Assembly (NCBI GenBank): GCA_965250285.1
Contig: OZ252299.1
Coordinates: 2,240,001 to 2,304,000, forward strand
Reading direction: 5' to 3'
DNA: 64,000 nt
Source of the DNA: Myxococcota bacterium
Lineage (GTDB): Bacteria > Myxococcota_A > UBA9160 > UBA4427
Shown: one piece after another, positions 1-64,000 of the stretch
How positions within the stretch are numbered: position 1 is the first letter of the stretch
Layout of the letters: each line of letters opens with the position of its first letter
Notes under the pieces: model-generated
What the model saw: only the letters and a program-made list of their open reading frames with translations
Told to the model about the DNA's origin: nothing
The model's database searches: none
Position numbers and translations under genes: made by a program

Positions 1-9309: not shown

Positions 9310-10861
9310 GCGCACCGTCCTCGCCATCGACCTCGGCACGTCTCACGTGAAGGCCGCCCTCGTTCGCGACAACGGCCACATCGCAGCGTGCGCAACGCGA
9401 ACCATCGACGTGCTCTACCCCAAGCCCGGCTGGGCCGAGCAGGACCCGGAAGGCTGGTGGCAGGCGATCACGAGCGCGACCCAGGAGCTCTGGGCCGGCG
9501 GAGCCGATCGCGCGAATTCGGTGCAGGCCGTCGTCTTCACCTGCCAGATGTTCGGTGTGCTGCCGATCGACGCCGACGGCAAACCACTCGGCAACGCGAT
9601 GATCTGGCTCGACACGCGCTCGGCCGAGCAGGCCCGCGCGATGACGAACGGCTTCCCCAAGGTCGCGGGCTATGGCCTGTGGCGGATGCTCAAGTGGCTC
9701 CGACTGACCAACGGCGCGCCGAACCTCGCAGGGCGAGACACGATCTCGAAGTACATGTGGCTGCGCGAGAATCGCCCCGACGTCTGGAGTCGTACGCACA
9801 AGCTGCTCGACGTGAAGGACTACCTCGTCTACCGCTGCACCGGTCGCACCGTGTGCACCTACGACGCAGCGAGCGGGGGCTGGCTCTTCGATACGCACAA
9901 GGATCGCCTGCACTGGTCGGAGCCGATCCTGCGCATGCTCGACTTCGACGTGTCGAAGCTCCCCGAGGTGGTGAAGTCGACCGAGATCGTGGGAGAGCTC
10001 GAAGGCCAGGCCGCAACCGACCTCGGGCTGCGCTCGGGGGTCCCCGTCGCCGGTGGCGCCGGCGACGTGCTCTCGTGCGCCGTGGGATCGGGGGCGGTAC
10101 GCGACGGCGCGGCCCATGCGTGCCTCGGCACCAGCTCATGGGTCGCCGCCCACGCCGACGACCGAGCCGTGAATCCGTTGGCCGCGACCGGCACGCTCTG
10201 CGCGGCCGAGTACCGCAAGTACATCGTGATCGCGACACAGGAAACCGCCGGCGCCTCGCTCGAGTGGGCGCGCGACACGATCCTGGGCGGAGCCGACGCG
10301 GCCCCCTTCGACCGTTTGAACGCCCTCGCCGAAGCCGCGCCCGCCGGCTCGGGCGGCGTGTACTTCTTGCCCTGGATGATGGGGGAGCGCGTTCCGATCG
10401 ACGACGCCCACATGCGTGGGGGCTTCGTGAACCTCGCCCTCGATACGGAGACGAGTCACCTCGTGCGCGCGATCTACGAGGGGGTGGCCTACAACACGCG
10501 CTGGGCCAAGGGGATCGTCGAAGGGCTGATCAAGCAGCCGATCACATCGCTTCGCATCGCGGGCGGCGGCTCGCAGAGCGACGTCTGGTGCCAGATCATG
10601 GCCGACGTGCTGCAAGCGCGCGTCGAGCGCGTCGTCGAGCCCCAGTTCAGCGGGGTGCGGGGCGCGGCGCTGATGGCGCGACGCGCCCTCGGCGAATACG
10701 GCAGCCTCGAAGAGACCGAGTCGCTGATCGAGGTCGAACGCACCTTCGAGCCCGACGGCGCGATCGAAGCGCTTCACACCGAGCGCTTCGATCGCTTCAC
10801 CCGCTTCTTCAAGACGGCGCGCCCGTGGTATCGGCGAACGAACGCCCACCTCGACGACTAG
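9302..10861 (+). CDS. FGGY-family carbohydrate kinase (xylulokinase-like)
   Basis: AIDLGTS, GWAEQDP, WLDTRS, GAGDV, LGTSSW, RAIYEGVAY and GGGSQSDVWCQIMADV. Overlaps the 3' end of devA. Confidence 0.9.
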   Translation: MDERTVLAIDLGTSHVKAALVRDNGHIAACATRTIDVLYPKPGWAEQDPEGWWQAITSATQELWAGGADRANSVQAVVFTCQMFGVLPIDADGKPLGNAMIWLDTRSAEQARAMTNGFPKVAGYGLWRMLKWLRLTNGAPNLAGRDTISKYMWLRENRPDVWSRTHKLLDVKDYLVYRCTGRTVCTYDAASGGWLFDTHKDRLHWSEPILRMLDFDVSKLPEVVKSTEIVGELEGQAATDLGLRSGVPVAGGAGDVLSCAVGSGAVRDGAAHACLGTSSWVAAHADDRAVNPLAATGTLCAAEYRKYIVIATQETAGASLEWARDTILGGADAAPFDRLNALAEAAPAGSGGVYFLPWMMGERVPIDDAHMRGGFVNLALDTETSHLVRAIYEGVAYNTRWAKGIVEGLIKQPITSLRIAGGGSQSDVWCQIMADVLQARVERVVEPQFSGVRGAALMARRALGEYGSLEETESLIEVERTFEPDGAIEALHTERFDRFTRFFKTARPWYRRTNAHLDD

Positions 10862-11766
10862 ACCTGCCCGATCAGCACCAGGTAGTAGTAGAAGACCGGC
10901 GCCAGGAACGAGAACGCGTCGTAGAGGTCGAGCACGCCGCCCTGGGTCGGGATGACATCGCCGTAGTCCTTGACGCCTGCCCGGCGTTTGAGACGAGACG
11001 CGAAGAGATCGCCTGCCGTCCCCGCCGCCGCGACCAGCACACCCGAGCCTGCGACCTGCCACCAGGTGAAGTGCGGCACCGCGAACCACAGCGCGAACGC
11101 GATGCCGATCGTGCACAGGATGCCGCCGACCACGCCTTCGACGGTCTTGTTCGGGCTGAGCTTCGGGAAGATCTTGCGCTTGCCGATCGAGCTGCCGATC
11201 AAATACGCCGCCGAGTCGTTGACCTCGGACAAGCCGTAGTAGACGACGACGTAGCCGAAGCCGGCATCCATGCGCCCGATCTCGGTATAGAACGCGAGAC
11301 AGACGAACGGATAGATGACGCCGAAGCACGTCCGCTTGAGCCGAAAGACCGTGCCGTCCCGGTCGTTGCCCGCGGCGAATCGAAGGGCCTGATACACGAG
11401 CACGAGGCCGGGCAGGAGCCACGGCACGAGCCCCGGCCAGACCCAGCCCGCGAGCATGCAGACGAGACCGGTCGCGATGCCGCCGACCTTGAACGGCCGG
11501 TCGCCCCCGGCTTCGAACGTGCCGTACAGCTCCGACGTGGTGATGCATCCGAGCAGCACCGCCGCACCGAGCAGCCAACCACCGCCGAGGTACGCAGGCG
11601 CGAACGCGAAGGCGAGCATGCCGGCTTCGACCGCGAATCGGGTGCCCATGCGACTCTGGCTCTGGGATCGGCCCCGCAGCGCCATCTGCAGCAGGATGCC
11701 CGCGCCGGCGACCGCGAAGATCACGCCCAGCGTCCAGAGCAGCTTGATCGCGATCTCTTCTTTCAA
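10858..11766 (-). CDS. phosphatidate cytidylyltransferase-like (CTP_transf_1, CdsA/YnbB-like) membrane protein
   Basis: DSAAYLIG, LSPNKTVEG, GDLFASRLKR and KDYGDVIPTQGGVLD. Multiple TM segments. The start (TTG 11766) is uncertain. Confidence 0.85.
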   Translation of the reverse strand: MKEEIAIKLLWTLGVIFAVAGAGILLQMALRGRSQSQSRMGTRFAVEAGMLAFAFAPAYLGGGWLLGAAVLLGCITTSELYGTFEAGGDRPFKVGGIATGLVCMLAGWVWPGLVPWLLPGLVLVYQALRFAAGNDRDGTVFRLKRTCFGVIYPFVCLAFYTEIGRMDAGFGYVVVYYGLSEVNDSAAYLIGSSIGKRKIFPKLSPNKTVEGVVGGILCTIGIAFALWFAVPHFTWWQVAGSGVLVAAAGTAGDLFASRLKRRAGVKDYGDVIPTQGGVLDLYDAFSFLAPVFYYYLVLIGQV

Positions 11767-11912
11767 CGTGGCCCCCCGGCGCCCCACCCCGCGCCGCGCT
11801 CGCAACGTAGCAACCCACCCCGGATGGCGGCAGAGCGATCGGCGCAGCGGTACTCTCCCGCGCGATCCAATCCACGCACCGCACGCACCCCCGGCGTGCA
11901 TCGGAGCGCCGC

Positions 11913-12545
11913 TTGATCGACGAGATGTTCAAGGATCAGATGGATCGCTTCTGGGATCACTTCGGGCGAGTGGTCGCGAAGACCGGCCTCACGCCGAACA
12001 TGGTGACGGGCGCGGGCATCGTGCTCTGCGCCGCGAACGCCCTGGCGTTTCCGTGGCACCAGAACTTCGTCGTCTTCGGCCTGCTCGTCGCCGCCATCGA
12101 GCTGCTCGACAACGTCGACGGCGCCGTCGCGCGCGTGACCGAGACCAGCACGCTCTACGGCTCGTACCTCGACGCCGTCACCGATCGGTACAAGGACTTC
12201 TTCATCCTCTTCTCGATCGCGTGGGTGACCGGCGCATGGGTGCCGTGCATGCTCGCGATCGCCGGCTCGATGATCACGAGCTACAACGCCGCTCGAGCAG
12301 CGCAGCTCGGCGCCCAGGACGACGGCGGCCAGGGCGGCCTGCCCGACCTCTTCGAGCGCCTCGAACGGATCGCGACGATCTGCGTGGGCGTGGTCTTCAC
12401 CGGCTTCCTCCCGAACGATCTCTTCTTCGGCCACGATCTGCTCTGGGCGGTGCTCTGGCTGGTCGCGATCCTCACGCACGTCACGGCCGTACAGCGCTTC
12501 GTGCGCCGCGGGCGCGTGTTGAGGCGCTTCGACGGCCCGTCCTGA
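11913..12545 (+). CDS. CDP-alcohol phosphatidyltransferase (PIP-synthase-like)
   Basis: TPNMVT and the signature DNVDGAVAR...GSYLDAVTD, plus SYNAARA and ERLERI. Confidence 0.9.
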   Translation: MIDEMFKDQMDRFWDHFGRVVAKTGLTPNMVTGAGIVLCAANALAFPWHQNFVVFGLLVAAIELLDNVDGAVARVTETSTLYGSYLDAVTDRYKDFFILFSIAWVTGAWVPCMLAIAGSMITSYNAARAAQLGAQDDGGQGGLPDLFERLERIATICVGVVFTGFLPNDLFFGHDLLWAVLWLVAILTHVTAVQRFVRRGRVLRRFDGPS

Positions 12546-12580
12546 GGCCGAGCCAGAGGCGAGAGGCGGGGCGGTGGGCC

Positions 12581-14227
12581 CTACAGCTGACCGCCGATCG
12601 CGGCTTCGAGGAACGCGATGTTGCTCGCGTACTCGGTGATCGCCGCGAGCAGGTCGCTCTCGGAGCGGATCAGCTCTTCGTTCGCGTTCACGACCTGGAG
12701 GTTGCTGGCGAGCCCCATCTCGAAGCGCCCGAGCGCGACTTCGCGCTTCTTGCGGGCGCTCTCGACGGCGTGCGAGAGGCTCTCGATGCGCCCGAGATTC
12801 TCGCGCAGGCGAATCTCGAACTCGCGCACCTCGAGTTCGATATCGCGCTGGGTGCGAAACAGCTCGGTCTGCGCGACGGAGCGCACCCCCTCGGCTTCGC
12901 GGTAGCGTGCGCGGGGGGCCCGGTTGCCGATCGGCATGCGAAAGCTCAGCCCGGCGTCCCAGTTGTAGCTGGCCCAGTCGAAGCCGGGCTGGAACGTCCC
13001 GTTCACACCGAGTTCGGGCAGCTTGCCGTTGCCAGCGACGCGCTTCGCGAGCTCGGCTTGTCGAAGCTCTGCGCGCTTCTGCAGCAGCTCGGGACGGTTG
13101 CGCATGGCGCGTGCGATCCAGTTGCTCAGGTCGACGGGAACCGGCTCGAAGGGGATGGCACGCTCGGCGGCGAGGATCTCGATGCCGACGGGTAGACCGA
13201 TCACACGTCGCAGCTCGTTTCGACGCACGCGCCGCTCGGCGTTCGCGGTCGTCAGCCGGGCTTCGGCGGTTGCCGTCCGCACATCGGCGCTGAAGACATC
13301 GACCTTGCTCACCTGGCCCGCGTCGAAGAGCGCGTCAGAGGCCTCGACCAGCTCGTTGGCCCGTTCGAGTGCGCGTTCGGCCACGTCGACCTGCTGATTT
13401 GCGCGGATGACGTTGTAGTACGCGGCCTTCACCCGCGCCTTCACGGTGAGCATCGCCGTCGCGAGCATCGCTTGATTGATCTCGGCGCCGTACTCCGAGT
13501 CGATGATCTGGCTTCGAGCCACGAAGACACGCCCGCCGCGCAGCAGCGGCTGGAACACCTCGATCGAGAGCCCCGCGAGCTCGTTGCTGTTCACGAAGTT
13601 CTGCTGCTGGTCGGCCTGCTCGTTCTCCGCCGTCTTCTCGCGTTCGTAGCCCGCCCCCAGGCGCACGAAGCCGCCCGTGGGCACCTCCTGCTCCAGGAAG
13701 AGCAACGCACGCTGACGGGAGCGCGTCTCGTCGGGGCGGCCCCCCGAGCGCGCGCGGCTCCAGCCGTCGGCCTCGCCGGACGCGCCGAACGTGGGGTGGA
13801 AGCGCGCCTTCTGCTCGGCGACACCGGCCTCGCCGATGTCGACGCCGACCTGGGTCACCTGCACGTCGAGGTTGTTCACGAGCGCGAGCTGCAGGCACTC
13901 CTCCAGCGTCAGCTCGCGCACCTCGACGTCGGCCCGCTCGTCGATGGGCGCGGCGGCGGCGATGATCGCGCGCAGCTGACTCAGATCGAGCTGCTCGACG
14001 TTTTCGACCTCGAGCACGCTCGGCCCCGAGCGCGGCAGCGGCAGCGGTCGATCGAGCTCTTCGGCCGCGTCCCCTTCGGGCTCGGGCAGCCCGACCGGGG
14101 TGCCGGCCGCGCGGGCCGGATGCGCGGCGAGCGTCGTCGCGGCGGCGCAGGCAAGCGCCGCAGCGAGCGCGATGCACGCGCGGGTTCGCGTCCGTATTCG
14201 GCCCATGTGTCTAGAAGACCGTCCCAT
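12581..14227 (-). CDS. TolC-family outer membrane efflux protein
   Basis: Signal peptide, LTLEECLQLALVNNLDV, FQPLLRGG, VKAAYYNV and two OEP repeats. The start may be 14206. Confidence 0.88.
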   Translation of the reverse strand: MGRSSRHMGRIRTRTRACIALAAALACAAATTLAAHPARAAGTPVGLPEPEGDAAEELDRPLPLPRSGPSVLEVENVEQLDLSQLRAIIAAAAPIDERADVEVRELTLEECLQLALVNNLDVQVTQVGVDIGEAGVAEQKARFHPTFGASGEADGWSRARSGGRPDETRSRQRALLFLEQEVPTGGFVRLGAGYEREKTAENEQADQQQNFVNSNELAGLSIEVFQPLLRGGRVFVARSQIIDSEYGAEINQAMLATAMLTVKARVKAAYYNVIRANQQVDVAERALERANELVEASDALFDAGQVSKVDVFSADVRTATAEARLTTANAERRVRRNELRRVIGLPVGIEILAAERAIPFEPVPVDLSNWIARAMRNRPELLQKRAELRQAELAKRVAGNGKLPELGVNGTFQPGFDWASYNWDAGLSFRMPIGNRAPRARYREAEGVRSVAQTELFRTQRDIELEVREFEIRLRENLGRIESLSHAVESARKKREVALGRFEMGLASNLQVVNANEELIRSESDLLAAITEYASNIAFLEAAIGGQL

Positions 14228-14462
14228 GCCCCTGCACGAAACCGGCGATCGGCTTCGAGTTCCCCCTGGAGGCGACCGGGCCCAACGAGCCCCACATGCG
14301 GCGCAGGCACCGCGGACAGGACACGTCGAACAGCCGACGGATCGTCGCGCGGGCAGAGGCTAACACAGGCGCATTCCGCGTCGGGCGCGAGGGGCCTGGC
14401 GCTATGCTGCGAGCGGCATCCTTTCGTCTCGGTTGCCGCCGAGGCCATCGCTCGGAGCCCCC

Positions 14463-15716
14463 ATGACCGCGACGTTCTTCGCTCTCTCGATGCTCGGCGC
14501 GCTGCTGACGCTGAACGTGCACTTTCCCGTGCGCCGCGGGGGGCTCGCGATCCCCAGCTTCTTTCTCGGCTGGCTCGTCGGCGACCTCGCCGTGTTTCAC
14601 ATCGCCCTGCAGGCCATCGTCACGCTCTTCTTCGTCTCGGCCGGTGTCCTCGAGCACGGGCTCGGTCAGGCGGCGCTCGCGATCACCCTCGCATCATGGG
14701 TCGGCCTCGCATGGGCATGGCCGATCTCGTTGCGCGCAGGGCCCATCGCGCAGGCCGCGCTCGACGAGAGCATCGGTGGCGTCGACTCGGCCAAGCTGAC
14801 CAGCGACGAACGCGAGGGCCTGACCCACGAGCCGGGCTGGACGCGCGCGCTGCGTCCATTCTCGTTTCGGACACCGGGCGTGAAGGTGGTGCGCAACCTC
14901 GCCTATCACGACGTCGACGCCAAGCGTCACCGTCTCGACCTGTACCTGCCCGAGCGCGATGTCGAGCGGGCGCCGGTCCTGCTGCAGATCCACGGCGGGG
15001 CGTGGATGATCGGCGAGAAGCGCGAACAGGCGCTGCCTCTGATGTATCACATGGCCTCCCATGGGTGGATCTGCGTCGCCATCAACTACCGGCTCTCGCC
15101 GAAACACGCGTGGCCGGCGCATGTCGAAGACTGCAAGCGCGCCACCGCCTGGGTGAAGCAGCACATCGCTGAATACGGCGGCGATCCCGACTTCGTCTGC
15201 GTGACCGGCGGCTCGGCCGGCGGCCATCTCTCCTCTCTGGTCGCGCTCACCGCGAACGACCCGGCGTGGCAGCCGGGCTTCGAGGACGTCGACACGAGCT
15301 TCGCCGCCGCCGTGCCCTTCTATGGCGTCTACGACTGGACGAACGAGATGGGCTTGCAGGTGAACGAGTCGAAGGGGTTCATCGAGCGCCTCGTCGTGAA
15401 GGAGCCGTTCGAGGGCAACGAAGACGTGTTCAGGGCCGCATCACCGATGCACCGGATCCATGCGGACGCCCCTCCGTTCTTCGTGCTGCACGGCGATGCC
15501 GACTCGCTCTGTGCCGTCGAGGAAGCGCGGGGCTTCGTCGCCAAGCTGCGCGAGACATCGAAGGCCCCCGTCGCGTATGCCGAGATCCCGGGGGCGCAGC
15601 ACGCCTTCGAGATCTTCCATACGCCCCGCACGGTCGGCGTCGTGCCCGCGGTCGAGCGGTTCCTGTCTCAGGTTCACGGGGCCGCACGGGCGCGGCGACG
15701 CGGCGAAGCGGCCTGA
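14463..15716 (+). CDS. membrane-anchored alpha/beta hydrolase (HSL-family esterase/lipase)
   Basis: HGGAW oxyanion motif, GGSAGG nucleophile, HGDAD and GAQHAF. N-terminal TM helices. Confidence 0.88.
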   Translation: MTATFFALSMLGALLTLNVHFPVRRGGLAIPSFFLGWLVGDLAVFHIALQAIVTLFFVSAGVLEHGLGQAALAITLASWVGLAWAWPISLRAGPIAQAALDESIGGVDSAKLTSDEREGLTHEPGWTRALRPFSFRTPGVKVVRNLAYHDVDAKRHRLDLYLPERDVERAPVLLQIHGGAWMIGEKREQALPLMYHMASHGWICVAINYRLSPKHAWPAHVEDCKRATAWVKQHIAEYGGDPDFVCVTGGSAGGHLSSLVALTANDPAWQPGFEDVDTSFAAAVPFYGVYDWTNEMGLQVNESKGFIERLVVKEPFEGNEDVFRAASPMHRIHADAPPFFVLHGDADSLCAVEEARGFVAKLRETSKAPVAYAEIPGAQHAFEIFHTPRTVGVVPAVERFLSQVHGAARARRRGEAA

Positions 15717-15719
15717 CCC

Positions 15720-16601
15720 GTGGCGACGCCGCCGGAGCGCGAGCGCATCCAGCGAGAGACTCAGCTCGCGCGGGCCCGCAACGTGCACCTCGGGATCCTG
15801 CGCACCGAGCTGCGGGGTCGATCCTACGAACGCTTCTTTCGCTGGGAGCTCGACGACCTGCCGCCGCACGTCGAGGCTGCGGTCGCGCAGGGCGAAGCCG
15901 ATGCGGCCGACGCGCTGCCCTTCGCCGACGCACACCGGCTGCTGGAGCCGGGTCCACTCGCGCTCGAGACCGGTCACACGCGCATGCGAGACGGCACCGT
16001 GTTCGTCGCCGTCTCGACCGAGTTTCCCGGCGCGACGCCCGAGATGATCGACTGGTGGTTCGCCTGGCACGGCGAAGAGACTGATCGCTACAAGCTCTGG
16101 CACCCCCAGGCACATCTGTTCACGCAATGGCGCTACGCGCGCGGCGCGACGCCGGGGCTCTCCGACAAGGCGAAGTACATCGGCAACACCTCGTGGGTCG
16201 ACGAGTACGTGGGCCCCGAAATCAGCCGTCTGGCGATCCGGTTCCGGCCGCCGGGCGAGCTCGGGCTCGACGAGGCGCGCTTCGACGAAGCGGGCGTCGG
16301 GACCGCGGTGTGCGCGCGTGTCGGCTTCAGCGATCGGCCACTCGACGCCGGCCATCTCATCCACCTGATGCGACGCACCGAGAACGGCTGCGAGATGCGC
16401 AGTCGCTTCTGGATCGGCGATCCGCACCTCCGCTTCCTACCCGAGGGCAACCCGCTCGATCGCGCACTCGCGACACCGACGGCGCGTGGCCTCATGCTGC
16501 CGAGACGCATGGGCCACCACCTGCTGATTCACTGCGCCGAAGAGATGAACCACCTGGCGCGGTTTCTGCCCGAGCTCTACGCGCAGGAGACGGGCCAGTA
16601 G
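15720..16601 (+). CDS. DAPG hydrolase (PhlG)/phloretin hydrolase family protein
   Basis: TPEMIDWWFAWH, RYKLWHPQAH, VDEYVG, EMRSRFW and HCAEEMNHLARFLP. Confidence 0.85.
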   Translation: MATPPERERIQRETQLARARNVHLGILRTELRGRSYERFFRWELDDLPPHVEAAVAQGEADAADALPFADAHRLLEPGPLALETGHTRMRDGTVFVAVSTEFPGATPEMIDWWFAWHGEETDRYKLWHPQAHLFTQWRYARGATPGLSDKAKYIGNTSWVDEYVGPEISRLAIRFRPPGELGLDEARFDEAGVGTAVCARVGFSDRPLDAGHLIHLMRRTENGCEMRSRFWIGDPHLRFLPEGNPLDRALATPTARGLMLPRRMGHHLLIHCAEEMNHLARFLPELYAQETGQ

Positions 16602-16676
16602 CGCGGCCGCCCGAAGCTCTCGGCGCCACCGTCCGCTCCACCCGAAGCCCTCACTCGGCGCCCCGACGCGCGGGGG

Positions 16677-17597
16677 TCACCGGGCCAGCCAGCCCGCGTC
16701 GATCCAGCGCGCGAGCCAGCCTGCCGCGAGCGCGGCGGGCTCTTCGACCGCCGCGTCGCCCAGGCGCTCGTCGAGCCACAGACCCAGATCGCCGAACGTC
16801 TCGCCACCGGCGACGATTCGAGCCAGCGCTTCGGCCTCCAGTGCATCGACACTGCGAAACACGGCTCGCTCGCGCTCGCGCCAGACGATCAGCGTCTGGG
16901 GCTCGCTTCGCCGGTTGGGCGCTGCCGCATCGCCCCGACGCTGGGCGGTCACCATCTCACCGACCGACCAGCTGAAGGTGAGACGCGCGAACGCCGGCAC
17001 GACCTCGAGCGCGATCTCCGACCAGGCTTCGGGCGCGACCCGGGCGAGGTCGGCGCGCTGCAGTGGCGTCGCGTCGGGGGCATCGAAGACGTCGGCGAAG
17101 GCCCACTCGAGGCGCGCGATGTCATCTACACCCGGGAAGCGCTCACGCGCGAATGCGGCCACGGGATGCTCGGTCAGAAAGTCGGCAAAGGCGTGGCCGA
17201 GGTCTCGCAGGCTCGGCGAGCTCGACGGATGGGCGACGAGGTAGGCCGTCACCAGATCGTGAAAAGCCGCCTCGCCGCAGAGCCAGGCGACGGTCGGATA
17301 GTCGCCCTCGAGCACCTCGAGCAGCCGCGCGAAGTAGGCCTGGGCGTAGACGTCGAGCCGCGCAGGCGCCGCGAGTCGATCGTCGCTGCGCACGGTGCCG
17401 GCGAGGGCGGCGGCGGGATCGGACCAGGCGTCGAGCCAACCCGGCACGCCGGGCCGTCCTTCGAGCGCCGGCTGTACGCCGGTGGGTGCCGTCACCAGCG
17501 CGCGCAGCAGACGCTGCATCTCGACGAGCGATTCGGGCGGCGCAGCGGCGACCGGGGCGCGAGAGGAGACGTGGGCGTCGCCGGGTTCGGTGCTCAT
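16677..17597 (-). CDS. DUF2063 / BufC-HvfC-type RiPP partner protein
   Basis: RLDVYAQAYFARLLEVLEGDYP, HPSSSPSL and DIARLEWA. ATGA overlap with the DUF692 gene. Confidence 0.85.
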   Translation of the reverse strand: MSTEPGDAHVSSRAPVAAAPPESLVEMQRLLRALVTAPTGVQPALEGRPGVPGWLDAWSDPAAALAGTVRSDDRLAAPARLDVYAQAYFARLLEVLEGDYPTVAWLCGEAAFHDLVTAYLVAHPSSSPSLRDLGHAFADFLTEHPVAAFARERFPGVDDIARLEWAFADVFDAPDATPLQRADLARVAPEAWSEIALEVVPAFARLTFSWSVGEMVTAQRRGDAAAPNRRSEPQTLIVWRERERAVFRSVDALEAEALARIVAGGETFGDLGLWLDERLGDAAVEEPAALAAGWLARWIDAGWLAR

Positions 17598-18559
17598 GCG
17601 GCCGCCTCTGCGCACGCGCTCGCCATGAGGCGGCGCGCACGCTGAGCCTCTTCGATCAGGCGATCCAAGGTCGGAAGCTGGTCGTCCCATTCGATCAGGG
17701 TCGAGACGGGGCCAGTCCGCCGGATGACGCGCTCGTAGAGCCGCCACACCTCGTCGCGGACGGGGTGATCGTGGGTATCGATGAGCAGCGGCCCGCTCTC
17801 GGAGTGGCCCGCGAGGTGAATCTGAAAGATGCGCTCGGGTGGGATCGCGTCGAGGTACGTCTCTGCGTCGAAGCCGTGATTGTGCGCGCTCACGAATACG
17901 TTGTTGACGTCGAGGAGCACGCCGCAGTCGGCCCGCTCGGCGAGCGTGGCGATGAACTGCCACTCGTCGAGCTCGTCTTCTTCGAACGAGAGATACGAAG
18001 ACACGTTCTCGACCGCGATGCGGCGGCCGAGTCGATCCTGCACGCGACCGATGCGATCGGCGAGCCAGGCGAGCACGGCTTCGCTCGCGGGGAGCGGCAT
18101 CAGGTCGTGCAGGTGGGCCCCGCCGACGCCCGTCCAGCACAGGTGATCCGAGAGCCAGGCGGGCTCGACACGCTGGGCGAGCGATGCCAATCGGTCGAGA
18201 TAGTCGTCGTCGAGCGGATCGGTCGATCCGAGATTCATGGACACGCCGTGCATCACGACCGGTCGCTCGGCACGCACATCGTCGAGCAGGCGCCCGGGTC
18301 GCCCGCCGCGCACCATGAAGTTCTCTGAGATGACTTCGAGGAAGTCGATCTCGAGATCGCCCGCGCGCGCTCGTCGCAGCACGTCGTCATAGTGCGGCAC
18401 GCGCAGCCCGATGCCGACGCCCAAAGCGGGCGCCTCGACAGGACGTGCGGGGCGGGGTGTCGGAGGCGGCGGCATGGACAGACCCGGGTCGGACACCGTG
18501 AACGCACGCCGTCGCGAACGGAGCCGCATCGGCCCCGCCCGCGACGACCGTGGGCTCAC
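17594..18559 (-). CDS. DUF692 multinuclear non-heme iron oxidase (MNIO, BufB-like)
   Basis: GIGLRVPHY, EVISENFM, HGVSMNLG, SDHLCW, ENVSSY, DVNNVFV, QIHLAGH, DTHD and TLIEWD. The start may be somewhat downstream. Confidence 0.93.
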   Translation of the reverse strand: MSPRSSRAGPMRLRSRRRAFTVSDPGLSMPPPPTPRPARPVEAPALGVGIGLRVPHYDDVLRRARAGDLEIDFLEVISENFMVRGGRPGRLLDDVRAERPVVMHGVSMNLGSTDPLDDDYLDRLASLAQRVEPAWLSDHLCWTGVGGAHLHDLMPLPASEAVLAWLADRIGRVQDRLGRRIAVENVSSYLSFEEDELDEWQFIATLAERADCGVLLDVNNVFVSAHNHGFDAETYLDAIPPERIFQIHLAGHSESGPLLIDTHDHPVRDEVWRLYERVIRRTGPVSTLIEWDDQLPTLDRLIEEAQRARRLMASACAEAAA

Positions 18560-18816
18560 TTCTCGGCGAGCGTGCCGCCGGCGGCCTCACACTCTTCGGG
18601 CGTCAGGTAGACCCAGCCCTTGCCCTTGCAGCTGTTCTGACCGCCGCAGTCGTGGCTCGCGGTGTGGCATTCGCCCTGACCCTTGCAGGCGTTGCCGCCG
18701 TCGCACTTCACCTTGCCTTCGCTGGTGCCGCCGTGCTCGTCGGCGGCAGCGGTGCCAGCGGCCCCGAGCGCAAACAGCGCCGCGGCGGCCGAAGCGATGA
18801 CGGTCTTCTTGTCCAT
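18556..18816 (-). CDS. bufferin-type (BufA2-like) Cys-rich RiPP precursor with signal peptide
   Basis: Signal peptide followed by KCDGGNACKGQGECHTASHDCGGQNSCKGKGW...EECEAAGG (6 Cys, repeated GxNxCKG). GAGGAG RBS. Immediately upstream of DUF692. Confidence 0.88.
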   Translation of the reverse strand: MDKKTVIASAAAALFALGAAGTAAADEHGGTSEGKVKCDGGNACKGQGECHTASHDCGGQNSCKGKGWVYLTPEECEAAGGTLAEK

Positions 18817-18857
18817 TCGGTCGTCTCCTCAATCGGGCGGCCGCGCCGCCCCGTTGG

Positions 18858-18950
18858 GTCGAAGGGCAGGCACGCCCTCGAATCCCGTTTTGGTCGAGGG
18901 GAAGCCATCCCCCCGCCCTTCATCTCCGTCGAGGGCAGGCAGACCCTCTC
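18858..18950. repeat. three 35-bp-periodic GTCGA-hairpin repeats upstream of the bufferin precursor
   Basis: GTCGA at 18858, 18893 and 18928, followed respectively by GGGC-AGGCAC-GCCC, GGGGA-AGCCA-TCCCC and GAGGG-CAGGCAGA-CCCTC stem-loops. Confidence 0.6.
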
Positions 18951-19289
18951 GTGGCGTGGCCCGGTGGCTCGCGGCTGACCTGGAGCGCACACGAAGCAGC
19001 CCGGCCCAGCCGTGACCGCGATCACCCGCCCCCCTCGCCGGCTCGTCACCGTGTACGTCACGGCGCCCGGTTGGTTTCAGCGAACCGAGATTTCTCGGCC
19101 CGCCGAAGCCCGTTCACGCCGCGCTCGATAGATTCGTCCAGCTCGCAGCGCGACGCACCGCTCCGGGCGGAGTGATATGCTGCACCCCGACGGCGTGCCG
19201 CCGAAACGAAGGGCTCGCATGGGCCTACGGGGCGGCCCAGCACTGTGCCGACTGGGGCTCAGCACCCGCATCATCCCGGAGAGCCACCG

Positions 19290-20144
19290 ATGAGCGACAC
19301 CCCCTTCGAAGTCCGCCCTCTCGCCGGCTCGATCGGTGCCGAGATTCGCGGCATCGATGTCTCGCGTGCCGTCGATCCGACCCTCGCCGAGAAGCTCCAG
19401 AGCCTGCTGGTCGATCACGGCGTGCTCGTGCTGCGCGATCAGGACATCACGCGCGAGCAGCATCTGGCCTTTGCGCGCACGCTCGGTGAGCCCGATCGGC
19501 ACCCGATCGCCCAGGGCCTCGACGAGATGCCCGACATGATCCGCGTCCACAAGCCGGCCGGCGAGGCCGCGTTCTTCGGGACGAGCTGGCATACCGACAA
19601 CACGTTCTTCGAGGAACCGAGCGCGGTCACGGTGCTGCACGGCGTGACAATTCCGCCCTACGGTGGCGACACGCTCTACGCGTCGACGGAGCGCGCCTGG
19701 GAAGGGCTCTCCGAGCCGCTGAAGCAGTTTCTGCGCCCACTGCAGGCGCGACACAGCGCACAACCCGCCTTCGACCCGCGCGTCGTCGGGGAGGAGAAGT
19801 ACCAGGGCGAAGCGTCGATCAAGTATGAGATGAGCGACGCCGTGTTCGCCGAGGTGACGCATCCCGTCGTGCGCACGCACCCCATCTCGGGACGCCTGTC
19901 GATCTTCGTGAACCCGATGTTCACCACCGGAATCGTCGGCCTCGAGCAGCACGAGAGCGACGCGATCCTTCAGATGCTCTACGCCCACGCGACCCGTCCC
20001 GAGTACACGTGCCGGGTGCGTTGGGAGACGAACAGCCTCGTGCTCTGGGACAACCGGCAGACCCAGCACTACGCCATCGACGACTACTCGAATCATGAGC
20101 GGCTCATGTATCGGGTCACGCTGCGAGGTGAGCGACCCGCGTGA
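19290..20144 (+). CDS. TauD/TfdA-family Fe(II)/2-oxoglutarate dioxygenase
   Basis: IGAEIRGID, WHTD (HxD), GGDTL, HPVVRTHP, WDNRQTQH and RVTL. Confidence 0.93.
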   Translation: MSDTPFEVRPLAGSIGAEIRGIDVSRAVDPTLAEKLQSLLVDHGVLVLRDQDITREQHLAFARTLGEPDRHPIAQGLDEMPDMIRVHKPAGEAAFFGTSWHTDNTFFEEPSAVTVLHGVTIPPYGGDTLYASTERAWEGLSEPLKQFLRPLQARHSAQPAFDPRVVGEEKYQGEASIKYEMSDAVFAEVTHPVVRTHPISGRLSIFVNPMFTTGIVGLEQHESDAILQMLYAHATRPEYTCRVRWETNSLVLWDNRQTQHYAIDDYSNHERLMYRVTLRGERPA

Positions 20145-21679
20145 ACCCGCCGACCGCGGTGCCCGAGAGGACACGGGGGCACGTGCGGCCCGCTCGGGCC
20201 GCGCGCGGCGTCTGTGCGGCGTGCGTCGGTGCGGTGCTGCTCGCGCTGGGCCCCGCCCTGCCCGTTCGCGCTCAGACCGAAGACCCGCTCGGCCCGCTCT
20301 TTCCACCCGTCGAGAATCCGATCGACGCGGCGACGACCACCGAACCACCGATCGAGCCCGTCCAGCCGATCGAGGACGAGGTCGCCGACAACGAGGCCGG
20401 CGCGGATGTCGTGCGACGCGCCCTCGAGACGCCCTCGTCCGAGCCGAGCGGCGAGGCGCCGATCGAGGCGAGCCAGCCCAGCGCCGCGGACGAGACGACA
20501 TCGCCGCCCGAGGACGGCATCGCCGAGCCCGTGGTTCCGCTCGATGCCGAAGCCACGGCCGACGCTGCAGCGGACACCGAAGCAGCGACCCAGGCCGAGC
20601 ACGATCAGCTGAGCGAGTCGCGCGATGCGCTCGAAGGCGTCGAAGAGAGCGCCGCGGACGAGAACATCGAGATCCAGATCCCCGAGCCGTGCACGGGCCC
20701 CTGGGACTGGGTGCAGTACTCGTCGGGCGAGTGGCTGCGCGGCGAGTTCAAGCGCATGCGGAAGAAGCGCTTCGAGATGCGCAGCACGCGATTCGACCGG
20801 CGCACCACCGACTGGAAGCACATTCGAGCGTTCTGCTTCGCCGAGAGCACCCGCTTCATCCTCTACGACCACACGGTGCTGGTCGGCAAGGGCACGCTCG
20901 AGAAGGGCGTGCTGACCGTCGTCGGCGACGACATCACCCAGGAGGCTCGGCGCGGAGACATCTGGGCGATCCTCCCGGGCGCGCCCCGCGAGATCAATCG
21001 CTGGCGAAGCAAGGTCACGGTCGGCATCGACACGTCGACGGGCAACACCGACACCGCGGGCGTGACCGGCACGGCGTCGATCGACCGCGAAGACCCGAGC
21101 ACCCACTTCCACGTCGACTACACGGGCACGTTCAACGCCACCGATGGCGAGACGATCGCGGCACGGCACCGCGTGAACCAGGCGATGAACGTCTACTTCA
21201 CCCGTCGGCTCTACGCGTCGCTGCCCTTCGTCGACTACACGTCCGACCGGTTCCAGAATCTGCAGAATCGGGTGGTGCCAGGGCTCAGCCTCGGCTGGAA
21301 GTTCTTCGACGACGACACCATCGAGTGGAGCGTCGACGGTGGCCTCGCCTATCAGTTCACCCAGTACGTCTCGGTGGCCGCCGACCAGAACCTCACCGAG
21401 AACGACTGGGGCCCACGCATCTCATCCTCACTCGACTGGACGATCGTCAAGAATCTCGATCTGGTGGTCGACCACAACACGGTGATCCTGCGCCGCGACT
21501 CGGGTCAGACGAACTTTCACACGAAAGCCGCGCTCAGCTACGAGATCACCGATCTGCTCTTCATCGAGCTGAGCGTGACCCACGACCGCATTCGCGACCC
21601 ACGCGAGAACGCCGACGGCACGACGCCCGAAAAGGACGACCTGCGGTACGTGTTCTCGCTCGGCCTCAACTTCGACTAG
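20141..21679 (+). CDS. DUF481-like outer-membrane beta-barrel protein with a long acidic N-terminal linker
   Basis: Signal peptide, E/P/A-rich linker, STGNTD, SDRFQNLQNR and C-terminal YVFSLGLNFD strand. GTGA overlap with the TauD gene. Confidence 0.7.
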   Translation: MNPPTAVPERTRGHVRPARAARGVCAACVGAVLLALGPALPVRAQTEDPLGPLFPPVENPIDAATTTEPPIEPVQPIEDEVADNEAGADVVRRALETPSSEPSGEAPIEASQPSAADETTSPPEDGIAEPVVPLDAEATADAAADTEAATQAEHDQLSESRDALEGVEESAADENIEIQIPEPCTGPWDWVQYSSGEWLRGEFKRMRKKRFEMRSTRFDRRTTDWKHIRAFCFAESTRFILYDHTVLVGKGTLEKGVLTVVGDDITQEARRGDIWAILPGAPREINRWRSKVTVGIDTSTGNTDTAGVTGTASIDREDPSTHFHVDYTGTFNATDGETIAARHRVNQAMNVYFTRRLYASLPFVDYTSDRFQNLQNRVVPGLSLGWKFFDDDTIEWSVDGGLAYQFTQYVSVAADQNLTENDWGPRISSSLDWTIVKNLDLVVDHNTVILRRDSGQTNFHTKAALSYEITDLLFIELSVTHDRIRDPRENADGTTPEKDDLRYVFSLGLNFD

Positions 21680-21700
21680 CGCGCTCGACCGCGCGCAGCC

Positions 21701-22240
21701 TCATGCGGTCAGCTTGGCGAGCAGCTCGTCCGCGACGCGTTCGGCGATCACGACCATCTCGTCGTCGGTGCGGTCCTGGATCGGGTGCTCGACGTAGACC
21801 GCGTCGGGCTCACCGCCCAGCGCGCGGGCCTGCACCTCGGCCCCGTCCTCGAACTCGACCGTGGCGACGAACGCCGAAGGGATGCCTCGCGACTCGAGAT
21901 CCAACGTGTCGTGCACACTGCACGACGTGCAGCTGCCTCAATCGGCGAGGGCTTCGATCACCGCGTCACAACGGGTCGCGATCTCCTGGCGCAGATCGGC
22001 CGGCGCAGGCTTGGTGAACGTCGGCTTGCGGTAGCGGACCACGTCGGCCCCATGCTCGCGCAGGCGCGCCTCGAGACGGTCGAGGAAGACGTCGCCCCGG
22101 GGCTTCGAGATGTCGAGCAGGCCGACGGTGCGGCCCTCGAACCCATCGAGCCGGGCGGCCCGCGGTCGGCCGTCGGGGGCGAGTTCGCCGGTCGGGTCGA
22201 GCAGCAGGCGCTCGCTGCGCGGGTCGATCGTTTCGCTCAT
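21701..22240 (-). CDS. UGSC-family selenoprotein (179 aa; in-frame UGA at 21940-21938 read as Sec)
   Basis: The two ORF-track fragments are in the same frame and join as VIEALAD-U-GSCTSCSVHDTL. A stem-loop follows the UGA. Confidence 0.85.
21908..21926 (-). promoter_or_regulatory. putative bacterial SECIS element
   Basis: GUCGUGCA-GUG-UGCACGAC: an 8-bp stem starting 11 nt after the UGA with a G-containing apical loop. Confidence 0.6.
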
Positions 22241-22304
22241 GATCGCTCCTCGGCTGCGGCCGTGCGGGACGGCCCTCGGGTGGACACGGTCGAGGCGGCC
22301 GCCT

Positions 22305-23750
22305 TCACGGCCGAATCTCGCGCGTGACGGGCTGACTGCCGATCTCGCCGTTCGCCCACCCGCCGATCATCGCAGAGAAGAGCCCCGCACCGCCACCGCA
22401 GTGCACGACGAGCAGCCCCTCCGGACGAAACTTCGGCAACATCGCGTCCTTCACGTGCTCGGGGGCCCCTTCGGCGATGCCCCCCGCACCCCGCACGAGC
22501 TCGGCACCCGGGATCAGCAGCAGCTCGTGGAGCCGCTTCTTGAGGTCGTCCTTCGACCAGCCCGCGTCGCGGAACACGCGCGAGTGATCGGGGGCCACGG
22601 CGAGGATGCAGTCGAAGGCCATGATCAGCTTCGGGTGATGCAGCGTGCGCAGGTTGACGGCGAAGCTTCGCGCGAGGCTCTCGGGGTCTCGCGAGAGCTG
22701 ATCGACGATGCTCCGCGGGCCCTCGCCCGGAAACACCGTCACGGTGTCGACGCCCGGCTCGTAGCCGTAGTCGGCCGAGAGCGGCGTCCACGGCGACGCC
22801 TCTTCGTCTTCGGCAAAGCAGAACGAGAGCTTGCCCGGGTTGCCGAACGTCGCGCGATCGACCTCGCCCGGCCGACCGCCGCCGACGTTGCGCACGACGA
22901 GTTGCAGGGCCCGGCCGATCGTCGAGTTCGCGCGGTTGCCCTGCCCGAATACGTTGCCAGCGGCGTTCATCCCGATCCGCCGGCGCACGCCTCCGTTCAC
23001 GATCACGACCGGCGACACGGGCATCGTCGTCGCCAAGAGACCGTGCATGTTGAAAGCGTCGGTGCAGACGGCCTCGACGGCGGCGAGCACGACCGGCAGA
23101 TACTCGGGCAGGCAGCCCGCCATCACGGCGTTGACCGCGACCTTCTCGACCGTGCACGGCGCGAGGTCGGGCGGCACCACCGCGACCACCTCGTCGGGCT
23201 TGCGCAACGTGCCCGCGAGCATGCGCGCGACCCGCGAGCGCGTCGGTGGCACGAGCGGCAGGCCATCGCTCCAGCCGCGCGCGAACATGGCCTCGATCGG
23301 ATCCTCCTGTTCGCCGAGCTCGACGGGCCGCGATGCGAGCGAAAGGCCACCGAAGCGCACGGCGAGCTCGGGGGCGAGTTCGGGATCGACTGAACGCGAG
23401 CCACAGCCCGGCCGCTGCTCGGGCAGCCCTGCCCCGAGGCCTTCGAGCCCGGTGACCGCCTCCCACTCGCCGCGATGCCAGCCGATGGCCCGCTCGGCCT
23501 CGCGGCCGCCCGAGCGGCGCACGATCGTGGGCACGGCCTCGATGCCGCTGCGCCACGAATGCTCGAGCTCGCGGTCGTCGACGACGTCACCCGCCGCAGG
23601 AAAGCTCGGATCGTCCTGGGTGAACACGACGAGGCCAGAGCGCTCCCCGATCTCGGCGAGCACCGGCTCGACGAGCTCGCAGGTCGGGCAATCGCGTTTC
23701 ACGAAGGCGACCAGCCCTTCGTCGGGCAGCGTCGCTGCGGTGCGGGCCAT
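22305..23750 (-). CDS. thioredoxin-like (CxxC) domain fused to a conserved UGSC-associated domain
   Basis: N-terminal KRDCPTC and IEAVPT, linker PGCGS, then WSDGLPLVPPT, VAVNAVMAGC and GNRANSTIGRALQL. Confidence 0.75.
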   Translation of the reverse strand: MARTAATLPDEGLVAFVKRDCPTCELVEPVLAEIGERSGLVVFTQDDPSFPAAGDVVDDRELEHSWRSGIEAVPTIVRRSGGREAERAIGWHRGEWEAVTGLEGLGAGLPEQRPGCGSRSVDPELAPELAVRFGGLSLASRPVELGEQEDPIEAMFARGWSDGLPLVPPTRSRVARMLAGTLRKPDEVVAVVPPDLAPCTVEKVAVNAVMAGCLPEYLPVVLAAVEAVCTDAFNMHGLLATTMPVSPVVIVNGGVRRRIGMNAAGNVFGQGNRANSTIGRALQLVVRNVGGGRPGEVDRATFGNPGKLSFCFAEDEEASPWTPLSADYGYEPGVDTVTVFPGEGPRSIVDQLSRDPESLARSFAVNLRTLHHPKLIMAFDCILAVAPDHSRVFRDAGWSKDDLKKRLHELLLIPGAELVRGAGGIAEGAPEHVKDAMLPKFRPEGLLVVHCGGGAGLFSAMIGGWANGEIGSQPVTREIRP

Positions 23751-23968
23751 GGCACGCCTCCTTCGAAGTCGGACGGGCGCTCGCGCCCGTGCCTCGAGCG
23801 TCGCCCACGGCGCGCGCGCGCGCCAACGGCGCTTCGCGCGGGCCGTCTCGATGCACCGTCACCGCGCGTCATCACCCGGGTCACGACGCCGGTCACGACC
23901 ACGACCCGCGCAGGGCTCGGCCGGCTAGACTGCAGGCCCGAACCGATGCCCGCTCACCCGAGGTCCCG

Positions 23969-25150
23969 ATGCCCGCGATCGACTATCCCGTCTTCGACGC
24001 CGACAACCACTACTACGAAGCCCAGGACGCCTTCACCCGACACCTCGACCCCCGCGTGGGCGGCCGCACCGTGCAGTGGTGCGAGATCGAAGGTCGGCGC
24101 TACCACGTCGTCGGGGGCCGCGTGAGTCGGGCCGTCGCGAACCCGACGTTCGACCCGATCGCGAAGCCCGGGTGCATGTGTGACTACTTCCGAGGCAATC
24201 CGAACGGCCGCAATCCGATCGAGTTCCTCCGCGACCGCGAGCCGATTCGCGCCGAGTACCTCGACCGCGACGCCCGCGTGAAGGTGCTGACCGAGCAGGG
24301 CCTCGAGGCAATCTGGCTCTTCCCGACCCTCGGCGTGCTCTACGAAGAGCTGCTCAAGGAAGACCCCGAAGCGATCACCTGGACGTTCAGGGCGTTCAAC
24401 CAGTGGCTGCACGAAGACTGGGGCTTCGACTACCAAGAGAAGATCTTCGCCGCGCCCTACCTCTCGCTGGCCGACCTCGACTGGGCCGTCCGGGAGCTCG
24501 AGTGGTGCCTCGAGCACGGCGCCCGGCTCATCTGCATCCGCCCCTCGGCGGTCTACTCGCCGATGGGATCGAATTCGCCCGCAGACCCGGTCTTCGACCC
24601 CTTCTGGGCCCGGGTCAACGAGGCCGGCATCACGGTGGTCGTTCACGCGGGCGACTCGGGCTACAGCAGCCAGGGCTACGCCGACGACCGCTTCGGCGCC
24701 ACGTTCGGCGGGGGCTACGGCCCCTCGGTCAAGACGTGGGCGATCGAGCGCGCGTGCCAGGACTTCCTCGCCACGCTGATGTTCGACCGACTCTTCGAGC
24801 GCTTCCCGCGCGTGCGGGTCGCGGCGATCGAGAACGGCTCCGAGTACCTGCCCGATCTGTTCCGCAAGCTCGAATCGAGCGCGAAGCGCATGCCGGGCTA
24901 CTACGCGGAGCACCCGGTCGAGCTCTTCAAGCGCAACGTCTGGATCAACCCGTTCTGGGAGGACGACGTACGCGAGGTGGTCGACCAGATGGGCCCCGAC
25001 CGCGTGATCTTCGGCTCCGACTGGCCGCACATCGAGGGCATGCCCCGGCCGCTCGACTTCCTCGACGAGCTCGACGGCTTCAGCGACGCCGAGGTGCAGC
25101 GCATCATGCGCGACAACGCGCGCGAGCTGAACACGCCCATCTCGGGTTGA
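23969..25150 (+). CDS. amidohydrolase_2 family protein
   Basis: DADNHYYE, FDPFWARVNE, VVHAG, IENG and FGSDWPHIEG. Confidence 0.9.
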   Translation: MPAIDYPVFDADNHYYEAQDAFTRHLDPRVGGRTVQWCEIEGRRYHVVGGRVSRAVANPTFDPIAKPGCMCDYFRGNPNGRNPIEFLRDREPIRAEYLDRDARVKVLTEQGLEAIWLFPTLGVLYEELLKEDPEAITWTFRAFNQWLHEDWGFDYQEKIFAAPYLSLADLDWAVRELEWCLEHGARLICIRPSAVYSPMGSNSPADPVFDPFWARVNEAGITVVVHAGDSGYSSQGYADDRFGATFGGGYGPSVKTWAIERACQDFLATLMFDRLFERFPRVRVAAIENGSEYLPDLFRKLESSAKRMPGYYAEHPVELFKRNVWINPFWEDDVREVVDQMGPDRVIFGSDWPHIEGMPRPLDFLDELDGFSDAEVQRIMRDNARELNTPISG

Positions 25151-25238
25151 GATGCCCGCGCATCGATCGATCTGGCCGGCACCGTGCGGCACCGACCCGA
25201 TCACCGGGCGGCCCGCCGAGCCCGGGAGCGCCAGCTGA

Positions 25239-27479
25239 ATGAAGTGGCTCGCAGCGCTCGGTGCAGTGGCGTTGTGCGCGGTCATCGGCTTCGCTGCGTG
25301 TGGGGGCGGGGACCTGCCGCCGGGCGAGATCGCGGGCGACAAGCGCGATGCAGCGCTCGACGGCCAACGTGCCCGAGGCCAGGCCGAGGCGCGCGAGGCC
25401 ATGGGTGAGCCCGGTGGTCAGATCCTCTTCGGAGATCTGCACGTCCATACGCAGTACTCGATCGATGCCTATCTCTACGCCCTTCCGATCTTCTCGACCG
25501 GCGACGGCGGCCACCCACCCGCCGACGCCTGCGACTACGCGCGCCACTGCTCGGCCCTCGACTTCTTCTCGCTGAACGACCACGCCGAGGGCATCACGCC
25601 CGAGCGCTGGCAGGCGACCATCGAGAGCCTGCGCGAGTGCGACGCGCGCGCCGGCGACCCAGACGACCCCGACATCGTCCCCTTCCTCGGCTGGGAGTGG
25701 ACGCAGGTCGGCACGACCCCGGAGACGCATTTCGGCCACAAGAACGTGGTGCTGCGCGGCCTCGAAGACGACGCGATCACGGCGCGCCCGATCGCATATC
25801 GACCCGCCGAGGACATGGACCGCGCCCCGAATCCCCTCGCGCTGCGGACGGGCGAGGCGCTCGCTCGGCTGGCGGGCCAGCCCTACGCCGACTTCCTGTG
25901 GTGGCTCGGCCGGCTGCTCGCGATGCCGGCCTGTTCGACGGACACACCCAGCCCCGACCTCCCGACCGACTGCCTCGAGAGCGCCACGACCCCGGCCGAT
26001 CTCTTTCGCAAGCTCGACGAGTGGGGTGTCGACAGCCTGGTGATCCCGCACGGCCTCGCCTGGGGGATTCACGCGCCACCGGGTGCGCGCCTCGACGTGC
26101 AGCTCGAGCCCGGGCAGCACGACGGTTCGCGTCAGACGCTGCTCGAGGTGTTCTCGGGCCATGGCAACAGCGAGGTGTACCGCGAAGCGCTGCGTCGAAC
26201 CGATGCGGGGTCGGGGGACGAGGTCTGTCCCGCGCCGACCGCAGACGTGCTGCCGTGCTGTTGGCAAGCGGGTGAGCTCATGCGCGCGCGCTGCGGTGAC
26301 CTGCCAGCCGACCAGTGCGAAGCGAAGGTCGAGGCGGCACGTCGCAACGCCTTGGCCGCCGGGACCAAGCCCTATGGCGTCGTCCCCGACGCGGGCGTCG
26401 AGGAGTGGCTCGACTGCGACCAGTGCCGGGACTGCTTCAAGCCGGCCTACACGCTGCGCCCGGCGATGACGGCCCAGTACGCCCTCGCCATCGAGCAGGA
26501 GCCCGAAGACGGCGGCGAAGTCGGCACCGACCCACGCTTTCGCTTCGGCTTCATCGCATCGAGCGACACCCACAGCGCCCGCGCCGGCACCGGCTTCAAG
26601 CAGGTGCGTCGACTCGAGTCGACCGACTCGCGCGGCCTCGCCGACACCGCGCTCGTGCGGCGCATCGCCGGCGTCGACGCGCCGCCGCCGCCGATCGACG
26701 AACGCCCCGCCGTCGTCCGGCCCAACCCGCGCAGCTTCGATGCGCTCTTCGATACCGAACGCACCTCGAGCTTTCTCTACCCCGGTGGCCTCGTCGCCGT
26801 CCACGCTGACGGTCGTAGCCGGGACGCCATCTGGCGGGCACTCGAGCGTCGCCACGTCTACGGCACGAGCGGCCCCCGAATCCTGCTCTGGTTCGACCTG
26901 GTCGACGAGCGCGGCGCCCGCACGCCGATGGGTGGCAGCGCCGTGCGCAATGCACCCCCGACCTTCGAGGTGAAGGCAGTCGGTGCGTTCGAGCAGCGTC
27001 CCGGCTGCCCTGACCGGGCCGGTGCGGGGCTGAGCCGGGCCGCGCTCGAGGCGCTCTGCTACGGCGAGTGTGATCATCCCGGCGACGTGCGCATCCCGAT
27101 CGAGGCGATCGAGATCGTGCGCATCCGGCCACAGACCGCCTCGGGCGAGCCGCTTCAGGATCGCATCGAGGACCCCTGGAGACGCTTCGAGTGCGAGCCG
27201 GACCCGGCCGGGTGCCGCGTTCGCTTTCGTGACGACGCGTTCGCATCGGCCGGGGGCGACGTGGTGTACTACGCGCGCGCGCTCCAGCGACCGACTCCCG
27301 CCATCAACGGTGCCGGCGCGCGCGTGCGCTTCGACGACGCAGGCCGCGCCGTCTCCGCACGGCCCTGCCTGGCTGGCATCGGGGGCGACGCCGGCGACGA
27401 TTGTCTTGCACCCGTTTCGGAGCGCGCCTGGTCATCTCCGATCTTCGTCGATCGGATGCGGGGAGACGGGCGCCCCTGA
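25239..27479 (+). CDS. DUF3604 (PHP-like) Cys-rich lipoprotein
   Basis: Lipobox FAAC, FGDLHVHT, LNDHAE, GWEWT, GHKNV, FIASSDTH, YGTSGPRI and ERAWSSPIF. Confidence 0.85.
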   Translation: MKWLAALGAVALCAVIGFAACGGGDLPPGEIAGDKRDAALDGQRARGQAEAREAMGEPGGQILFGDLHVHTQYSIDAYLYALPIFSTGDGGHPPADACDYARHCSALDFFSLNDHAEGITPERWQATIESLRECDARAGDPDDPDIVPFLGWEWTQVGTTPETHFGHKNVVLRGLEDDAITARPIAYRPAEDMDRAPNPLALRTGEALARLAGQPYADFLWWLGRLLAMPACSTDTPSPDLPTDCLESATTPADLFRKLDEWGVDSLVIPHGLAWGIHAPPGARLDVQLEPGQHDGSRQTLLEVFSGHGNSEVYREALRRTDAGSGDEVCPAPTADVLPCCWQAGELMRARCGDLPADQCEAKVEAARRNALAAGTKPYGVVPDAGVEEWLDCDQCRDCFKPAYTLRPAMTAQYALAIEQEPEDGGEVGTDPRFRFGFIASSDTHSARAGTGFKQVRRLESTDSRGLADTALVRRIAGVDAPPPPIDERPAVVRPNPRSFDALFDTERTSSFLYPGGLVAVHADGRSRDAIWRALERRHVYGTSGPRILLWFDLVDERGARTPMGGSAVRNAPPTFEVKAVGAFEQRPGCPDRAGAGLSRAALEALCYGECDHPGDVRIPIEAIEIVRIRPQTASGEPLQDRIEDPWRRFECEPDPAGCRVRFRDDAFASAGGDVVYYARALQRPTPAINGAGARVRFDDAGRAVSARPCLAGIGGDAGDDCLAPVSERAWSSPIFVDRMRGDGRP

Positions 27480-27605
27480 TCGCGAGGCACCGGCCGTTCG
27501 CGCGTGTGCGGGTGTCTTCCGCCTCGGCACCGCGCACGATCGTGCACAGCCCTGTGCTACACCGCGGTTCGATGCGGGCCTGCCCCGCCTTCGGAGGATT
27601 CGCCC

Positions 27606-28151
27606 GTGCCTTCGCCCCGCCCGCGACTGAACCGGCTCTTCTCGACTTCGGCCCGCGCCACGCTGGCGATTGGTCTGCTCGTCGCTGCGATCGGGGTCGG
27701 ATGCGCCGGCCGTCTGTCCGGGGTCGTCGACTTCGATGCGGACACCGACTTCGACTCGAAGCGCACGCTCGCCTTCTACGAAGATGCGTTCCCCCTCGAA
27801 CGCAAGCAGACCGAGACACGCCAGCTGATTCGCGCGGCCATCGAGCAGAACCTGCGCAGCCGCGGCTACGGCTTCGGCCGCGCCGGCGAAGCCGATCTCT
27901 TGATCGTCTACCACGTGGGCAACCGCGCCAAGGTCCACTTCGGCGGCACAATGACGTCGGGCGAGCGCGAAGCGAGCCTGTCCATCGCCTTTCAGGATCC
28001 CGTCACCCGTCGCAGCGTTTGGTACGGCACGGTCGAGCAGACCTGGAGCGGCGAGGCCGACGTCGCTGAGCGCGTCGACACGGCGGTCACGACCCTGCTC
28101 GCGAACTTCCCGCCCGAAGGCGACGGCGGCGAGGTGCGCATCCGCGAGTAG
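27606..28151 (+). CDS. DUF4136-like lipoprotein
   Basis: GGAGG RBS and GTG start. Lipobox VGC, IRAAIEQNLRSRGY, ADLLIVY, VWYG and LLANFPP. Confidence 0.7.
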   Translation: MPSPRPRLNRLFSTSARATLAIGLLVAAIGVGCAGRLSGVVDFDADTDFDSKRTLAFYEDAFPLERKQTETRQLIRAAIEQNLRSRGYGFGRAGEADLLIVYHVGNRAKVHFGGTMTSGEREASLSIAFQDPVTRRSVWYGTVEQTWSGEADVAERVDTAVTTLLANFPPEGDGGEVRIRE

Positions 28152-28176
28152 TGTGCGGCAGCTGCGTCTCGACGTG

Positions 28177-28189
28177 TAAGCGCTTGATT
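28177..28189 (-). promoter_or_regulatory. possible IHF-binding site
   Basis: The minus strand reads AATCAA-GCGC-TTA, an exact match to WATCAANNNNTTR, upstream of the PEP-CTERM gene. Confidence 0.35.
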
Positions 28190-28332
28190 TCGATTCGGAA
28201 TACGCGCAAGTGACACCGCGACGCCCAATCGGCGCAACACGCTGCGCTCTGTCGAACCACTCACCCCAGTCGAGTCGATCCGCGGCTCGCTCGAGCCGCC
28301 GGGCGCGGGTGCCCACGCAGGGAGAGACCAAC

Positions 28333-28893
28333 GTGATTCGAACGACCATCGTGTGCGTCGCGGCGACCCTCGCCGTGGCCGGCCTCGCCGTCGCGCAGGC
28401 GACCATCGAGCCGGCACCGCTGACCGGATTCCACTTCGTCGGCTTCTCGACCGGCACCGTGCTCGGCGACGCCGGCGTGCAGGGCATGAAGGCCCAGTGT
28501 CAGGCCGACTGGCCTTCGAGCCGCATGTGTTCGTCGCAGGAGATCACCGACGGGATCTGGACGAACGGCGAGACCAGCCTCGAGCAGGCCTGGGTGCGCG
28601 CGTCGGCGCAGCCGGGGGGCTTCACGGGTCTCACCGACGTCAGCGGCTTGCAGGAAGTCGCCAACGACATGACCTGCGCTGGCTGGGAGCGAGCCGACGA
28701 GTTCACGTGGGGCCTCACCGTCGACAATCAGGGCACGTTCCGCACGCGCCCGTGTGACGTCGCCCGCCCGGTCGCGTGCTGCCAGTACGGCACCCTCGTC
28801 CCCGAGCCCGACCAGACCTCGATGTGGGCGGCCGGCATCGTGCTCCTCGGTGCGCTTCGACGCCACCGCGACGGCGCCCGGCGCGAAGGCTGA
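28333..28893 (+). CDS. secreted Cys-containing protein with PEP-CTERM-like sorting signal
   Basis: Signal peptide, six Cys, and C-terminal VPEP + hydrophobic segment + RRHR. Confidence 0.75.
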   Translation: MIRTTIVCVAATLAVAGLAVAQATIEPAPLTGFHFVGFSTGTVLGDAGVQGMKAQCQADWPSSRMCSSQEITDGIWTNGETSLEQAWVRASAQPGGFTGLTDVSGLQEVANDMTCAGWERADEFTWGLTVDNQGTFRTRPCDVARPVACCQYGTLVPEPDQTSMWAAGIVLLGALRRHRDGARREG

Positions 28894-29178
28894 TCCAGGC
28901 GCGACGCGTGCGGCCGGAGCATGCGCCCGGCCCCGGCACGAGACGAGAAGGGGCGAAGCGAATCGGCATCGCAAGCCCCAGCGAGCGCACCCACGGCACC
29001 CGAGGTCACGGGAAGCGCCAACTTGTGTCGGATGGACGCATCCCCGTCGTGCGATCTTGTGTCGGATGAGCGCTTTCGACCGCGTGGCTGCACCGCGGCA
29101 CGAGCGGCGCGACTAGACTCGCGCGCTCGACGTCCAACCCCTGCACGAGCAGAGCCGAACTGCGAACGGAGCCGCCCC

Positions 29179-30186
29179 ATGGCCGAATCGACGAATCGAC
29201 GCGTGATCCTCAAGGCGCGTCCGAAGAGTCTCCCGACCGATGAGCACTTCGAGCTGGTCGAAGAGCCGCTCGGCCCTCTGGCCGACGATCACGCGCGCGT
29301 GCATGTCGAAGCGATCTCGATCGACCCGGCCATGCGGGCGTGGGTCGACGAAGAGAACTACCTCGCCCCCCTCGCCCTGGGAGAGACGATGCGGGGCCTC
29401 GCCGTGGGCAAGGTCGTCGAGAGCAAGACCGACCGGCTTGCCCCAGGCGACTGGGTGCAGGGGCCGCTCGGCGTGCAGACGTACACCGACCTGCCGCCCT
29501 TTCTGCTCAAGCGCATCGATCCCGACGAGAAGGTGTCGCCCTCGGCCTGGGTCGGCGCACTCGGCCTGACGGCCGGCTTCACCGCCTATTTCGGCCTACT
29601 CGAGTGCGGGCCCTTCGAGCCGGGCGAAACGGTGGTGATGTCGGCCGCCGCGGGTGCCGTCGGCTCGATCGCCGGGCAGATCGCGCGCATCAAGGGCGCC
29701 CGGGTGATCGGCATCGCAGGCGGCCCCGAGAAGTGCGAGTACGTCACGAACGAGCTCGGCTTCGACGCCTGTATCGACTACAAGAATCAGGACGTGCACG
29801 CCGAGATGCGTCGTCTATGCCCCGACGGTATCGACGTCTACTTCGACAACGTGGGCGGACAGATGCTCGACGACGCACTGGACAACCTCGCTCAGGGTGC
29901 GCGGGTCGTGCTCTGCGGCGCCATCACCCAGTACAACCAGCGCGACGACATCCATGGCCCCAAGATGTACCTGCGGATCGCCGAGCGAAACGCGCGCATG
30001 GAGGGCTTCACGGCCGACCGCTTCGGCCCCCGTTTCGCCGAGGCCGAGGCCGAGCTGCGGGGCTGGGTCTCGTCAGGCGAGCTGGTGGTGCGAGAGCACG
30101 TGGTCGACGGCATCGAACACTTCGTCGATACGCTGCGCCTGCTCTTCGTCGGCAACCACATCGGCAAGGTCTTGCTCGCCCCCTGA
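29179..30186 (+). CDS. NADP-dependent oxidoreductase (PTGR/CurA-like MDR)
   Basis: SIDPAMR, TAYFGL, SAAAGAVGS, GIAGG, GIDVYFDNVGG and CGAI. Confidence 0.92.
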   Translation: MAESTNRRVILKARPKSLPTDEHFELVEEPLGPLADDHARVHVEAISIDPAMRAWVDEENYLAPLALGETMRGLAVGKVVESKTDRLAPGDWVQGPLGVQTYTDLPPFLLKRIDPDEKVSPSAWVGALGLTAGFTAYFGLLECGPFEPGETVVMSAAAGAVGSIAGQIARIKGARVIGIAGGPEKCEYVTNELGFDACIDYKNQDVHAEMRRLCPDGIDVYFDNVGGQMLDDALDNLAQGARVVLCGAITQYNQRDDIHGPKMYLRIAERNARMEGFTADRFGPRFAEAEAELRGWVSSGELVVREHVVDGIEHFVDTLRLLFVGNHIGKVLLAP

Positions 30187-30253
30187 TCGCGTCGCCGGCC
30201 GAGCCGGCGCGACCATCCATGGCGCGAGACGCCCGACACCGCTGGAGATCCAG

Positions 30254-31021
30254 ATGACCGCAGACGAACTCTTCGACCTCTCCGATGACGTCGCCGTCGT
30301 GACCGGCGCGGGGCGCGGCATCGGCGAGGGCATCGCTCACGTGCTGGCGTCGGCCGGCGCGGCCGTCGTCCTCGCCGCTCGGCGCGGCGACGAGGTCGAG
30401 CGCGTCGCCGAAGACATTCGAAAACAGGGCGGACGCGCGCTGGCCTGCCCCACCGACGTCACCGACGACGCGGCGGTCGAGGCGCTCGCCCGCGCTGCCA
30501 TCGACACCTTCGGCCGACTGAGCATCTGGGTCAACAACGCGGGCGGATCCCCCGTGCAGGGCAAGCTCGCCGAGATCTCTCGCGCCGACTGGGACGCCGC
30601 GATCGGCCTGAACCTGACGTCGGTCTGGTCGTGCATCAAGATCGCCAGCCAGCACATGGAGACCGGCAGCATCATCAACATCTCTTCGCTCGCCGCCCAT
30701 GGCGCCGCGCCTGGCAGCGGACACTACGGGGCTGCGAAGGCCGGCATGAACTCGCTCACGCAGACCTACGGCCGCGAGCTTGCGCCCAAGATCCGCGTGA
30801 ACGGCATCTCGCCGGGTGCGATCCCCACCGAGATCATGATGCAGGCGACCGGACTCACCGAAGACACGGTGCACCATCTCGTGAAGGGCGCGCGCATCGC
30901 GATGGGTCGGCTCGGAACACCCGAGGACATCGGGGCCGCGACGCTCTTTCTGGCCGCGAAGGCTTCGAGCTGGATCACCGGTCAGACGCTCGTCGTGACC
31001 GGCGACATGCCGATGGGCTAG
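30254..31021 (+). CDS. short-chain dehydrogenase/reductase
   Basis: TGAGRGIG, VNNAG, NISS and YGAAK. GGAG RBS. Confidence 0.92.
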   Translation: MTADELFDLSDDVAVVTGAGRGIGEGIAHVLASAGAAVVLAARRGDEVERVAEDIRKQGGRALACPTDVTDDAAVEALARAAIDTFGRLSIWVNNAGGSPVQGKLAEISRADWDAAIGLNLTSVWSCIKIASQHMETGSIINISSLAAHGAAPGSGHYGAAKAGMNSLTQTYGRELAPKIRVNGISPGAIPTEIMMQATGLTEDTVHHLVKGARIAMGRLGTPEDIGAATLFLAAKASSWITGQTLVVTGDMPMG

Positions 31022-31037
31022 CGGCCCACGTCGGCGA

Positions 31038-31613
31038 TCACGCTCTCCGGGACCGGTGCAGCTCGGGGTCGACGCGCGCAGCCATGGCTTCGACGTCGAG
31101 CGCTCGATCGACGAAGCGCGCGATCTCGGTCGCGGCCACCCGCGGATCCCGCAGCAGACGGCGATGCGGAATCGGCTGCCAACGCACGTTCGGCTGTGCC
31201 GCCAGCCAGTGCCGCGCGTCGTCGAGCTGACGGCGCATGGCATCGATCAAGCGCGCATCGCCCTCCACGTCTCGCTCGCCCTCGGTGCGTTCGAGCATCG
31301 CGCGCTGCGAAGCGGCGACCTCGCCCAGATCGCGCTCGATCATCAACACGTCGTACCTGTGGCGCGGAGGCAGCTTCGGCAGCAGCGCGTGGATCACCTT
31401 GACCGCTCGCCCGGGCGCGCGGTCGACCCATGCATCGTCGCGGGCCGTCGCCTTCACCGCCTCGAGCTCGTAGTAGCCGCGCGGATTGCTCGCATCGGCG
31501 GGACGATGATCGTCGACGAGCACCGGGATACCGCCCGCCTCGAGCATGCTCATGACCAGAGATGTGCCCGAACGCGGCAGCCCCGACACGACGACGATCG
31601 ATGCGTCGCTCAC
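31038..31613 (-). CDS. sulfotransferase-family protein
   Basis: PAPS-binding loop SGLPRSGTS, NPRGYYE and RDLGEVAASQ. Confidence 0.8.
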   Translation of the reverse strand: MSDASIVVVSGLPRSGTSLVMSMLEAGGIPVLVDDHRPADASNPRGYYELEAVKATARDDAWVDRAPGRAVKVIHALLPKLPPRHRYDVLMIERDLGEVAASQRAMLERTEGERDVEGDARLIDAMRRQLDDARHWLAAQPNVRWQPIPHRRLLRDPRVAATEIARFVDRALDVEAMAARVDPELHRSRRA

Positions 31614-31812
31614 GAGGGTGACTCGCGCCCGGCGTGCGGGGCTGCACGCGACGCGTCCCTACGATTCCGTTCGGATTGCACGGCTTCGAGTCTCGACGCG
31701 AAGGACCCCGAAGAACGTCGGGACGATCGAGAACGGCCTTCGCATCGCATTCGCAAACGGATAAGATGCCGAGCCGTCCCTGTCCACCCCGCGCCCCAAC
31801 CCACAGAGGCCC

Positions 31813-33246
31813 ATGCAGCGTCGCGGCCCCCTGCCCCCTCGTCGCACCGCGGTCATCGTGCTCATCGCGTGGCTCGCATTCGCCGCGAGTGCGGGCGTCG
31901 CGCGCGCCGAATGCAGCACCGCCGGCCTGCCGGACGGGCGGCTCGTCGCCGAATTGCAGACGTCGCTCGGCGAGATCTGTATCGAGCTGCTCGACGCCTA
32001 CGACGAAGCGCCCGGCCACGTGAAGAACTTCTTGTTCTATCTGTACGACGGCCGCCTGGTCGACTCGACCTTTCACCGCAGTGTGCCCGGCTTCATCGTG
32101 CAGGGCGGGGAGAACCGCTTCGTCGGCGACGGATTCGAGCGGACGGAGACGTTCGAAGGCGTGGTTGTGCACAACGAACCGTGTACGCGCGACACGCCGA
32201 TCCAGATCAGCGAGAGCCAGACCCTGTGGATCTGCTCCGAACGGGGCAACGAGCCCTACACGGTCGCGCTCGCCAAGATCGGCGGCCTGCCGGACAGCGG
32301 CACCAACAGCTGGTTCTTCAATCTCGGCGACAATCGTCTGAACCTCGACAACCAGAACGGCGGCTTCACCGTCTTCGGCCGCGTCACCGACCCGGCGAGC
32401 CGGGCCGTGGTCGACCACCTCGGCGCACCTCCGCAGCCCTACGCGACCTACGACGAGCTGTTCTGGGCCAGCGAAGGCACGCAGCCTCTGGCCGCCCTGA
32501 TCTCGTCGCCCGACCCGGTCCCGCTGTTCGCGCCATTGCCGCCTCGCGTGGGCGACGGCAGCGACTGCTTCGACATGACCGAGCTGGCCACCCTGCTGCA
32601 GCCCGACCTCACCACCCTGCGCCTCGAACCGCACGTGCCCGCCGATGAATCGCCCTACTACGTGACGCTCCCCGCCAGCTGCGGCACACCGCTCGCGGGG
32701 CCGCTCGAGAGCTGGATCCCGCAGCCTGGACCGCCGGACTGCCCCGACCTCGATCGCGTCGCGATTCGCACGCTGGCCCCCACGGCGCAGACGGTGTCGG
32801 TGCCGCGCGTCCGGGTGCCGTTCGAATACGTGACCTTCACTTGCGAGCAGCTCGAAGAAGCGATCGCGCTCCGCGACGCGTACCGAGCCGACGTGCAGGA
32901 CGCGGTCTTCGACGGCCTCGTCTTCATCGACGACGCTCAGCTGCGATTTGCCCCCGAGCCTTCGAGCGGATCGGTCGCGGCGAGCGCGCTCGGCGCCTTC
33001 GCCTGGCTGCGCGGCCGAGCACGCCGGCGCGAAGCGCGCGCCTGTGGGCGCCTGGACCGAGCCCGGGGCTATGTCCGCGAGATCGGCAGACGCAGCACGA
33101 CCTGGGCGCCGCCCAGCGCGGAGTCCGCAATCTCGATGTGTCCATCGAGATCGCCCACCGCCTTCGAGGCCATCGCCAGGCCGAGGCCCGAGCCGGGCTC
33201 GTCGGTACGCGTCGTGAAGAAGGGGTCGAAGACTCGCTCGCGCTGA
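31813..33246 (+). CDS. secreted cyclophilin-type peptidyl-prolyl isomerase with a PEP-CTERM-like motif
   Basis: Signal peptide, FHRSVPGFIVQGG and LDNQNGGFTVFGRV, then APEP + hydrophobic stretch + RGRARRR. The 3' end overlaps the convergent kinase gene. Confidence 0.8.
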   Translation: MQRRGPLPPRRTAVIVLIAWLAFAASAGVARAECSTAGLPDGRLVAELQTSLGEICIELLDAYDEAPGHVKNFLFYLYDGRLVDSTFHRSVPGFIVQGGENRFVGDGFERTETFEGVVVHNEPCTRDTPIQISESQTLWICSERGNEPYTVALAKIGGLPDSGTNSWFFNLGDNRLNLDNQNGGFTVFGRVTDPASRAVVDHLGAPPQPYATYDELFWASEGTQPLAALISSPDPVPLFAPLPPRVGDGSDCFDMTELATLLQPDLTTLRLEPHVPADESPYYVTLPASCGTPLAGPLESWIPQPGPPDCPDLDRVAIRTLAPTAQTVSVPRVRVPFEYVTFTCEQLEEAIALRDAYRADVQDAVFDGLVFIDDAQLRFAPEPSSGSVAASALGAFAWLRGRARRREARACGRLDRARGYVREIGRRSTTWAPPSAESAISMCPSRSPTAFEAIARPRPEPGSSVRVVKKGSKTRSR

Positions 33247-34841
33247 TCGCGCGGTACGCCGGGGCCATCGTCCCCAATCACCAGGAGGACCGTCTCGTCG
33301 TCGATCGAAGAGCGCACTTCGATGTGGCCTCCTGCCTCGCCGACGGCCCGCTCGGCGTTGTCGAGCACCTCGACGAGGGCCTGCAGCAGCGCGTCCCGGT
33401 CGCCGTAGACCGGGCACGGCGCGTCGCAAAGGCCGACCGACAGCACGATGTGGTCCGACCCCTCGAGTGAACGCATGCCGATCGCGTCGGCCATGGCGCG
33501 GTTCGCATCGAAGGCGCGGGCTGCCGTGTTCTCGGGGCTCGATAGCCGCTGCAAGCGGTCGACGATCGTGCTGATGCGATCGATGCCCTCGAGGCTCTCG
33601 AGCAGCACGTCGCGAATCTCCTCACCGACCTCGATCTCGGACGGCTCGTCGAGATCCTTCGGCAGCTGCCCGAGCAGATGCGTCACGTTCGCACGAACGT
33701 AGGCGAGCGGATTGTTCACCTCGTGGGCGATGCCCCCGGCGAGTCCCGTGACGGCCTCGCTTCGGCGGCTCTGGCGCAGGACCTTCTCGAACCGCGTCGC
33801 AGCGGTGCGATCACGCAGGATCAGGTAGATCGCAGCGACGTCGCCTTCGATATCGCTCACACTCGCGCCTCGAATCTCGAAGACGCGACCTTGATAGTTC
33901 TCGATCAGGGTCTCGAAGCCCGTCGACGAGGCGCACATGTCGCGCATCACGCGGGTGAAGGCCTCGCGGTCGTAGTCCATTCGGCCTTCGCTCTGCACCT
34001 CGACCACGCGAGCCAGCGGTTGACCTGCCACCTCGACGAGACGCACCTCGGTCATCTGCTCGGCCGCGCGATTCATGTGCACGATCATGCCGTCGGGATC
34101 GGCCAGGATCACACCGTCGTCGAGGTGATCGATCACGTCCCGACGCGCGACCGGCATCGTGTCGAGCAGCCGGAACCGCCAATCGACCCCATAGAGGATG
34201 ATCGTCGAGAGCCCCAGCAACAGGGGTGTGCGGTCGTAGGCTTGCGGAACGATGCCGAGGGTGTGGATCACGCTCGAAGCGAAGGGCAGCAGCGCGGCCG
34301 CGGCCATGACCATCGACCGAATCTGCATGTGCCCGCGCATCAGGCGCAGGGACGCCCGCACGTACAACGCCGAGCCCACCACGACGAGCAGGTACGCCCA
34401 GGCGATCCACGGCCAGAAGAACGGGCCCGCCCATCCCGCGGCCCCGTGGTCCATCAGACGATCGGGCCGAGCGACGATCAGATGGTGGAGCGGATTCGTC
34501 ACGAGGCCGACGACCATCAAGGCCGAGGGCGCGAAGATCCATGCAAGCCTTCGGCCCGCGCCGACGAGCCGGAGACGCTCGGTGAACGACAGCGCGAGCC
34601 AGGCCCAGGCCGGCGGCACCAGGAACGCTCCGATCATGGCCGTGCAGCTGAGTACGTACGACCGCGTGACCGAAGGCTCGACCCGGGCCAGCGCGACACT
34701 GCCCGTCCAGATCATCAACGCCGCCATCAGGCCGACCACCGCGCGCGTCGAGTGACTGCGGTCGGAGCGGGCCAGCGTGTGAGCCGCCATCATGGCTGCC
34801 ATCACAAAGGTGATGGAAGATTCGATGAACTGCGGATGCAT
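33069..34841 (-). CDS. sensor histidine kinase (7TM N-terminal domain, PAS, HisKA, HATPase)
   Basis: Multiple TM helices, PAS DGVILAD...NRAAEQM, H-box AHEVNNPL, DDGPG, FDPFFTT and GSGLGL. Confidence 0.92.
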   Translation of the reverse strand: MHPQFIESSITFVMAAMMAAHTLARSDRSHSTRAVVGLMAALMIWTGSVALARVEPSVTRSYVLSCTAMIGAFLVPPAWAWLALSFTERLRLVGAGRRLAWIFAPSALMVVGLVTNPLHHLIVARPDRLMDHGAAGWAGPFFWPWIAWAYLLVVVGSALYVRASLRLMRGHMQIRSMVMAAAALLPFASSVIHTLGIVPQAYDRTPLLLGLSTIILYGVDWRFRLLDTMPVARRDVIDHLDDGVILADPDGMIVHMNRAAEQMTEVRLVEVAGQPLARVVEVQSEGRMDYDREAFTRVMRDMCASSTGFETLIENYQGRVFEIRGASVSDIEGDVAAIYLILRDRTAATRFEKVLRQSRRSEAVTGLAGGIAHEVNNPLAYVRANVTHLLGQLPKDLDEPSEIEVGEEIRDVLLESLEGIDRISTIVDRLQRLSSPENTAARAFDANRAMADAIGMRSLEGSDHIVLSVGLCDAPCPVYGDRDALLQALVEVLDNAERAVGEAGGHIEVRSSIDDETVLLVIGDDGPGVPRDQRERVFDPFFTTRTDEPGSGLGLAMASKAVGDLDGHIEIADSALGGAQVVLRLPISRT

Positions 34842-35039
34842 GAGACGAGGCCAGGCCTTCCGTATACCGACCCTCTTCTGATCGACGAACACGCGTCCGA
34901 GGTTGACCCTGCTGACACACGTTCCGGTCACATGCCGCCCGACTGCCGTTCGCCTGCCCACCGGCCGCCCGCTGGGAACCTGCAGCGAGAGCGCCTAGAA
35001 TCGCAGCGAGCGCCCCGCGCCCTGGAACGGACGACCTCC

Positions 35040-35660
35040 ATGTTCACCGGCATCACTCGCGGCACCTTCGAAGTGGCTTCGCTCGAACGCCGCCCCGGCC
35101 TGCTCGTCTACGCCGTCGCCCTGCCCGGCACCATGCGGGAGGGGCTGCAGATCGGCGCGAGCGTCTCGATCGACGGGGTCTGCCAGACCGTCGTCGAGCT
35201 CGCCGACCACGGCGTCGTGTTCGAGGCGATCGAGGAGACGCTCGACCTGACCACGCTCGACCGCCTCGAGAAGGGCCAGTCGGTCTCGGTCGAACGCAGC
35301 GCTCGGGTCGGAGACGAGATCGGTGGCCACGACGTATCGGGACACGTCGTCGGCACCGGCACGATCGTCGCGCGCAGCGAGGCGGGCGAAGGGCTCGATC
35401 TGACGATCGAGGTCCCCCCCGCGTGGATGAAGTACATCCTCCACAAGGGCTTCATCGCGGTCGACGGCTCGAGCCTCACGGTCGGCGAGCGCGCCGCCTC
35501 GCAGGGTCGCTTCGAGCTGCACCTGATCCCCGAAACCCTGAGACTGACCAACTTCGAGCGGCGGGCCGTCGGCGACCCGGTGAACATCGAGCTCGACCCG
35601 CGCACCGTCGCGATCGTCGACACCGTCGAGCGTGTCCTCGCCGAGCGCGACGCGTCCTGA
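35040..35660 (+). CDS. ribC: riboflavin synthase (alpha chain)
   Basis: Invariant N-terminus MFTGI, SIDGVCQTV, GGHDVSGHV, KGFIAVDGSSLT and VNIE. Confidence 0.95.
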   Translation: MFTGITRGTFEVASLERRPGLLVYAVALPGTMREGLQIGASVSIDGVCQTVVELADHGVVFEAIEETLDLTTLDRLEKGQSVSVERSARVGDEIGGHDVSGHVVGTGTIVARSEAGEGLDLTIEVPPAWMKYILHKGFIAVDGSSLTVGERAASQGRFELHLIPETLRLTNFERRAVGDPVNIELDPRTVAIVDTVERVLAERDAS

Positions 35661-35808
35661 CGCGGCTGCGCGCCAGCAAGCGCCCTGTTCGCGAACGCCC
35701 AGGCCTTCGGCTGACCGCGTCAGTGATCGGTTCCGCGACCGCGGTGCTATCGTGCGTGGGAGCGAGCCCGAAGCCGCGTTCGCTCGACAAGCCAGAGGAG
35801 CCCAGCCC

Positions 35809-37554
35809 ATGTCCGACTACGACCTCATCATTCGCGGCGGCCAGATCGTCGACGGCACCGGCACTGCCCCCTTCACCGGCGACGTCGCCATCAAGGACGG
35901 CCTGATCGCCGCCATTGGCGAGGTCGAGGGCAGCGCTGAGCGCGAGATCGACGCCAGCGGCCTCGCCGTGACGCCCGGCTTCGTCGACATGCACACGCAC
36001 TACGACGGCCAGGTCACATGGGACGAGATGCTCACGCCAACGTGCTGGCACGGCGTCACAACCGCCGTCTTCGGCAACTGCGGCGTCGGCTTCGCGCCCG
36101 TCCGGCCCGATCACCACGACTACCTGATCTCGCTGATGGAGTCGGTCGAGGACATTCCCGGCACGGCCCTCGCCGAGGGCATCCACTGGGATTGGGAGAC
36201 GTTCCCCGAGTTCATGGATGCCGTCGGCAAGCGCGCGCTCGCGATGGACGTCGGGGCCCAGGTGCCCCACGGCGCGGTGCGGACCTATGTGATGGGCGAG
36301 CGCGGCGCGAACAACGAGCCGGCCACGCCCGAGGACATCGAGCAGATGGCCGACATCGTGCGCGGGGGCATGCAGGCCGGCGCGCTCGGCTTCTCGACAT
36401 CGCGCACGATCGTGCACAAGGCTGCGAGCGGCGATCCGATGCCCGGCACCTTTGCGGCCGAGGACGAGCTCTTCGGCCTGGGGCGCGTGCTCGGCGATCT
36501 CGGCGAGGGCATCTTCGAGCTCGCCCCGGTTGGCGCCGCAGGCGAGGACGTGATCGGCGCGCGCGAGGAGCTCGACTGGATGCGCCGCCTCTCGGCCGAG
36601 ATCCGCCGTCCCGTGTCGTTCGCGATGCTGCAGGTCGATGCCGAGCCGACGCTGTACAAGGACATGCTCGACGAGTCGATGAAGGCGGCCGACGAAGGCG
36701 CCGACCTCTGGCCGCAGGTGGCGGGCCGGCCCTTCGGCATGCTCGTCGGCCATCAGACCGAGTACCACCCCTTCGCCGATCGACCGACGTACCAGAAGCT
36801 CAAGGCGCTGCCGTTCGACGAGATGATCGCCGAGCTTCGCAAGCCCGAGACGAAGGCCCAGATCTTGTCGGAGACCGTCGAGTACGACGACCCGATGGCC
36901 GCCTTCGTGAACTCGAGCATCCACAAGCTCTTCCCGCTCGGCCCCGAGTGCAACTACGAGCCCGCGCCCGACGAGAGCGTCACGGCCCTCGCCGAGAAGG
37001 AGGGCGTATCGCCCGAGGAGATGCTCTACGAGCTGATGCTGCGCCACGACGGACGTGAGCTGCTGCTCTTCCCACTGCTGAACTACAGCGATGGCAACTG
37101 CGACCCCATCTACGAGATGATCCACCATCCGCGCGCGGCGCTGGGTCTCGGAGATGGCGGCGCGCACTGCGGGATCATCTGCGATGCATCGATCCCGACG
37201 TTCATGCTCTCGCACTGGGTACGCGACCGGAAGCGCGGGCCGAAGATCCCCGTCGAGCTCGCCGTCAAGCGGATGACCGCCGACCCGGCCGACCTCTACG
37301 GCCTCGAAGATCGCGGCCGACTCCGCCCGGGCTACAAGGCCGACGTCAACCTGATCGATCTCGACGAGGTCGCGCTCGAGCTGCCCGAGATGGTCTTCGA
37401 CCTCCCGGCCGGCGGACGGCGACTGATCCAAAAGGCCCGCGGCTACCGCGCGACGATCGTGAGTGGCGAGGTGACGATGCAGGACGGGGAGCCGACCGGC
37501 GCGCTGCCCGGCCGCCTGATCCGCGGTGCCCAGTCGGCACCGACCGACGCCTGA
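35809..37554 (+). CDS. N-acyl-D-amino-acid deacylase family amidohydrolase
   Basis: GGQIVDGTG, PGFVDMHTHYD, GNCGVGFAP and DGGAH. GAGGAG RBS. Confidence 0.9.
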   Translation: MSDYDLIIRGGQIVDGTGTAPFTGDVAIKDGLIAAIGEVEGSAEREIDASGLAVTPGFVDMHTHYDGQVTWDEMLTPTCWHGVTTAVFGNCGVGFAPVRPDHHDYLISLMESVEDIPGTALAEGIHWDWETFPEFMDAVGKRALAMDVGAQVPHGAVRTYVMGERGANNEPATPEDIEQMADIVRGGMQAGALGFSTSRTIVHKAASGDPMPGTFAAEDELFGLGRVLGDLGEGIFELAPVGAAGEDVIGAREELDWMRRLSAEIRRPVSFAMLQVDAEPTLYKDMLDESMKAADEGADLWPQVAGRPFGMLVGHQTEYHPFADRPTYQKLKALPFDEMIAELRKPETKAQILSETVEYDDPMAAFVNSSIHKLFPLGPECNYEPAPDESVTALAEKEGVSPEEMLYELMLRHDGRELLLFPLLNYSDGNCDPIYEMIHHPRAALGLGDGGAHCGIICDASIPTFMLSHWVRDRKRGPKIPVELAVKRMTADPADLYGLEDRGRLRPGYKADVNLIDLDEVALELPEMVFDLPAGGRRLIQKARGYRATIVSGEVTMQDGEPTGALPGRLIRGAQSAPTDA

Positions 37555-37581
37555 CGCGAGGCCAACCTCTGGTCGATTCTC

Positions 37582-37618
37582 GGGAGCCCCGGCAAGCCGT
37601 TGCCGGGGCTCTCTTTTT
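37582..37618 (+). terminator. rho-independent terminator
   Basis: GAGCCCCGGCAA-GCCG-TTGCCGGGGCTC 12-bp stem followed by TCTTTTT, between convergent genes. Confidence 0.85.
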
Positions 37619-37624
37619 CGAGAT

Positions 37625-39121
37625 CTAGCCCAGGCCCGAGATCGAGGCGATCCGGCCCGCCGGCTCGAGCTGCACGTCGCGCCCGCACACCTCGACCTCG
37701 GCCATCGCACGGCAGAGATCGACCCCCTCGGTCGACGCGACGGTGCGCCGCCCATCCGGCAGATCGCAGACGACGAGCCCCTTGAAGGGCGCGTCGCCGA
37801 GGTAGAGGACCGTATAGCCGGCGACGACCGCCGGGCCCGTGTAGTCGCCGACGATCTCGCGCGGGACGGTCTGCCCCGCGACGGCGTCGGTGACGTCTTC
37901 GAAGGCGAAGGCGCCCTTCGGCGGTGCCGTGCCGTAGAGCCCGAAGCCCGCCTTCGTGATCATGCCCGAGATGCTCGTCACCAGACCGATGCCCTCCCCT
38001 GCCTCGCGCAGCCGCTCGACCATGCGCGCGGTGCTCTGCACGACGTAGTTGTTGAGCGGGCCTCCGGCGAAGGGCATGCCGCCCGTGACGGTGAGCGGGC
38101 GATCGTCGAATCCGTCTTCGTCGAGCCCGAGGCCCCGCGCGAAGATGCGTACCGCCGCCGGGAAGCAGCTGTAGAGCTCGACGTCGGTGATGTCGCGGGC
38201 TTCGATCCCGGCGATCGCGAGCGCCCGCTCGCCGGCCACGCGGGCGCCGATGTTCTCGTGCAGCACCGGCCGGGCCGAGAGGTCGACCATGTGGTTGCTC
38301 TCCGTGCCCGCAAGTGGATACACGAAGCGCGCCGGATCGAGCCCGAGCTCACGCGCGAGGCCGAGCGAGCAGAACACGAGGGCGCCCGCCTGATCGACGT
38401 TCCAGCTCGAGTTGTGCAGCTTGCCGTAGGGGAACGCGATCATCGGGTTGCGCGGCCCGGTCGTCGCCACTGTCGACGCCTCGACCGGAGCGGGGCCCCA
38501 CGCGTGCGGATTGTCGGCGGCGACGCGGCTGAAGCTGGCGTAGAGATCGCCGAGGAAGGCGCGGTGATCCTCGATCGATTGACCGTCGGCATACCGCAGC
38601 GCGTTCTCCATGATTGCGTAGTACTGAACGGGCATCAGCATGCCCTGGGCCGCTTCATGCTCCGACCACAGCGAGTCGGCCGGTTCGAGGCGGATGTCAG
38701 GGGCTTCGCCTTCCTGTACGGTGCGGGTGTCTTCGACGCCGGCGCGCTCGGCACAGCGCGCGCGGTACTTCGCCTCGGCGCCGACGACGATCGAGAGCTG
38801 CTCGCGGCCGGCTGCGATGTCACTGCATGCGGCGCTCATGATCGTCTGCTGCAGCACGCCGATCTCGGCCAGCGTGGTGCGCACCTTCTCGGCCCCGATC
38901 GCGCGAGCGACGAGGCGGCCCGGATCGCTGTAGTCCCAGAAGCCACGGGGCACCCGAATCGAGTCGACGCGCTCGAGCAGCTGCGGTGCGCCCGCGTCTT
39001 CGGCGGCCGCGCGCACCGCCTCGATCATGAGCGCGATCGGCTCCTTCGCCACGGTCGGATCGTCGATGCGCTGCTCGATCGAAGCGACGCCGACCAGCAC
39101 CGGCGTCTGTTCGCTTGACAT
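37625..39121 (-). CDS. thiolase-like protein (acetyl-CoA acetyltransferase family)
   Basis: PVLVGV, VGAEA, NVDQAGA, ELYSCFP and LTVTGGMPFAGGPLNNY. Confidence 0.82.
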   Translation of the reverse strand: MSSEQTPVLVGVASIEQRIDDPTVAKEPIALMIEAVRAAAEDAGAPQLLERVDSIRVPRGFWDYSDPGRLVARAIGAEKVRTTLAEIGVLQQTIMSAACSDIAAGREQLSIVVGAEAKYRARCAERAGVEDTRTVQEGEAPDIRLEPADSLWSEHEAAQGMLMPVQYYAIMENALRYADGQSIEDHRAFLGDLYASFSRVAADNPHAWGPAPVEASTVATTGPRNPMIAFPYGKLHNSSWNVDQAGALVFCSLGLARELGLDPARFVYPLAGTESNHMVDLSARPVLHENIGARVAGERALAIAGIEARDITDVELYSCFPAAVRIFARGLGLDEDGFDDRPLTVTGGMPFAGGPLNNYVVQSTARMVERLREAGEGIGLVTSISGMITKAGFGLYGTAPPKGAFAFEDVTDAVAGQTVPREIVGDYTGPAVVAGYTVLYLGDAPFKGLVVCDLPDGRRTVASTEGVDLCRAMAEVEVCGRDVQLEPAGRIASISGLG

Positions 39122-39176
39122 GACTGTGCTCTCCTGCGACGGCCACTCGAGCGGCCGTCGATCTTCGGTTCACCCG

Positions 39177-40928
39177 TCAGGCGGGATTCGAACGCTGGCG
39201 ATGCCAGAGGTACGCCGCGACGGCGGCAACGACGATCGACACGACGACGACGAGCCGACCGGTCGGGTTCGCCTTCGGCTCGAGCTCGACCGGGTCCATG
39301 GGCGCCAGGCCCCAGGGCCTGCGCTGCGACGCGGTCACGCCATCGCCTTCGTCGACGTAGCCGAGCGCCTTCAGCTCGAGCACCGACTCGGCCGACAGAT
39401 CGGTCGAGCGCGCCTCGCGCGGCGTCCGAGGCTGCTCCGCGAAAGCTGCGCGCGCGCGGTCGAGCTCGGCTTCGAGCGCCTCCCAGGCGGCTCGCAGCGC
39501 CGGGTGCTGTTGGTCGGTGAGCGCCACCTTCTCTTCGGGATCGAGCGTGAGGTCATAGAGCTCACCCTGCACGGCCATGGGCTCTCCCTCGCGCAAGATG
39601 ACCGAGCGCGTGAACTTCCACTCGGGCGTGCGCAACCCATAGGTCTGCATGTGCTCACGACGCCGATCGGGCCTCGCCTTGGTGACGTAGAGCGAGATCA
39701 GCTCGGGCCGCGACTCGAAGGGCTGCCCCTCGATGGCCGGCACCAGCGAGCGGCCGGTGACACCGGGGGGAAGCTCGAGCCCGAGCAGGTCGACGACCGT
39801 CGGCAGGATATCCGAGAGCGTGACCTGCGCTTCGACTTCGGAGACGACGCCGTCCCCCCAGCTCTTCGGCAGCACGACCAGCAGCGGCACACGGATCGTT
39901 TCGTCGAAGAGATGATGCCGATGCGTCAGCAGGTCGTGCTCGAAGAACTCTTCGCCATGATCCGACGTGATGATGATCAGCGTGTCGTCGAGGCGTCGAT
40001 GCTGCTCGAGCGCCGTGAGGATCTCGCCGACCGCCTGATCCGTCCACCCGATCTCACCGCGGTAGAGCGCGCGCAGCTGCGCGAGCCCCGCGTCGTCGAC
40101 GCGCCGATGCGGTCGGGCCTGGGTCTCGAAGATGCGCGGATCGGAGAGGACGTTGCGACCGTCGACGAAGCCGTCGTACTCGGGATCGGTGAAACGCGTG
40201 TCCCACGGCGCCGGGGGCACCCAGTCGTTGTGCGGATCGAAGAAGTGCGCGAACAAGAAGACCGGCTGGTCGGGACGAGCGCGCTCGAGGGCCATGCGCG
40301 TCAGCGCGACGACGTTCTCCGAAGACACGTAGTCGCGACTCTCGATCAGCCACGAGCGGGCGTCGCGCTCTCCCCCACGCGGCGCGACCGCGCCTGGCCC
40401 ACCTCCCGTCAGATCTTCTCGCATCATCCCGCTGCGATACACGTCGAAGCCCTCGGCGAAGCCGTAGTCGCCCCACAGATATCGAACGGTGAACGTGCCG
40501 GCGGTGAAGTAGCCCGCGTCCCGGAGCAGCTCGGGCAGCGTGGTCATCAGCGGATCGAGCGCCGTGTCGCTCGACTCGGTGCCGTGATAGGGCGGCGCCA
40601 TGCCGGTGAACATCTGGGCATGAGACGGCAGCGTCCAGCTGGTCCCCGAGATCGCCTCGGTGAAGATCGTGCCCCGCTCGGCCAGCCGCGTCATGTGCTC
40701 GGCGGTCTCGGGATCACGAAACGTCAGGAAGTCGGCGCGGGTCGTGTCGAGCGAGATCAGGAGGACGTTGGGCCTTCGGGGCTCGGCCGCGGCCGGGCTC
40801 GGCCCCATCCATGCGGCGCACGCACACGCGAAGATGAGGCCCCACTCCACGGCGGATCTCACCGCGCGTCCCCTGCCCTCGCACCCGTCCCGCATCGCGC
40901 GCAGTGTAACACGCACCCCCCGACGCAA
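39177..40928 (-). CDS. secreted/membrane-anchored sulfatase-family protein
   Basis: PNVLLISLDTTRAD, SWTLPSH, HFFDPH, TSDHGEEF and ELYDL..DPEE. C-terminal TM helix. The start is uncertain (40850-40928). Confidence 0.88.
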   Translation of the reverse strand: MRRGVRVTLRAMRDGCEGRGRAVRSAVEWGLIFACACAAWMGPSPAAAEPRRPNVLLISLDTTRADFLTFRDPETAEHMTRLAERGTIFTEAISGTSWTLPSHAQMFTGMAPPYHGTESSDTALDPLMTTLPELLRDAGYFTAGTFTVRYLWGDYGFAEGFDVYRSGMMREDLTGGGPGAVAPRGGERDARSWLIESRDYVSSENVVALTRMALERARPDQPVFLFAHFFDPHNDWVPPAPWDTRFTDPEYDGFVDGRNVLSDPRIFETQARPHRRVDDAGLAQLRALYRGEIGWTDQAVGEILTALEQHRRLDDTLIIITSDHGEEFFEHDLLTHRHHLFDETIRVPLLVVLPKSWGDGVVSEVEAQVTLSDILPTVVDLLGLELPPGVTGRSLVPAIEGQPFESRPELISLYVTKARPDRRREHMQTYGLRTPEWKFTRSVILREGEPMAVQGELYDLTLDPEEKVALTDQQHPALRAAWEALEAELDRARAAFAEQPRTPREARSTDLSAESVLELKALGYVDEGDGVTASQRRPWGLAPMDPVELEPKANPTGRLVVVVSIVVAAVAAYLWHRQRSNPA

Positions 40929-41121
40929 CTCCGCGGCAACCCGCCAGGACGCGACGCCGACGCGACGCCGACGCGTCGGCGTCGCTTCGCCGGTGAGTCA
41001 TGCGGCGGTCGGCGGCATTCGACTCGGGGCGTCGGGTGGGCGACCGTATGGCCTCCCATCGAACCGGTCGCCCGCGCGGCGCCCGGCCGTTGCGCTCACC
41101 CGCCCTTCGGAGGACCGAGAG

Positions 41122-41529
41122 ATGTTGAGTGAAGACGCGGCGCTCGTCGCTGCCCAGAATTCGTGGAAGGCCGTCATGAGCCATGACAAGGAAGGCTGGC
41201 TCGGCCTGATGTCGGATGACGTCTGCATCGAGGACCCGATCGGCACGGGCCCGACCAACCCGACCGGTCTCGGCGTGCAGGGCAAGGCCGCCGTCGCGGA
41301 GTTCTACGACAAGAACATTGCCGAGGCGAACATCGAGGTCACGACCCACGAGTCGTACTACGCCGAGCGCGAGTCGGCGCACAAGCTCACGCTCACGACG
41401 ACACTCTCGAACGGTGTGGTCTCGAAGGTGACCAGCATCTTCACGTACCGGCTGAACGAAGAAGGACTGATCACGAACCTGCGCGGCTACTGGAAGCTCT
41501 CGGACATGAGCTTCACGCAGCCCGACTGA
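41122..41529 (+). CDS. NTF2/ketosteroid-isomerase-like (SnoaL) protein
   Basis: DKEGWLGL, IEDPIG, GKAAVAEFY and LRGYW. GGAGG RBS. Confidence 0.85.
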   Translation: MLSEDAALVAAQNSWKAVMSHDKEGWLGLMSDDVCIEDPIGTGPTNPTGLGVQGKAAVAEFYDKNIAEANIEVTTHESYYAERESAHKLTLTTTLSNGVVSKVTSIFTYRLNEEGLITNLRGYWKLSDMSFTQPD

Positions 41530-41587
41530 TCGGCGAACGCGAGACCTCGACCATGGCCCGACCCGGCTCGAACACGAGCGCGCGACC

Positions 41588-44500
41588 GTGACCCTGCGCC
41601 GATTGCTGATCGCCAATCGGGGCGAGATCGCCGTACGCATCGCGCGGACGGCCCGCGATCTCGGGATCGAGACCGTCGGCGTGCACGGCGAAGAGGAGCC
41701 CGATGCGGCGCACCTCGCTCACGTCGATCACGTCGAGGCACTGCCCGGCTCGGGCGCCCAGCCCTACCTCGACGTCGCGGTCATCGTCGAGGCCGCCCGG
41801 CGGGCGAACGCCGACGCCGTGCACCCCGGCTATGGACTGCTGAGCGAGAGCGCCGAGCTGTCGGCCGCCTGCGCCGCGGCGGCGCTCACCTTCGTGGGTC
41901 CGACACCCGAGACGCTCCGCGTCTTCGGCGACAAGGCCGAAGCCAAGGCGCTCGCGGCGCGCGAGGGCGTGCCGCTGCTCGACGGCCTCCCCGGGCCCTG
42001 CAGTGCGGCCGAGGCCGAGTCATTTCGTCGCTCGCTCGGCGAAGCCGCTCCGATCGTGCTCAAGGCCATCTCGGGCGGTGGCGGCCGAGGCATGCGCCGG
42101 GTCGGCCCCGGAGACGATCTCGAGGCCGCCTTCGCCGCCGCCGAGCGCGAGGCCGAAGCCGCGTTCGGCCGAGCGGATCTCTACGTCGAGGCGTTCGTCG
42201 ACCGCGCCCGGCACATCGAGGTGCAGATCATCGGCGATGGCGCACATGTGGCATCGCTCGGCGACCGAGAGTGCACCCTGCAGCGACGGCACCAGAAGCT
42301 GATCGAGCTCGCTCCGGCCGGCGCCCTGCCCGACGCGACCCACGATGCGATCCACGGCGCCGCGCTCACGCTCGGTCGCGCCAGTGCGCTGCGCGGCGTC
42401 GCGACCGTCGAGTTCCTCGTCGACGCGGACGATCCGAGCCGTGCGTACTTCCTCGAGGTCAATCCCCGGCTGCAGGTCGAGCACACCGTGACCGAAGAGG
42501 TGACCGGCTTCGACCTCGTCGCCCAACAGCTTCGCGTCGCGGGGGGCGAGACGCTTGCAAACCTCGGCCTCGCCGATGGCGAGCGCATCGCGTCGCGGGG
42601 CGCCGCGCTGCAGGCGCGCATCAACGTCGAACGGATGAAGGAGGACGGCAGCGTCTGGCCCTCGGTCACCGCGGTGTCCGCCGTGCGCTGGCCCGGCGGT
42701 CCGGGCGTCCGCATCGATGCGGCCTTCCGCCCCGGCGCCGTCCCGAACGCGCGCTTCGACTCGCTCTTCGCGAAGCTCGTCGTGCGCGGCAGCGATCCGG
42801 CCGAGGCGCTGCGCCGCGCGCAGCGTGCCCTCGACGAGCTCGAGATCGTCGGCCCCGAGACCAACACCGACCTGCTCGGCGCGTTGATCGCCCGGTCCGA
42901 GGTCGCGACCGGCGACGTCACGACCCGCTTCGTCGAGACGCACGTGGCCGAGCTCGTGAAGCAGGCCGAAGAGCGGCGCGCTGCGCACTCGGCCTCCACG
43001 ACGGAGGGCGGCGGCGTCGGCGCGCGAATCGACGCGAGCGACCCGCTCGCGGTGCTCGACTATGGCCGAACCGAGGGCGGCCGAACCGAGGGCGCCATGG
43101 CGCCATCGCCCGGCGCGGCGCGGGTCGTCGCGGCCCCGCACCCCGATGGCCCGCCCGGCACGGTCCCCGAATGCGCGCCGCTGCAGGGCACGGTGCTTTC
43201 GTTCGAGGTCGAGCCCGGCGATCCGGTCGCCGAAGGGACGCCGCTCGCCGTGCTCGAGGCGATGAAGATGGAGCACGTCGTCGCGGCCGCGACCGCCGGA
43301 CGCGTCCACTCGCTGGGTGCGCGGGTCGGCGACACGGTGGCCGAGACCCATCCATTGGTGTTCGTCGAGCCCGGCGAGGTCGAGGCGGGGCTCGTGCAGA
43401 GCCACGAGCGCATCGACCCCGCTCATATCCGACCCGACCTGCAGCAGGCGATCGATCGGCACACCGTCGGACTCGACGCCGCGCGCTCGGCGGCGGTCGA
43501 GAAGCGACACGCGCGCGGCCACCGCACGGCTCGCGAGAATCTCGCCGACCTCGTCGACCCCGATTCGTTCGTCGAATACGGTCCGCTCGTCGTGGCCGCG
43601 CAGCGCCGCCGCCGCGCCCTCGACGACCTGATCGAGAACACGCCTGCCGACGGCATGGTCGCCGGCATCGGCACGGTGAACGGGCACCTCTTCGACGAGC
43701 ACGCGGCGCAGGCGGCCGTTGTCTCGTACGACTACATGGTGCTCGCGGGCACCCAGGGCGCACAGAACCACCGCAAGAAGGATCGCCTCTTCGAGCTCGC
43801 CGATCGCCAGCGTCTGCCCCTCGTGCTCTTCGCCGAAGGGGGCGGCGGACGGCCCGGCGATACGGACGGCGTGGGCGGCTCGGGTCTCGACTGTCTGGCG
43901 TTCGCGCTCTTTGCCGAGCTCTCGGGGCGGGTCCCGCTGATCGGCATCGCGAACGGTCGCTGCTTCGCCGGCAACGCCGCGCTGCTGGGGTGCTGCGACG
44001 TCGTCATCGCCACCGAGGGCTCGAACATCGGCATGGGCGGTCCGGCCATGGTCGAGGGCGGTGGACTCGGCGTCTTTCGTCCCGAAGAGATCGGCCCGCT
44101 CGACGTGCAGGTGCGCAACGGCGTCGTCGACATCGCCGTCGCCGACGAAGCCGAGGCCGTCGCGGTGGCCCGCAAGTACCTCGGGTTCTTTCAGGGTCGG
44201 ATCCGTGACTTCACCTACCGGGATCAGCGCGAGCTGCGACACGTGATCCCCGAGAACCGCCTGCGCGTGTACGACGTGCGCAGCGTGATCGACGGGCTGT
44301 GCGACAGTGACAGCGTCCTCGAGCTGCGGCGGGGCTTCGGCCACGGCATGGTGACCGCGCTCGCGCGGGTCGAGGGACGCCCGCTCGGCATCGTGGCCAA
44401 CGACCCGACGCATCTCGGCGGCGCCATCGACGCGGCGGCCGCCGACAAGGCCGCGCGCTTCATGCAGCTGTGCGACGCCCATGACCTGCCGATCCTGTTC

Positions 44501-44983
44501 CTGTGCGACACCCCGGGCATCATGGTCGGCCCCGAGGCCGAACGCGAAGGCACGGTCCGCCATGCCGCGCGCATGTTCGTGACCGCCGCGAGCCTCGATG
44601 TGCCGTTCATGACGATCGTGCTGCGCAAGGGCTATGGCCTGGGTGCCCAGGCGATGGCGGGGGGCAGCTTCAAGGCGCCGCTCTTCACCGTGGCCTGGCC
44701 GACGGGCGAGTTCGGCGGGATGGGCCTCGAAGGCGCAGTCAAGCTCGGGATGCGCCGCGAACTCGAGGCCGAGACCGACCCCGAGGCGCGCCGCGCCCTG
44801 TACGAGCGGCTCGTCGACCGCATGTACGAGAACGGCAAGGCGGTCTCGACGGCCTCGTTCTTCGAGATCGACGACGTGATCGATCCCGCCGAGAGCCGGC
44901 ATTGGATCGGCCGCGCGCTCGCCTCCACGCCACCGCGCGACCCGGCGCGCGCACACAAGCGTCCGATGATCGACCCCTGGTAG
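41588..44983 (+). CDS. single-chain biotin-dependent acyl-CoA carboxylase (BC-BCCP-CT fusion)
   Basis: IANRGEIA, HPGYG, GGGGRGMR, LEVNPRLQVEH, biotinyl EAMKM, and CT motifs GTQG, GGP and DTPG. Confidence 0.93.
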   Translation: MTLRRLLIANRGEIAVRIARTARDLGIETVGVHGEEEPDAAHLAHVDHVEALPGSGAQPYLDVAVIVEAARRANADAVHPGYGLLSESAELSAACAAAALTFVGPTPETLRVFGDKAEAKALAAREGVPLLDGLPGPCSAAEAESFRRSLGEAAPIVLKAISGGGGRGMRRVGPGDDLEAAFAAAEREAEAAFGRADLYVEAFVDRARHIEVQIIGDGAHVASLGDRECTLQRRHQKLIELAPAGALPDATHDAIHGAALTLGRASALRGVATVEFLVDADDPSRAYFLEVNPRLQVEHTVTEEVTGFDLVAQQLRVAGGETLANLGLADGERIASRGAALQARINVERMKEDGSVWPSVTAVSAVRWPGGPGVRIDAAFRPGAVPNARFDSLFAKLVVRGSDPAEALRRAQRALDELEIVGPETNTDLLGALIARSEVATGDVTTRFVETHVAELVKQAEERRAAHSASTTEGGGVGARIDASDPLAVLDYGRTEGGRTEGAMAPSPGAARVVAAPHPDGPPGTVPECAPLQGTVLSFEVEPGDPVAEGTPLAVLEAMKMEHVVAAATAGRVHSLGARVGDTVAETHPLVFVEPGEVEAGLVQSHERIDPAHIRPDLQQAIDRHTVGLDAARSAAVEKRHARGHRTARENLADLVDPDSFVEYGPLVVAAQRRRRALDDLIENTPADGMVAGIGTVNGHLFDEHAAQAAVVSYDYMVLAGTQGAQNHRKKDRLFELADRQRLPLVLFAEGGGGRPGDTDGVGGSGLDCLAFALFAELSGRVPLIGIANGRCFAGNAALLGCCDVVIATEGSNIGMGGPAMVEGGGLGVFRPEEIGPLDVQVRNGVVDIAVADEAEAVAVARKYLGFFQGRIRDFTYRDQRELRHVIPENRLRVYDVRSVIDGLCDSDSVLELRRGFGHGMVTALARVEGRPLGIVANDPTHLGGAIDAAAADKAARFMQLCDAHDLPILFLCDTPGIMVGPEAEREGTVRHAARMFVTAASLDVPFMTIVLRKGYGLGAQAMAGGSFKAPLFTVAWPTGEFGGMGLEGAVKLGMRRELEAETDPEARRALYERLVDRMYENGKAVSTASFFEIDDVIDPAESRHWIGRALASTPPRDPARAHKRPMIDPW

Positions 44984-44990
44984 CCGGCGT

Positions 44991-45707
44991 TCAGGCGGCC
45001 GGAGCAAACACCAGCGCAGCGATCAGATCGCCGATGCGCGCGAATGCGCCTGCATGAGGGCCTCCGCCGAGCGGACCCGCGTGCGCCCCCCCGACGAAGA
45101 GGGCCTCGAACCGCCCTGCTCCCCCCGGCCGGATCTCGACGTCACGAAAACCGAGACGCCGACCGGTGATCGGCGACCAGGCCTTGTACGCGGCCTCTTT
45201 CGCCACGAACGCGAGTGCGGGCGGCACCGGCGTGCGCGCCGAGGCGAAGTGCGCACGTTCGACCGAAGTCGTCACGCGTGCGAACAGCGCAGTCGAGACT
45301 CGGTGAGTCGATTCGACGTCGAGGCCCAGCGCGATGAGTTCGTCGTCCCGGGCCACGATGGCCGCGCAGTGCGCGTCGGCATGCGCGATGCTGCCAACGC
45401 ATCCGCCCGGCCAGGCAGGTGCCTCCGCCGCCTCGCCACCGCCCCCGACGCGCAACAGCGGCGCCCGAGGTACACCGAGTGCGTCGAGCGCGTCGTGGGC
45501 GCAGGCCCGACCGGCCGCAAACGCGGTGCGTCGTCGAGCGTGGACGTCCTGGACGAGCGCGGCCTCCTCACGCTGGAGCGCGTCTCGCCAATCCGCACGC
45601 GCCGCCTCGCGGACGACGACGCGATCCTCCAGCCCGGCCCGCTCGACGACCTGCGCGACGAGTCCACGGGTGGACGACACCCTCGTACGCTCGCGGTTCA
45701 TGGCCAT
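44991..45707 (-). CDS. 4'-phosphopantetheinyl transferase (EntD-like)
   Basis: RRTAFAAGRACA, PAWPGGCVGSIAH, LGLDVE and FVAKEAAYKA. Confidence 0.85.
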   Translation of the reverse strand: MAMNRERTRVSSTRGLVAQVVERAGLEDRVVVREAARADWRDALQREEAALVQDVHARRRTAFAAGRACAHDALDALGVPRAPLLRVGGGGEAAEAPAWPGGCVGSIAHADAHCAAIVARDDELIALGLDVESTHRVSTALFARVTTSVERAHFASARTPVPPALAFVAKEAAYKAWSPITGRRLGFRDVEIRPGGAGRFEALFVGGAHAGPLGGGPHAGAFARIGDLIAALVFAPAA

Positions 45708-45795
45708 CGGCCCTCCCCGGGCGAGGCCGCCCTCCGAGCCTCCAGGCCGATCGCAGCCGCACCGCGCCGCCTCCCGCGTGCGCCCTGCCGAGGCC

Positions 45796-47400
45796 TCACC
45801 GGTCCCACCCGCACGCGCAGTCTTCACCGCGCCACTGCTGCGCCCGCGCGAGGCTCGCGCGAGCGACCCGCCAGACGACGGCGTCCGGCGCCGCAGCGAA
45901 GGGCACGCGGCGCGCGAGTCGATCGAACACGCGAAGGCGCGATCGCGCGGAGAGCGTCGAATCGGGAATCGCCGCGTTCAACGCCGCGAGGTCGCGCACG
46001 CGCGCCGCATCATCGAGCTTTGCTTCGAAGCGCACGGCGTCGCACTCGATCAGGAGTGCGTCGAAGCGCCCATTCGGCGAGCGACGCGCTCGCAGCATCA
46101 CTTGGGGCGACTCCAGATCGCCCGTCGAAACGTCGGCCGCGTGCAGCCGGATGAGCAAGCGCGCGAGCGCATCGGTGATGTGCGCGGGCGAGGGTCGGGG
46201 TGCCGCGGGCTCGGGCACACCTCTCGCATCGACGCCGGGCAACCGAAGGGGCGCCGTGACGGGCCAGCCGCCGCGCACGTCTTCGAGCACCACCCACGAG
46301 CCGACGAGCAGCCCGAACCGGCGCCGCTCGAGCCAGGCGAAGGGCCGCGCCGTCGCCACCCCTCGCAGGAGCAGCCCGTGGCCTTCGACGAACGCGCGGC
46401 GGCCGGACGAGCCGCGCAGGCGGCGGGCGACGCGGCGTCGCAGGCGGGGCTCGCGGCGCTCGCGCACGACCAGTCGGCGCGCGCCCACCTGAACGGCGGT
46501 AACGAGCGATCGGCCGTCGCGCTTCAGCACCTCCCCCGCGCCGGGGCTTCCGGCGCAGACGCCGCGCTCGGTCGAAACAGGGGCCGCGGCGAGGCGCGCG
46601 ACGCGGGTGTGCGCTGCGAGGGCGGCCACGACGTCGGCTTCATCGATCTCGGCCAGCCGTAGACCGCGAAGCCCCCTGCCGACGATGCGCGCGCGCCCGT
46701 CTTCGGCGCGCGCCACCCGGCGCGTCCGCGCAGTCGCGAACTGACGTGCCCGGCGACGGATGACCGGTGCGACCGCCCGGAGGCGTGCCCTCGCCTCCCC
46801 CTCGGCGGGACCCCGATCGACACCGAGGGCCGCGCGCCGGAAACGCATCCGATCGCCCAGCGGCACGCCGAGCAGCCACATCGAGTGTTCGAAGCGCGCG
46901 ACGTCCCAGACCCGGGCCGCATCACGCGCAGCATCGGGACGCGCGCGTTGCCAATCGATCAGCGCCGGCGTCTCGCCCTCGACCAGGACGTTCTCCTCGT
47001 GCAGATCGTTGTGCACCCATCCGGCGAGATGCGCCTGCCTCAGCTGTCGACCGATCGCCTCGAGGATGCGTCGACGTCGCCACGGCTCTTCGAGACAGTC
47101 GACGAGGTGGTCGCCCGGCACGAAAGTCTGTACGAGTCGGCGCGTACCCGCGCCGGTCGACGCTTCGTCGACGAGCCGCGGCGCACGCACGCCGGCCTCG
47201 GCCAGTGCCCGCAGCGCCCGCGCCTCGCGCTGCGCCGCGGCGATGCCGAACCACCCCTTGAGCCCTTCGCGCAAGCGACGCAGAGGCGTGCGCGCGAGGA
47301 ACTCCTTGCGAACGACCCGCGCCCCGCCCTCGCTCGACTCGACGAAGACGACACGACGCACGCTGCGAGCGAGGCACTCGGCCGGCGGTGCGACGGTCAT
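45796..47400 (-). CDS. lipopolysaccharide kinase (Kdo/WaaP/InaA family) with two tandem kinase-like domains
   Basis: Domain 1 has HNDLHEENVL and LIDW. Domain 2 has TGDLESPQVM and LIECD (degenerate). Confidence 0.75.
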   Translation of the reverse strand: MTVAPPAECLARSVRRVVFVESSEGGARVVRKEFLARTPLRRLREGLKGWFGIAAAQREARALRALAEAGVRAPRLVDEASTGAGTRRLVQTFVPGDHLVDCLEEPWRRRRILEAIGRQLRQAHLAGWVHNDLHEENVLVEGETPALIDWQRARPDAARDAARVWDVARFEHSMWLLGVPLGDRMRFRRAALGVDRGPAEGEARARLRAVAPVIRRRARQFATARTRRVARAEDGRARIVGRGLRGLRLAEIDEADVVAALAAHTRVARLAAAPVSTERGVCAGSPGAGEVLKRDGRSLVTAVQVGARRLVVRERREPRLRRRVARRLRGSSGRRAFVEGHGLLLRGVATARPFAWLERRRFGLLVGSWVVLEDVRGGWPVTAPLRLPGVDARGVPEPAAPRPSPAHITDALARLLIRLHAADVSTGDLESPQVMLRARRSPNGRFDALLIECDAVRFEAKLDDAARVRDLAALNAAIPDSTLSARSRLRVFDRLARRVPFAAAPDAVVWRVARASLARAQQWRGEDCACGWDR

Positions 47401-48626
47401 CGACCCGACACCCGCGCCCGCCGCGAAGCAGCGATCCGCGTGTAGACCGCGCGCGTCTCATCGACGACGCGCTTCCAGTCGCGCACCTCGACCGCGCGCC
47501 GCGCATCGCGTGCGATCCGGCCGCGACGACGACCATCCGCGAGCCGGTCGAGTGCGGCAGCGAACGACTCGGCGTTCTCGACGTCGGCGATCACGAGATC
47601 GGGATCGACGAAGGGCGCGGTGTGCCCACATGCGCGACTCGTCACGACCGGCTTGCCGGCTGCGGCGGCCTCGAGCACGACCAGGGGCGCCGGGTCGTAG
47701 CGCGTGGGCAGCAGCAGGCCATCGCAGGCTGCGAGCCATCGATCGACGTCGCGTCGCTCGCCGAGGAATCGAACGCGCGCCTCCACCCCCAGCCTGCGGG
47801 CCAGGAGACGCCAGCGCAGCGGGCGATCGTGCCCGATCACCCAGAGCACGGAACGTTCGATGCTCGAACGCGCGAGCGCCTCGATGGCGATGCCGAGGCC
47901 CTTGCGGCGAAAGCCCGAGCCCAGGAAGAGCCAAACGGCGTCGGCACCGGCCGCGTGTTCGGCCCGCAGCGACTCGCTCGACGACGGCTCGGGCGGCGCC
48001 GCGAAGCGCGCGACGTCGACGCCGTTCGGCAGGTGGATCAGCCGGTCGTCGGGCACGTCGTAGTGTTGCCGAAAATCATCTGCGACGGCCTCGGACACGC
48101 ACTGGATCGCGATGCGCGGATCGCGGGCGATCTGTGCCTCGAGCTGAAGCTGGACGGCATGGCGCAGCGAAAAGCGGCGAGCCGTGCGAGCGAGCGCGCC
48201 ATGCACCGCGCGCAGGTAGGCCGCGTGACACCCCACGCCCGAATGGAAGAGATCCTGCGCATGGACCCGGGCGAAGCCATGCACCACGTCGAAGGGCTCG
48301 CGCTCGACGACCTGCCGCGCGCCGCGCGAGAACTCGAGCAGCCGCAGCCCTCGCACCGCTGCCGACGCGTTCACTCGGTGCACGCGCGCGCCGGTCCCCG
48401 CTTCGGGTTGCGCCGCCGCGTCGGCGTCGACGTCGCGGGCGATCACGTGGACCTCGTCCCCATGTCGCACCAGCCCGTCGGCCAGCTCGCGGACGACCCG
48501 CTCGACGCCGCTTCCGCCGCGGGTATACCGCTCGACCACGAGGGCGACCCGCAGCGGACGCCCGGCCTCGGCATCAGGGGGCACGGTGGGGCTCCTTGCG
48601 CGCACGCTCGATCGCTCGGGAGGCAA
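47397..48626 (-). CDS. glycosyltransferase family 4 (WaaG-like)
   Basis: GSGVER, PNGVD, GSGFRRKG and PTRYDPAPLVVLEAAAAGKPVV. The start is uncertain. Confidence 0.9.
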   Translation of the reverse strand: MPPERSSVRARSPTVPPDAEAGRPLRVALVVERYTRGGSGVERVVRELADGLVRHGDEVHVIARDVDADAAAQPEAGTGARVHRVNASAAVRGLRLLEFSRGARQVVEREPFDVVHGFARVHAQDLFHSGVGCHAAYLRAVHGALARTARRFSLRHAVQLQLEAQIARDPRIAIQCVSEAVADDFRQHYDVPDDRLIHLPNGVDVARFAAPPEPSSSESLRAEHAAGADAVWLFLGSGFRRKGLGIAIEALARSSIERSVLWVIGHDRPLRWRLLARRLGVEARVRFLGERRDVDRWLAACDGLLLPTRYDPAPLVVLEAAAAGKPVVTSRACGHTAPFVDPDLVIADVENAESFAAALDRLADGRRRGRIARDARRAVEVRDWKRVVDETRAVYTRIAASRRARVSGR

Positions 48627-48800
48627 CGCGCGAGCCCGAGCCAGGGGTCGAAGATCACGATGCTACCGGATGAACCCGGGTGACGCTGACCGACTCAGGC
48701 ACCTTCCGGGTCGAGTCGGCGTGAGCTTGATACCCTCGGCCGCTCGCGTGCCCTCGCGGTGTGCGAGCGCGAAGCCAGTCCTCGTTCATCGGAGCCCGAC

Positions 48801-50402
48801 ATGCCCCTCGACCCCGCCGACGTCGCCGCCTTCCAGTTCAACGGTCAGGACATTCCCTGGCTCGTCGAACACTGGGCGACGCACAAGCCCGACCATCCCT
48901 TCCTCGTATGGGAGCCGAAGAGCGGCGAGACGAAGACGTGGACGTACGCCGAGTTCGCCGACGCCGTCGCGCGGCTCGCCGGTGGCCTGCACGGCCGCGG
49001 CGTGCGCAAAGGCGACAAGGTGCTGATTCACGCCGAGAACTCTCCCGAGATGGTGCTCGGCTGGTACGCCTGCGCCAAGGTCGGCGCCGTCGGAGTCACG
49101 ACGAATACGCGCAGCGCCGGCGCCGAGCTCACGTACTTCGCCGAGCACACACAGTGTGTCGGTGCGATCACGCAGCCCCAGTTCGCCAAGCTCGTGCAGG
49201 ACAACTGCAAGGGGCTCGGCTGGATCGTCGTGACCGAGGACAACAGCGGCGAGGCGGCCGGCGCGGCCGACCTCGATCACGGCCTCGATGGCTTCGACAC
49301 CCTCTATGGCGAGGCCGATGCCTTCCCTGGCCGCCCCGCCGAGCCGATGCTGCCGGCGGGCATCATGTTCACGTCGGGTACGACGTCGCGCCCGAAGGCG
49401 GTCGTCCATACCCACGCCAACGCGCTGTGGGCGAGCCGCATGGGGCCCCAGAACATCAACATGCGCGAGCACGGCGTGTACCTGATCTATCTGCCGTTCT
49501 TCCACGTCAACGCCCAGAGCTGGTCGACGTGGACGACGCTCGGCGTCGGCGGCACGATCGTGCTGCAGCCGAAGTTCTCGAAGAGCCGCTTTTGGGAGGT
49601 GATCCTGCGGCACGACGTAACACACATCTCGCTGATCCCCTTCGTCTTCAAGGCCGTCGCCGATCAGCCGATCCCCGACCACAAGCTCGAGGTCGGCGTG
49701 TTCGGCCTGATCATGCCGGTGCTCGAGGGCTGGCTGAAGCTCAAGGTCACCGCGAACTGGGGCATGACCGAGACGGTGATCCACGCGACGCGCAACGACT
49801 TCTTCCAGACATATCCCGATGGCTCGATGGGCAAGCCGACGCCGGGCTACGAGTTCATGATCGTGAACCCCGAGACCGAGCAGCCCTGTCCGAACGGCGA
49901 GATCGGCGAGCTGTGGGTGCGCGGCACGCGCGGCGTCCAGCTCTTCCTCGAGTACTACGACAACGACGAGGCCAACTCGAAGTCGTTCACGAACGACGGC
50001 TGGTTCAAGACCGGCGACATGGTCGTGATGGGCGAGGCCGGGAACTTCTTCTACAAGGATCGCGACAAGGACGCACTCAAGGTCGGCGGTGAGAACGTCT
50101 CGGCCCGTGAGGTCGAAGACTGCGTGCGCACGGCCGGCGGGATCGGCGACGTCGCGGTGGTCGCGAAGAGCCACGAGATGCTCGACATGGTGCCGGTGGC
50201 TTTCGTCGTGCGCGGGCCCGATGCGCCCGAGAGCGAAGACGAGCATGCGACCAAGATCATCGATGCATGCAAGGCCAGCCTCGCCGACTTCAAGGTGCCG
50301 CGCGCGGTCTACTTCGTCGACGACTTCCCGAAGGCCACGCTCGACAAGGTGGCGAAGAACAAGCTGCGAGAGATGGCGGACGAGTATCCGGCCGTCGTCT
50401 GA
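48801..50402 (+). CDS. AMP-binding acyl-CoA ligase (CaiC-like)
   Basis: FTSGTTSRPK, PFFHVNA, WGMTE, GWFKTGD, KVGGENVS and FKVP. Confidence 0.92.
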   Translation: MPLDPADVAAFQFNGQDIPWLVEHWATHKPDHPFLVWEPKSGETKTWTYAEFADAVARLAGGLHGRGVRKGDKVLIHAENSPEMVLGWYACAKVGAVGVTTNTRSAGAELTYFAEHTQCVGAITQPQFAKLVQDNCKGLGWIVVTEDNSGEAAGAADLDHGLDGFDTLYGEADAFPGRPAEPMLPAGIMFTSGTTSRPKAVVHTHANALWASRMGPQNINMREHGVYLIYLPFFHVNAQSWSTWTTLGVGGTIVLQPKFSKSRFWEVILRHDVTHISLIPFVFKAVADQPIPDHKLEVGVFGLIMPVLEGWLKLKVTANWGMTETVIHATRNDFFQTYPDGSMGKPTPGYEFMIVNPETEQPCPNGEIGELWVRGTRGVQLFLEYYDNDEANSKSFTNDGWFKTGDMVVMGEAGNFFYKDRDKDALKVGGENVSAREVEDCVRTAGGIGDVAVVAKSHEMLDMVPVAFVVRGPDAPESEDEHATKIIDACKASLADFKVPRAVYFVDDFPKATLDKVAKNKLREMADEYPAVV

Positions 50403-50426
50403 GCGCGGTCGGACCACGCCGCGAAG

Positions 50427-51797
<1,371 letters not shown>

Positions 51798-51805
51798 CCG
51801 GAGAG

Positions 51806-51863
51806 TGTTTCACATGAAACGAATTGACACAAACTATGATTCACATGAAACGCATGTGAAACA
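51806..51863. promoter_or_regulatory. putative upstream activator sites (GTTTCA-CA-TGAAAC palindromes)
   Basis: GTTTCACATGAAAC (51807-51820), GATTCACATGAAAC (51838-51851) and inverted CATGTGAAACA (51853-51863), within an AT-rich island. Confidence 0.75.
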
Positions 51864-51909
51864 CCATGAGCGGCCTCGCGCGAATCACGACCACGAGAGA
51901 GTTTCACGG

Positions 51910-51926
51910 CTGGCATCCCTTCTGCA
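51910..51926 (+). promoter_or_regulatory. sigma-54 (-24/-12) promoter
   Basis: CTGGCATCCCTTCTGCA with GG at 51912-13 and GC at 51924-25 (canonical spacing), upstream of the PDO gene and divergent from a GAFTGA activator. Confidence 0.85.
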
Positions 51927-51968
51927 ATGAACCCGACCGGGCACACCGCCGAGCCCGTGGAGGACGCC

Positions 51969-52829
51969 ATGGAGATCAAGCCCTTCTTCGACCCCGACAC
52001 CTGGACCCTCACGTACGTGGTCCACCAGGAGGGCGTCGGCGTCGTCATCGATTCGGTGCTCGACTTCGACCCGGCCAGCGGCCGCACGGCCACCCGCTCG
52101 GTCGACGACGTCTCCGCCTACGTCGAGGCGCAGGGGCTGGACGTGCCCTGGGTGCTCGATACCCACGCGCACGCCGACCACATGAGCGCGATGCAAATCG
52201 TGAAGCAGCGCCACGGTGCGCGGACGGTGATCGGCGACGGCATCCAGGGCGTGCAGGCCACGTTCAAGAAGATCTTCCATCTCGGCGACGCCTTCGCGAC
52301 CGACGGCTCGCAGTTCGACCTGTTGATGGCGGGCGGCAGCACGATCGATGCAGGCCCCTTCGAGATCGAGGCGATCCACACGCCCGGTCATACCAAGGCG
52401 TGCCTCACGTACCGCATCGGCGACGCGCTCTTCGTCGGCGATGTCCTCTTCCAGCCCGACTACGGAACGGCGCGCGCCGACTTTCCCGGCGGCTCCGCCC
52501 CCGATCTCTACGACTCGGTCCAGCGCCTGTACGAGCTGCCCGGCGATACCCGCGTATTCACCGGCCACGACTACCTCCCGGATGGTCGCCCCCTCGCCTT
52601 CGAGAGCACGATCGCCGAGCAACGCACGCACAACGTGCAGCTGACGACGCAGACGACCAAGGCCGAGTTCGTGAAGTTCCGTGAGGAGCGCGACGGCGCG
52701 CTGGCGGTTCCGCGACTGATCCTCCCCTCGGTGCAGGTCAATATCCGCGCCGGTCACATGCCCGAGCCCGAGAGCGATGGCGTCTCGTACCTGAAGATTC
52801 CGGTCGACGTGATTGGAGGGGGACGGTGA
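51969..52829 (+). CDS. pdo: persulfide (sulfur) dioxygenase, MBL fold
   Basis: IDSVLDFD, DTHAHADH, HTPGHT, FVGD, GTARADFPGG, GHDY, STIAEQ and PRLILPSVQVNIRAG. Confidence 0.88.
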   Translation: MEIKPFFDPDTWTLTYVVHQEGVGVVIDSVLDFDPASGRTATRSVDDVSAYVEAQGLDVPWVLDTHAHADHMSAMQIVKQRHGARTVIGDGIQGVQATFKKIFHLGDAFATDGSQFDLLMAGGSTIDAGPFEIEAIHTPGHTKACLTYRIGDALFVGDVLFQPDYGTARADFPGGSAPDLYDSVQRLYELPGDTRVFTGHDYLPDGRPLAFESTIAEQRTHNVQLTTQTTKAEFVKFREERDGALAVPRLILPSVQVNIRAGHMPEPESDGVSYLKIPVDVIGGGR

Positions 52830-53404
52830 GCAACGCGACGATTCGAGAGATCGACCCGGCCGAGGTGTGGCCGCAGCTCGGCGACTACGTGGTCATCGAC
52901 GTGCGCGAAGATCACGAACTCGAGGGCCCGCTCGGCGCCATCGCCGGTGCCGTGCGCATCGACCGCAGCGCACTCGCCGACCACGTCGGCGGCTTCGCCG
53001 ACCGCGCCCTCCTCGTCGTCTGCCGATCGGGTCGCCGCAGCGCGGCGGCCTGCCAGGCGCTGCACGACCTGGGCCACGCCGATGCCACGAATCTCTCGGG
53101 TGGCATGATCGCCTGGAACGAGGCCGGGCTCCCGCTCGAGCGCCCGCCGGCACGCAGCCCGGCGGAGCTCGCCGACCGCATTGCCCACTGGTTCTCGATG
53201 ATGGTGCAGACCCCGGTCGACGCGGCGCGCGAGCGCCTCGGCCTCGATTCGGCGCCCGACGAAGGCGCGATCGCGCGCGCCCTCGACGAAGCGGTGCGCC
53301 AGCTCGACGCGGCGGGGCCGCCGGCCGACCTCGCCCTCTGCATCGGCGTCTTTCGCGCCGATCTCGCCGGCCTCGCCCAGGCGTCCAAGAGCGAAGCGCG
53401 CTGA
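52826..53404 (+). CDS. rhodanese-domain sulfurtransferase with C-terminal helical extension
   Basis: IDVRE, active-site loop CRSGRRS and LSGGMIAW. Confidence 0.88.
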   Translation: MSNATIREIDPAEVWPQLGDYVVIDVREDHELEGPLGAIAGAVRIDRSALADHVGGFADRALLVVCRSGRRSAAACQALHDLGHADATNLSGGMIAWNEAGLPLERPPARSPAELADRIAHWFSMMVQTPVDAARERLGLDSAPDEGAIARALDEAVRQLDAAGPPADLALCIGVFRADLAGLAQASKSEAR

Positions 53405-53407
53405 CCC

Positions 53408-54325
53408 ATGTCTCCCGTCGGCCTCGCCCTCGCGCTCGCCATCGGCGTCTCGCTCGGCTTCTTCGGCGGTGGGGGATCGATCCTCACGGTGCCCCTCTTC
53501 GTCTACGTCTTCGGGCTCGACCCCAAGGACGCCATCGCGAGCTCGCTGCTGGTGGTCGCGATCGCGAGCACGATCGGCGCGGCGCAGCATGCCCGCGCGG
53601 GCAACGTGCGCTGGCGCGAGGGCCTCGTGTTCGGTGTCGCCGGCATGGCCGGCGCATATCTCGGCGGCCGCGTCAGCGAGTTCATCGATGGCGGCGTGCT
53701 GCTGCTGCTCTTCGCCACGATGATGACGATCACAGCGCTCGCCATGTGGCGCGGGCGCCGGGCGCCGCCGCCGAACGCCGCCAGCGACGTGGGCGCGGTC
53801 GATGCGAGGGCCAGTGCACGACTCGCCGCACAGGGCCTGGTGGTCGGCTCGTTCACCGGCCTCGTCGGCGCGGGCGGCGGGTTCCTCATCGTGCCGGCGC
53901 TCGCGCTCTGGGCTCGGCTCCCGATGCCAGCCGCCGTCGGTACCTCGCTGGCCATCATCGTGTTGCAGAGCCTCGCGGGCTTCGCGGGCCACGCCGGCCA
54001 CGCCACGATCGACCTGCGCCTCGTCGCGACCGTCGCCGGCGTGGCGATCGTCGGCAGCGTGCTGGGCGCGATCGCGGCCAAGGCCGCCGACCCGGCCCGG
54101 CTGCGTCGCGCCTTCGCAGGCTTCGTGCTCGCGATGGCGGCGTTCATCCTGGTGCGCGAGGGCACGCTGGTCGCGCAGGCGGCCGGCGACGCCCTGCCCC
54201 GCACGCTGCCCCAGCTGGTCTTCGCCGCGCTGATGCTCGGCGTGGGCCTGTGGACCGGCCGCGCGACACGACGGGCCGAACAGGCCGTGTGGGATCTCGA
54301 CTTCGAGCAGGGCGAAGGCATCTGA
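53408..54325 (+). CDS. sulfite exporter TauE/SafE family
   Basis: LGFFGGGGSILTVP, GLVGAGGGFLIVPAL and AVGTSL. Many TM helices. Confidence 0.9.
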   Translation: MSPVGLALALAIGVSLGFFGGGGSILTVPLFVYVFGLDPKDAIASSLLVVAIASTIGAAQHARAGNVRWREGLVFGVAGMAGAYLGGRVSEFIDGGVLLLLFATMMTITALAMWRGRRAPPPNAASDVGAVDARASARLAAQGLVVGSFTGLVGAGGGFLIVPALALWARLPMPAAVGTSLAIIVLQSLAGFAGHAGHATIDLRLVATVAGVAIVGSVLGAIAAKAADPARLRRAFAGFVLAMAAFILVREGTLVAQAAGDALPRTLPQLVFAALMLGVGLWTGRATRRAEQAVWDLDFEQGEGI

Positions 54326-54351
54326 CTGCGCCCGCAACGAGGAGACACAGC

Positions 54352-54774
54352 ATGACCGACTTCTCCATCGGACCCGCGCTCGCGGGCGGATTCATGATCG
54401 GTGCAGCCGCGCTGCTGCTCGGCCATGGCGCCGGCCGCGTCGCCGGCATCAGCGGCATCCTCGATGGCCTGCTCGCGCCCGGCGCGGACGATCGCGGCTG
54501 GCGCCTGGCGTTCCTACTCGGGCTGCCGCTCGGTGCGCTCGGCGTGTGGTCCGCCGGGCTGGGCGAGCGCCCCTCGATCGAAGCCAGCACGGGGCTCCTC
54601 GTCGCCGCCGGCCTGATCGTCGGCTTCGGCACCCGCCTCGGCAGCGGCTGCACCAGCGGTCACGGCGTGTGCGGCGTGGCGCGCGGCTCGAAGCGCTCGA
54701 TCGTCGCCACCGCGACCTTCATGGCGACCGGCGCGCTCACCGTCTGGGTGCTGCGCCACGGCGGAGGGCTCTGA
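54352..54774 (+). CDS. YeeE/YedE-family sulfur transport protein, subunit 1
   Basis: GRVAGISG and [27 protein letters not shown]. Confidence 0.9.
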
Positions 54775-54776
54775 GC

Positions 54777-55232
54777 ATGCGCGCCCGCATCGTGCCGCCG
54801 CTCGCCGGCCTGCTCTTTGGCGCGGGTCTCGCCCTGTCGGGCATGACCAACCCCGTGCGCGTCCAGGCCTTCCTCGACGTCGCGGGCGCTTGGGATCCAA
54901 CCCTCGCGTTCGTCATGGGCGGCGCGCTCACCGTGACGATCATCGGGCCGCTCGTGCTGCAGCGCGCCGGGCTCGCGGTCACTCGCCCGACGGGCCCCCA
55001 GGCGCCGATCGACCGCCGGCTCGTGATCGGGTCGGCGCTCTTCGGGGTCGGCTGGGGCGCCGCCGGGTTCTGCCCGGGCCCGGCGATCGCCGGTCTCGCG
55101 AGCCTCGAACCGCGCGTCGCGCTCTTCGTCGCGGCGATGACCGCCGGCATGGCGCTCCACCGGCTCGTCCTGGGCTGGATCGATGCGAGACCAAGCGCGA
55201 CCCGCCGCGTCTGGGCGAGAGAGGACGGCTGA
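54777..55232 (+). CDS. YeeE/YedE-family (DUF6691-like) protein, subunit 2
   Basis: [26 protein letters not shown] and GFCPGP. Confidence 0.88.
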
Positions 55233-55245
55233 CGCGGCGACGCGT

Positions 55246-56499
55246 TCAGCGCGCCGGCTCGACCTCGAGGCGAACGAAGCCGCGGAAGCTCGGGATCGCG
55301 GCGTACTCGTAGCCGCCGGCCGCGATGCGCAGCGGGCCGAATCGGCCGTAGAGCGCCCGCAGGGCCTCCTGCGCCTCGACCTTCGCGAGATGGGTCCCCA
55401 GGCAGAAGTGCCGACCACCGCCGAACGCCAGGGTCGACTTGTCGACGCGGTCGAGGTCGAACGCGTCGGGGTCGGGGTGGACCCGCGGATCGTGATTCGC
55501 CGCGGCGAGCGAGACCGAGAGCGACTCGCCCTGCGCGATCTTCACGCCGCGCACCTCCATGTCGGCGCTCGCGATGCGGCCCGAGTTCGTGACCGGCGGA
55601 TCGAAGCGCAGCGTCTCGTCGACGGCGTCCGACACGCGCTCGGGGTCGTCGCAGAGCGCCTGCTGCTGATCGGGGAACGCCATCAGCGACTTCACGCTGT
55701 TGGCGATGAGGTCGGTCGTCGTGACGTTGCCCGCAATGAGCAGCAGATTGCACTGCATCACGATCTCGGTCTCGGTCAGCCGGTCGCCTTCGAGCTCGAC
55801 CGAGACCATGTCGCTGATCAGGTCGTCGCCGAGCGCGACCCGGCGCTTCGCGATCTCTTCTCGGAACAACGCATCGAGCTGCGCCTGGGCATGCATCGCC
55901 TCGTTCAGCTGCGCCTCGGAGGGCATCGGGTTGAAGCCCACCGCGACGCTGGTGTTCGACCACGCCTTGAAGTCCTCGTAGCAGCGCGTGTCGAGGCCCA
56001 TCATCTCAGCGATCACCACCGACGGGATCGGGTCGGCGTAGCGCGCGATCAGGTCGAACGAACCGTCGGGCAGCTCGGCGGTGATGCGCTCGGCGATGCC
56101 GCGCACGCGCTCGCGCCAGCGCTCGACGGCGCGCGGTGTGAACGATCGGTTCACGAGCTCGCGCAGCCGCCGATGCTCGGGGTCATCCATCAGCAGCATC
56201 GACGGGTCTTCGTCCTCGGCGTCGCGCCGCGACAGGAACTCACGCGTGAACGTGCCGGGGTTCGCCTTGCGCGGGTCGCTCCAGAGCGACAGGTCACGCA
56301 GGATCGCGTTCACGTCCTCGTGTCGCGTGAAGATGTATCGCTTGAGCTCGGCGTCGTAGTGCACCGGCTCGGTCTCACGCAGATGCGCGAGAATCGGGTA
56401 CGGGTTTTCACGGAAGTCGGCGTCGAGCGCGGTCAGCCGAAGCCCGGTCGGCCCGGTGTAGGCGCCCTCGCCCCGGTCGATGGCGGCGTCGCTGGTCAT
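55246..56499 (-). CDS. cytochrome P450
   Basis: DDPEHRRLR, I-helix AGNVTT, ETLR (ExxR) and heme motif FGGGRHFCLG. Confidence 0.95.
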   Translation of the reverse strand: MTSDAAIDRGEGAYTGPTGLRLTALDADFRENPYPILAHLRETEPVHYDAELKRYIFTRHEDVNAILRDLSLWSDPRKANPGTFTREFLSRRDAEDEDPSMLLMDDPEHRRLRELVNRSFTPRAVERWRERVRGIAERITAELPDGSFDLIARYADPIPSVVIAEMMGLDTRCYEDFKAWSNTSVAVGFNPMPSEAQLNEAMHAQAQLDALFREEIAKRRVALGDDLISDMVSVELEGDRLTETEIVMQCNLLLIAGNVTTTDLIANSVKSLMAFPDQQQALCDDPERVSDAVDETLRFDPPVTNSGRIASADMEVRGVKIAQGESLSVSLAAANHDPRVHPDPDAFDLDRVDKSTLAFGGGRHFCLGTHLAKVEAQEALRALYGRFGPLRIAAGGYEYAAIPSFRGFVRLEVEPAR

Positions 56500-57234
56500 C
56501 TAGAGCAGCCCTCCTTCGGGTGCCGGGCGGGCGCGCTGGTTGTAGAGCATCGCCCGCAGCTCCTCGATGCGCTCCTTCGTGAACTGTGAGGGATCGACGG
56601 TCATGTCTTCACCGACCGCCATGCCGCGCTGCACGCCCGACCTGGCCGAGAGCTCTTCGAACCAGCGCTTGAAGTACGGGAACTCGTCGATGTCCTGGCC
56701 GTAGTTCTCGTACTTGACCGTCCACGGGTAGCTGATCATGTCGGCGATCGTATAGTCGTCGCCGGTCAGGTAGCGACGGTCGTAGAGCCGATTGTTCATG
56801 ACGCCGAACAGCCGATTGACCTCGTCCTCGAAGCGACGCACGGCATACGACTGATCACCCTGGGTGTCGCCGAGCCGCCTGAAGTGGCCGCACTCGCCCG
56901 TCTTCGGACCCTGATTCGCCATCTGCCAGATCACCCACTGCTCGACCTCGGTGCGACCGCGCAGCCCTTCGCCGCGAAACCGGCCGGCCTTGTCTGCGAG
57001 GTAGAGCATCATCGCGCCGCTCTCGAAGACCGAGATCGGTTCGCCGCCGCCTTCGGGCGCGTGATCGACGAGCGCCGGCATGCGGTTGTTCGGCGAGATG
57101 GCCAGGAACTCGTCCTTGAACTGGTCCCCCATCCCGATCGAGCAGGGGACGACCTGGTAGGGCATCTCGAGCTCTTCGAGCAGGATCGTGACCTTCTTGC
57201 CGTTGGGCGTGGGCCAGAAATGCAGATCGATCAT
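56500..57234 (-). CDS. glutathione S-transferase, Nu-class (YfcG/YghU-like)
   Basis: PTPNGKK, SPNNRMP, FESGA and YTIADMISYPW. Confidence 0.92.
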   Translation of the reverse strand: MIDLHFWPTPNGKKVTILLEELEMPYQVVPCSIGMGDQFKDEFLAISPNNRMPALVDHAPEGGGEPISVFESGAMMLYLADKAGRFRGEGLRGRTEVEQWVIWQMANQGPKTGECGHFRRLGDTQGDQSYAVRRFEDEVNRLFGVMNNRLYDRRYLTGDDYTIADMISYPWTVKYENYGQDIDEFPYFKRWFEELSARSGVQRGMAVGEDMTVDPSQFTKERIEELRAMLYNQRARPAPEGGLL

Positions 57235-57324
57235 GGTGGGCTCCCCGTTCAGTCGGGAAGCATCGCACACTCGCACCGCCGCCGAGGCCGCTTGCAGGCC
57301 CACGCGGTGGGGCCGGGGCCCGGA

Positions 57325-58758
57325 TCAGTCGGAGCGGCGCGTCTCGTCGGACGCGTCGAGCGGCATCGCCTCGGCGACCTCGGCGTCGTCTGCCGACCCG
57401 CTGCCCAAGGCGCGCTCGATGCGGGCGCGCATGCGGTCGACCTCGTCGTCGCTCAGCGCCTGGTGGGCCGGGCTCTCGACGCGGCTCGGGTGGTTGCGAG
57501 ATGGATCGCTCTCGTCGATCGGCTCGAGCTCGGGAAGCACGTCGAGCGCGTCGACCTCTTCGCTCTCGGTGATGTCGCCAATGACGGCGACCGCCTGGAG
57601 CTCGTCGGCCTCGGGCTCGAGAAACGAGGTCAGCCGGTCGGCTTCGGCCTCGCTGATCGGCGCGGTGATCGGGTCGGCTGCGACGGGGCGCTCGCCCGAC
57701 GCGGCGTCGGCCGCAGCGGCGACGAGCTCGGGCTCGACCACGGCTTCGATCTCGGGCGCGAGCTCGGCCGACATCGGCTCGAGAGCGATGCCCTCGTCGG
57801 GCACGACGACCGCATCGGTCGGCCGACCGAGCGCGGCGGCGTCCAACGACCCGTCGAGGGGCACGTCGAGATCGGGGCCGACGGGCGCAATGTCCGACTC
57901 ACCCGACTCGATCTCGATCGATACGGCCGCGAGGTCGGCCTCGTCGACCTCGAGCGCGTCTTCGTCTTCGAGCTCGGCATCGGGATCGAGCTCGCGAATC
58001 AGCGCCACGAGCTTCGCGCGCTTCGCCTCGTGGATGTCCTCGACGGTGAGTGCCTGATGCGCGGCCGCGAGGGAGACCGATTCGTCGAAGGGGCGCGCGA
58101 GCTCGGCGACCCGCATCGCCAGACCCGGCGAGAGCTCGGTGTTCTCGGGATGCACGCACATGCGCAGCGCGGCGAGGATGGCGGCGCGATGCGCCTCGGG
58201 ATCGGGCGCGATGCGCGCCGCGTGCGAGGCACCGGGCGCATCCGAACCGAGCTCGCGTGGCGGTGCATCGGCCTCGGCCCGTGCGGTCTCGAACCCCTCG
58301 ACGAGGTCGGGCAACATGCGCACCAGCACCTGGGGCTCGACCAGCGCAGGCTCACTCACGCTCACGAGCTCGCGGAAGAACTGGGCCGCGAGCACCGTCG
58401 CGCCCTGCCCCGCGTGATGATGGACGAGCCGCGCGGCCGACTCGGTGGCCGCACCGGGTTCACCGAACTCGATGGCCACGTCCCAGAAAAAAGCGTCGGC
58501 CTCGGGGTCACCCGGCTCGGCCTCGACGGACTCGCGCGCCAGGAAGTACGCCGCGCCGAGATTGCCGCGGGCCTGAGCGTCGATGGCGTCGCGGAGGATG
58601 CGCTTCGGCGTCACGTCCTTCACGCCGTCGGCCACGCGCCCGGCGAACTCGCCCCCGCGCCGCGCGATCGAACCCAGGCGGTCGGCGATGCCGGCGCCCG
58701 GACCCTCGGCGGTCTTCGAGGGGGCTCCGTCACCCCGGATGCGGTCGAGCAGACCCAC
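57325..58758 (-). CDS. hypothetical protein: helical (TPR-like) N-terminal half and long acidic low-complexity tail
   Basis: GTG at 58758 with GGAGG upstream. Coding-like composition, with a D/E/A/P-rich C-terminal half. Confidence 0.6.
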   Translation of the reverse strand: MGLLDRIRGDGAPSKTAEGPGAGIADRLGSIARRGGEFAGRVADGVKDVTPKRILRDAIDAQARGNLGAAYFLARESVEAEPGDPEADAFFWDVAIEFGEPGAATESAARLVHHHAGQGATVLAAQFFRELVSVSEPALVEPQVLVRMLPDLVEGFETARAEADAPPRELGSDAPGASHAARIAPDPEAHRAAILAALRMCVHPENTELSPGLAMRVAELARPFDESVSLAAAHQALTVEDIHEAKRAKLVALIRELDPDAELEDEDALEVDEADLAAVSIEIESGESDIAPVGPDLDVPLDGSLDAAALGRPTDAVVVPDEGIALEPMSAELAPEIEAVVEPELVAAAADAASGERPVAADPITAPISEAEADRLTSFLEPEADELQAVAVIGDITESEEVDALDVLPELEPIDESDPSRNHPSRVESPAHQALSDDEVDRMRARIERALGSGSADDAEVAEAMPLDASDETRRSD

Positions 58759-59186
58759 GTGCGTGTACACCTCCGCCCCGCCGCCCCACCGGGCCACGAC
58801 GGTCGCGTCATCTTCTCGTTCGCCAACGCATCGTCCGGCCGGGAATGAGGCTGAACCCCGAAGCGGCCTTCGAGAACGCCCTGAGCCGCCGAGGCTGCCC
58901 CCAGCGTGACGCCTCGCACATCGCTCGATCACGCACCGGCAACACGCCGGCAACTCGCGCGGCGGATCGACGGATCGCGCCGGGGCACGTCGCGGCGCGG
59001 CCAGGCAATCGACGCCACTCGCGATGCCTGGCGTTGCTAGTCTGATCGAGCCCCGTCGCGCGTCGACCCGTCGCGCCGCGAACGCGATGCCGAGCAGCCG
59101 AGCCGGGCGCTGGCTTGGCCCGATCGACTGCGCCACCGAGCCCGCCCTCGCGTCGACGACGCACCAGCCTGGAGCCCAGCCCACCG

Positions 59187-60755
59187 ATGTTCGCCGCCGC
59201 CGAGACGGGACGTCGCGTCGACCCCGAGACCTTCGAGGCCGAGGTCACCGAGCTGCGCGTCGACCTGCTGAACGCGCAGTTCGACCTCCGCCGTGCCGGG
59301 TTCCCGGTCGTCCTGCTCGTCGATGGCGACGATCGCCTCGCGTGCAACCTCGTCCTGCAGGGCATCAACGACTGGCTCGACGGGCGCTACGTGAAGACCC
59401 ACGTCCTCGGTCCGCCCACCGAGGGCGAACGGGTGCGGCCCCGCGACTGGCGCTACTGGAGCCGGCTGCCGCCCGCCGGACGCACGGCCGTGTTCGCACA
59501 CAGCTGGATGCACGAAGCGATACAGCGCGTCGCGACCGGCGAATCGGACGAAGCGGGCCTCGAAGACGACATCCGTCGCATCCGCGCGTTCGAGCGCACG
59601 CTCGTGAACGACGGCACGCTGCTGATGAAGTTCTGGTACCACCTGCCGCGCAAGGAGCTGGGCAAGCGCCTCGAGAGCGGCATTGCCGACCACCAGCCCC
59701 GCTGGCGGCTGGGCGAGCAGGTCGAGCAGCTCTACGAGCACTACGAACCCGCCATCGCGCTCGCCGAGCGCATCGTCGCCGGCACCAGCACGGGCCTCGC
59801 CCCGTGGTTCGTCGTCGAGAGCACCGATCCCCTGTATGCCGGTCTCGAGACGGCGCGGCGCGTCTTGTCGGGGCTCACTGAGCGCATCGACGAGGTCGAC
59901 CTGCCGCCGCTCGACCCCTCGCGCGTGCCCATGCCCGTGGCGCGGCCGAGCGATGTCAACCCCGATCCGCGCGGCGACGAAGACGAGAGTCGACCGCGCC
60001 GCGTGCTCGACTCGGTCGACCTCGAGCGGCGCGTGTCGAAGGACAAGTACGCCGAGAAGTTCGCGAAGAACCAGGCGAAGCTCGATGCGCTGTTCACCGA
60101 GGCCGAAGACGTGGGCGTCTCGACCGTGCTCGTCTTCGAGGGCTGGGACGCCGCCGGCAAGGGCGGCACGATTCGACGGGTCTGCCAGCCGGTCGATCCG
60201 CGCCTCTATCACGTCGTGCCGATCGCAGCGCCGACCCCCGAAGAGAAGGCCCACCACTACCTCTGGCGCTTTTGGCAGCAGCTGCCGCGCGCGGGTCGCA
60301 TGACGGTGTTCGATCGCAGCTGGTACGGCCGCGTGCTCGTCGAGCGCGTCGAGGGCCTCGCGAGTGAGGACGAGTGGCAGCGTGCGTTCGAGGAGATTCG
60401 CGATTTCGAATCACAGCTCGTCGACGCGAACACGCTCGTGCTCAAGTTCTGGCTGCACCTGAGTCCGCAAGAGCAGCTGCGCCGCTTCGAGGCGCGCGAG
60501 CAGACACCGTACAAGAAGTACAAGATCACCGACGAGGACTATCGGAATCGCGCGCGCTGGGAAGATTACGAGATCGCGGTCGACGACATGGTGGGCCGCA
60601 CGAGCACGCGCGCCTGTCCATGGCATCTGATCGCCGCCGAGCAGAAGCGCGCCGCGCGTCTCGAGGTCGTCGAGATCGTCCGAAAGCAGCTCGGCAAGGC
60701 GATCAAGAAGGCGCGCAAGCGCGCCGAGACGGCGAACGAAGCCGGGAGCGCCTAG
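59187..60755 (+). CDS. pap: polyphosphate:AMP phosphotransferase (two-domain PPK2, class II)
   Basis: The C-terminal domain has FEGWDAAGKGG, FDRSWYGRVLVERV and KFWLH. The N-terminal copy is degenerate. Confidence 0.9.
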   Translation: MFAAAETGRRVDPETFEAEVTELRVDLLNAQFDLRRAGFPVVLLVDGDDRLACNLVLQGINDWLDGRYVKTHVLGPPTEGERVRPRDWRYWSRLPPAGRTAVFAHSWMHEAIQRVATGESDEAGLEDDIRRIRAFERTLVNDGTLLMKFWYHLPRKELGKRLESGIADHQPRWRLGEQVEQLYEHYEPAIALAERIVAGTSTGLAPWFVVESTDPLYAGLETARRVLSGLTERIDEVDLPPLDPSRVPMPVARPSDVNPDPRGDEDESRPRRVLDSVDLERRVSKDKYAEKFAKNQAKLDALFTEAEDVGVSTVLVFEGWDAAGKGGTIRRVCQPVDPRLYHVVPIAAPTPEEKAHHYLWRFWQQLPRAGRMTVFDRSWYGRVLVERVEGLASEDEWQRAFEEIRDFESQLVDANTLVLKFWLHLSPQEQLRRFEAREQTPYKKYKITDEDYRNRARWEDYEIAVDDMVGRTSTRACPWHLIAAEQKRAARLEVVEIVRKQLGKAIKKARKRAETANEAGSA

Positions 60756-60808
60756 GGAACCTCTGGCCAGTCGGCCGTGCCAGGGCCAACTGGCCAGAGG
60801 TTCCCTAG
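60752..60808. repeat. 57-bp palindromic MITE-like element flanked by CTAG; may also act as a bidirectional terminator
   Basis: Perfect 20-bp inverted repeat CTAGGGAACCTCTGGCCAGT (60752-60771) / ACTGGCCAGAGGTTCCCTAG (60789-60808). Confidence 0.75.
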
Positions 60809-61605
60809 CCGCCGTAGCTCTTCAGGATCTCGCCCCAGCGCGCCTCGAAGGCCGGCCGCAGCGGCGGATGCGTGAACACGTAGAAGTCGCCCTGCTCGAT
60901 GGCACGGGCCACCTGCTCGCCGACGTCGGCCGGGTCGGTGCCACTCTCGATCACCGCCCCCATCGGACCCACCCCGTCTCCCGCGCCGCCGTAGCGCTCC
61001 GGTCGGTGTCGTGGACTGGTTTCGAGCAGAGACGTCTTCACGATGCCGGGGCACAGCAGAGAGAGCCCCACCTGCGTGTCGGCGAGCTCGAGCCGCAGGC
61101 ACTCGGTCAGTCCGACCACGGCGTGCTTCGACGCGGTGTAGATCGAGAGACCGGCCACCGGGATATGCCCCGACACCGATGCCGTGTTCACGACGTGCGT
61201 CGGCTCGCCGAGCGCCTTGAGCCGCGGCAGGAAGACGCGGAGACCGTTGACGACGCCGTGCACGTTGAGGTCGAGGATCCATTCCCAGTCGCTATGGCTC
61301 GAGTCTTCGAGGGCGCCCACGGTGAAGGCGCCCGCGTTGTTGACGACGATGTGGACCGCCCCGAGCGCATCGCGCGCCGCATCGGCCGCGCGCTCGATGC
61401 TCTCCTGGCTCGTCACGTCGCACTCGACGGCAAACGCGGTCGCGCCGTTTTTCTGCAACGCCTTCACCGCCGCATCGGCCGCCGCGCCGTCGATGTCGGC
61501 CACGGCCACGGCGACCCCGCGTGCGGCCAGACTGCGCGCGATCGCCAACCCGATGCCGCTCGCGCCGCCGGTCACGAACGCGACCTTTCCGTTCAGCTCC
61601 TGCAT
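60805..61605 (-). CDS. short-chain dehydrogenase/reductase
   Basis: TGGASGIG, VNNAG, NTAS and YTASK. AGGAGG RBS. Confidence 0.92.
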   Translation of the reverse strand: MQELNGKVAFVTGGASGIGLAIARSLAARGVAVAVADIDGAAADAAVKALQKNGATAFAVECDVTSQESIERAADAARDALGAVHIVVNNAGAFTVGALEDSSHSDWEWILDLNVHGVVNGLRVFLPRLKALGEPTHVVNTASVSGHIPVAGLSIYTASKHAVVGLTECLRLELADTQVGLSLLCPGIVKTSLLETSPRHRPERYGGAGDGVGPMGAVIESGTDPADVGEQVARAIEQGDFYVFTHPPLRPAFEARWGEILKSYGG

Positions 61606-61637
61606 GGATCCTCCTGTGTCGTGGCTCTTGGTGTTGC

Positions 61638-62411
61638 TCAGGCGAGCTTCAGCGGAAGCTCGAGGTGCGCCTGGTACACGTGGTCACGATGTTCGAGCAG
61701 AATCGGGTCGAGGGCGGCGCGGGTCGCATCGTCCATCGCCCCGAACGCAGCGCGCATGGCCGGGGCCATCGGACAGTGCTCGTCGGGGAGCGGGTCGAAG
61801 AGCGCCATGAACGCCGCCGAGTAGATGTCGACACAGCTGAGCGCATCGCCCAGATAGTGCTTCGAGCCGGCGTCGCGCTGGGCGTGCAGTCGCCGCGCGA
61901 GCATCTCGAGCAAACCGACGATGCGCGCGGTCAGGCCGCTCGCCTCCCCCTCGCGGTAGCCGTACTTGTCGGCGAGATACCTGGCGACCGGCGGCGGAAA
62001 CCCCAGCTCGCCCTGCAACCCGGTGTGCACCGAAGACAGGCGCCGCATCCAACCGAGGCCGAGCTCGCCGCAGATCTCGTGCGACAAGCCGAAGGCCATG
62101 GCGCGGGTCTCGGCATCGGCCGGCAACAGCGCGGGCTCGGGCGCGAGTCGCTCGGCCAGCAGCAGGATCTCGGCCCAGCCCGCGCGCGGGGGCTCCTGCT
62201 CGTACATCGCAACGGGGCCGCTCGTGCTGCCGATCCAGTCGAGGAGCGAAGCGTTCGACTGGTCGAGCTTCACCGCGACCCACGGAATCGCCTTGATGTG
62301 CAGGATGCCCTTCGCCGCCTCGCCCCATGGGCTCGGCACGCCCGGCACGACCACCATGCGCAGACCCGACCGGTCTCGCGCAGCCTCGAACTCGACGAAC
62401 TCGAAGGGCAT
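61638..62411 (-). CDS. GST-like protein
   Basis: PSPWGEAAK N-terminal motif and C-terminal YLGDALSCVDIY. GAGGAG RBS. Confidence 0.65.
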   Translation of the reverse strand: MPFEFVEFEAARDRSGLRMVVVPGVPSPWGEAAKGILHIKAIPWVAVKLDQSNASLLDWIGSTSGPVAMYEQEPPRAGWAEILLLAERLAPEPALLPADAETRAMAFGLSHEICGELGLGWMRRLSSVHTGLQGELGFPPPVARYLADKYGYREGEASGLTARIVGLLEMLARRLHAQRDAGSKHYLGDALSCVDIYSAAFMALFDPLPDEHCPMAPAMRAAFGAMDDATRAALDPILLEHRDHVYQAHLELPLKLA

Positions 62412-62591
62412 CGACGCTCCTCATTTCATGGCGCCCGCGCGCAACCCGGCGCAGTCGACCCGTCGCGAGCTGTGGCACACCGCAGGACCCGCGAGAGTAG
62501 CGACCTCCCCCCGCCCTGGGCACCTGCCCTGCACTACGCTTCGCGGTACTTCGCTTCCATTCACCGGTCGGATCGGACCCGAGGAGCCCCC

Positions 62592-63080
62592 ATGCAGTCG
62601 CTCGAACAAGTCGCCCCCGCCTTCGTCGAAATGGCCCACAAGATCGTGTGGGCGAGCGTGGCCACCATCGACCGCCGCGATCGTCCGCGCAGTCGCGTGC
62701 TGCATCCGATCTGGCATTGGGACGGCACGCGCCTCGGCGGTTGGGTCGCAACGGGACCGACGCCCCTCAAGCGCGCGCACCTCGAGCACTCGCCCCACGT
62801 GTCGATCAACTACTGGACGCCGGATCAGGACACGTGCGTCGCCGAGTGTCGAGCGGTCTGGCACTTCGACCTCGAGACACGCGAGCGCATCTGGCGGCTC
62901 TTCGAAGAGACGCCGCCGCCGGTCGGCTACGACCCCGCGATCATCCCCGGGTGGGAGAAGCCGAGCGACGACGCCTTCGCGGCACTCGAGCTGATCCCGT
63001 GGCGGCTGCGCGTCTTCCCCGGCAGCGTGCTGATGGGTCAGGGCGGCGACGTGTTGACGTGGAAGGCGGACGACGCCTGA
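62592..63080 (+). CDS. pyridoxamine 5'-phosphate oxidase-like flavin/F420-binding split-barrel protein
   Basis: SVATID, PRSRVLHP and KRAHLEHSPHVSINYW. GAGGAG RBS. Confidence 0.8.
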   Translation: MQSLEQVAPAFVEMAHKIVWASVATIDRRDRPRSRVLHPIWHWDGTRLGGWVATGPTPLKRAHLEHSPHVSINYWTPDQDTCVAECRAVWHFDLETRERIWRLFEETPPPVGYDPAIIPGWEKPSDDAFAALELIPWRLRVFPGSVLMGQGGDVLTWKADDA

Positions 63081-63324
63081 ACGTGTCGGGGGCCGCCTGG
63101 CGGCGCGCGCGCTCATCGGCAACTCACCTGCAGCCATGCTTCGGCCGCACGCATCCGGTTTGGACGCACCTACATCCCGCGTCCAATCCCGTTCAGGATT
63201 GGACCCTCGCGGGCCTTCCGCCGAACGAATTCCGGGGCTCTGTGGCGGGTTCCGCTTTTCTTCGCGGCCGAGCTGCCGTTGAGTTCGGGATCGCCGGCAC
63301 GACGTTGTCGGCGGGAGAGCCCCG

Positions 63325-63660
63325 ATGTCGAATCACACCCATCGCATGCGCGCACACGGCCGCTCTTGGATCGCTGCCGGCGCGTTGCTGCTCGCCTGCG
63401 CGACGCCTGCGTTCGGGTTCTCCCCCGAGACGGCAGCGCCCCTGGGCGACGCGGCGCTCGAAGCGCCGGCTTCGCCCCAGGTCGAGACCGTGCTTCATGG
63501 CGCGGCCGCGACCGAGGACAGGGCCCGGCCGACCCTGATGCAGCGCATCACCGAGCGGCTTCGCCGCCTGCCGTTTCGGCCGGTCATGATCGGCGAGACG
63601 CCGCGCACGCCCGAAGACCCCGAGCCGGGGGCGGGCATGACCATCTTCATTCAGTTCTGA
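63325..63660 (+). CDS. small hypothetical secreted protein
   Basis: GGAGAG RBS, signal-peptide-like N-terminus and C-terminal MTIFIQF. Confidence 0.45.
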   Translation: MSNHTHRMRAHGRSWIAAGALLLACATPAFGFSPETAAPLGDAALEAPASPQVETVLHGAAATEDRARPTLMQRITERLRRLPFRPVMIGETPRTPEDPEPGAGMTIFIQF

Positions 63661-63721
63661 TCGTCGGTTCGGATCGAGACGCCGGAGCGCCGGTTCGAGC
63701 CATCGCCCCGGCCCGGCTTCG

Positions 63722-64000
63722 TCAGCTCGCGGGCATTCGCGCCTCGACCCAGCGCCGGTAGCGCTCGGGCGGGTAGAACGCGATCCAGGTCAGGACGGTC
63801 ATCGCGACGAGCATGAGGTTTGCGGCCGTCGAGATCCACCAGATGTCGATGATGCGGACGCCCATGAGGAGCGGCGTCGCCCACAGCGTCGCCGAGGCAC
63901 ACGCACCGACGGCAAAGCCCAGCCCCCAGACACGAAACCGTTCGACGACGAGCGGCTCGACGAGCCCGAGCTCGAGTCGACGCCGCAGCTTGCCCCAGTA
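63722..64000 (-). CDS. 3' end of a hypothetical membrane protein (truncated by the window edge)
   Basis: Hand-translated open frame YWGKLRRRLELGLVEPLVVERFRVW...LTWIAFYPPERYRRWVEARMPAS* with two TM segments. Absent from the ORF track. Confidence 0.65.
   Translation of the reverse strand, partial: YWGKLRRRLELGLVEPLVVERFRVWGLGFAVGACASATLWATPLLMGVRIIDIWWISTAANLMLVAMTVLTWIAFYPPERYRRWVEARMPAS

Follow-up and report, generated by a model that had tools for sequence, protein, structure and literature searches.

Two adjacent open reading frames (ORFs) on the minus strand of the window, by which is meant the whole 64,000-nucleotide stretch of myxococcotal DNA that was analysed, raise the question of whether they belong to one selenoprotein gene and, if so, what its product might do. 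The UGSC family, its selenocysteine (Sec) and cysteine forms and its link to a domain called 'Unknown_1' are already known. UGSC was reported to rank fifth in abundance among the selenoprotein families of the Global Ocean Sampling (GOS) data, with 255 sequences (PMC2398784), and a 2026 review still places it among uncharacterised proteins (PMC13188914). The annotation itself is routine, as it concerns a selenoprotein family that is already known and whose genes are split by gene callers. It is the constant partner, the predicted complex with Sec at its interface and the link to the selenoproteins GrdB and PrdB which make the function of the family experimentally addressable. The passages of openly accessible literature that were consulted contain neither a link between UGSC and GrdB/PrdB nor a UGSC complex.

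A single UGSC gene with a predicted selenocysteine codon

The two ORFs are a single gene of the known UGSC family (Table 1). If the in-frame TGA is read as U, positions 21701-22240 of the minus strand form one ORF of 179 aa with the motif U101-G-S-C104-T-S-C107, which translation table 11 cuts into ORFs of 100 and 71 aa. The original prediction had quoted the minus-strand sequence around a TGA at 21940-21938 as the junction of both ORFs, and readthrough at this codon does yield one 179-aa protein. The family label it proposed is also borne out: the joined protein scores 151.9 bits against NF041046 (cut-off 125, model positions 1-147 of 147), as compared to 61.6 and 52 bits for the halves taken singly, both below the cut-off, and it scores 153.1 bits against PF24696 (cut-off 25). 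The query protein as used, like its alignment and model, carries one extra last residue, the terminal TGA having been read as U. Among 120 homologues listed from the database most are about 100 aa long, the length that results where gene callers end an ORF at a Sec codon. A search for sigma-70-like promoters found none, and the one terminator-like site equals chance expectation.

Table 1. Features of the UGSC locus, in positions of the window
Feature	Position	Strand	Basis
UGSC-family selenoprotein gene, 179 aa and TGA stop (21701-21703)	21701..22240	-	NF041046 151.9 bits, PF24696 153.1 bits
In-frame TGA, predicted Sec101 of U-G-S-C-T-S-C	21938..21940	-	homologue column, contigs of 3 runs
GAGGAG, ribosome-binding-site-like, 5 nt before ATG	22246..22251	-	sequence
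Putative SECIS hairpin GUCGUGCA-GUG-UGCACGAC, 8-bp stem, GUG loop; starts 11 nt and loop 19 nt after the UGA	21908..21926	-	comparison and bSECIS criteria
Alternative 6-bp hairpin CUGCAC-GUC-GUGCAG, overlapping the SECIS hairpin	21918..21932	-	function unsupported
Gene of the partner (481 aa), with a thioredoxin-like domain, a linker that contains Cys and an unnamed core; end 64 nt upstream of UGSC start	22305..23750	-	homologues
C21-P-T-C24 in the thioredoxin-like domain of the partner; beyond it, linker Cys116 (RPGCGS)	23679..23690	-	CPTC in 117/120 and RPGCGS in 117/120 close homologues
Partner core (residues 136-481), 'Unknown_1' domain of Zhang and Gladyshev 2008	22308..23345	-	aligned segment, model

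To judge from sequence comparison, the UGA of the UGSC gene is almost certainly decoded as selenocysteine. The genome contains selA, selB, selD and a tRNA-Sec with a UCA anticodon, all above cut-off, and within the class PF24696 is matched in 175 and selB in 178 of 225 genomes. In SelD of this genome (C1:5312234-5313154, minus strand), Cys takes the place of Sec in the N-terminal active motif. The column of the UGA holds TGA in 28 and TGY in two of the 30 best-scoring loci of the class, and exactly one TGA is present in 59 of 60 UGSC matches of the phylum sample. Cys occupies this column in all 80 loci, mostly from actinomycetes, of a scan whose search pattern was able to detect Cys forms only. 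Cys forms are found in named strains of Embleya, Yinghuangia and Streptomyces, and such actinomycete forms permit experiments without Sec expression systems. Hyphomonas neptunium is mentioned as carrying the family in PMC1976440. A read error as the origin of the TGA finds no support, in that assembled contigs of all three runs that were compared cover it without variant letters, the runs being from one study that is possibly the source of this very DNA. Each of the three findings that the original prediction had named as refuting it, absent Sec machinery, homologues without Cys or Sec at the column and a TGA due to read error, was looked for and not observed.

The stretch D100-U101-G102-S103-C104 is invariant in 32 of 32 aligned UGSC sequences, and the Cys at Sec+3 (C104) is kept in 32/32 and 64/64 aligned sequences. 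The invariant motif is U/CxxC and the third Cys is replaced by Trp or Tyr in other subfamilies, which makes a general three-ligand metal site unlikely. The redox or metal chemistry that had been suggested for UxxCxxC is weakened in its metal part to this extent.

A second UGSC copy in this genome has a TGA at the same column. It belongs to a UGSC-partner pair of the U-G-S-C-T-S-W type without a thioredoxin domain (C1:3019995-3021546, minus strand) and is clustered with genes for a MarR regulator and several amidohydrolases as well as with a cupin-like and a CoA-ligase-like gene, an arrangement that recurs in relatives (e.g. loci L170, L174 and L175).

The SECIS hairpin and its overlapping alternative

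The 8-bp hairpin that had been predicted to begin 11 nt after the UGA is present at 21926-21908 of the minus strand, and its spacing had been likened to that of the E. coli fdhF SECIS. By folding energy it does not stand out from shuffled versions (z = +0.30 to +1.11), and two of four folding windows have the alternative hairpin as their minimum-energy fold. In a 60-nt folding window the SECIS hairpin is nevertheless favoured over the alternative, at -12.4 versus -7.6 kcal/mol and with a pairing probability of 0.91 versus 0.085. The bSECIS criteria ask for a stem of 4-16 bp, a loop of 3-9 nt that starts with G and then G or U, a distance of 16-37 nt to this loop and an energy of at most -7.5 kcal/mol (PMC13188914, Fig. 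2 legend), and the UGSC hairpin lies within these bounds, with a 3-nt GUG loop, an 8-bp stem, 19 nt and -10.9 kcal/mol. Folding energy as evidence for a SECIS was set aside, not being significant against the shuffles, and the support for this putative element is comparison with relatives.

The inner six base pairs of the stem are intact in 30/30 Sec copies versus 8 of 83 Cys-motif matches, a set in which 82 genes were expected, so that one is probably a chance match. The loop starts with GU in all 30 Sec copies. The Ser codon is AGT in 30/30 Sec copies versus 1/83 Cys matches, and AGT is rare, making up 3.9% of the Ser codons in this genome. Where the encoded peptide is identical (xGSCTSWS followed by V or L and HD), all seven Sec forms have AGT and eight base pairs, and the 16 Cys forms all have AGC, with eight pairs in two of them. 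Among 24 distinct sequences, seven carry a two-sided change of one stem pair from C-G to G-C (0/500 shuffles), which tracks one subfamily and may therefore be a single event. SelB is predicted to bind the GUG-loop hairpin.

The alternative hairpin does overlap the SECIS hairpin (21932-21918), as was pointed out in the original prediction, but a functional role for it is not supported: across the same 24 distinct sequences it shows no two-sided change, and two of its six pairs are broken in seven sequences that form one subfamily. The idea that the two hairpins act as a regulatory switch was rejected on these grounds.

A scan of the genome for the hairpin geometry retained 23 of 1249 coding-like TGA sites, among them the two UGSC genes, one peroxiredoxin-like gene and two of the three PrdB-like genes (see below); the remaining sites look like chance. 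The peroxiredoxin-like gene (C1:1311786, minus strand) has an in-frame TGA in W-U-P-P-C together with an 8-bp hairpin and is probably another hidden selenoprotein.

The partner protein

The main clue to UGSC function is the partner gene upstream, which the original prediction had overlooked. A domain termed 'Unknown_1' was described in 2008 as linked or fused to UGSC (PMC2398784), and the segment of it given in Fig. S1A of that work agrees with the partner core when judged by eye. Pfam and NCBIfam searches of the partner returned no family, and no solved relative was detected by sequence either with the partner, which gave weak PDB thioredoxin matches (E 0.29-0.76), or with the core profile. 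Homologues of the partner that share 72-74% identity carry the labels Myxococcota or Deltaproteobacteria. Conserved residues of the core are D162, C213, T241, T242, N275, R280, C311, E314 and H389, of which C213 and C311 are each kept in 89/96 sequences.

Of 38 Sec and 80 Cys motif matches, 37 and 79 respectively have the partner core no more than 1 kb away on the same strand; the 38 derive from 40 class loci, two of them without a motif match, and many repeat the 30 best class loci. Across 251 genomes UGSC is found in 36, all within the 37 that carry the partner, and copy numbers of the two are equal in several genomes (7/7, 6/6, 5/5 and 3/3), the positive genomes all being of one class and therefore not independent. 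One genus (genomes G202, G207, G209 and G210) has UGSC and partner on different contigs. A UGSC part is borne by 26 of 150 core representatives, in both orders, several of these being cut at the Sec position. In two such fusions (P0350 and P0366) the motif is degenerate (W-S-G-V and C-G-A-S), so that some members of the family may have lost the redox pair. Seven proteins of 616-741 aa (P0255, P0260, P0268, P0279, P0312, P0344 and P0345) consist of two tandem partner cores and have no UGSC part.

Among 96 core sequences, fusions to further redox domains comprise Redoxin (7), AhpC-TSA (6) and ferredoxin-thioredoxin reductase (1). All 25 thioredoxin-fused partners go with the three-Cys type of motif, versus none of 88 Trp or Tyr types, although the 25 are one subfamily and not independent events; most partners are without a thioredoxin domain. 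Small CxxC proteins of about 92 aa without a Pfam match occur near Cys-form pairs (9 and 5 actinomycete loci; e.g. L056:5660-5932, L060:2093-2368 and L073:7853-8131), and it is possible that these are the electron donors for partners without a thioredoxin domain.

The model of the core is confident (pLDDT 97.1), and a structure search with it reached Z 5.8-5.9 at best, over one subdomain and with no clear fold; the ESM Atlas returned unnamed clusters only. The only long structural matches are to class I fumarate hydratase (Foldseek E 4.5e-4), at Z 4.3-4.7 over 176-191 residues and an rmsd of 5.0-5.8, and values of Z below 8 are not meaningful according to the tool. Compared to 30 fumarate hydratase alpha sequences (PF05681) the core stays below 1% in HHalign, the best HMM E-value among 96 sequences is 0.035, and the CQDTG motif of fumarate hydratase is absent from the partner. 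The partner profile likewise reaches 0.3% in HHalign against GrdE (one sequence). Neither GrdE/PrdA nor fumarate hydratase has sequence support as a homologue of the partner, and both were rejected.

The predicted UGSC-partner complex

UGSC and its partner very probably form a physical complex, according to structure prediction. The prediction was made with orthologues that naturally carry Cys (the L050 pair), whose identity to the proteins of the window is 46-47%, using the partner core without the thioredoxin domain and an alignment of 64 sequences per chain. The complex scores 0.84, as compared to 0.00 for the best of three controls, against a mark that 116 of 157 solved complexes attain, as do 2 of 215 mismatched pairs, figures that hold only approximately for custom alignments. 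Contacts agree between runs to at least 88%, and the partner has a pLDDT of at least 91. The interface of this pair includes Cys95, the equivalent of Sec, with residues 98-100 and 102-104 of the partner. Its equivalents in the window's proteins are U101, G102, S103, T105, S106, C107 and H110 on UGSC, and H236-L238, A240-T242 and N288 on the partner. The equivalents of C104, C213 and C311 do not figure among the interface residues that are named. The highest-confidence contacts are mainly pairings of N-terminal strands.

Predicted fold of UGSC and its likeness to GrdB and PrdB

In the AlphaFold2 model of UGSC (pLDDT 92.5) five strands strictly alternate with five helices, and Sec follows strand 3 at the start of helix 3. 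The thioredoxin topology is beta-alpha-beta-alpha-beta-beta-alpha, which the model does not fit, and the predicted fold of UGSC is flavodoxin-like, not thioredoxin-like. A thioredoxin-like fold was guessed for UGSC in 2008 (PMC2398784); the idea of a thioredoxin-fold selenoprotein was rejected on the topology of the model. A fold search gave generic flavodoxin- or Rossmann-like matches only, the best at Z 11.9 (8s7v_H, rmsd 3.2, 132 residues aligned) being tied with others at 11.6 and 11.1. The best 50 matches contain no thioredoxin and no GrdB or PrdB entry, which excludes nothing. By sequence no solved relative of UGSC was detected (best E 0.14), and the ESM Atlas gave no usable match outside its own family.

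The Sec region of UGSC resembles the C-terminus of selenoprotein B of glycine and proline reductase. This resemblance was tested with 25 PF07355 loci, and HHalign gives it 90.9% over 64 columns, versus at most 0.98% for 30 column shuffles, with Sec aligned on Sec and a P of 1.1e-6 that belongs to a single comparison, picked because of a likeness suspected beforehand. With every Cys masked, the comparison still yields 70.4% (P 3.9e-5), and two unrelated alignments give 1.4% and 0.1%. The likeness spans about 64-80 residues, and a full-length GrdB adjoining a GrdE scores 18.4 bits. A PF07355 search of the window's UGSC protein gave no match at E up to 0.1, and PF07355 is absent from the 18 families matched by 32 UGSC members.

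This genome also carries three PrdB-like selenoprotein genes on the plus strand, with V or L before U-P-x-C (C1:121328, 3706377 and ~3939510). The pyruvoyl proprotein model PF09338 (GrdE/PrdA) has no match in this genome, although the same model finds GrdE in genome G058, and PF07355 is matched in 74 of 121 class genomes; the PrdB-like genes may therefore represent another orphan Sec system. A complete GrdE-GrdB pair is present in that one genome of the order (G058:C182:2651-4956, plus strand), and none was found in 151 other genomes of the phylum that were searched.

Proposed function and rival explanations

It is likely that UGSC and its partner constitute a thiol-recharged redox enzyme. The more specific proposal, drawn by analogy with GrdB and PrdB, is that of a two-subunit, thioredoxin-recharged, Sec-dependent reductase, which has about an even chance of being correct; that its reaction is a bond cleavage of the Grd/Prd kind is given the same chance at best, or slightly less. 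UGSC would dock on the partner core in such a way that Sec101 faces the conserved H236-G-L-x-A-T241-T242 loop, and the selenolate of Sec101 would attack a small organic substrate at the composite site, as described for PrdB, in which the other subunit holds the substrate that Sec attacks (PMC11229817). A bond between carbon and a heteroatom (C-N or C-S) might then be reductively broken, Cys104 would resolve the adduct to a selenenyl sulfide, and an electron relay through Cys107, the linker Cys116 and the CPTC thioredoxin domain would bring about re-reduction, the partner standing in for the pyruvoyl subunit GrdE/PrdA. Against GrdB/PrdB-like chemistry counts that Cys replaces Sec in many lineages, whereas the U151C variant of PrdB is inactive (PMC11229817).

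The substrate is probably an intermediate of organic-compound catabolism. Neighbour genes at 120 loci and in the window, from ORFs chosen by a crude filter, include amidohydrolases, SDRs, luciferase-like monooxygenases, P450, enoyl-CoA hydratases and TauD, and this neighbourhood suggests catabolism of organic compounds. No fixed pathway neighbour was found at these loci, the neighbour families being large and variable and none constant for the subfamily of the window's gene. Elsewhere in the window a Bufferin-type copper-binding RiPP cluster (16677-18816, minus strand) comprises a BufA2 precursor (NF050166, 82.3 versus 60 bits), the MNIO maturase BufB (NF050167, 364.8 versus 310 bits) and an HvfC-like gene with a score under the cut-off.

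The UxxC motif, the thioredoxin, Redoxin and AhpC-TSA domains fused to the core and the lack of fixed pathway neighbours would also suit a protective oxidoreductase, that is a peroxide, sulfoxide or mixed-disulfide reductase whose partner would position the oxidised substrate or serve as a scaffold for redox reactions, and thiol oxidoreductases make up most selenoprotein families in the GOS data (PMC2398784). This explanation is nevertheless unlikely, as fold and sequence favour GrdB/PrdB over peroxiredoxin or thioredoxin, and both the up to seven diverged paralogous pairs per genome and the many conserved polar residues of the core fit substrate-specific enzymes better. The invariance of the Cys at Sec+3, as expected of a resolving residue, and the repeated fusion of the core to redox domains argue against a non-redox role in which Sec would be the covalent nucleophile of a hydrolysis, group transfer or isomerisation, with Cys104 and the thioredoxin domain serving only protection or repair. 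This reading is less probable still, even though amidohydrolases, enoyl-CoA hydratases and CoA transferases are frequent neighbours, most partners have no thioredoxin domain and the UxxCxxC of GrdB has been cited as a guard against accidental oxidation (PMC6778437).

It is doubtful that U101, C104 and C107, perhaps with C213 or C311 of the partner, serve as interface ligands of a metal or Fe-S cluster in the manner of hydro-lyases of the class I fumarate hydratase type. The CxxCxxC-like spacing, the long structural matches of the core and its two conserved Cys point in this direction, but most of the loci examined have Trp or Tyr in place of the third Cys, the fumarate hydratase matches fall short of a meaningful Z and have no counterpart in HHalign, and the equivalents of C213 and C311 lie outside the named interface residues. 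That the TGA is a genuine stop codon, or arose as a pseudogene lesion or through a sequencing error, leaving two separate or dead ORFs, is scarcely credible, since the column is conserved across the class with Cys as its substitute elsewhere, the hairpin is retained in TGA forms only, the Sec machinery is complete and the contigs agree, against which stand only the unexceptional stability of the hairpin and the length of about 100 aa of most listed homologues.

Returning to the reductase proposal, it is put forward tentatively, with somewhat less than an even chance, that UGSC and its partner represent an undescribed, pyruvoyl-independent class of selenoenzyme in which the Sec domain of GrdB/PrdB, stripped of their other parts, is docked on a 345-aa substrate-binding subunit without a clear structural relative among solved proteins and is recharged by a fused thioredoxin. 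If this is true, the presence of as many as seven paralogous pairs in one genome would point to a family of reductases, each specific for its substrate, among bacteria that are abundant in soil and aquatic habitats.

Comparison with known systems

The partner core shares with the alpha domain of class I fumarate hydratase (PF05681) a weak structural match and is not a member of that family. A parallel is offered by GrdB, GrdF and GrdH, the selenoproteins B of glycine, sarcosine and betaine reductase, and by PrdB of D-proline reductase (all PF07355), from which UGSC differs in its length of 179 aa, lacking their N-terminal parts and not being a member of PF07355, and in a partner that is unrelated to GrdE, in a genome where no pyruvoyl subunit was found. 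Like UGSC, these proteins have a strand, U-x-x-C, a helix ending in E-x-x-G-x-P, a further strand and H-P followed by I or L. GrdB has UxxCxxC, as does the UGSC subtype of the window, and GrdB and PrdB pair with a second subunit, as is predicted for UGSC. The window gene is a full member of the UGSC family (NF041046/PF24696), named 'UGSC-containing protein' in PMC1976440 and PMC2398784, and within this family its subtype is distinguished by the third Cys and a separate, thioredoxin-fused partner.
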